Position numbers and translations under genes: made by a program. From Tepidisphaerales bacterium (GTDB lineage Bacteria > Planctomycetota > Phycisphaerae > Tepidisphaerales > Tepidisphaeraceae), in assembly GCA_046299715.1 (NCBI GenBank), contig JBKBHU010000007.1, forward strand, positions 123,464-155,463: 32,000 nt of DNA. Direction: 5' to 3'. The number at the start of each line of letters is the position of its first letter. Position 1 is the first letter of the stretch. The notes beneath the pieces are model-generated. The model had not been told where the DNA came from. It saw only the letters and a program-made list of their open reading frames with translations, and did not search any database. This document shows positions 1 through 32,000 of the stretch, one piece after another.

Positions 1-785
1 GCCGCACGGAGGTGCCGGGCCACGGCGGCCGCGTGGGTAGGCAGGTCAAACGATGCCGCCTCGACGCTCACCCGCCCGTCGTATCCCCCCTGCCGGAGCA
101 CACGGAAGACCCCGACGTAGTCGCGTCCGTCGAGCGGCGCGGCCACCAGCCCTGGGGCCGTCCGCCCGTCGCGGTCAGCCACATGGACGTGCCGCACCAG
201 CGGGACGGCCTCACGCAGCTCGTCGGCGGTACCTTCCTCCAGCCAGAAGTGGTACGTGTCCACCAGCAGCCCGACCGCGGGGTGGGCCAGTTCGCCGACC
301 ACCCGGGCGGTCTCGGAGAGTCGGTTGAGCAGGTTGGTCTCGCGCCGGTTGAGGTGTTCCACGACCAGCGTGATGCCCGCAGCGCCCAGCACGTCGCCGC
401 CATGCCGGAGGAACGCGCTCAGTTGCCGCAAAGCAAGGTCCCGGTCGAACCCGTCGGGCACGCTGCGGGAAGCGCCGGCCCCGAACACCACCGTGCGGAT
501 GCCCGCCTTCGCCGCCCGTCGTGCCACCGTCGCCATGTACTGCTCGAGCCTGTGCCACTCGACCGACGGCCCGACGACCTTCAATTCGCCCGGGAGAAGA
601 ACGTTGGCCGAAGCGATGGGCAGCGTGCACGTGGCGGCCGCCTCGGCCCCGGCCCAGGCCGAGTCGTCCGGCTGCTCCGGCATGAGGAACCGCCGCACGT
701 TCTCTTCGATGAAGTCGAAGCCGGCGGCCTTGAGCACGGCGGCGTTGCTGCACGAGGTGCAAAGCCCGATCTGCATCCGGCCCAT
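1..785 (-). CDS. Sugar phosphate isomerase/epimerase (xylose isomerase-like TIM barrel); the 3' end runs off the left edge
   Basis: Absent from the supplied ORF track because there is no stop inside the window. My own minus-strand translation from the ATG at 785-783 stays open to the edge: MGRMQIGLCTSCSNAAVLKAAGFDFIEENVRRF...GIRTVVFGAG...ITLVVEHLNRRETNLLNRLSE...LLVDTYHFWLEEG...VRHVHVADRDGR...GGYDGRVSVEA. Third codon positions are strongly G/C. The E/D/H pattern is typical of this TIM-barrel family. The + strand ORFs 12..947 and 256..1755 are its shadows. Confidence 0.7.
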   Translation of the reverse strand, partial: MGRMQIGLCTSCSNAAVLKAAGFDFIEENVRRFLMPEQPDDSAWAGAEAAATCTLPIASANVLLPGELKVVGPSVEWHRLEQYMATVARRAAKAGIRTVVFGAGASRSVPDGFDRDLALRQLSAFLRHGGDVLGAAGITLVVEHLNRRETNLLNRLSETARVVGELAHPAVGLLVDTYHFWLEEGTADELREAVPLVRHVHVADRDGRTAPGLVAAPLDGRDYVGVFRVLRQGGYDGRVSVEAASFDLPTHAAAVARHLRA

Positions 786-891
786 TGTCGCGGCGGATGC
801 CGTCGTCCACAACCGCCGCCACGGCCGGGTTCAGCGGACACCGGACTCGGCCCTGTTGTCTTCAGTGCGGGCCGTGCCGGGTCGGTGTGGG

Positions 892-1698
892 TCATGGGGT
901 ACGCGGAGCGATGCCGTCGGGGGTCACCAGAAACAGCTTGTCGGTGACCTGATGCGGCATCTGCCGGTAGTCCTCGCCGATTTGCCGGAGCAGGCGGCTG
1001 ACGATCTCCGGGTCGTTGCGGAAGCAGATGAGGATGTCGCGGTTGGGCACGGCCGCAACGAACGGCGAGCCGAGATAGCCGCGGAGTCGGTCGTGCAGCG
1101 ACGGAAGCAGCAGTCGCGCGGCGTCGTAGCCGTCCATGGTCTGGAACAGGAGCAGGTAGACCTGGCCGTTTTCGTCCGGAGCGGCGTGCGCCTGGATCGC
1201 CTCCGAACGGGCGACGAGGTTACGCAATGCCGTCTCGTGCAGCGTCTCCAGCGACACGCCCCAACGGTCGAAGGTGGCCCTGGGCACGTAGGAGAGGGTG
1301 CGGTCGTGGTCGATGACGTAGGCGACGCGGAGCCCCTCGACGAACGACTGCGACACGATGCCCGCGGCATCCACGTCCTGGGGTCCTTCGGCCAGCAGCA
1401 CCGGCAGAATGCGGTCCTGCAGCTCCTCAAAGCTGCGCTGCTCGTCCGGCGTGCCTTCGCCGGCACGCAGCAGCTCGACCACCCATCGCTCGATGTGCCG
1501 TCGGGCGTCCTCGGGCTGCAGCGTTGCGACGCGGTACAGGTTTTCGAGGCTGGCCGAGTGTCCGTTGATCCGCAGCGAAAAGCTGTGGTCGCTCCGCGAC
1601 ACCTTCACCAGCGGGAAACGCGCACGGATGAACTCCACGACGTGCTCGAGGAACTGTTCCCGCGTCGGCTGGTGAGGAAAGGGCGGCGGTTGCGACAT
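892..1698 (-). CDS. DUF1444 / UPF0354 (YtpQ-like) family protein
   Basis: ORF 892..1782 trimmed to the ATG at 1698 (MSQPPPF...), which has a GGGG purine run upstream. The blocks QTMDGYDAARLLL and FVAAVPNRDILICF match the DGYDA and AVP-x-D-x-LI blocks I recall from B. subtilis YtpQ. Confidence 0.75.
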   Translation of the reverse strand: MSQPPPFPHQPTREQFLEHVVEFIRARFPLVKVSRSDHSFSLRINGHSASLENLYRVATLQPEDARRHIERWVVELLRAGEGTPDEQRSFEELQDRILPVLLAEGPQDVDAAGIVSQSFVEGLRVAYVIDHDRTLSYVPRATFDRWGVSLETLHETALRNLVARSEAIQAHAAPDENGQVYLLLFQTMDGYDAARLLLPSLHDRLRGYLGSPFVAAVPNRDILICFRNDPEIVSRLLRQIGEDYRQMPHQVTDKLFLVTPDGIAPRTP

Positions 1699-1769
1699 GA
1701 GCTCGCCCCGATGATAACGCAAGCACGCGTGTGTCCACGAGACCTTCTGCGCTAGCATCTTCCTGCCCC

Positions 1770-2939
1770 ATGTCCAGCCCACTGCGCGTCGGGATTCTCG
1801 GTTTGGGACCGGCCGGCGTGGCCCACGGCCGCGGCTACCTGCACGCCGGCGGCTACCGAATCGACAGCGTTTGCGACCTTATCGGTACGCGAATCGAGTC
1901 GTTCCGCCGGGAAGTGACCGAATGCCGCGTGGCCGAGTCGCTCGACACGCTGCTGAAGGACCCCGGGATCGACGTGGTCTCCGTGTGCCTGCCGACCGAC
2001 CTGCACGCCCCGGTGGCGGTGAAGGCGCTGCGGGCAGGGAAACATGTGGTGCTGGAGGTCCCGCTGGCCGACACGCTCAAGGGGGCGCGTGCACTGCTCC
2101 GCGCGGCGGACCGCGCTGCCTCGCAGCCGCCGGCCGCGTCGAAGGCGCCGCCCGTCCTGCTCCCGGCGTACGTACGGCTTTTCGGCGGGCCGGAGATGGC
2201 CTCCCAGCAGGCGGTCGGCAAGGGGTACATCGGTGAGCCCCGGCTCGTGCGGGCCACGTGGTTCCGCCCGTTGGGCGTGCCGCAAGGCGCCCGCGCCCGC
2301 ACCGACGCCAACGGCTGGTACGTGGACAGGAACCGCTCCGGCGGCGGGGCGTTGATCGACCTCGGCGGTCCGCTGCTGGCGCTGGGGTGGTCGCTGCTGG
2401 GCCGGCCCGTGCCGCTTGCCGTCTTCGCCCACGGCGGCAGCCCGCTGACGGGACTGCCGGTGGAAGAACACGCCTCGCTGCTCATCCGTTTCGAAGGCGG
2501 CGCGGCCCTTGAGCTCTCCGTGGCCTGGGCAGCGCACCTGCCCCCGCGGCAGTACGGCGTCGCCTGCCGGGTCAGCGGCGATGCCGGCTGCATCGACGTG
2601 TACGCCCCGGAAGGTGCGGTGCTCTACCGGGGCCAGCCGGGCCAGGCCAAGGCGACCGTGCTCAAAGGCCCCAAGCTGACCCACCACGCCGCGATGATGC
2701 GGCATCTCAAGACCCTCATCGGCGCTGAACACGCAGCACGCATGCGTCCCCTGCGTCAGGCGGTGACCGTCGCGGCCATGCTGGACGCCGCCTACCGAAG
2801 CCTTGCCACCGGACGCTCGGCCGACGTGCGCGAGCCAGGCCGGGACGGCCCCGAACCCGCCGCGGCCACGTCCGCCCGGTCCGAATCCGCCCAGTCCGAC
2901 TCCGCCCAGTCCGACTCCGCCCGGTCCGACTTCGCCTGA
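1770..2939 (+). CDS. Gfo/Idh/MocA-family NAD(P)-dependent oxidoreductase with a repetitive C-terminal tail
   Basis: ORF 1731..2939 trimmed to the ATG at 1770 (MSSPLRVGILGLGPAGVAHG...). It has an N-terminal Rossmann GxGxxG and a KHVVLEVPLA block at the position of the family EKP motif. Length is as expected for the family. Confidence 0.75.
   Translation: MSSPLRVGILGLGPAGVAHGRGYLHAGGYRIDSVCDLIGTRIESFRREVTECRVAESLDTLLKDPGIDVVSVCLPTDLHAPVAVKALRAGKHVVLEVPLADTLKGARALLRAADRAASQPPAASKAPPVLLPAYVRLFGGPEMASQQAVGKGYIGEPRLVRATWFRPLGVPQGARARTDANGWYVDRNRSGGGALIDLGGPLLALGWSLLGRPVPLAVFAHGGSPLTGLPVEEHASLLIRFEGGAALELSVAWAAHLPPRQYGVACRVSGDAGCIDVYAPEGAVLYRGQPGQAKATVLKGPKLTHHAAMMRHLKTLIGAEHAARMRPLRQAVTVAAMLDAAYRSLATGRSADVREPGRDGPEPAAATSARSESAQSDSAQSDSARSDFA
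2871..2936 (+). repeat. Tandem 15 bp repeat, about 4.4 copies (consensus TCCGCCCAGTCCGAC), in frame at the 3' end of the oxidoreductase gene
   Basis: Read directly: tccgcccggtccgaa / tccgcccagtccgac / tccgcccagtccgac / tccgcccggtccgac / ttcgcc. It encodes SARSE-SAQSD-SAQSD-SARSD-FA just before the stop. Confidence 0.9.
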
Positions 2940-2951
2940 CCGACCGCGCCG

Positions 2952-3404
2952 CTACCGGGCCCTGGCCCTTACCTCAACCAGCACCGTCAGCGGCCCGTCA
3001 TTCACCAGATGCACGGCCATCTCGGCCCCGAACTCTCCGGTCTCCACCCGTGCGTACCTGCCCCGCATCCGCTCGACCAGCTGTGCAAACAGCGTCCGTG
3101 CGACCTCGGGCCGCGCGGCAGGGTGCAACGCGGGGCGCCGCCCGCCCGACGTGTCGGCCGCGACTGTGAAGTTGGGCACCAGAAGCACCCCGCCCTGCAC
3201 CTCGGTCACGTCGCGGTGGTAGGCCTGATCGGCTTCGGGAAACACCCGCAGCGTCAGAAGTTTCTGCGCGGCTTTCTCCAGCTCGGCCTCACCGTCGTCG
3301 TGGTGCACCGCGGCGAGCACCGTCAGTCCCGGGCCGATCTGCCCGACGACCCGCTCACCCACCATCACCCGCGCCTCGCGAACCCGCTGAACTACGCAAA
3401 TCAT
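2952..3404 (-). CDS. dtd: D-aminoacyl-tRNA deacylase
   Basis: 150 aa, MICVVQRVREARV... with NFTV(A)AD (the SQFTL-type block) and a C-terminal VNDGPLTVLVE (the NDGPVT block). Length and motifs fit Dtd. Confidence 0.9.
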   Translation of the reverse strand: MICVVQRVREARVMVGERVVGQIGPGLTVLAAVHHDDGEAELEKAAQKLLTLRVFPEADQAYHRDVTEVQGGVLLVPNFTVAADTSGGRRPALHPAARPEVARTLFAQLVERMRGRYARVETGEFGAEMAVHLVNDGPLTVLVEVRARAR

Positions 3405-3450
3405 GCCGTCGCTCTCGTTGAAACCCGGTTATCCAACCGTCTCGCGTCGC

Positions 3451-4959
3451 TCACGACGACGGCGCCGCAACGGCCTGCTGCGGCACGGGTGCGGAAAGGC
3501 GGCCAAGCCTCCGCCCCCCCGCCCCGTCGAGCACCCTGCCCACGGTCTGCCGTTGCTCGGCCTGCACGACGCGGACGGAGACGCACTGGCCCGGCGTCAG
3601 CCCTTGCGCGTGCGGCAGCTCGACGTCGAAGTACCGCTCGCACCGCCCGTGAGGGTGGCCGTCCGCGGAGAGGTCTCCCTCGACGACCACCTCCACCACC
3701 TCGCCGACGAACTGCCGCCGGAACGTCAGGTCGTGCACGGCGACGGCCTGGCGCAGCCGCTGCATCCGCTCACGGACCACGTCGCCGGAGACGAAGTGGC
3801 GCGTCCAGCGGGCGGCGGCCGTCCCGGGTCGCGGGGAGAACGGAAACGCGTGCACGTGCAGGAAGGCCGCCTCGTCCACGACCGCGAGCGTGTCAAGAAA
3901 GTCACCCTCCGTTTCGCCGGGGAAGCCGACAAGGATGTCGGTGGTCAAGGCCGGCCGGTCGAACCGTCTGCGCAGCGTCTCGACCAGTTTCAGAAAGTCC
4001 GTACGTCGATATTGCCGATTCATGCGACGCAGGACGCGGTCCGACCCGGACTGCAGGGGCAAGTGAAAGTGCGGAACGACTTGCGGAGAGTTGCTTAATG
4101 CCTCGAGCAGGTCGTCCGTCAGGTCGCCCGGCTCGATGGACGACAGACGCAGCCGTGGCAGCTCCGGAACGTCTCGGGCGATGCGTCGGACCAGCTCGGC
4201 AAGGTACGTCCCGCCGGGGCAGGTCTGGCGGCGCCGCAGTGCCGTCGGTTGTCCGGTGGCCCCCAGAAAAATGCCGGTGAGCACGACTTCGCGGTGGCCT
4301 TCGTGGACGCATCGGCGGACTTCGCGGACCGCCTCGTCGGGGCCCATCGACCACAGCCGCGGACGGAGCCGCGGGATGATGCAGTACGTGCAGTGGGCGT
4401 CGCACCCGTCCTGCACCTTCAGATACGCCCGTTGACGCGGCCGTACGGCCGGCGGCGAGGCCGGTTCTCCCCACACGGGCAGCGCGAGCCGTCGCGGCGG
4501 CACGCCCCAAGCGTCCAGCAGCCGCTGGAGCCGGGTCGTGGCCGGCTCGTGGTGGGTCAGCACCGCATCGACGCCCGGAAGACCGGCAGCCTCTGCCGGG
4601 TCAGACGTGGCCCAGCAGCCCATGGCGACCACCCGCGGCCGGGCGGCATCCCGAAATGGACGGCCCGCACCCTCATCGGCCCCGGCGACGCCGGGATACG
4701 TTCCGGGGCCGCCGCCGGACTCGCCGGGCGTGGAAATCGACAGCAGCGGCAGGCTGACGGCTTTGCGCAGCGTCTGTCGGGACTGGGCGGCGGCGGCCGT
4801 GGTCACCGAGCAGGTGTTGACCAGCCTGAGGTCCGCCGCCGACGGGTCCTGCACACGCTCAAGCCCCCGCTGCTGCAGAAGGCGGGCGAGTTGCTCGCTC
4901 TCGGCGGCATTGGTCCTGCAGCCGAGGGTCTGGATATGAAACGTGCGCGGAGGCGACAC
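3451..4959 (-). CDS. mtaB: Radical-SAM methylthiotransferase of the MiaB/MtaB family (most like MtaB)
   Basis: GTG start at 4959. N-terminal MTTase domain (FHIQTLGCRTNAAESE...VNTCSVT), radical-SAM CxxxCxxC (DGCDAHCTYCIIP), GFPGETE block and a C-terminal TRAM-like beta segment. Contains a Gly-rich insertion. The MtaB versus MiaB/RimO assignment is by resemblance only. Confidence 0.75.
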   Translation of the reverse strand: MSPPRTFHIQTLGCRTNAAESEQLARLLQQRGLERVQDPSAADLRLVNTCSVTTAAAAQSRQTLRKAVSLPLLSISTPGESGGGPGTYPGVAGADEGAGRPFRDAARPRVVAMGCWATSDPAEAAGLPGVDAVLTHHEPATTRLQRLLDAWGVPPRRLALPVWGEPASPPAVRPRQRAYLKVQDGCDAHCTYCIIPRLRPRLWSMGPDEAVREVRRCVHEGHREVVLTGIFLGATGQPTALRRRQTCPGGTYLAELVRRIARDVPELPRLRLSSIEPGDLTDDLLEALSNSPQVVPHFHLPLQSGSDRVLRRMNRQYRRTDFLKLVETLRRRFDRPALTTDILVGFPGETEGDFLDTLAVVDEAAFLHVHAFPFSPRPGTAAARWTRHFVSGDVVRERMQRLRQAVAVHDLTFRRQFVGEVVEVVVEGDLSADGHPHGRCERYFDVELPHAQGLTPGQCVSVRVVQAEQRQTVGRVLDGAGGRRLGRLSAPVPQQAVAAPSS

Positions 4960-5410
4960 CGTGGGAGAATAGCCCGTGTGCGGGCACGCCCGTCGGGAGG
5001 GCGACGTGCGACGGTCGAAGTGGACGGTCGAAGTGAGGGAACCGATTCGGGGGGTGGGGCGTCAGAAAGTCATGAAAACGCACAGGGACGTTGGGGCGCG
5101 GGCGGGCCGGGCCGACCGGTCGGGTTGCCGGGTCCACCGGCTTGCGGGTAGATTCGGCGTGGACGTGGCGGGCGGTTCCCGCGGGCGGGCGTCGTTTTTT
5201 CGCAGAGGCCCTAAGGGTTGTGGTGGCTGTGGAAAGGGACGTCGATAGCATGTGGGGACGAAACGTTTTCTGGCGGGCCGGCCGGACCTCGAGCGGGGGC
5301 AGGCGGGTCGGCCGGCACGGCGGGCGGGTCGGCACGTCCGCCGTTCGTGGTTCGCGTGAGGCGATTTGGAGGAACGGACCTGTCGGACGTTGTGCCGGCG
5401 GGGATGTGCG

Positions 5411-5416
5411 AAGGAG
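5411..5416 (+). promoter_or_regulatory. Shine-Dalgarno (AAGGAG) for the PilM-like gene
   Basis: AAGGAG lies 10 nt upstream of the ATG at 5427. It is one of the few canonical SD sequences in the window. Confidence 0.6.
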
Positions 5417-5426
5417 CAGCTGATTC

Positions 5427-7814
5427 ATGGCCAGCAGCCGCAACGCCTGGGGCATCGACGTCGGCAACCGCGCGCTCAAGGCAGTCCGTCTGTCGCGCGA
5501 CGGTGACGGGTTCCGCATCGATGACCTCGAGCTGATCGAACACGAGGTGCCGCTGTCGCAGTCGGGTGACAACCGTGAGGAACTGGTCAACCGGGCGTTG
5601 GCCGAGTTCGTCTCGCGGCACAAGACCGGCTCGACGCCGGTGGGCATCTCGGTGTCGGGCAAGCAGTCCTTCGCCCGTTTCATCTCGCTGCCGCCGGTGG
5701 AGGAGAAGAAGATCCCCGAGATCGTCCGTTTCGAGGCGATCCAGCAGATTCCCTTCACGCTCGACGACGTGGAGTGGTCCTACCAGCTCTTCCGGCAGAA
5801 GGCGGCGGGCGGCGACGCTGCCGCGGCCGGGGAAGAAGAGGTGCAGGTCGGGCTGTTCGCGATGAGGAAGGAGGCCGTCAATCGCTACGTCGCGGCCTTC
5901 ACCGACCTCAACCTCAACGTCCAGGCGGTGCAGATGTCGGCCATGGCGCTGTACAACGCCATGCACTTCGACGGGTTGCTGAACGAGACGACGCTGCTCG
6001 TCGACGTCGGCGCGGACATGACCGACCTCGTTGTGGCCGACGGAGAGCTGCTGTGGCACCGTTCGGTGCCGTTCGGGGGCAACGCTTTCACTGAGGCCCT
6101 GATGCGGGCGCTCAAGAGCGACTTCGCCCACGCGGAACAGGAGAAGCGCAACGCCGCGACCTCGAAGTACGCCCGGCAGTACTTTCAGGCGATGCGGCCG
6201 GTGTTCACCGACCTGGTCGCGGAGATCCAGCGGTCTGTGGGGTTCTACGTCAGCCAGCACAAGAACTCGAAGGTGGCCAAGGTCATCGCCGCGGGCGGCA
6301 CGATGAAGCTGCCGGGGCTGCAGAAGTTCCTGCACCAGAACCTGAACATGCCTGTGGTCCGCGTGGAGACCTTCAGCGCGACGCCGCCGAGCGACGCTCG
6401 CCTGGCCGACCTGCTCAAGGAAGAGGCGGGCGCTTTCGCCACGGCGTACGGACTGGCGGTGCAGACCCTGGGCGAAGGCAAGGTCGTCTCGTCGCTGCTG
6501 CCCGGGCATATCCGCCGCGAGCAGGTGTGGCGAGAGAAGGCCAAGTGGTTTGCGGCGTCGGCCGCGCTGTTCGTGGCCGGGGCGGGGGTCGCCGTGGCCG
6601 GGGCCTATTTGCCGTGGCGGGCGTATGAAGGTCAGGAGGAGGACCGCCAGCGTGTGGCGCAGGTGCTGCGCGAGGCGCAGGCTCTGGACCAGGAGTGGTC
6701 GTCGATCGAAACGGGCGGGGAGTCGGCCCGTGCGCTCATCCGCAACGTGCGGTCGCTCACGCAGGACCGCACAGTGTGGCCGAAGGTCGTCGAGGCGGTT
6801 CGGGCGGCGGTGCCGCCGGTGCCGCGTTTCGCCAACGATGCCGAGCGCGAGCGGTACGTGGCCGCCAAGCCCCGCAACGAACGCAATGTCGTGCGTCTGG
6901 AGGGGTGGCAGAGCGTGTACCTTGCGGACGTCGGCCCACTGCTGGGCGACACGCGGCGGGCACGCTTCGCCACCGAGGCCCCGGTGGTGGCGGCCACGAC
7001 GGAAGGCGAGGGCGGGATGGGCGGCATGGGCTTCGGCGGCCCGCCTCCCGGCGCGGGCATGAACCTGCCCTCGTATGTGCGGCTGCCGCAGTTCACGATG
7101 GGGCCGACCGGCATGCCGTCGTCGGCGATGCAGATGGGCTCGGGCGGCGATGTGCTGGAGCTTCCGGCTCCGCCGACGCAGGTGGTGGAGGCGGCGCGTG
7201 GCCGGCCCGGCTTCCTGCTGCGGATTCGCGGCATCACCACCGCCCGGGACGCGCAGACGGCGCTGGACGAAGGCTTCCTCGCCGAGCTGCTCAAGAGCCG
7301 CTTTGCCCAGCCGGGGCAGCCTGCCCCGGAGTTCTTCGTGGCCGACGCTTTCATGGTCAAGCAGTCGATCCTCGGGGACAACCCCGAACGCGTGCAGGCC
7401 ATGCTCAGGGCACATCAGGAGCGGACGCGTTTGCTCGGCGGTGACGCCATGCCGACCGCCCCGGCCGGCGGGGGCGGCGGGACGCCGTTCGGCGGCGGTT
7501 TCGGAGCCGGCGAGGAGTTCAACCCCGGCGGCCCGGGCCCGGCCTTCCGCGGCGGCGGCACCTTCCCGAACATCCCGCGCCCGCCCGGCTTGCCCCCCAA
7601 CGTGCCCTGGCCGCCAACCGGCGGCACGCCGGCCATGCCCGCGGCACCGGCGCCGGGCGGGATGAGCACGCCGGACGACCCCACGCCGTTCCTCTGCCCG
7701 CTGACCGGGGAGGACATGCGGCAGGACAGCGAGTTCATGGTGCTGGCGTTTGTCGTCATCGGTCCGCCGCCGCCGGCACCTCCCGCGGGCGAAGCGCCCG
7801 CCGACGCCCCCTGA
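5427..7814 (+). CDS. pilM: PilM actin-like ATPase fused to a PilN-like membrane anchor and periplasmic region (GspL-like architecture), with a Gly/Pro/Met-rich tail
   Basis: PilM blocks: WGIDVGNRALKAV; SFARFISLPPVEEKKIPEIVRFEAIQQIPF; LLVDVGADMTDLVV; FGGNAFTEAL...AEQEKRN; VIAAGGTMKLPGLQKFL. These are followed by VVSSLLPGHIRRE (PilN INLLP-type motif), a TM helix (WFAASAALFVAGAGVAVAGAYL, about 6544..6612), a coiled-coil-like segment and LTQDRTVWPKVVEAVRAAVP (PilN-like). Strong G/C at third codon positions. Confidence 0.75.
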   Translation: MASSRNAWGIDVGNRALKAVRLSRDGDGFRIDDLELIEHEVPLSQSGDNREELVNRALAEFVSRHKTGSTPVGISVSGKQSFARFISLPPVEEKKIPEIVRFEAIQQIPFTLDDVEWSYQLFRQKAAGGDAAAAGEEEVQVGLFAMRKEAVNRYVAAFTDLNLNVQAVQMSAMALYNAMHFDGLLNETTLLVDVGADMTDLVVADGELLWHRSVPFGGNAFTEALMRALKSDFAHAEQEKRNAATSKYARQYFQAMRPVFTDLVAEIQRSVGFYVSQHKNSKVAKVIAAGGTMKLPGLQKFLHQNLNMPVVRVETFSATPPSDARLADLLKEEAGAFATAYGLAVQTLGEGKVVSSLLPGHIRREQVWREKAKWFAASAALFVAGAGVAVAGAYLPWRAYEGQEEDRQRVAQVLREAQALDQEWSSIETGGESARALIRNVRSLTQDRTVWPKVVEAVRAAVPPVPRFANDAERERYVAAKPRNERNVVRLEGWQSVYLADVGPLLGDTRRARFATEAPVVAATTEGEGGMGGMGFGGPPPGAGMNLPSYVRLPQFTMGPTGMPSSAMQMGSGGDVLELPAPPTQVVEAARGRPGFLLRIRGITTARDAQTALDEGFLAELLKSRFAQPGQPAPEFFVADAFMVKQSILGDNPERVQAMLRAHQERTRLLGGDAMPTAPAGGGGGTPFGGGFGAGEEFNPGGPGPAFRGGGTFPNIPRPPGLPPNVPWPPTGGTPAMPAAPAPGGMSTPDDPTPFLCPLTGEDMRQDSEFMVLAFVVIGPPPPAPPAGEAPADAP

Positions 7815-7926
7815 CCCCGCCGTGACCCACGCCCGGCGGGCCGTTTGGCGCGAGCTCAGCCAACCCCGCCCGGCCGGCCGCAGACCCGGCGACTTTCGCC
7901 CCAAGTGACCTTTCGGACCTTTTCCC

Positions 7927-9303
7927 ATGGCAGTCGACACGAAACACATCCTGACGGTCGTGAAGAAAAACTGGCTGAGCATCGCCTCGGCCGCGGTGGC
8001 GGTGGTGGCCGTCGCCGTGCCGTTCGTGCTGGCGGACGGATGGATGAGCGAGACGCAAACCGCCCTGGAGCAGCGCCGGGGGGTCGCCCGGACGATCGAA
8101 GACATCGGCCGTAAGAACCGCTCGCTGCCGCAGCTCGACCCCGACGCGACCGAACGCCAGCCGCTGGAGATGTTCCCGTCGCGGTCGGTCATCGCCGCGG
8201 GCAAAGCCGCGCTGGACCACCTGGACAAGCAGGGCAATCTGCTGTTGGAGGAGGCGCTGAAGCTCAACGTCCGCAGGCCGTTGATGGAGGACGTCTTCCG
8301 GGCGACGCCGCAGCAGTACCGCGGTGCGGCGTTTCGTTTCCGCGATGAATACCTTGCGTTCATGACCCGCCAGGAGTCGCCCAGCCCGCGGCCCGACGGG
8401 CTGAGCGTCATGGTCCGCGGGGGCGTGCCGTTCTCGGCCGAGCAGATCCAGCGGTTCATCATGGCCGAGCGCGAGCGTATCCAGCGCGAGCGGGGCATCC
8501 GGTCTGGCGGAAACCTGGTCAACGCGGACGAAATCGCGCGGCTGATCAGCGAAGCTGAGCGAAAGCTCCCCGAGCAGCTCCGCAACGAGGTGGCGCTGAG
8601 CAATCAGGTGTACCTCAGCCCGGACACGTGGATGGTGGACCCCAACATGGCCCCGTCGGTCCAGCCGCCGATGCCCGAAGCGGTGTGGTTCGCGCAGCTG
8701 GGGCTGTGGATCCAGCAGGAGGCCGCCCGGATCGTGCTCGCGGCCAACGAAGGCAGCGCCAACGTCTTCTCGTCGCCGGTCAAGCACCTCGTGGCCGTGC
8801 GGTACGTTCCGTTCGGTCAGGGCGGTGGCCCGTTCGGGCCGTACATCATGCCCGCGGGCGGAGGCAGCAGCGACGCCGGTGGCGACGGCGGGGGCGGCTT
8901 CGGGATGCCTGCCGCACCGACCGGACCGGTCGCCCCGCTGACCGGCAAGGACCCGTCGTCGCCCATCAACCTGGCGCGAGGGGCGTTTCTTACGGGCCGG
9001 CAGGCCTGCGGCTTGTACGACGTGGTGCATTTCAACATGGTCGTCCGCGTCGCCGAGAGCAAAGTCGCCGAGTTCCTCGCGACCATCCCACGCGGACGGC
9101 TGGTCAACGTGCTCAACGTCCAGATGCAGGCGGTGGATTCGGCCGTCGAGTCGGCCGCGGGCTACATCTACGGCAACGACCCGGTGGTGCAGCTCGAAGT
9201 GGAATGCGAAATGATCATGCTGCGGGCATGGACGACCACCCTGATGCCCCCACGGGTGCGGACGCTGCTGGGGGTGGAGTCCGCCGTCGCGGCGACGCCG
9301 TGA
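7927..9303 (+). CDS. Single-pass membrane protein, hypothetical; C-terminal core resembles PilO/GspM by eye
   Basis: N-terminal TM (WLSIASAAVAVVAVAVPFVL) followed by a helical segment. Gly-rich linker (GGGSSDAGGDGGGGFG). C-terminal YDVVHFNMVVRVAESKVAEFLATIPRGRLVNVLNVQMQAV resembles the PilO ferredoxin-like core. Coding bias is clear. Function is not established. Confidence 0.6.
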   Translation: MAVDTKHILTVVKKNWLSIASAAVAVVAVAVPFVLADGWMSETQTALEQRRGVARTIEDIGRKNRSLPQLDPDATERQPLEMFPSRSVIAAGKAALDHLDKQGNLLLEEALKLNVRRPLMEDVFRATPQQYRGAAFRFRDEYLAFMTRQESPSPRPDGLSVMVRGGVPFSAEQIQRFIMAERERIQRERGIRSGGNLVNADEIARLISEAERKLPEQLRNEVALSNQVYLSPDTWMVDPNMAPSVQPPMPEAVWFAQLGLWIQQEAARIVLAANEGSANVFSSPVKHLVAVRYVPFGQGGGPFGPYIMPAGGGSSDAGGDGGGGFGMPAAPTGPVAPLTGKDPSSPINLARGAFLTGRQACGLYDVVHFNMVVRVAESKVAEFLATIPRGRLVNVLNVQMQAVDSAVESAAGYIYGNDPVVQLEVECEMIMLRAWTTTLMPPRVRTLLGVESAVAATP

Positions 9304-9421
9304 CCGCCGACCTCGCCGCCCGGAAGACGGCCCCGCCCGAAACAGGGTAACTGGATGACTCGCATCGACGACACACCCCCGCACATCGGAACGACCGGAA
9401 CCCCGCAACGAGGTTGATCCC

Positions 9422-11749
9422 ATGAGTAAACCGATCGAACTGATCGAAAAGAACGTGCAGTACGTCACGCTCGGCCTTGGCGGGGCGTTTGTGCTGTTCA
9501 TGGCCTACCGCTACGTCATCAACACGCCGACGGTGGAGGTCGGCGGGCGGTCGCTCTCGGCCGGGCAGGTGGACCCGTACATCGCGGACAACCTGTTGCC
9601 GCAGCTCGAATCGCGGATGAACGCGGGCGGGCGACCGGAGATCGCGTTGCCCACGTTCGATGCCGACTTCCGCGCGGCGTTCGCAGGGCCTCAGGGGCGT
9701 CCGCTGCCGGGCGACTGGACCACCGCCCGCGGGCTCAACCTCGATTTGCCCACCGGTGCGGGGACGGTGCCGTCCCGCCTGCCCACCGATGTGCCGGTCG
9801 CCCCGGGCGGGCCGGTGGTCACGGCCGCCCCGACGCTCCCCAGCGCGATCCCTGTGGGCACCAGCACGGGACTGAGCCTGGTGAACCTCAATCAGTTCGT
9901 GTCGATCGCTCAGCTGGCGGGTGTGCCGAACGTCATGCCCCCGGACTCGCCGCCGATGGGCGGCGGCCCGGGGCCTGGCTTCGGCGGCTCGCCGGAGTTC
10001 GGCTCGGCCGGGCCCGGCGACCCCAACGCCGGGGCGGCCGGTGAAGGCGGCCGTGCCTTCACGCCCCGCACGCCCGTCCGCCCGGGGACGCCCCCGCCGG
10101 CCGCGCCCACGCCGCCGCCGGCCGCCGGCCAGGTGGACCGCACCTGGGTCACGGCCGCGTTTGAGGTGCCGATGGACTCGCTGGCCAACACCTTCGTGGA
10201 CGCCAACGTCCCTGCGGGGCTGGTGACGCTGTTCCTGCGTGTCGAGGTGCAACGGGAAGAGCTGCAGCCTGACGGCTCGTGGGGCAACGCCACGCTCGTG
10301 CGGCCGCTGCAAGGGTCGCCGCTGGCGATGAATCCGCTGCCGCAGGCGGGCAACATCGCGCAGGAGACCAACTATCGGAGCTGGGCGGAGCAGAACCAGC
10401 AGGAGATCCTGCAGCCCAGCTTTTACGCGGTGCTCGGCGGGACGAGCTGGCGGATGCCCGGCGCGCCCGTGGCACCGGGCGCTACCGGCGAGCCGTTCGA
10501 CCCGCGTCGCTACCTCGAGGGACCGATCCCGCCGGAGCTGTCGAAGGAAGAGCGCGACGCCGTCATGCGTGAACGTGCCCGCGAGGCGGCCCGTCGTGCC
10601 GAAGAAGAGCGGCGGCGGCGCATGGAGCAGAACCGCAACCGTCCGCCCCCGGGCATGGGGCCCCCGGGCGGGTTTCCCGGCGGCTTCCCGGGCGGCGGTT
10701 TCCCCGGCGGCGGATTTCCCGGCGGCCCGGGCGGTCGCGGGGGCGGCCGTGGCGGCGGCGCCGGCGGCCTGGTGGCCCCGGTTCCCCCGAAGTTCTCCAT
10801 GGCGCAACCGCCCGGCTGGCACGCGTTGCAGCCGCCGACGTCCACGGTCGCGAACGCTCCGGGCGCAGGCGTGGCGGCTGGCAACCCTTGGACGCTGCCC
10901 ACCAGCTTCATCTACCCGCTGGTGCGGTTTGACGGTCTTCTGGCTGGGCTGAGCCTGCAGACGGGGGGATACGGGCCTCCGTCGCAGCGTCCGCCGGGGT
11001 ATCCGCCGAACTTGCCGTGGCCGCCGCCGGGGTTCGTGCCGCCGAACCTGCCGGGCGGGGCGCGGCCGCCGGGGATGCCCGGCGGGCCGGAGTTCCCGCG
11101 CGGTAGTGAAGAAGGCGGGCCGGGCTGGTCGCCGCCGACGCCGCCGGGCGAGTCAACACCGCCTCCGGCCAACCTCGGGCGAATCCCCCCCGGCGCGTTC
11201 GACCCGAGCAACTGGGCCGACGCCACGGTGATCGCGCTCGCGCACGACGACTCGGTGCAGCCCGGCAAGACGTATCGCTACCGCATGCGGTACATCATGC
11301 TCAACCCCGTGTACGGCCAGCCGGCCGCCGCCGCCGAACCCAGGATCGCGCAGCAGTTCCGTTGGGAGAGCGAGTGGAGCGGCTGGACGGACGCGGTGAC
11401 CGTGCCGTCGCGGGTGAGCTTCTTCGTGTCCGCGCCCATCACCACCGGCGCCAGCAGTATCTCGTTCGAGGTGTTCCAGTTCGTCCGCGGACGGATGACG
11501 AGCCGGACGTTCCAGGTGCAGCCGGGCGACCTCATCGGCTTCAACGACCCTGCCGGCGGCAACTTCGCCACGGGGCACGTGCTGGTGGACGTGCGGCGCG
11601 ACCCCGCACGAAACGAGAACTACGTGCTGATCCTCACGCCCGAGGGCAACCTGATTCGCCGTGACAACAGCGACAGATCGTCGCAGACGTATCAGGAGCT
11701 TCGGCGGCAGCTCAACGCACCCGGACCGGTCGGCGCGGCGGGCAACTGA
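9422..11749 (+). CDS. Single-pass membrane protein, hypothetical; long Pro/Gly-rich region and a beta-rich C-terminal domain (possible PilP/GspC analogue)
   Basis: GAGG lies about 10 nt upstream of the ATG. N-terminal TM (YVTLGLGGAFVLFMAYRYVI). It has extensive P/G low complexity, a charged helix (EERDAVMRERAREAARRAEEERRRRMEQ), GGFP/RGG repeats and a C-terminal globular-looking segment (GKTYRYRMRYIMLNPVYG...FQVQPGDLIGF...YVLILTPEGNLIRRD). Function unknown. Confidence 0.6.
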   Translation: MSKPIELIEKNVQYVTLGLGGAFVLFMAYRYVINTPTVEVGGRSLSAGQVDPYIADNLLPQLESRMNAGGRPEIALPTFDADFRAAFAGPQGRPLPGDWTTARGLNLDLPTGAGTVPSRLPTDVPVAPGGPVVTAAPTLPSAIPVGTSTGLSLVNLNQFVSIAQLAGVPNVMPPDSPPMGGGPGPGFGGSPEFGSAGPGDPNAGAAGEGGRAFTPRTPVRPGTPPPAAPTPPPAAGQVDRTWVTAAFEVPMDSLANTFVDANVPAGLVTLFLRVEVQREELQPDGSWGNATLVRPLQGSPLAMNPLPQAGNIAQETNYRSWAEQNQQEILQPSFYAVLGGTSWRMPGAPVAPGATGEPFDPRRYLEGPIPPELSKEERDAVMRERAREAARRAEEERRRRMEQNRNRPPPGMGPPGGFPGGFPGGGFPGGGFPGGPGGRGGGRGGGAGGLVAPVPPKFSMAQPPGWHALQPPTSTVANAPGAGVAAGNPWTLPTSFIYPLVRFDGLLAGLSLQTGGYGPPSQRPPGYPPNLPWPPPGFVPPNLPGGARPPGMPGGPEFPRGSEEGGPGWSPPTPPGESTPPPANLGRIPPGAFDPSNWADATVIALAHDDSVQPGKTYRYRMRYIMLNPVYGQPAAAAEPRIAQQFRWESEWSGWTDAVTVPSRVSFFVSAPITTGASSISFEVFQFVRGRMTSRTFQVQPGDLIGFNDPAGGNFATGHVLVDVRRDPARNENYVLILTPEGNLIRRDNSDRSSQTYQELRRQLNAPGPVGAAGN
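10667..10768 (+). repeat. In-frame low-complexity repeat encoding GGFP GGFP GGGFP GGGFP GGPGG RGGG RGGG AGG
   Basis: I read the codons directly in the frame of the 9422..11749 gene. There are four (G)GGFP units followed by two RGGG units. Confidence 0.9.
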
Positions 11750-11923
11750 CGCGTCGGCCGTGCGGCTGGACCGTGCCCGGCCGGGGGCGTGCAAAGCTTG
11801 CACTCGCCCACCGACAACGTTGTCGCGCCGTCGGCAGGCCTGCGCAGGGAGAAGCCGGCGGCAGCACGAGCGGCGACATGCCGGCGTCGCACACGGCCCG
11901 ATGCCGGCGGGTCTGAGCCTCCG

Positions 11924-11949
11924 TGTCACATATTTCAAACCTTGTGACA
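11924..11949. promoter_or_regulatory. Inverted repeat TGTCACA-N12-TGTGACA in an AT-rich patch upstream of sdhB (candidate operator)
   Basis: Perfect 7 bp arms at 11924..11930 and 11943..11949. Each arm is itself a TGTnACA palindrome. The repeat is centred about 64 bp upstream of the sdhB ATG. No binding protein is known. Confidence 0.4.
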
Positions 11950-12000
11950 TAAAGGGGTTGCGATGGCAGCCGACCGCGGGTTTTTCTATTATCTGAAACC

Positions 12001-12840
12001 ATGAGCACGGCCACCGCTACACCTCCGGTTTCACGTACCAGCACCCCCGGCTCGGCAGCACCAGCTGCAGGGGCGGCCGCCACGAGCACGAAGACCATCC
12101 ATGTCCGCATCAAGCGGTGTGACGGCCCGGGCCAGCCGACGCGGTGGGAAGAGTTCAAGATCCCCCACCGGCCCAACATGAACATCATCTCGGTGCTGCA
12201 GTACATCGCGGCCAACCCCGTCACCGCCGACGGCAAGCCGACGTCGCCCCCCGTGTGGGATTCGGGCTGTCTGGAGGAGGTGTGCGGGGCCTGCACGATG
12301 GTGATCAACGGGCGGGTCCGGCAGAGCTGCTCGGCCCTCGTGGACAAGCTCGCCCCCAGCGGCGAGACGATCACGCTCGAGCCGATGACCAAGTTCCCGG
12401 TCATCCGCGACCTCTGGGTGGACCGCAGCCGGCTCTTTGAGGACCTCAAGCGGGTGAAGGCCTGGGTACCGATCGACGGCACGTACGACCTGGGGGCGGG
12501 GCCGCCGATCAGCCAGGAGCTTCAGGAAGAGCGTTACCCGCTGTCGCGGTGCATCTCGTGCGGCTGCTGCCTCGAAGCCTGCCCGCAGTACACGCCCACC
12601 AACAAGTTCGTCGGGGCGGCCGTGATTTCGCAGGCGAGGCTGTTCAACGACCATCCGATCGGCGCGGCGCTGAAAGAAGAGCGGCTGGAGGCCCTCATGG
12701 GCGAAGGCGGTGTGTACAACTGCTCGAAGGCCGGCAACTGCGTTCAGGTGTGCCCGAAGCAGATCCCGCTGCTGGAGTCGATCGCGGCCATCCAGCGGCA
12801 GGTGACCGTTCACCTGATCAAAAAATTCTTCACGAAGTAG
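12001..12840 (+). CDS. sdhB: Succinate dehydrogenase/fumarate reductase iron-sulfur subunit
   Basis: Three Cys clusters: GCLEEVCGACTMVINGRVRQSC (2Fe-2S), CISCGCCLEACP (4Fe-4S) and CSKAGNCVQVCP (3Fe-4S). About 30 aa of S/T/A/P-rich N-terminal extension precede the conserved core. Confidence 0.85.
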   Translation: MSTATATPPVSRTSTPGSAAPAAGAAATSTKTIHVRIKRCDGPGQPTRWEEFKIPHRPNMNIISVLQYIAANPVTADGKPTSPPVWDSGCLEEVCGACTMVINGRVRQSCSALVDKLAPSGETITLEPMTKFPVIRDLWVDRSRLFEDLKRVKAWVPIDGTYDLGAGPPISQELQEERYPLSRCISCGCCLEACPQYTPTNKFVGAAVISQARLFNDHPIGAALKEERLEALMGEGGVYNCSKAGNCVQVCPKQIPLLESIAAIQRQVTVHLIKKFFTK

Positions 12841-13066
12841 AGCCCGGCGAGACCCGCACGCTCCCCCTGCCGAGACCGGCGGGTTGCGTCGCCTCCGGCC
12901 CCCCCGCTGTCGCGAATCGTCGCGCAGGCCGGGCCGCCGGCCCCGCCGCCATGCCGGGGCAGAGGTGTTGACAGGCCCGCTAGGACGAATCCGCCGCCGC
13001 GGACTTCGCATTGACCCCCCTTCTGCCGCCACCGTACGCTCGACTCCTGTGCTGCGGCTCACCCCC

Positions 13067-13756
13067 ATGGGTCTACGCGAGCTGGTGGTCGGCACGCTGC
13101 TGCTGGCTGCCGTAGGGGCGGTCTGCGCGTGGCTGTGGTGGCCGCTGGTCGTGCTGCCGCTGGCTGTGTGGGTGTGGCTGCTGGCGTTCTTTCGCGACCC
13201 CGAGCGGGCGATCCCCGATGAGCCGGACGTGCTGGTCTCGCCGGCCGACGGCACCATTTCCGACATCACGTCCATCCCCGAGCACCCGCAGCTCGGCGGG
13301 CCGGCCGTGAGCATCGGGATCTTCCTCTCGGTGTTCGATGTCCACATCAACCGCAGCCCCTGCGACGGCAGGGTGCTTTCGGCGGTGCATACGCCGGGGA
13401 AGTTCATCAACGCGCTTCGGCATCGTGAGGCGTCGGCCCTGAACGAGGCCAACACGGTGCTTCTCGGTGACGTCGAGACCGGGCGGCCTCTGGTCGTGGT
13501 GCGGCAGATCGTCGGTCTCATCGCACGTCGCATCGTCTTTACCCCCCGCGTGGGAACGGTGCTGCGGCGGGGCGAGCGGATCGGCATGATGAAGTTCGGC
13601 TCCCGCACGGAGCTGATCGTCCCGACGTCGCTGCAGCCGCAGGTGCTCGTGACGGTGGGCCAGAAGGTGCGCGGTGGGAGCGATGTCGTCGTGCGGCTGG
13701 GAGCGGGAAGCCGAGCCTTCGGGTCGGCCCGGCCTTTGCAGGAGACGGCGGTGTGA
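13067..13756 (+). CDS. psd: Phosphatidylserine decarboxylase proenzyme (short form)
   Basis: ORF 12884..13756 trimmed to the ATG at 13067 (MGLRELV..., N-terminal TM). It carries SPADG, FLSVFDVHINRSP and the self-cleavage-type block MMKFGSRTEL (GS). It is adjacent to pssA. Confidence 0.85.
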   Translation: MGLRELVVGTLLLAAVGAVCAWLWWPLVVLPLAVWVWLLAFFRDPERAIPDEPDVLVSPADGTISDITSIPEHPQLGGPAVSIGIFLSVFDVHINRSPCDGRVLSAVHTPGKFINALRHREASALNEANTVLLGDVETGRPLVVVRQIVGLIARRIVFTPRVGTVLRRGERIGMMKFGSRTELIVPTSLQPQVLVTVGQKVRGGSDVVVRLGAGSRAFGSARPLQETAV

Positions 13757-14712
13757 GCGTCCCGACCGGCCCAAGCGGCTCTCCGGACCTGCCGCCGCCC
13801 CGCTCCAGCGCGAGGTCGGCCCTGCCGCCGACAGACCGGGAGGCCTGGCGGGAAGCGCGTCGGCTGCGTTTCCGTCGGCGTGGGCGGCGGGCGTACATCC
13901 GCTCGGTCTATTTCCTGCCGTCGATGGCCACGCTGGGCAACGCCCTCTGCGGCTTCGGGGCCATCTACGTCGCCGCCCTCACGCCCGAGCAGTCGGGGGG
14001 CGACCCGTGGACCAGTTTTTTCGCCCGGCACCACTTCGTCGTTGCCGCCTACCTCATCTTCATCGCCATGGTGTGGGACGCTCTCGACGGCCGGCTGGCC
14101 CGCTGGACGCGGCACACCACCGACTTCGGCGGCCAGCTCGACTCCCTGGCCGATGTGATTTCCTTCGGCGCCGCCCCCGCGTTCCTGGCCCTTCAGGTGT
14201 TCAAGACGCTGGGCCCGCAGGACATTCCGCTGGAGCTGTCGCGCTTCGTGTGGGCGATCGGCGCGTTGTACGTGGCTTGCGCGGCGATCCGGCTGGCCCG
14301 GTTCAACGTGTCGAATGAGCACGGGGAGCAGTCGCACTTTTCGTTTCTCGGTTTGCCGTCGCCGGGAGCCGGCGGCGCCGTCGCCGGCTTCGTGCTCATG
14401 CAGCAGTGGCTGGCGGGAAGCGTGCGGACGTGGCAGGTGCAGCTCGCCGACGGACTCGTGTACGTCCTGCCCGCGGTTGTGCTGCTGTGCGGCCTGCTGA
14501 TGGTGTCCAACATCCGCTACCCGCACGTGGTCAACCGCTACCTGCGGGGGCGCAAGTCGATCTGGCGGATCGTCGGCATCCTCTCGCTGCTCCTGCTGCT
14601 GCTGGTGGCGCACCAGGTGACGCTGGGGGTGGTCCTGCTGGCGTACGTGCTGCTGGGCGTGGCGGGCTGGCTGTGGGCGAAGGCACGACGGAGCCCCGCC
14701 GAAGCCGCCTAG
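13753..14712 (+). CDS. pssA: CDP-diacylglycerol--serine O-phosphatidyltransferase
   Basis: CDP-alcohol phosphatidyltransferase motif DGRLARWTRHTTDFGGQLDSLADVISFG and a multi-TM profile. The GTG start overlaps the psd stop (GTGA, 13753..13756). Confidence 0.85.
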   Translation: MSVPTGPSGSPDLPPPRSSARSALPPTDREAWREARRLRFRRRGRRAYIRSVYFLPSMATLGNALCGFGAIYVAALTPEQSGGDPWTSFFARHHFVVAAYLIFIAMVWDALDGRLARWTRHTTDFGGQLDSLADVISFGAAPAFLALQVFKTLGPQDIPLELSRFVWAIGALYVACAAIRLARFNVSNEHGEQSHFSFLGLPSPGAGGAVAGFVLMQQWLAGSVRTWQVQLADGLVYVLPAVVLLCGLLMVSNIRYPHVVNRYLRGRKSIWRIVGILSLLLLLLVAHQVTLGVVLLAYVLLGVAGWLWAKARRSPAEAA

Positions 14713-14814
14713 GCGACGGGGGGCGTGCCCATCCACCGCCACGGCGGCTGCCGACCGTTGCCGCGGCCGCCCCATGCCCGCGCCTTGCCCTCTCCCACCT
14801 ACACTCCCCCTCCC

Positions 14815-16470
14815 ATGTCCGCCGCGGCTTCCCCCACCGGACCGGTCGTCACGCGATTCGCCCCTTCACCCACCGGCTACCTGCACGTCGGCGGGGCGCG
14901 CACGGCACTGTTCAACTGGCTGCTCGCCCGCGCGACCGGCGGCAAGTACTACCTTCGGATCGAAGACACCGACCTCGCCCGCTCTACGGAAGATGCCGTC
15001 CGCCAGCTCCTGGAGGACCTGACGTGGCTGGGGCTCATGTGGGACAACCCCGAGCTGATGTATCAGTCGCGCCGACTGCACGTGTACAACCGCATCATCG
15101 ACGAGCTGATGGCGCGGGGGCTGGCGTACGAAGCGTGGGAGACGCCGGAAGAACTGGAGGCCATGCGGCTGCAGGCGCAGAAAGCGCGGCGGCCGTTCAT
15201 CTACCGCCGCCGCAGCTACTCCGCCGACGAGCTGAGGCGGTTCCGTGACGAAGGGCGCAAGCCCGTCATCCGGTTCGTGATGCCGGTGAAGGAGTACCGC
15301 TTCCATGACGTGGTGCTCGGCAAGGACGTCGTGCAGCCGGCCGCCGAGAGCCAGGACTTTGTCATCCGCAAGGCCGACGGCATGCCGACGTACCACTTCG
15401 GGGTCGTCGTGGACGACGCGGAGATGGGCATCACGCACGTTCTTCGCGGCCTCGAGCACCTCAAGAACACGTTCAACCACATCGCGCTGCAGGAAGCGCT
15501 GGGCTACCCGCGACCCGTCTACGCGCACCTCTCGGTGATGCTCAACCCCGAAACCGGCGAGAAGCTCTCGAAGCGCGACCGCGACCGCCGCATCCGCCGC
15601 CGCACACAGGAAGTGCTCAGGTCCACGCGACGCAGCGTGGACGAGCTGGCAACGCAGGCCGGGCTCCCCGTCGATCGGCTCAAGCAGTGGCTGGAGGATG
15701 AAACGGTGCAGCTCGACCTCGCCGAGCAGCCCAAGGTCATGGCGGTGGTGGGCCTGAAGGAGAGCGACCTGCCGGAGATCATGATCCACGACTTCCGCCG
15801 AAACGGGTACACGCCGGAGGTGCTGCTGAACTTTCTTGCCCTGCAGGGCTGGTCGCCCGGCGGCGACCTGGAGCAGATGTCGGTGGACGAGCTGGTCCGC
15901 CGGTTCTCGCTCGACCGCATCAACCCGTCCAACCCCAAGTTCAACCGCGACAAGCTCAAGAGCTTCTCCACCGACGCCTTCGCTCGGATGTCGCCCGAGC
16001 AGCTGGTCCGGGCCCTGCGGGACTACCTGTCCGTCAACCCGGACAGCCCGCTCAACCGCGGCAGCGACGCCCAGCTCGCCGAAGTCCTGAAAATGAACGC
16101 AGGGTTCCACATCCTGCGCGAGGTGGATGAGAAGTCGCGGTTCCTGTTCCTCACCACGGACGAGCTGGCGTGGTCGCCCGACGCGGTGGACAAAGTCCTG
16201 CTGAAAAACGAGAAGCAGGGCCTTGCCGCACTGCGGGACGTACGGCCGCTGCTGGCCGACGCCCCCGAGTGGACCGCGACCTCGCTCGAGTCGCTGGTCA
16301 AGTCGTTCGCCGAGTCCCGCGGGCTGGGATTGGGCAAGGTGGCCCAGCCGATCCGGGTGGCCGTGTCCGGCACGAGCGTGTCTCCGCCGATCTTCGAATC
16401 GCTGGCGTTTCTCGGCCGCGACGAGACGCTCCGCCGCATCGACCGCTGCCTGGCGTTCTGTGGGGCCTGA
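14815..16470 (+). CDS. gltX: Glutamate--tRNA ligase
   Basis: ORF 14725..16470 trimmed to the ATG at 14815 (MSAAASPTGPVVTRFAPSPTGYLHVGGARTALFNW). Class I HIGH motif (HVGG) and KMSKS motif (KLSKR). NGYTPEVLLNFLALQGW block. Contains an Arg-rich insertion after KLSKR. Confidence 0.9.
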   Translation: MSAAASPTGPVVTRFAPSPTGYLHVGGARTALFNWLLARATGGKYYLRIEDTDLARSTEDAVRQLLEDLTWLGLMWDNPELMYQSRRLHVYNRIIDELMARGLAYEAWETPEELEAMRLQAQKARRPFIYRRRSYSADELRRFRDEGRKPVIRFVMPVKEYRFHDVVLGKDVVQPAAESQDFVIRKADGMPTYHFGVVVDDAEMGITHVLRGLEHLKNTFNHIALQEALGYPRPVYAHLSVMLNPETGEKLSKRDRDRRIRRRTQEVLRSTRRSVDELATQAGLPVDRLKQWLEDETVQLDLAEQPKVMAVVGLKESDLPEIMIHDFRRNGYTPEVLLNFLALQGWSPGGDLEQMSVDELVRRFSLDRINPSNPKFNRDKLKSFSTDAFARMSPEQLVRALRDYLSVNPDSPLNRGSDAQLAEVLKMNAGFHILREVDEKSRFLFLTTDELAWSPDAVDKVLLKNEKQGLAALRDVRPLLADAPEWTATSLESLVKSFAESRGLGLGKVAQPIRVAVSGTSVSPPIFESLAFLGRDETLRRIDRCLAFCGA

Positions 16471-16553
16471 CCCGCGTCCCGGAGGAAACGCCCATCTCGC
16501 CGCCGCGCGTCGTCCCGGCCGTCGCACAGCTCGTGTTGCCGGACCTTGGCGGC

Positions 16554-17708
16554 CTACTGGCCCGCGCCACCGCCCCCGCCCGCCGACATCGCCGAGAGCC
16601 GCTCGGACAGCTCCGTGATCACCGACCCCGATTCGCGGCGAAGCTGCATCCGCACCACGCCCTCCTCCCAGTCGATCTCAAGCACGGCGGTGTGCGGTTC
16701 GGTGACGTGCGAGCCACGGCGCAGCGCGTTGGGCTCGTTGCTTGGCTGACCGCTGCCCTGATTGAGGGCGCTGGAGGTGATGTCGTAAAGACGCCGTCCG
16801 CTGGGCAACGTCGCTCGGGAGATCTCGCCGCGGTGACGGTCGCCACTGAGCACCACCACCGCCCCGCCGCTGCCGTCCAGCAGCTCCAGCAGGCGCTGCT
16901 TCTCCCGCGGAAAGTTCCCCCACTTCTCGAAGTGGTGCTCATCGGCCAGCACCTGGATGCTGCTGGCCACCACCCGCAGCTCGGCCGGCACCTGAAGCTG
17001 CTGGGTCAGCCAGCTCCACTGCGCCTCGCCTAAGACCCGCGCCGAGGGGTCCTCATCGGGGGCGTACGGGCCGAACTCCGACCGCTGTGGCAGGCGTTTG
17101 AGCGGCGACCGCGACCACCGCGTGTCCAGCAGCAGAAACTGCACCCGCCGCCCCGGCGGCCCGAGCACCACCGCACCGTAGTTGCCGTCGGTGTGCCACC
17201 GCGGGCTGTCCCTGGGCTCGGCCCAGAAGGTCAGAAAATGCCGCCGGGCCAACTCCTTGGCCGGAAACTCTTCCCCGGCATCGTTGCGGCCGTAGTCGTG
17301 GTCGTCCCACACCGCCAGCACGGTGCTCCGCTCCCGCAGCTCCCGGAAGCCGGGGATGGCCAGCAGCCGGCCGTACTTGGCCCTGAAAACGGCCGGGTCT
17401 TCCGTGTCGCCGTAGATGTTGTCGCCGAGGAAGACGTACACGTCGGGCGGGTCGCTGGCGATCGTCCGCAGGATCGGCGCCGGGCGGTTCTCCCGCACGC
17501 ACGAGCCGAACCCGATCGTCCGCACCGGCTGTGTCGGCGGCCACGGCCGCACCGGCGGTCCCGCCAGCGGCTCGACCTGCTCGGGCCCCGACGACGGCTC
17601 CGACGACTGCATCCGCTCGCGCGCTTCCACGGGTCCACAGAGCACACACGCCCACACCACCAGACAACTCAGCCACCCGGCGGCACACCGACTCCGTCGT
17701 TTTCTCAT
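16554..17708 (-). CDS. PhoD-like metallophosphatase (alkaline phosphatase D family), secreted
   Basis: ORF trimmed to the ATG at 17708 (MRKRRSRCAAGWLSCLVVWACVLCGP, a signal-like N-terminus). Metallophosphatase blocks are FLGDNIYGD, WDDHDYG and LSGDRHRGE. Confidence 0.8.
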   Translation of the reverse strand: MRKRRSRCAAGWLSCLVVWACVLCGPVEARERMQSSEPSSGPEQVEPLAGPPVRPWPPTQPVRTIGFGSCVRENRPAPILRTIASDPPDVYVFLGDNIYGDTEDPAVFRAKYGRLLAIPGFRELRERSTVLAVWDDHDYGRNDAGEEFPAKELARRHFLTFWAEPRDSPRWHTDGNYGAVVLGPPGRRVQFLLLDTRWSRSPLKRLPQRSEFGPYAPDEDPSARVLGEAQWSWLTQQLQVPAELRVVASSIQVLADEHHFEKWGNFPREKQRLLELLDGSGGAVVVLSGDRHRGEISRATLPSGRRLYDITSSALNQGSGQPSNEPNALRRGSHVTEPHTAVLEIDWEEGVVRMQLRRESGSVITELSERLSAMSAGGGGGAGQ

Positions 17709-17782
17709 CGACCCGGTTATATCGCCGTTGCGCAAGCCTCGCGTGAGGGCACATCGGCCGGGCGGTACACTGCGAAACGTTC

Positions 17783-19336
17783 ATGTCCCAGACGGCGACG
17801 ACAACGCGCACCCTCGCACCGGTGCTCAGCGGTCTGGGTCTGCTCGGCGTGTTGTTGCTGGCCGCGAGCCTTCGCCTGCACGGCCTCACCGCCGCCCCGC
17901 TGTGGACGGACGAGCTGTTTTCGCTTCAGTCGTCGTGGGGCCGCGGCTTCTTTGTCGAAACGCTGCCCCGGGAAACCGTCCTCGACCCTGCTCCTGACCC
18001 CACCGCTCTCGCCGCCGCCGGCCCGATCCTCGACATCTACGCGACGCAACAGACCGATACCCACCCGCCACTCTATTTCATGGTGTTGCGGGTCTTTCGC
18101 AGCGTTGTCGGCGACAGCATCTGGGCCATTCGGCTGCCGTCGGTACTGGCCTCGCTGGCGGCGGTGGTGGCCGTCTACGTCGCGGTCGCCGTCGCCGCTG
18201 GACGGGCGGCCGGGCTTGCGGCGGCACTGCTCCTGGCGCTGGCGACACCGCAAGTGGTGTTCGCACAGGAAGCCCGGGGTTACATGCTGGCGTCGGCCTG
18301 CGTACTGGGCGCCGCGGCGGCGGTGCTGCGCGTGGAGCGTCTGGGGGTCTCTACGCCGCGTCTGGCGACCTTCGTGCTGCTGTCCGTGGCCGCCGTGGGC
18401 ACGCTGTACCTCGCCGCCCTGCCGCTTCTCGGGCTGGGTGCCTACGCCCTGCTTCACCTGCGTGGGGGGCGGCGGTGGGCTGTCCTGCTGGCTGGACTGG
18501 CTGCGGTGGCCGTCGCGACTGCCCTGCTTGGGCCGCTTCTGCGGGAGCAGCTCCGACACGTCGGCCACCGCAACGCCTGGCTCACCGCCGAGGCCCCGCG
18601 GACGCTGCCCGAGGTGGCGGCGGAGCTGGCACAGGCAGCGGTGCTGGGGGCCGTCGCCCCGGCGCCACCGCGGGCCGCGGCGGCGTCTATGGTCGCCGGT
18701 GCCGTGGCCGCGCTGCTCATGGCCGCCGCCTACCGCCGGGGCCCGGCCACCCGGCCGTGGACGTGGATGGTGCTCGCCGCCACGCTGCCGCTGGCCGCGT
18801 GGGACCTTTTCGGGGACCGCACACACCTTCAGCAGCCCCGATATCTCTTCCTGGCCGGCGGGCCGTTTCTCGGGTGGCTGGCGTGTCTGCCGACGGCACT
18901 GGGGCGACTGGCGTGGACCGTACCGCTGCTGGCCGGTGTCTTCGCGGCGGTCTCGCTGCCAGAGGCCTACCGCAGCACCAAGGAAGAGTGGAACCTCGTC
19001 CGGGATTACGCCGTCGCCGGACACGCCCGCCCGACCGACCTGTTCATCGTGGCGGCCCACGGCGGGCGCGACTGGGAGCACATCCTCTACCTCGGGTTGT
19101 CGCGATATCTGCGGGAGGCGTGGGGCCGGGAGACGCGGCTGGCCATCGCCCTGCACACGGACGCCGCCGCAGACCGCACACTGCTACGACGCGACGCCGA
19201 CCGACGGGGCGGTGTGGTGATCTTCACCGAGCCGGGCACCGCCATCGACGGGCTCGTCCCGCCCGAATGGCGCCGTACCGCGCTGCTCAACGTGCCCAGC
19301 GTCGGGATTCTCCAGACGTTCCGGCCCGCCGAGTGA
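17783..19336 (+). CDS. Polytopic membrane protein, probably a GT-C glycosyltransferase (family 39 / ArnT/PMT-like)
   Basis: About 10 or more hydrophobic helices, an acidic motif in the first loop (WTDELFS), and a soluble C-terminal domain. The assignment rests on architecture only. Confidence 0.55.
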   Translation: MSQTATTTRTLAPVLSGLGLLGVLLLAASLRLHGLTAAPLWTDELFSLQSSWGRGFFVETLPRETVLDPAPDPTALAAAGPILDIYATQQTDTHPPLYFMVLRVFRSVVGDSIWAIRLPSVLASLAAVVAVYVAVAVAAGRAAGLAAALLLALATPQVVFAQEARGYMLASACVLGAAAAVLRVERLGVSTPRLATFVLLSVAAVGTLYLAALPLLGLGAYALLHLRGGRRWAVLLAGLAAVAVATALLGPLLREQLRHVGHRNAWLTAEAPRTLPEVAAELAQAAVLGAVAPAPPRAAAASMVAGAVAALLMAAAYRRGPATRPWTWMVLAATLPLAAWDLFGDRTHLQQPRYLFLAGGPFLGWLACLPTALGRLAWTVPLLAGVFAAVSLPEAYRSTKEEWNLVRDYAVAGHARPTDLFIVAAHGGRDWEHILYLGLSRYLREAWGRETRLAIALHTDAAADRTLLRRDADRRGGVVIFTEPGTAIDGLVPPEWRRTALLNVPSVGILQTFRPAE

Positions 19337-19363
19337 CGCCCAACGCCGTGCGGTTGAAGCCCC

Positions 19364-19837
19364 CTACCGCCGACGTGCGGACGTGGCCCGGCGAATCTCC
19401 TTCTCCTGCTCTTTGCGGCGGATCTGGTCCCTTTTGTCGTGAGCTTGCCGGCCGCGTGCGACCGCGAGTTCGACCTTGGCCAAGCCGTTTTTGAAGTAGA
19501 TCCGCAGGGGTACCAGCGTCACGCCCTTTTCACGGCACTCCGATTCGAGCCGACGGATCTCCCGCTTGTGAGCCAGCAGGTAGCGGGCGCGTTTGGGTTC
19601 GTGGCTGACGCCGCCGGACTTGTCGTAGGGGTCGATGTGGCAGTTGAGCAGCACGAGACGACCGCGTTCGATCTTGGCGAACGCGTCAGTGAGCTGGGCC
19701 TTGCCCTGGCGAAGCGATTTGACCTCCGAGCCCAGCAGCGCGATGCCGCACTCGAGCGTGGCCAGCACCGCGTAGTCGTGCGTCGCCCGGCGGTTGACGA
19801 TCGTGGGCGTGTCGAGGTGCTCCGGGCGGCGGGCCAT
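19364..19837 (-). CDS. smpB: SsrA-binding protein
   Basis: 157 aa: IVNRRATHDYAVLATLECGIALLGSEVKSLRQGKAQLTDAFAKI...LLAHKREIRRL...GVTLVPLRIYFKNGLAKVELAVARGRQAHDKR. This is a full-length SmpB signature. Confidence 0.92.
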   Translation of the reverse strand: MARRPEHLDTPTIVNRRATHDYAVLATLECGIALLGSEVKSLRQGKAQLTDAFAKIERGRLVLLNCHIDPYDKSGGVSHEPKRARYLLAHKREIRRLESECREKGVTLVPLRIYFKNGLAKVELAVARGRQAHDKRDQIRRKEQEKEIRRATSARRR

Positions 19838-19890
19838 GCCCCGATTCTATCCGCAAGTGTTGTGGACAAACGGGTTTGGAGCCCTCTGCC

Positions 19891-19918
19891 TTGACTGAGC
19901 GGCTCTCGGGGCTATGCT
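19891..19918 (+). promoter_or_regulatory. Candidate sigma70-type promoter for tRNA-Leu (TTGACT-N16-TATGCT)
   Basis: The -35 TTGACT is at 19891..19896 and the -10-like TATGCT is at 19913..19918, about 45 nt upstream of the tRNA 5' end. This is a sequence match only. Confidence 0.3.
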
Positions 19919-19930
19919 TCCCTTGCCTCT

Positions 19931-19955
19931 TCGCCGGTGGCGTTCGCACCGGCGA
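19931..19955 (+). other. Perfect 9 bp stem / 7 nt loop hairpin in the tRNA-Leu leader
   Basis: tcgccggtg-gcgttcg-caccggcga. I checked all nine pairs by hand. It ends 7 nt before the tRNA. Confidence 0.6.
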
Positions 19956-19962
19956 CGTTCTC

Positions 19963-20044
19963 GCGGCCGTGGCGGAATTGGCAGACGCGCTAGATTCAGG
20001 TTCTAGTGAGGCAACTCGTGCTGGTTCGACTCCAGTCGGCCGCA
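19963..20044 (+). tRNA. tRNA-Leu (anticodon CAG), class II with a long variable arm; CCA not encoded
   Basis: Acceptor stem GCGGCCG/CGGCCGC with discriminator A. D arm GCGGAATTGGCAGACGC. Anticodon stem-loop CTAGA-TTCAGGT-TCTAG. T arm GCTGG-TTCGACT-CCAGT. The D and anticodon arms are close to E. coli tRNA-Leu(CAG). Confidence 0.9.
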
Positions 20045-20226
20045 GTCATCACGTTGTTTCGAGCTTGAAGTCGCCCGACGGGCAGTCGGCGGAGCGTGGA
20101 TGGGCTCCGCGGAGCGGCGCTCGGAGCTGCAGGGTCTTAAGTGGGGCGTGCAAGTGCTTGAGTGAGCTGTAACGTGGCCACTCTGCCGCCATCTGAAGAC
20201 GCCCTGCGTCACGGTAAGATTCCACC

Positions 20227-21105
20227 GTGATCGTCGACGTCCACACGCACGTCTGGCAGTCGCCCGAGCAGCTCGGCCGGGTCGATCTCGGTGAGCTGCA
20301 CCGCCCGCGGATCGTCCGCACCGTCCGCTCGACGCTCACCAAGCCCCCGCTGCGAACGGTGCCCTCGGCCGACGCCGACCACCACCTCGCCTCGACGGCC
20401 GGCGTGGACAAGTCGGTCGTGCTCGCCTTCAAGTCGCGATATCTGAAGGCGGAAATCCCCAACAGCTTCGTCGCCGACTACGTGGCCCGGCACCCGGAGA
20501 AGCTCATCGGCTTCGCCGGGGTGGACCCGACCGAGCGGCGGGCGGCCGACGAGCTGAGGCACGCTCGGGAGAAGCTCGGCCTGCGGGGGCTGGTGCTCTC
20601 GCCGGCCAACCAGGACTTCCACCCCGCCGACACGCGGGCTATGGCGGTGTACGAGGCGGCCGAGAGCCTCGGGATGCCGATTCTCGTGCACCCGGGCGGG
20701 CAGTTCACGCCGGAGTCGCGGCTGGAGTTCGCGCGGCCGTTCCTCTGGGATGAAGTCGCCCGCGAATTCCCCAAACTCCGCATCATCATCGCCCAGCTCG
20801 GTCACCCGTTCCTCGACGAAACGCTGTGCCTGCTGGCCAAACATCCGCAGGTGTACGCCGACGTCTCCGGGCTGCTGGCCAGGCCGTGGCAGACCTATCA
20901 GGCGCTGGTGGCCTGTCAGCAGAACTCCGTCATCGACAAGCTGCTGTTCGGGTCGGACTTCCCCTACGCCGTGGCTTCGGCGGCCATCGCCCAGCTCTAC
21001 CAGATCAACTTCTACGCACAGGGCACGAACCTGCCCGTGGTGCCCCGCGAATCGATCCGGGGCATCATCGAGCGGGAGACCCTCAAGTTGCTGGGCATCG
21101 AGTGA
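20227..21105 (+). CDS. Amidohydrolase-family metal-dependent hydrolase (TIM barrel, Amidohydro_2-like)
   Basis: GTG start. MIVDVHTHVW (the HxH metal motif at the N-terminus), ILVHPGG, IIIAQLGHPF and LLFGSDFPY (terminal Asp) blocks. Confidence 0.75.
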   Translation: MIVDVHTHVWQSPEQLGRVDLGELHRPRIVRTVRSTLTKPPLRTVPSADADHHLASTAGVDKSVVLAFKSRYLKAEIPNSFVADYVARHPEKLIGFAGVDPTERRAADELRHAREKLGLRGLVLSPANQDFHPADTRAMAVYEAAESLGMPILVHPGGQFTPESRLEFARPFLWDEVAREFPKLRIIIAQLGHPFLDETLCLLAKHPQVYADVSGLLARPWQTYQALVACQQNSVIDKLLFGSDFPYAVASAAIAQLYQINFYAQGTNLPVVPRESIRGIIERETLKLLGIE

Positions 21106-21248
21106 CGGGCCGCACGCGGGCCGGCTGTCTCGACGCGAGGTTCAGCACAGGGTCGCCGGCTCCAGCATGGCCGTGAGCTGCGGCGGCGTCGCGGTTTCCT
21201 GCGGCCGGTTTTGGTGAGAGGGCGTCCGAACCGGTATAACCGCAGCGG

Positions 21249-22025
21249 ATGAGTGGACCCTCAAGGACGTGCCCCGGCGACCTGCCCGGCGTGCGGGGCA
21301 TCTGGGCGGTCGTGGTGATCGCACTGGCGTCGGCGCTGGCGGGCTGCCGCGCGGCCACCCCGTCGGTGACGTTCACCTCGCTCGACCGCTCGCACACGCT
21401 CAAACAGCGGTTCAACGTCGCGGCCATGTCGCGGGACGCCTTCGGCGACTACGACCTGGTGCTCGTCTCGCAGGGCGATGTCGCGGGGTCGTCGTGGTGG
21501 CGGCGCACGGCGAAGACCCTCAACGACACCGTCAACCCCGTCTCGTGGTTCCGGCGCGAACCCGAAGCCGCCCCGTTGACCCCGACCGCGGACGCCCCGG
21601 TGCGGCAGGTACTCCACTTCAAAATCCACTGGCGGCCCCGTGCGGGCACGAGCCCGGAGAACCCTGCGGCCTCCAACGCGACCGTTCGCTGGCTCGTGGA
21701 AGGGCCACAGGACCCGGTGGACCCACAGCCCGACCTGCTCGAGTATCAGGGAACCGCATTCGTCCGCATCCGCTTCGGACGCGACGGCTACCGCCTGGCC
21801 TTCCGCGAAGGGCAACTGCGGGCGACCCGGGTGGACGGCGACATGATGGACGTGCTCGGACCCAACCGCTTCACCGGCTCGGCGACCGTCCGCGACGACC
21901 CGTTCACCGTCGGCCAGGTGCTCTCCGGGTTGCCCCCGCCCTCGGAGCTGCCCGCCCCCGCCGAAGCCCAACGCATCCGGCCCGCGACCCGGCCTGCCAC
22001 CGCACCCGCCGGCGGACGACGCTGA
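21249..22025 (+). CDS. Hypothetical lipoprotein
   Basis: Signal peptide with a lipobox (IWAVVVIALASALAG-C). Coding bias is present. I recognise no functional motif. The C-terminal tail is Pro/Ala-rich. Confidence 0.55.
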   Translation: MSGPSRTCPGDLPGVRGIWAVVVIALASALAGCRAATPSVTFTSLDRSHTLKQRFNVAAMSRDAFGDYDLVLVSQGDVAGSSWWRRTAKTLNDTVNPVSWFRREPEAAPLTPTADAPVRQVLHFKIHWRPRAGTSPENPAASNATVRWLVEGPQDPVDPQPDLLEYQGTAFVRIRFGRDGYRLAFREGQLRATRVDGDMMDVLGPNRFTGSATVRDDPFTVGQVLSGLPPPSELPAPAEAQRIRPATRPATAPAGGRR

Positions 22026-22103
22026 GCTGCACGTCGGCGTCTCCGGCCCGGATGCAAATCGACTCCATCCGACCCTTCCCCCACCACCCTTCTTCCCCCG
22101 ACC

Positions 22104-22571
22104 ATGGCCAAGCGTTCCCCGCAGCTTCACGCCTCCGTCTTGCCGCCCCAGCACCGCAACGGCTCGGCTACCGGTGCCGCGTGGGCGCTGCGTGCCGACG
22201 GAGGGCAGGTGCCGCCGTGTGTGCGGACGCTGCGGCTGATGGACGGCGAAACGGCCGTCGCCGAACTCACCTACGCGCTCGGCGAGCCGTCGCAGGGCAT
22301 CCAGCAGGTGTTGCACGTGCACGTGGCCGAGCCGTATCGCCGCCGCGGACTGGCGACGCGGCTCCTGCGGGAGGCCTTCGCCGACGCCCGCCAGCGGCTG
22401 AGCGAGCTGCCCGGTGCGCCGAAACTCCGCCGGGTGTTCGTGCTCACCGCGCACAAGAGCCACATCCCCCTGCGGGCGGTGCTCACCGAGCTGGGCTTTC
22501 ACCATTTTTCCACCATCGGCGGACTGTGGAAGGGCGAAGACCTGCTGGTGTACATCAAGAGCTACACCTAG
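22104..22571 (+). CDS. GNAT-family N-acetyltransferase
   Basis: Acetyl-CoA binding motif A-like HVAEPYRRRGLATRLLREAF, followed by LTELGFHHF. About 155 aa. Confidence 0.6.
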   Translation: MAKRSPQLHASVLPPQHRNGSATGAAWALRADGGQVPPCVRTLRLMDGETAVAELTYALGEPSQGIQQVLHVHVAEPYRRRGLATRLLREAFADARQRLSELPGAPKLRRVFVLTAHKSHIPLRAVLTELGFHHFSTIGGLWKGEDLLVYIKSYT

Positions 22572-22637
22572 CCGCCTTCACGCCGGCCGACCGTGAAGCG
22601 GCCGGTTGGCAAGGTCTTCCATCAAGGGGCGTGACGG

Positions 22638-23171
22638 ATGCGGGCATTTTTTTCGATTCCCGTTCCGGCCGAGGTGGGAGCGGCCCTGCTCGGGCTGGTG
22701 CCGCCCATCCGGGGCGTGCGACGCGGCCAGCCCGGCCAGCTTCATCTCACGCTGCATTTCCTCGCCGAGGCCCCCGACGACCTGGCCGACCGCGTGCGGC
22801 TCGAGGGCCTGCCGCCGGCGTTTCGGATCACGCCAGGCAGGCTGGTGCTGCTGCCGACGTCGGGGCCGGTGCGGGTGATCGCCGCCTCCGCCCGGGGCGA
22901 AGGGCTGGCGGCGACGCACGAGGTGGTGGGCCGGGGGCTGCTCGAACTGGGGCTGCCGGTGGAGTCGCGACCGTTCCTTCCGCACATCACGCTGGCGCGG
23001 TGTCAGCCCCCGCTGCCGCAGCAGGTGCGGCAGCAGACGCCCATGGCCCCGCGCAGCGACCTCTCGTTCCCCGTCACCGGTATCGAGCTGGTGGAATCGC
23101 GACTCGGCGAGGGCGAAGGCAGAAGCCCGCTTCACCGGCTGGTGCGCCGGTGGGACCTCCCCGGGGGGTGA
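22638..23171 (+). CDS. thpR: RNA 2',3'-cyclic phosphodiesterase (2H phosphoesterase, ThpR/LigT-like)
   Basis: Two HxT motifs (LHLTLHFL and PHITLAR) with the expected spacing. Starts MRAFFSIPVP. AAGGGG lies upstream of the ATG. Confidence 0.75.
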   Translation: MRAFFSIPVPAEVGAALLGLVPPIRGVRRGQPGQLHLTLHFLAEAPDDLADRVRLEGLPPAFRITPGRLVLLPTSGPVRVIAASARGEGLAATHEVVGRGLLELGLPVESRPFLPHITLARCQPPLPQQVRQQTPMAPRSDLSFPVTGIELVESRLGEGEGRSPLHRLVRRWDLPGG

Positions 23172-23276
23172 CACCCGGAGACCGGGTCTCAAACGAGCGG
23201 CTGCCGGCGGAGTCGCTCCGGGCGCACTCACTCCGGCCGGGCCGAACCGCTCGAAGGCGGGCCGGCCGAGCCGCCG

Positions 23277-24398
23277 TCAGCGGATCGTGAGCTGCGGTGA
23301 CGGCGAGAACGCACGTCGCAGCTCGACCTGAGCCACGAGGTTGGCGGTGAGCAGTTCGAGGCTGGCGGCGAGGTCACGGTCCGGGCCGTCGAAGTTGGCG
23401 TGCGGTGTACCCCGGTCGCTGTTGACCCGCAGCTGAGGGTACAGCGGCAACGCACCGAGGAACGGCAGCCCCAGTCGCTTGGCTTCGTTCTCGGCCCCGC
23501 CGGCCCCGAAGATGTCGATCCGCTTGCCGTCGGGCCCGACGAGGTAGCTCATGTTCTCGACCACGCCCAGCACAGGGGTGTTGAGCTGCTGGAACATCCG
23601 CACCGCACGCACCGCGTCATCGAGAGCGACCTGCTGCGGCGTCGCCACCACGACCGCCCCGGTCAGCGGGACCGACTGGCAGAGCGTCAGGCTCACATCT
23701 CCCGTGCCCGGCGGCAGGTCCACCACCAGGTAGTCCAGCTCCGGCCAGACGGTGTTGTCCATCAGCAGTTGTTTGAAGGCTCCGTGCGCCATCGGCCCCC
23801 GCCAGATCAGCGGCTTCTCCTGCTCGACCAGCGCGCCGATGGTGATGACGTCAATGCCGTGCACGAAAAACGGGACGATCTTCCCCGCCTTCACCGTCGG
23901 CGTCTGCCCTTTGATGCCCAGCAACGTCGGCGTGGACGGCCCGTAGATGTCGCCGTCCATGAGGCCCACGCGGTGACCCAGCCGCGAGAGCCCCACCGCG
24001 AGGTTGACCGCGACGGTGCTCTTGCCTACGCCGCCCTTGCCCGCGCCGACCGCGACGATGCTGCGGACCTGCGGGAGGGGCCGCTCGGTACCCGCCGCCC
24101 CCTCCGCTGCCCCCCCACCCGCTCCGCCCGACGACCGGCCGGCCGACCCCGCTCCGCCCCGGTAGCTGACCTCCAGCGCGAACTCGGTGGCATCGGTGTT
24201 GGCCAGCGCCGCCGCCACCTCCTGCCGAAGCCGGTCCTTCAGCGAACTTTCCGGGCTGGTGAGTTCGATCTCGAGGGCGACGCGGGTCCCGTCGATCTCG
24301 ACCGTCTTCACCATGCCCAGCGAGACGATGTCCCGGTGCAGCTCGGGGTCTTTGACGTTCCGCAGGGCCTGGCGCACGTCGTCTTCGGTCAGCGGCAT
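23277..24398 (-). CDS. apbC: Mrp/NBP35 (ApbC) iron-sulfur cluster carrier ATPase with an N-terminal DUF59/MIP18 domain
   Basis: ORF 23277..24950 trimmed to the in-frame ATG at 24398 (MPLTEDDVRQALRNVKDPELHRDIVSLGMV). Deviant Walker A GKGGVGKST and DLPPGTGD blocks. The 184 codons upstream look non-coding. Confidence 0.9.
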   Translation of the reverse strand: MPLTEDDVRQALRNVKDPELHRDIVSLGMVKTVEIDGTRVALEIELTSPESSLKDRLRQEVAAALANTDATEFALEVSYRGGAGSAGRSSGGAGGGAAEGAAGTERPLPQVRSIVAVGAGKGGVGKSTVAVNLAVGLSRLGHRVGLMDGDIYGPSTPTLLGIKGQTPTVKAGKIVPFFVHGIDVITIGALVEQEKPLIWRGPMAHGAFKQLLMDNTVWPELDYLVVDLPPGTGDVSLTLCQSVPLTGAVVVATPQQVALDDAVRAVRMFQQLNTPVLGVVENMSYLVGPDGKRIDIFGAGGAENEAKRLGLPFLGALPLYPQLRVNSDRGTPHANFDGPDRDLAASLELLTANLVAQVELRRAFSPSPQLTIR

Positions 24399-24503
24399 GG
24401 CGGGGGATGTTAGCCGCGTTCGTGTCCCGGCCGGCCGCAGAGACGCGCGTTCCCGCATCGGGTGTGCGTCGCCCGCCCGTCGCCCGGCGGGTACCATGCG
24501 TGC

Positions 24504-25868
24504 ATGACCGGCGGCGGCAACGCACCGTTGGAGGCGGCCGTGCGACCGCCGTCCGCGTCCCCCACCCCGGCCGCAACGGCTTCCCCCGCCGACGACGCTC
24601 TGGCCGTCGCCCGCACCGGGCTGAACCTGCAGCCGGGCCTGGAAGACGACGGCTGGGCACGGCCTCCGCCGGTGCGGCTGGACGACGGCTCGCAAGTCCA
24701 GCTCTACAAAGACGGCGAAGCCCTGCACGCGGCGCTGGAAGCCATCCGCAACGCCCGTCGATGCATCTATCTCGAGGTCTACATCTTCGCCAACGACGAC
24801 ACGGGACAGGCCTTCAAAGAGGCACTGGCCGAGAAGGCGAGAGAAGGCGTCGCGGTCTACCTGATCTACGACGACTTCGGCTCGCTGACCACACCGCGGC
24901 GGTCGTTCCTGCGATTGCGTGACGCCGGCGTGCGCATCCGTGTGTTCCACCCGCTACGGCCGTGGGAGTGCAAGTTTTCCTGGCGGCCGTTCAACCGCGA
25001 CCACCGGAAGCTGCTGGTCATCGACAACGAAATCGCCGGGCTGGGCGGACTGAACATCGGCCGCGAGTACGCCGGGTCGTGGGTGGCTGCAGGTCTGAGG
25101 AAGCTGCGTCAGCCGCTGCCGGAGAAGTACCGCATCCGCCCGGATGAGTTCTTCCGCGACACCGCCGTCGGCATCCGCGGCCCGTCGGCCCGCGTTCTGG
25201 CCAACGCGTTCGCGCGAACGTGGAACTACCTTTCGCACGGCGGCCGCATCGCCCGTGCGATGACGCTCTACCCCCCGCCCACGGGCGGCCGGCGCCCCGT
25301 CGCCCTCACCGTCCCCGTCCGCGGCAGGCGGCTGGCGTGCATCGCTTCGGTCCCCACGCTCGACTCACCCCTGCGGCCGACCCTGCATCGGCTCTTTGCC
25401 GAGGCCCGCCGTTCGATTCACCTCACCATGGCGTACTTCGCCCCCGACGACGACCTCATCCGCGAACTCTGCCGGGCCGCCCGCCGCGGCGTGCAGGTCG
25501 AGCTGATGCTTCCGGCCAGGACGGATGTGCCGCTGCTGGTGCCCGCGGCGAGGTCGTTTTACGAGACCCTGCTGCAGGCGGGCGTCCGCATCTATGAGCG
25601 CCAGGGCGCCATCCTCCACGCCAAGACGATGGTCATCGACGGCCGCATCAGCGTCATCGGCTCGACCAACCTCGACTACCGCTCGATCGAGTACAACCTT
25701 GAGCTGTCAGCGGTGATCACGTCGGAGGAGCTCGGCCAGCAGATGGTCTCGCTCTTCGAACACGACGTCCGCTTCGCCCGGCGGATCTCGCCCGCGCAGT
25801 GGCGACGCCGCCCTACGCGCGACCGGCTGGTCCAGTGGGCCGTGAGCCGGGCCCGCTACCTGCTGTGA
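24504..25868 (+). CDS. Phospholipase D superfamily protein (cardiolipin synthase ClsB-like), two HKD motifs
   Basis: HKD motifs HRKLLVIDNEIAGLGGLNIG and HAKTMVIDGRISVIGSTNLD. The start is uncertain (ATG 24504 preferred over GTG 24462). Confidence 0.75.
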   Translation: MTGGGNAPLEAAVRPPSASPTPAATASPADDALAVARTGLNLQPGLEDDGWARPPPVRLDDGSQVQLYKDGEALHAALEAIRNARRCIYLEVYIFANDDTGQAFKEALAEKAREGVAVYLIYDDFGSLTTPRRSFLRLRDAGVRIRVFHPLRPWECKFSWRPFNRDHRKLLVIDNEIAGLGGLNIGREYAGSWVAAGLRKLRQPLPEKYRIRPDEFFRDTAVGIRGPSARVLANAFARTWNYLSHGGRIARAMTLYPPPTGGRRPVALTVPVRGRRLACIASVPTLDSPLRPTLHRLFAEARRSIHLTMAYFAPDDDLIRELCRAARRGVQVELMLPARTDVPLLVPAARSFYETLLQAGVRIYERQGAILHAKTMVIDGRISVIGSTNLDYRSIEYNLELSAVITSEELGQQMVSLFEHDVRFARRISPAQWRRRPTRDRLVQWAVSRARYLL

Positions 25869-26749
25869 CCCGTGGGCGTCGCGCCGACCGCACCGAGCCA
25901 TTCGCCGGTGAACACTTCCGTCGCCGGCCCGGTCATCCGGACGCGATTGTCCTCCCGCCACTCCAGCAGCAGGTCCCCGCCGGGCAGCCGGGCACGCACG
26001 CGGCGGCCGGTGCGGCCGGTCAGCGCGCCGCAACAGGCCACCGCACTGGCCCCCGTCCCGCAGGCCAGAGTGATCCCACTGCCCCGCTCCCACGTCCGCA
26101 TGACCACCTCGTTGCGGGAGACGACCTGGGCGAAGTGGATGTTCGCCCGTTTAGGAAACGCCGGGTGCCGCTCCAGCGATGGACCGTACCGCTCCAGCGG
26201 AACCGACGCCACATCGTCCACGAACAGCACGGCGTGCGGGTTGCCCGTTGACGCGAACACCGCGGCGGCCGAATCGTCCCACGCGCCGAACGCGGGCAGG
26301 CGGTATTCGTGAGGCCGCCCCGTGGCCACCACCTGCCCCGCATCCACGGGCACACCGCCCAGCTCGAAGACCGGCTCGCCCATGTCCACCGTCACCTCGC
26401 TCACCTTCCCGTCGCCGCCCAGCAGCAGGTCGAGCGTCAGCACGCCCCGCCCGGTCTCGACCCGGAGCGGGTTGTTGCGGCACAGCCCGTGGTCGAAAAC
26501 GTACTTGGCCACGCAGCGGATGCCGTTGCCGCACATCTCCCCCTCACTGCCGTCGGCATTGAACATCCGCATGCGGCAGTCGGCCCCGGCCACCGTGGGG
26601 GGAAGGATGAGGATCAGCCCGTCCGAGCCGATGCCGAAATGCCGGTCGGCGACCAGCCGGGCCACCGCGGGCGGGTCGTCCACCTGCTCGAGGAAACCGT
26701 TCACATAGACATAGTCGTTGCCCAGCCCGTGCATCTTCGTGAAGCGCAT
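25856..26749 (-). CDS. dapF: Diaminopimelate epimerase
   Basis: MRFTKMHGLGNDYVYV. Catalytic Cys blocks are EMCGNGIRC and GITLACGTGASA. Also NPHAVLFV. Its 3' end overlaps the convergent PLD gene by 13 bp. Confidence 0.92.
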   Translation of the reverse strand: MRFTKMHGLGNDYVYVNGFLEQVDDPPAVARLVADRHFGIGSDGLILILPPTVAGADCRMRMFNADGSEGEMCGNGIRCVAKYVFDHGLCRNNPLRVETGRGVLTLDLLLGGDGKVSEVTVDMGEPVFELGGVPVDAGQVVATGRPHEYRLPAFGAWDDSAAAVFASTGNPHAVLFVDDVASVPLERYGPSLERHPAFPKRANIHFAQVVSRNEVVMRTWERGSGITLACGTGASAVACCGALTGRTGRRVRARLPGGDLLLEWREDNRVRMTGPATEVFTGEWLGAVGATPTGHSR

Positions 26750-26800
26750 GGCCGGGCATGCTACGCGTGCCGCCTACTCGGCTTAGGACGCCCGCCGGCA

Positions 26801-27661
26801 TCACTTGGCGAGCGTGGCGATCACCCGCCAGAACTGGTGTGGCGAGAGCCGCCGCTTCGTCCGCCGTTCGAAAGCGTCGCGGAGGGCTTCCAGCTCGGGC
26901 GTGTACGGGAGCCGGTCCCGCCGGCCCATGGCCGGGCCGAGCAGCGTGCGGACGACCTCCCGCTCCTCCGCGGCCAGCCGCGGCGGCCGGCTTCGACTTC
27001 GGCCCATCGGCGGCAGTTTGCCCGCCTTGCGCAGCCGCAGAAGGTGCGTCCACACCACCGACCTTTCCGGCGGCCGCTCGAAAGCCGCCGCGTAGCCGTC
27101 GTAGATCAACTCGAAATGGTGGGTGTAGGGAAGGTCATCGGCCGTCCGTCCGGCCGTCTGGTACAGCCTCACCAGCAGCTCGGGCTTCGGCTTGACCTGC
27201 TCCTCGACCACGTCACTGCCGCCGAAGAGCCCGGCAGGCATGCCCACGGGCACCGCCGGACTCCCGCCAGCAGGGGCCGGCCCGGCCCGATCGTCGCTCG
27301 CTCCAGGCGCATCGCTTCCCGCTGCCCCGGGCGTTCGCTCGACCAGATGCCACACGTGCCCGAAGGCGTCCCGCACCGACGCCCGCAGTCCCCGGCCCGT
27401 CGGCCGCGGCGGGCTCTTGAACGTCAGCTTGAGCTTTTCCCGCTCGCCATGCGCACGTCGTAGCCCCGACGCCTTGAACGACACCTCCATCGCCGGCAAA
27501 TCCGGCGAATCGTGAAGGACCAGCTCGGCCTCCCCGAGAGCGAACGCGGCGGCGTGCCCTTCCCTTCGGAGCAGTCGCAGCCCCAATACCTCTCCGTAAT
27601 ACCGCACGCCGGCCGCCAGCGTCGGCACCCGCAGCAGCACCCGGTCAACCCCGTCGAGCAT
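26801..27661 (-). CDS. VOC (glyoxalase/bleomycin-resistance-like) domain fused to a C-terminal region of unknown function containing two copies of a ~36 aa motif
   Basis: The N-terminal ~110 aa are VOC-like (VDRVLLRVPTLAAGVRYYGEVLGLRL...DAFGHVWHLVE). A P/G/A linker follows, then the repeated LPYT-x23-W-x5-L-x-K motif. Confidence 0.6.
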   Translation of the reverse strand: MLDGVDRVLLRVPTLAAGVRYYGEVLGLRLLRREGHAAAFALGEAELVLHDSPDLPAMEVSFKASGLRRAHGEREKLKLTFKSPPRPTGRGLRASVRDAFGHVWHLVERTPGAAGSDAPGASDDRAGPAPAGGSPAVPVGMPAGLFGGSDVVEEQVKPKPELLVRLYQTAGRTADDLPYTHHFELIYDGYAAAFERPPERSVVWTHLLRLRKAGKLPPMGRSRSRPPRLAAEEREVVRTLLGPAMGRRDRLPYTPELEALRDAFERRTKRRLSPHQFWRVIATLAK

Positions 27662-27789
27662 GCCCGTAGGGTAAATCGGCCCTGTGGACGCTGTCGTGGT
27701 CGGCCGGACACGACCGTTTCAAAGCCCGCCGCCCGGGGCCGTAGACTTGGGCAACCCCAACGACATGGGCTTCCCCGCGGGCGACGACC

Positions 27790-28767
27790 ATGGCCAGGCA
27801 GCTCAAACCGGTCTACGCACTCGTCGGCGACGATTCGTTTCTCCAGATGGAGACGATCGCGGAGATCGACCGCCAGCTCGACGACGCCCAGCGAAGTACC
27901 TTCGACGGCGAGCAGGCCCAGCTCCCCGACGTGCTCGACGAGGTGCGCAGCTTCTCGATGTTCGGCGGCGGCAAACTGGTGATCGTCCGCTCGGCCGATG
28001 AGTTTGTCAGCCGCTATCGCGAAGGGCTGGAGCGGTTTTGCCAGAGCCTTGCCGACTCGGGCGACGCCGGCACTTCGGTGCTGGTGCTACGCCTGTCATC
28101 GCTGCCCGCCAACACGCGCCTGCACAAGCTGATCGCCAGGGTCGGGGAGGTCGTCAAGTGCGAGCCGCCGCGAATGGCCGAGCTGCCGGCGTGGATCGTC
28201 CGCCGGGCGCGAAGCATGCACCGCGTGGACATCGCTCAGGACGCGGCCCTGCAACTGGCCGACCTCATCGGCTCTGACCTCGGCCGTCTCGACGCCGAAC
28301 TCGCCCGGCTGGTGCTCATGCTCCCCGACCCGCCCGCCCCGCAGGTCATCACCACCGAGCTCGTTCGGGCGAGCGTGGCGTTCCAGCGCGAGCAGGAGGT
28401 GAAGGAGGTCGTGGCCCTGCTCGCCCGCGGCCGCGTGGCCGACGCCCTGCACCGCTGGCGGCAGCTGCTCACCACCGACGCCGCCGCGGAGTACAAGGCG
28501 ACGACATGGCTGATGCTCTGGCTCGAGCGCGCCCGCAGCGCACTGGACCTCAAGGAGAAAAGTGCGCCACCTCAGATGCTCAGCCGGGCGACGTGGATCA
28601 GCGACCCGGTCGAGCTGCGCGAGTTCATGTCGGTGGCCACCCGGCTCGGCCGTGGCGGGGTCACCCGGCTGCTCAAGCAGCTCGCCGAGCTCGACCGCCG
28701 CATCAAAAGCGGTCTAGGCGAACCCGCCGTGCTCATCGAACGCTTCATCGCCACGGCCCTGACCTGA
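27790..28767 (+). CDS. holA: DNA polymerase III delta subunit
   Basis: PVYALVGDDSFL...FSMFGGGKLVIVRSADEF...VLVLRL...KLIARVGEVVKCEPPRMAELPAWIVRRA...IAQDAALQLADLIGSDLGRLDAELARL. Typical HolA block order and length. Confidence 0.75.
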   Translation: MARQLKPVYALVGDDSFLQMETIAEIDRQLDDAQRSTFDGEQAQLPDVLDEVRSFSMFGGGKLVIVRSADEFVSRYREGLERFCQSLADSGDAGTSVLVLRLSSLPANTRLHKLIARVGEVVKCEPPRMAELPAWIVRRARSMHRVDIAQDAALQLADLIGSDLGRLDAELARLVLMLPDPPAPQVITTELVRASVAFQREQEVKEVVALLARGRVADALHRWRQLLTTDAAAEYKATTWLMLWLERARSALDLKEKSAPPQMLSRATWISDPVELREFMSVATRLGRGGVTRLLKQLAELDRRIKSGLGEPAVLIERFIATALT

Positions 28768-28854
28768 CCGCACGGCCGACGCGGCGCCGGGCGGCCGGCC
28801 GCGTCGCTCGTCCGCCCTTTTCTTCGCCCGCCACCACCGCCTACAACTCCCCCC

Positions 28855-29769
28855 ATGCCCAAGCCCGAGCTGCTTCCCATCGCCCTCACCCAGATGGCCT
28901 GCACGGACGACCCGAAGGCCAACCTCAAGCGACAGGTCGAGCTGGCCGACCGTGCCGCCCGCGAGGGGGCGAAGATCATCTGCACGCAGGAGCTCTTCCG
29001 CTCGCTGTATTTCTGCCAGTGCGAAGACCACCGGTTCTTCCAGCTCGCCGAGCCGATCCCCGGCCCGTCCACCGACGCGCTGGGCAAGGTCGCCCGCAAG
29101 CACAAGGTGACGATCGTCGCCTCGCTCTTCGAGCGCCGGGCCGCCGGGCTGTACCACAACACCGCCGCCGTGATCGACCCGAAGGGCAACGTCCAGGGCA
29201 TCTACCGCAAGATGCACATCCCCGACGACCCGCTGTACTACGAGAAGTTCTACTTCACCCCCGGCGACCTCGGCTTCCGGAGTTTCCGCACGCCCTACGC
29301 CACCATCGGCGTGCTCGTGTGCTGGGACCAGTGGTACCCCGAGGCCGCCCGCGCCACCTGCCTCACCGGTGCCGAAATCCTCTTCTACCCCACCGCCATC
29401 GGCTGGCACCCCTCGGAAAAACAGGAGTACGGCCACGCCCAGCACGAGTCGTGGGAGCTGATTCAGCGGTCGCACGCCGTGGCCAACGGCTGCTTCGTGG
29501 CCGTGCCCAACCGCATCGGCCGCGAACACGTCGCCGGGCCCGACGGCAAGCCCGTCTCGCGCGACGGCATCGAGTTCTGGGGACAGTCCTTCGTGGCCGA
29601 GCCCAACGGGCAGGTCCTCGCCAAGGCCCCGGCGGACCGCGAAACCGTTTTGCATGCCCGGCTCGACCTGAGCAAGGTGGAGTTCGCCCGCACCCACTGG
29701 CCCTTCCTGCGCGACCGTCGCATCGACGCCTACGGCACCCTCACCCGCCGCTTCGTGGACGCGAGCTAG
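28855..29769 (+). CDS. aguB: N-carbamoylputrescine amidase (nitrilase superfamily)
   Basis: The catalytic E-K-C triad context is present: CTQELF, IYRKMHIPDDP and VLVCWDQWYPE. Also ILFYPTAIGW. It is adjacent to agmatine deiminase. Confidence 0.85.
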   Translation: MPKPELLPIALTQMACTDDPKANLKRQVELADRAAREGAKIICTQELFRSLYFCQCEDHRFFQLAEPIPGPSTDALGKVARKHKVTIVASLFERRAAGLYHNTAAVIDPKGNVQGIYRKMHIPDDPLYYEKFYFTPGDLGFRSFRTPYATIGVLVCWDQWYPEAARATCLTGAEILFYPTAIGWHPSEKQEYGHAQHESWELIQRSHAVANGCFVAVPNRIGREHVAGPDGKPVSRDGIEFWGQSFVAEPNGQVLAKAPADRETVLHARLDLSKVEFARTHWPFLRDRRIDAYGTLTRRFVDAS

Positions 29770-29855
29770 TCCCCCCGCGCCCCCCTGCCACCCCGTCCGC
29801 CCCCCCCCCCGCCCCCCGCCCCCCCGCCTGTCCTCCCCTGCCGCCCACCGCCACC
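29770..29855 (+). repeat. Extreme C-tract spacer between aguB and aguA (64 of 86 nt are C; C11 run at 29800..29810)
   Basis: Counted by hand. There are eight C-runs of 3 or more nt separated by 1-9 nt (mostly 1-4). The complementary strand is correspondingly G-rich. Confidence 0.9.
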
Positions 29856-30953
29856 ATGCCCAAGCCCCGCCTGCTCCCCGACACACCCGCCGCCCTGGGC
29901 TACAGCTTCCCCGCCGAGTGGACCCGCCACCGCGCGACGTGGTTCTCCTGGCCAAGGCCCGAAGGCATCTCCTTCCCCGGCAAGTACCACACGGTGCCCG
30001 AGGTGCTCTCGCGGATTTTCGCGGCCATCGCCCCGCGCGAGCCCGTCCACGTCAACGTGCCCAACCTCAACTACGAACACCTCGTCCGCCAGCAGCTCGT
30101 GGACTGCGGCTTCCCCCGGCGACTGCTCCCCCGCGTGCACTTCCATCACATCCCGACCAACGAGAACTGGTGCCGCGACCACGGCCCGGCCGTGGTCGTC
30201 CACCCCAGCGGCAAGGCCGCGATCGTGGACTGGGGCTTCAACGCCTGGGGCGGCAAGTACCCGCCCTACGACGCCGACGATGCCGTCCCCACGCGCATCG
30301 CAGAGGTCCTCGGCCTGCCCTTGTGCTACCCCGGCATCGTCATGGAAGGCGGCGCGATCGACGTCAACGGCGCCGGCACCCTGCTCACCACCACCGACTG
30401 CCTGCTCAACCCCAACCGCAACCCGGGCCTTTCAAGGGCCGAGATTGAACGCTACCTGCGCGACTACTACGGGCAGAAGCACATCTGCTGGCTCAGCGGC
30501 GGCATCGAGGGCGACGACACCGACGGCCACGTGGACGACCTCGCCCGCTTCATCTCGCCCCGCAAAGTCGTCATCGCACTGGAAGACGACCCCGCCGACG
30601 CCAACTACCGCCCTCTCCGCAGGGCGAGAAAACAGCTCGAAACCCTGCGCGACCAGGACGGCCGGCCGTTCGAGATCGTCGAACTCCCCATGCCCCGCCC
30701 CGTCGTCCACGACGGCCAGCGGCTCCCCGCCACCTACGTCAACTTCTACTTCGTGAACGGGGCACTGCTGGTGCCCACCTACCGCGACCGCCGAAACGAC
30801 CGCCGTGCCGTTGAAACCCTGCAGGCCCACCTGCCCCGGCATGAGGTCATCGGCATCGACTGCACCGAGCTGATCTGGGGGCTGGGCGCCATCCACTGCC
30901 TCACCCAGCAGATTCCCGCCTACCGCATACCCCAGCCCCGCCGACGCCGCTGA
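29856..30953 (+). CDS. aguA: Agmatine deiminase
   Basis: The real gene inside the 815 aa ORF 28506..30953. The ATG at 29856 gives MPKPRLLPDTPAALGYSFPAEWTRH..., with WCRDHGP, GGAIDVNGAGTLLTT, DTDGHVDDLARF, YVNFYFVNGALLVP and a C-terminal GAIHCLTQQ catalytic Cys block. Confidence 0.9.
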   Translation: MPKPRLLPDTPAALGYSFPAEWTRHRATWFSWPRPEGISFPGKYHTVPEVLSRIFAAIAPREPVHVNVPNLNYEHLVRQQLVDCGFPRRLLPRVHFHHIPTNENWCRDHGPAVVVHPSGKAAIVDWGFNAWGGKYPPYDADDAVPTRIAEVLGLPLCYPGIVMEGGAIDVNGAGTLLTTTDCLLNPNRNPGLSRAEIERYLRDYYGQKHICWLSGGIEGDDTDGHVDDLARFISPRKVVIALEDDPADANYRPLRRARKQLETLRDQDGRPFEIVELPMPRPVVHDGQRLPATYVNFYFVNGALLVPTYRDRRNDRRAVETLQAHLPRHEVIGIDCTELIWGLGAIHCLTQQIPAYRIPQPRRRR

Positions 30954-31003
30954 CCCTGGACGCGGCCCAGCGAGCACGCGACGGTTCGTCCGGGCCCGGG
31001 CCC

Positions 31004-31549
31004 TCACGCCCGGAACGACGGCATCCAGTGGTAGAGCATGAAGTAGACGATCACGCCGGTCACCGAGACGTAGAACCAGACGAACCACGTCGGCTTGGCG
31101 ATCCTGCGGTGCCTGGCCCACTGCCGCCGGTAGGCGTGCCAGACGGCCATGAAGATCATGGGCAGCATCCCGACGGCGGCGATCAGATGCGGGATGAGCA
31201 CCGCCAGATACAGCCCCCGGGCCCAGCCCGGCACGGCGTCGCCCCCCATCATCCCCGTGGTCACCTCGCCGTAAAGCCACTTGCTGTACAGATACGACAG
31301 CAGGAACACCGCCGAGACCACCAGCGCCGAGACCATCAGCGTCCCGTGCGCCCGGTATTGCCGGCGCTTGATCATCACCAGCGCCGCCACCAGCAGCACG
31401 GTGGCCAGGCCGTTGAGTGCTGAGTTGAACGCCGCGAACGCCAGCTTGCCGTCCGAAATGAGCGGCGTCTCCGCCGCCGCCAGCGCCAGCCGCGTCATCG
31501 CGTTCGACACACCCTCCGCCACCGATGCACCCGGACCGTCGCTGGTCAT
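31004..31549 (-). CDS. DUF420 family integral membrane protein
   Basis: Four or more TM helices with an HL..A and H..YRR pattern (LIPHLIAAVGMLPMIFMAVWHAYRRQWARHRRIAKP). I chose the ATG at 31549 because a purine-rich GGGGACAGAGAGAGAGG lies just upstream. The ATG at 31498 is an alternative. It is adjacent to an SCO gene, as is common for this family. Confidence 0.7.
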   Translation of the reverse strand: MTSDGPGASVAEGVSNAMTRLALAAAETPLISDGKLAFAAFNSALNGLATVLLVAALVMIKRRQYRAHGTLMVSALVVSAVFLLSYLYSKWLYGEVTTGMMGGDAVPGWARGLYLAVLIPHLIAAVGMLPMIFMAVWHAYRRQWARHRRIAKPTWFVWFYVSVTGVIVYFMLYHWMPSFRA

Positions 31550-31637
31550 CGCGCCTCTCTCTCTGTCCCCGATTGACCCCGAAACCACCCGCGCCCCGCC
31601 CGGCGTCCCCCGCCGGGCCGGGACCGGCCAGCTGCCG

Positions 31638-32000
31638 TCACTTCAGCTCGGCCAGCCGGCGCGAATCCTCCCGGAGCCGCGCCATCGCGTTGTCGTCCTT
31701 CGTGTCGTAGAGCCCGCGCACCCGTCCGCGCGCGTCCACCAGAATGAACTGGTCCGAATGCGGGAGCAGCGCCATCGGGTCGGTCTCCACCTGCGTGTTC
31801 GGCTCGTTGTTGCGCGGGTCCGCGGCCGGCCGGGGCAGACGCACCCCGAAGCCGCGCTCGACCGCGATCATCTGCTCCTTGGTCCCGGTGAGGAACCACC
31901 ACCGGCCCGGGTCCGCCCTGAACCGCGACAGGTACTCCTTGAGCACCTCCGGCGTGTCCCGCTCGGGGTCCACCGTGAAGCTCACCAGCTTGATCCGCTT
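31638..32000 (-). CDS. SCO1/SenC-family copper chaperone (thioredoxin fold); the 5' end lies beyond the right edge
   Basis: The frame is open to the window edge (KRIKLVSFTVDPERDTPEVLKEYL...WWFLTGTKEQM...HSDQFILVDARGRVRGLY). These are typical SCO C-terminal blocks. Confidence 0.8.
   Translation of the reverse strand, partial: KRIKLVSFTVDPERDTPEVLKEYLSRFRADPGRWWFLTGTKEQMIAVERGFGVRLPRPAADPRNNEPNTQVETDPMALLPHSDQFILVDARGRVRGLYDTKDDNAMARLREDSRRLAELK

Follow-up and report, generated by a model that had tools for sequence, protein, structure and literature searches.

The window analysed here, 32 kb of a 181,660-bp contig, derives from the MAG of a soil/freshwater planctomycete of the order Tepidisphaerales (Phycisphaerae, Planctomycetota). 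It contains three co-directional ORFs, of 795, 458 and 775 amino acids as originally predicted, with GC3 values of 0.88-0.90 that are of the coding type (Table 1). The neighbouring genes were also found as described, a MiaB/MtaB-type radical-SAM gene being located upstream in divergent orientation and an sdhB-like gene downstream, beyond which lie psd, pssA, gltX and other housekeeping genes. According to hydropathy, each of the three proteins has a single hydrophobic helix, found around residues 15-41 in gene 2 and 15-33 in gene 3. The long Gly/Pro-rich inserts, probably disordered, are likewise present, given that low-complexity stretches occur in all three proteins (besides those of gene 1 listed in Table 1, residues 284-350 of gene 2 and residues 158-238 and 390-600 of gene 3) and that pLDDT is below 50 for 120 of the 458 residues of gene 2 and 290 of the 775 residues of gene 3 in the AlphaFold models. 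The spacer 3' of gene 3, on the other hand, had been regarded as palindrome-rich, but its folding energy is equal to that of shuffled sequences (z = -0.15); with no terminator-like site in it either, it was discarded as a candidate regulatory or terminator element.

Table 1. Features of the three-gene module and of its immediate neighbours (positions in the window)
Feature	Position	Strand	Basis
MiaB/MtaB-type radical-SAM gene, upstream of the module and divergent from it	3451-4959
Gene 1, natural PilM-PilN-type fusion, 795 aa	5427-7814	+	ORF, Pfam/NCBIfam matches
Gene 1, cytoplasmic actin-like PilM domain, aa 9-347	5451-6467	+	Pfam match, PDB PilM matches
Gene 1, SSLLP motif, aa 355-359, putative in-cis counterpart of the PilM-binding PilN INLLP peptide	6489-6503	+	Alignment with 5EOU
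Gene 1, single TM helix, ~aa 374-397	6546-6617	+	Hydropathy
Gene 1, periplasmic part, aa 398-795, conserved blocks and two Gly/Pro-rich inserts (523-568, 663-762)	6618-7811	+
Gene 2, bitopic, probably PilO/GspM/Amuc_1100-like, 458 aa	7927-9303	+	ORF, AlphaFold, Foldseek, weak HMM matches in relatives
Gene 2, Gly-rich insert before the core, aa 296-360	8812-9006	+
Gene 2, alpha/beta core, aa 364-448, probable PilO-like core	9016-9270	+	pLDDT 70-93
Gene 3, bitopic, predicted largely periplasmic tether protein of an undescribed family, 775 aa	9422-11749	+	ORF, AlphaFold
Gene 3, conserved middle domain, aa 237-345	10130-10456	+	pLDDT mostly 88-97
Gene 3, C-terminal beta-rich region, aa 580-765	11159-11716	+	pLDDT 80-96
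sdhB-like Fe-S gene, downstream of gene 3	12001-12840

Gene 1 encodes a genuine PilM and, as a natural fusion in the same chain, an LLP peptide of the PilN type and a TM helix. The PilM assignment, already made in the original prediction, is above the cut-offs of both Pfam (PF11104 PilM_2, 149.4 bits against a cut-off of 27, E 1.6e-43, profile positions 1-339 of 340) and TIGRFAM (TIGR01175, pilM, 168.7 bits against a cut-off of 133), and among PDB entries the PilM proteins of Myxococcus xanthus (3jc8_M, 2.1e-28), Pseudomonas aeruginosa (5eox) and Thermus thermophilus (2ych) were matched. A comparison of 18 relatives shows very strong conservation of this actin-like domain. Eight residues past it, in the same chain, there is an SSLLP motif that is invariant in 69 relatives and whose surroundings (GKVVSSLLP) align with the segment GMARINLLP of the engineered PilM-PilN chimera 5EOU, and the only 19-residue window of gene 1 with a Kyte-Doolittle value above 1.6 corresponds to the TM helix, in agreement with the PilN-type motif and helix that had been noticed. 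By its likeness to the PilN peptide, the LLP peptide may dock onto the PilM domain in cis.

The PilN-like periplasmic segment that had also been proposed for gene 1 did not find such support, since none of 69 C-terminal sequences matched the PilN model (PF05137) at E-values up to 10 and a profile of the C-terminus retrieved no entry from the PDB sequences. When the 69 C-termini were searched against Pfam and NCBIfam, the only recurrent family was Amuc_1101_fam (NF045709), at the juxtamembrane segment: the motif, the TM helix and the juxtamembrane helix match positions 359-460 of this model in seven of eight members (best E 2.1e-7). Gene 1 as a whole scores 225.2 bits with this equivalog model (E 1.9e-66, profile positions 49-460 of 608), which is more than its score with the generic pilM model and far less than the equivalog cut-off of 650. 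Judged from sequence, gene 1 is related to the Amuc_1101 family, the closest named one, and is not a member of it by the equivalog cut-off.

Gene 2 itself gave no significant Pfam or NCBIfam match, including the PilO/GspM models PF04350, PF04612 and NF040576, and belongs to a family of at least 2,210 clusters at 50% identity that has no model in either database. Its resemblance to PilO/GspM, originally suggested by eye, was nevertheless borne out at the level of the fold, although the scores with the family HMMs stay below the cut-offs. In the AlphaFold model a TM helix at the N-terminus is followed by long helices and by a C-terminal core of beta-alpha-beta-alpha-beta elements, and the best 13 matches of this model in the PDB by Foldseek are all either PilO or Amuc_1100, with probabilities of 0.90-1.00 at ranks 1-11 and 0.72-0.89 at ranks 12-13. 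PilO occupies ranks 1-3 and 10 (3jc8_O, 2rjz, 5uvr) with a probability of 1.00, weak E-values of 2.6e-3 to 1.6e-2 and rmsd of 3.0-3.7 Å over ~71-73 aligned columns, and this match probably falls on the core of residues 364-448. The Amuc_1100 structures 6lad and 6kny were matched over ~300 columns with E-values of ~1e-2, probabilities of 0.9-0.98 and rmsd of 13-15 Å. Among 105 relatives of gene 2 the commonest families, all of them below threshold, were GspM_XpsM (nine relatives, best E 0.0015), T2SSM (five, best E 0.015) and Amuc_1100_fam (NF038287; two, best E 0.0076), while a gene 2 profile made from 150 sequences found no PilO among the PDB sequences. The predicted model thus points to a PilO/GspM-like fold for gene 2, evidence that is tempered by how widespread ferredoxin-like cores are. 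In addition, hhalign comparisons between the three families, including the gene 1 C-terminus against gene 2, gave no signal of a PilN/PilO-type paralogy.

For gene 3, the proposed similarity to PilP/GspC was not supported by either sequence or fold searches. No PilP or T2SSC match was obtained in 15 relatives with Pfam or in sets of 15 and 56 relatives with NCBIfam, in which no HMM match recurred, and among the top 50 Foldseek matches in the PDB there was no PilP or GspC, only generic Ig/FN3 sandwiches of Fab and cytokine-receptor type with probabilities of at most 0.25. Gene 3 has no Pfam, NCBIfam or specific PDB match, and neither an HR nor a PDZ domain was detectable in the fold and HMM searches. 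The protein has an N-terminal TM helix, no lipobox, Pro/Gly linkers and confidently modelled beta domains. The middle domain carries the motifs DxxWV and FLRVExxRxE...DGxWG, whereas the C-terminal region contains an FN3-like motif (PGKTYRYRxRY..NP), and D609, Y620, P629 and G702 are invariant in 56 relatives. From its model, gene 3 most probably encodes a tethered protein with Ig/FN3-like beta domains that represents an undescribed family, and by architecture (TM anchor, flexible linker and beta domain) it could be compared with a GspC-type connector, as an analogue only. The PDB profile searches with genes 2 and 3 and with the gene 1 C-terminus returned either nothing or Gly-linker artefacts (for example scFv linkers), and these matches were disregarded.

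The order of the three genes is kept in every related locus with enough sequence (~55 loci), including distant relatives (L001, L004, L005 and L085) in which the flanking genes are different, and the median intergenic gaps within the module are 41.5 and 52.5 nt. The genes found most often beside the module in these ~55 relatives are dtd and mtaB on the upstream side and sdhB, psd and pssA on the downstream side. The isolation of the module from type IV pilus partners, another point of the original prediction, holds for the window and for the flanks of its relatives. At this locus, where the scans for partner genes cover the window, no secretin, PilB/PilT/PilC or pilin was matched by Pfam in the ORFs (all but five filtered ones), and no PilB-type Walker A or prepilin motif was found by a six-frame regex scan; in the flanks of the ~55 loci, up to 10 kb, there was no clustered secretin family or PilB-type Walker A. 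Since the three-gene order is kept in ~55 loci, all of them flanked by sequence that lacks a clustered secretin family and a PilB-type Walker A, we regard the module as a conserved unit that stands alone. A local rearrangement of an ordinary pilMNOPQ operon was considered and rejected, given that the unit without pilQ is kept in all these loci, even where the relatives are distant and the flanking genes differ. In planctomycete genomes, genes with linked functions are dispersed, so that the local orphanhood of the module says little about the whole genome.

We propose, with a probability of roughly 0.55, that the module is one operon encoding the inner-membrane alignment or platform subcomplex of a T4P/T2SS-class type IV filament machine whose partners are encoded elsewhere. 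Gene 1 would provide PilM and PilN in one chain, with an ATP-binding actin-like domain, the docking LLP peptide, the TM helix and the periplasmic part, and gene 2 would be the PilO/GspM-type partner that pairs with this periplasmic part. Gene 3 would take the place and topology of the PilP/GspC/Amuc_1099 connector, not being detectably homologous to PilP or GspC, and its linkers and beta-sandwich domains could reach an outer-membrane component. The three proteins would be physically assembled, the secretin, ATPases, platform protein and (pseudo)pilins would be encoded at distant sites of the genome, and the cellular output would be a pilus, secretion or uptake. Other planctomycetes have been reported to encode PilB, PilC, PilD, PilQ, PilT and PilMNO (PMC7397252). 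Against this proposal stand the failure to find a gene for a secretin, ATPase, PilC or pilin either in the window or in the flanks of the ~55 relatives, the absence of PilP/GspC similarity in gene 3 and of a PilN HMM match in the periplasmic part of gene 1, and the fold evidence for gene 2, which is specific but has weak E-values. Moreover, the orphan pilMNO operon of Helicobacter pylori shows that such genes can serve another machine (PMC10823254).

Compared with the type IVa PilMNOP proteins of P. aeruginosa, M. xanthus and T. thermophilus, the module has a PilM domain above the family thresholds, a PilN-type LLP peptide followed by a TM helix and probably a PilO-like fold, and the components appear in the same order (M, N, O and then a fourth component), all as bitopic inner-membrane proteins. 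It differs from them in the fusion of PilM and PilN, in PilN/PilO periplasmic domains that are not recognisable by HMMs, in a fourth protein (gene 3) that is not PilP-like and has a TM helix instead of a lipoprotein signal, in the absence of pilQ after the module and in protein sizes that are 1.5 to 4 times larger. In the type II secretion system, GspL also unites in one chain an actin-like domain in the cytoplasm, a TM helix and a domain in the periplasm, GspM is the PilO analogue, weakly matched by relatives of gene 2, and GspC is a TM-anchored periplasmic connector with the topology of gene 3. However, gene 1 matches PilM_2 and not the GspL family, gspD-K genes are absent near the module, and gene 3 lacks a detectable HR or PDZ domain.

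The nearest characterised relative of the module is the Amuc_1101/1100/1099 (MUL2) cluster of Akkermansia muciniphila, in which these genes are reported to be joined to the secretin Amuc_1098 and the pilin-like Amuc_1102 and to be needed for mucin uptake (PMC13174399, PMC12418764). Both organisms belong to the PVC superphylum, and in both clusters a long PilM-like protein is followed by a PilO-like bitopic protein and then by another envelope protein. The best score of gene 1 is with the Amuc_1101 family, in a match that includes the membrane segment after PilM, and the gene 2 model gives matches of large rmsd to the Amuc_1100 crystal structures. In contrast to MUL2, no secretin or Amuc_1102-like gene is adjacent to the module in any locus, gene 3 has no NCBIfam match and hence none to an Amuc_1099-type model, if one exists, and long Gly/Pro inserts occur in all three Tepidisphaerales proteins; a cell-surface location has furthermore been reported for Amuc_1100 (PMC5332112), whereas the features of gene 2 suggest an inner-membrane protein.

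It is conceivable, and we put it forward wholly by analogy and as rather unlikely, that the module serves at the inner membrane as the base of an apparatus for macromolecule uptake, the planctomycete counterpart of MUL2, involved in "selfish" import of polysaccharides into the periplasm. Consistent with this idea are the resemblance to Amuc_1101 and Amuc_1100 by homology or fold, the reported need for mul genes in intracellular mucin accumulation (PMC12418764, PMC13174399), and the fact that planctomycetes import dextran into the periplasm and that dextran is bound by pili-like fibres on crateriform structures, which link the outer and cytoplasmic membranes (PMC5394234). By extension, the module might match the press-stud connections at these structures. 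The Tepidisphaeraceae are polysaccharide degraders (PMC13514998), and with its long flexible linkers each of the three proteins would be well fitted to a wide periplasm. However, crateriform structures and uptake have been studied in Planctomycetia and not in Tepidisphaerales, gene 1 falls far short of the Amuc_1101 equivalog cut-off, and the module has neither an Amuc_1102-like nor a secretin gene beside it. Such an uptake role is a functional specialisation of the type IV-class platform, with the same architecture.

The main rival of the type IV-class platform is a role in the flagellar motor, in which the module would form an orphan PilMNO-type cage in the periplasm around the motor and thereby modulate motility, with gene 3 as an extra cage or spoke component. 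H. pylori has no type IV pili, yet its pilMNO operon, without PilP, PilQ or pilin genes, builds a motor cage and adjoins miaB (PMC10823254), and a MiaB/MtaB-family gene is divergent upstream of the module and also occupies the position directly upstream in 16 related loci, an adjacency that may also be a coincidence. The module is always free of type IV pilus partners, as that operon is, and a described Tepidisphaeraceae isolate is motile by one flagellum (PMC13514998). In a comparison by description, however, H. pylori PilM and PilN are separate and there is no third large protein, no flagellar gene was found among the common neighbour families of the related loci, gene 3 shows no link to any flagellar component, and the closest named families, Amuc_1101 and Amuc_1100, come from the non-motile Akkermansia, in which the cluster is joined to a secretin (PMC5332112). 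On this balance we regard the flagellar role as improbable.

A membrane-tethered actin-like protein could also act like FtsA in an FtsZ-independent scaffold for division or envelope organisation, and planctomycetes are not known to have FtsZ. PilM belongs to the FtsA/MreB superfamily, gene 1 gives weak matches to FtsA and MreB in Pfam, the N-terminal domain of gene 1 is unusually well conserved, the module is located among core housekeeping and phospholipid-synthesis genes, and the Tepidisphaeraceae divide by binary fission (PMC13514998). Nevertheless, the FtsA model gives 35 bits against a cut-off of 176, the specific similarity is all to PilM, PilO and Amuc_1100, and dcw genes are absent nearby, which makes this explanation very improbable. 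A bolder formulation, to which we give little credence, is that the module does not belong to an ordinary pilus and is instead the cytoplasmic-membrane anchor of a trans-envelope apparatus with which planctomycetes would capture and import macromolecules, a PVC-wide relative of MUL2 whose linkers would span a wide and variable periplasm, or else an FtsZ-independent envelope scaffold.

If the module proves to be only the inner-membrane portion of an ordinary pilus system with dispersed genes, the gain is a better annotation of two families of "hypothetical proteins". Beyond that, large unannotated protein families of Phycisphaerae are now tied to the Akkermansia Amuc_1101/Amuc_1100 cluster, which is of medical and ecological interest, and the data suggest that a fused PilM-PilN and PilO-like core is common to the PVC superphylum. 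The three genes are candidates in two planctomycete questions, what connects the outer membrane with the cytoplasmic one and how polysaccharides are taken up, and they provide a natural case of fusion and expansion of a PilMNOP scaffold and of its uncoupling from the secretin gene.

The three co-directional genes of the module (genes 1, 2 and 3) were recovered by ORF calling at the positions and sizes originally predicted, and their third-position GC (0.88-0.90) is that of the real genes of the window, which has a G+C content of about 70%. Each of the encoded proteins has one strongly hydrophobic helix, and all three contain Gly/Pro-rich stretches in which AlphaFold pLDDT falls below 50. Pfam scans of the window ORFs also agreed with the housekeeping flanks that had been proposed, namely a divergent mtaB-like gene upstream, where dtd is also found, and an sdhB-like gene downstream, beyond which lie psd, pssA, gltX and more housekeeping genes.

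Features of the module and its surroundings (window positions)
Feature	Position	Strand	Remarks
MiaB/MtaB-type radical-SAM gene	3451-4959	-	UPF0004 + Radical_SAM; upstream, divergent from gene 1
Gene 1	5427-7814	+	ORF, 795 aa
Gene 2	7927-9303	+	ORF, 458 aa
Gene 3	9422-11749	+	ORF, 775 aa
Inverted repeat	11926-11951		TGTCACA-N12-TGTGACA
Sigma-70-like promoter match	11963-11992		
sdhB/frdB-like Fe-S subunit gene	12001-12840	+	Fer2_3 + Fer4_8; downstream of gene 3
psd and pssA-like genes	12884-14712		phospholipid synthesis
tRNA-Leu(CAG)	19963-20044	+	adjoins smpB
557-aa ORF	23277-24950	-	coding-like GC3
Cardiolipin-synthase-like gene	24462-25868	+	PLD-type; phospholipid synthesis

Judged from its sequence, gene 1 is a natural PilM-PilN-type fusion. 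Residues 9-347 of the protein match the Pfam model PilM_2 over its full length (149 bits, cut-off 27), TIGR01175 scores 168.7 bits (cut-off 133), and the PDB matches of the same residues are the solved PilM proteins of M. xanthus, P. aeruginosa and T. thermophilus. Eight residues past this domain begins an SSLLP motif that is invariant in 69 gene 1 relatives; in the alignment with 5EOU, an engineered PilM-PilN(1-12) chimera, 'GKVVSSLLP' of gene 1 stands opposite 'GMARINLLP', the PilN peptide known for docking into PilM. The motif is followed by a single transmembrane helix and about 400 periplasmic residues, in which conserved blocks are separated by two low-complexity inserts. The PilM domain, the SLLP motif and the membrane helix of the original prediction were thus recovered, but the PilN-like periplasmic segment was not, given that none of the 69 members gave a PilN Pfam match in this part and no PDB match was found for it. 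The top-scoring named family of gene 1 is NCBIfam Amuc_1101_fam, at 225 bits against a far higher equivalog cut-off of 650 bits. Positions 359-460 of this model were matched by the post-PilM segment alone in seven of eight members (best E 2.1e-7), indicating that gene 1 shares its fused architecture with the verrucomicrobial Amuc_1101 family.

For gene 2, no significant Pfam, NCBIfam or PDB sequence match was found, even with a 150-sequence profile. Its AlphaFold model (pLDDT 69 overall, > 85 in the folded parts) begins with a transmembrane helix at the N terminus, followed by long helices and, C-terminally, by a beta-alpha-beta core that a Gly-rich loop splits. In a Foldseek search of this model against the PDB, ranks 1-13 were all PilO (M. 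xanthus, P. aeruginosa) or the solved structure of Akkermansia Amuc_1100, with E values of 2.6e-3 to 5.8e-2 and probabilities up to 1.00. When 105 relatives were scanned singly, the commonest sub-threshold families were GspM_XpsM (NCBIfam, n=9), T2SSM (Pfam, n=5) and Amuc_1100_fam (n=2). Because the fold and HMM lines, each of them weak, agree, we accept the predicted resemblance to PilO/GspM and regard gene 2 as probably PilO/GspM/Amuc_1100-like, an assignment at the level of the modelled fold rather than of family membership. An exhaustive HMMER search gathered 2,210 clusters (50% identity) at E up to 1e-3, a large family without a curated model.

The likeness of gene 3 to PilP/GspC was not borne out, since no family match was found for the window protein, 15 database relatives or 56 locus-derived relatives, and neither PilP nor GspC was among the Foldseek matches of its model, which were generic Ig/FN3-type sandwiches only (probability <= 0.25). 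Confidently modelled domains cover residues 130-170, 237-345 and 580-765, with about 290 disordered residues between, and the PDB sequence matches proved to be Gly-linker artefacts. A 'PGKTYRYRxRY..NP' motif in the sequence looks FN3-like. Gene 3 shares operon position and architecture (membrane anchor, flexible linker, beta domains) with GspC/PilP, with no demonstrable common ancestry.

Across a planctomycete order, the PilM(N)-PilO-type module is conserved as an operon that stands alone. When 185,579 species genomes were scanned, a gene 1 relative was present in 323 species; the best 80 of these all belong to Tepidisphaerales or Phycisphaerae, and the cultured Fontivita pretiosa B-254 is among them. 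In profile searches the order gene 1-gene 2-gene 3 was kept in all of the approximately 55 loci that had sufficient sequence, with median intergenic gaps of 41.5 nt and 52.5 nt, and the trio was intact with different flanks in distant relatives from other metagenomes, in which genes 2 and 3 have 24-30% identity. Upstream, the genes most often adjoining the trio are dtd and mtaB, and downstream they are sdhB, psd and pssA; a MiaB/MtaB-family gene is the immediate upstream neighbour in 16 loci, and an sdhB-like gene directly follows gene 3 in 20. No secretin-like family occurs among the neighbours of the approximately 55 loci and no PilB-type Walker A motif in their flanks. Within the window, no secretin, PilB/T/C or pilin was detected by Pfam among the ORFs, five filtered ORFs lying outside the scan, and a six-frame motif scan for type IV pilus (T4P) partners yielded neither a PilB-type Walker A nor a prepilin motif. 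The module is therefore an orphan locally, as had been proposed. The alternative of a local rearrangement of pilMNOPQ, with relatives carrying the trio followed by pilQ, is refuted, because the trio is conserved across these loci, distant ones included, without a secretin or PilB motif in the flanks.

Of the characterised systems, the closest is the Akkermansia cluster that runs from Amuc_1102 to Amuc_1098; it includes the PilM-type protein Amuc_1101 (MUL2B), the uncharacterised Amuc_1099 and a secretin, Amuc_1098 (PMC5332112, PMC13174399). The window module equals the Amuc_1101-1100-1099 core in gene order and in two of the three proteins but, unlike the Akkermansia cluster, lacks adjacent secretin and pilin-like genes. 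It is a fused, expanded PilM(N)-PilO-type unit with an undescribed third component, related to Akkermansia MUL2, and it supplies candidate genes that can be tested on unanswered questions of PVC envelope biology.

As to assembly, partners and output, we infer, with a probability of about 0.55, that the trio is the inner-membrane alignment/platform subcomplex of a type IV filament machine. The ATP-binding PilM domain would lie at the cytoplasmic face, held through the protein's own LLP peptide, while the PilO-like gene 2 product would pair with the periplasmic part of gene 1 and gene 3, as a long and flexible connector, would extend toward a component of the outer membrane. Partner genes would lie elsewhere in the genome; planctomycete genomes scatter functionally linked genes. 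PilB/C/D/Q/T have been reported in other planctomycetes (PMC7397252). A specialised macromolecule-uptake role would be a functional refinement of this platform model, tentatively suggested by analogy with MUL2: mucin accumulation in internal compartments requires mul genes (PMC12418764, citing Davey 2023), and such a role may have a connection with the crateriform 'press-stud' links known from Planctomycetia (PMC5394234). In H. pylori, which lacks T4P, the pilMNO operon adjoining miaB builds the flagellar motor cage (PMC10823254), and a MiaB-family gene likewise stands beside the module in the window and the 16 related loci; this adjacency may be conserved linkage or coincidence, and we consider a flagellar cage improbable here. 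A division role like that of FtsA, also raised in the original prediction, is very improbable beside the platform model.

Two ORFs with a prepilin-type N-terminus (GFSLIELLVV / GFTLVELLVV), the only pilin-like genes in any flank, were seen in Fontivita pretiosa and a further MAG, at a distance of about 9 kb upstream from the module (L017, 366-959, +; L079, 357-1232, -). Prepilin-type genes are very numerous in planctomycetes, so this placement is probably due to chance. A few of the related MAG loci have gene 1 or gene 3 broken into two ORFs that adjoin or overlap each other (L029, 13605-15445; L071, 13461-15346; gene 1 of L058 and L080), which could reflect assembly-error frameshifts or pseudogenisation.

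The spacer between gene 3 and the sdhB-like gene, described earlier as palindrome-rich, is not special, as shuffled sequences fold equally well (z = -0.15) and no terminator-like site was found 3' of gene 3. The region's only sigma-70-like promoter match precedes the sdhB-like gene, and the inverted repeat just 5' of this match is a possible binding site for a regulator. The sdhB-like gene is solitary, without adjacent sdhA, sdhC or sdhD, and is followed in one related locus (L005) by a DAO/Rieske gene. The neighbourhood of the module is rich in envelope-lipid genes, comprising psd, a CDP-alcohol phosphatidyltransferase (pssA-like) and the cardiolipin synthase. The last overlaps the 557-aa ORF by about 490 nt on the opposite strand; one of the two calls is likely wrong, probably in the start of the minus-strand ORF. 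The tRNA-Leu is the window's sole RNA gene by ARAGORN and Rfam.
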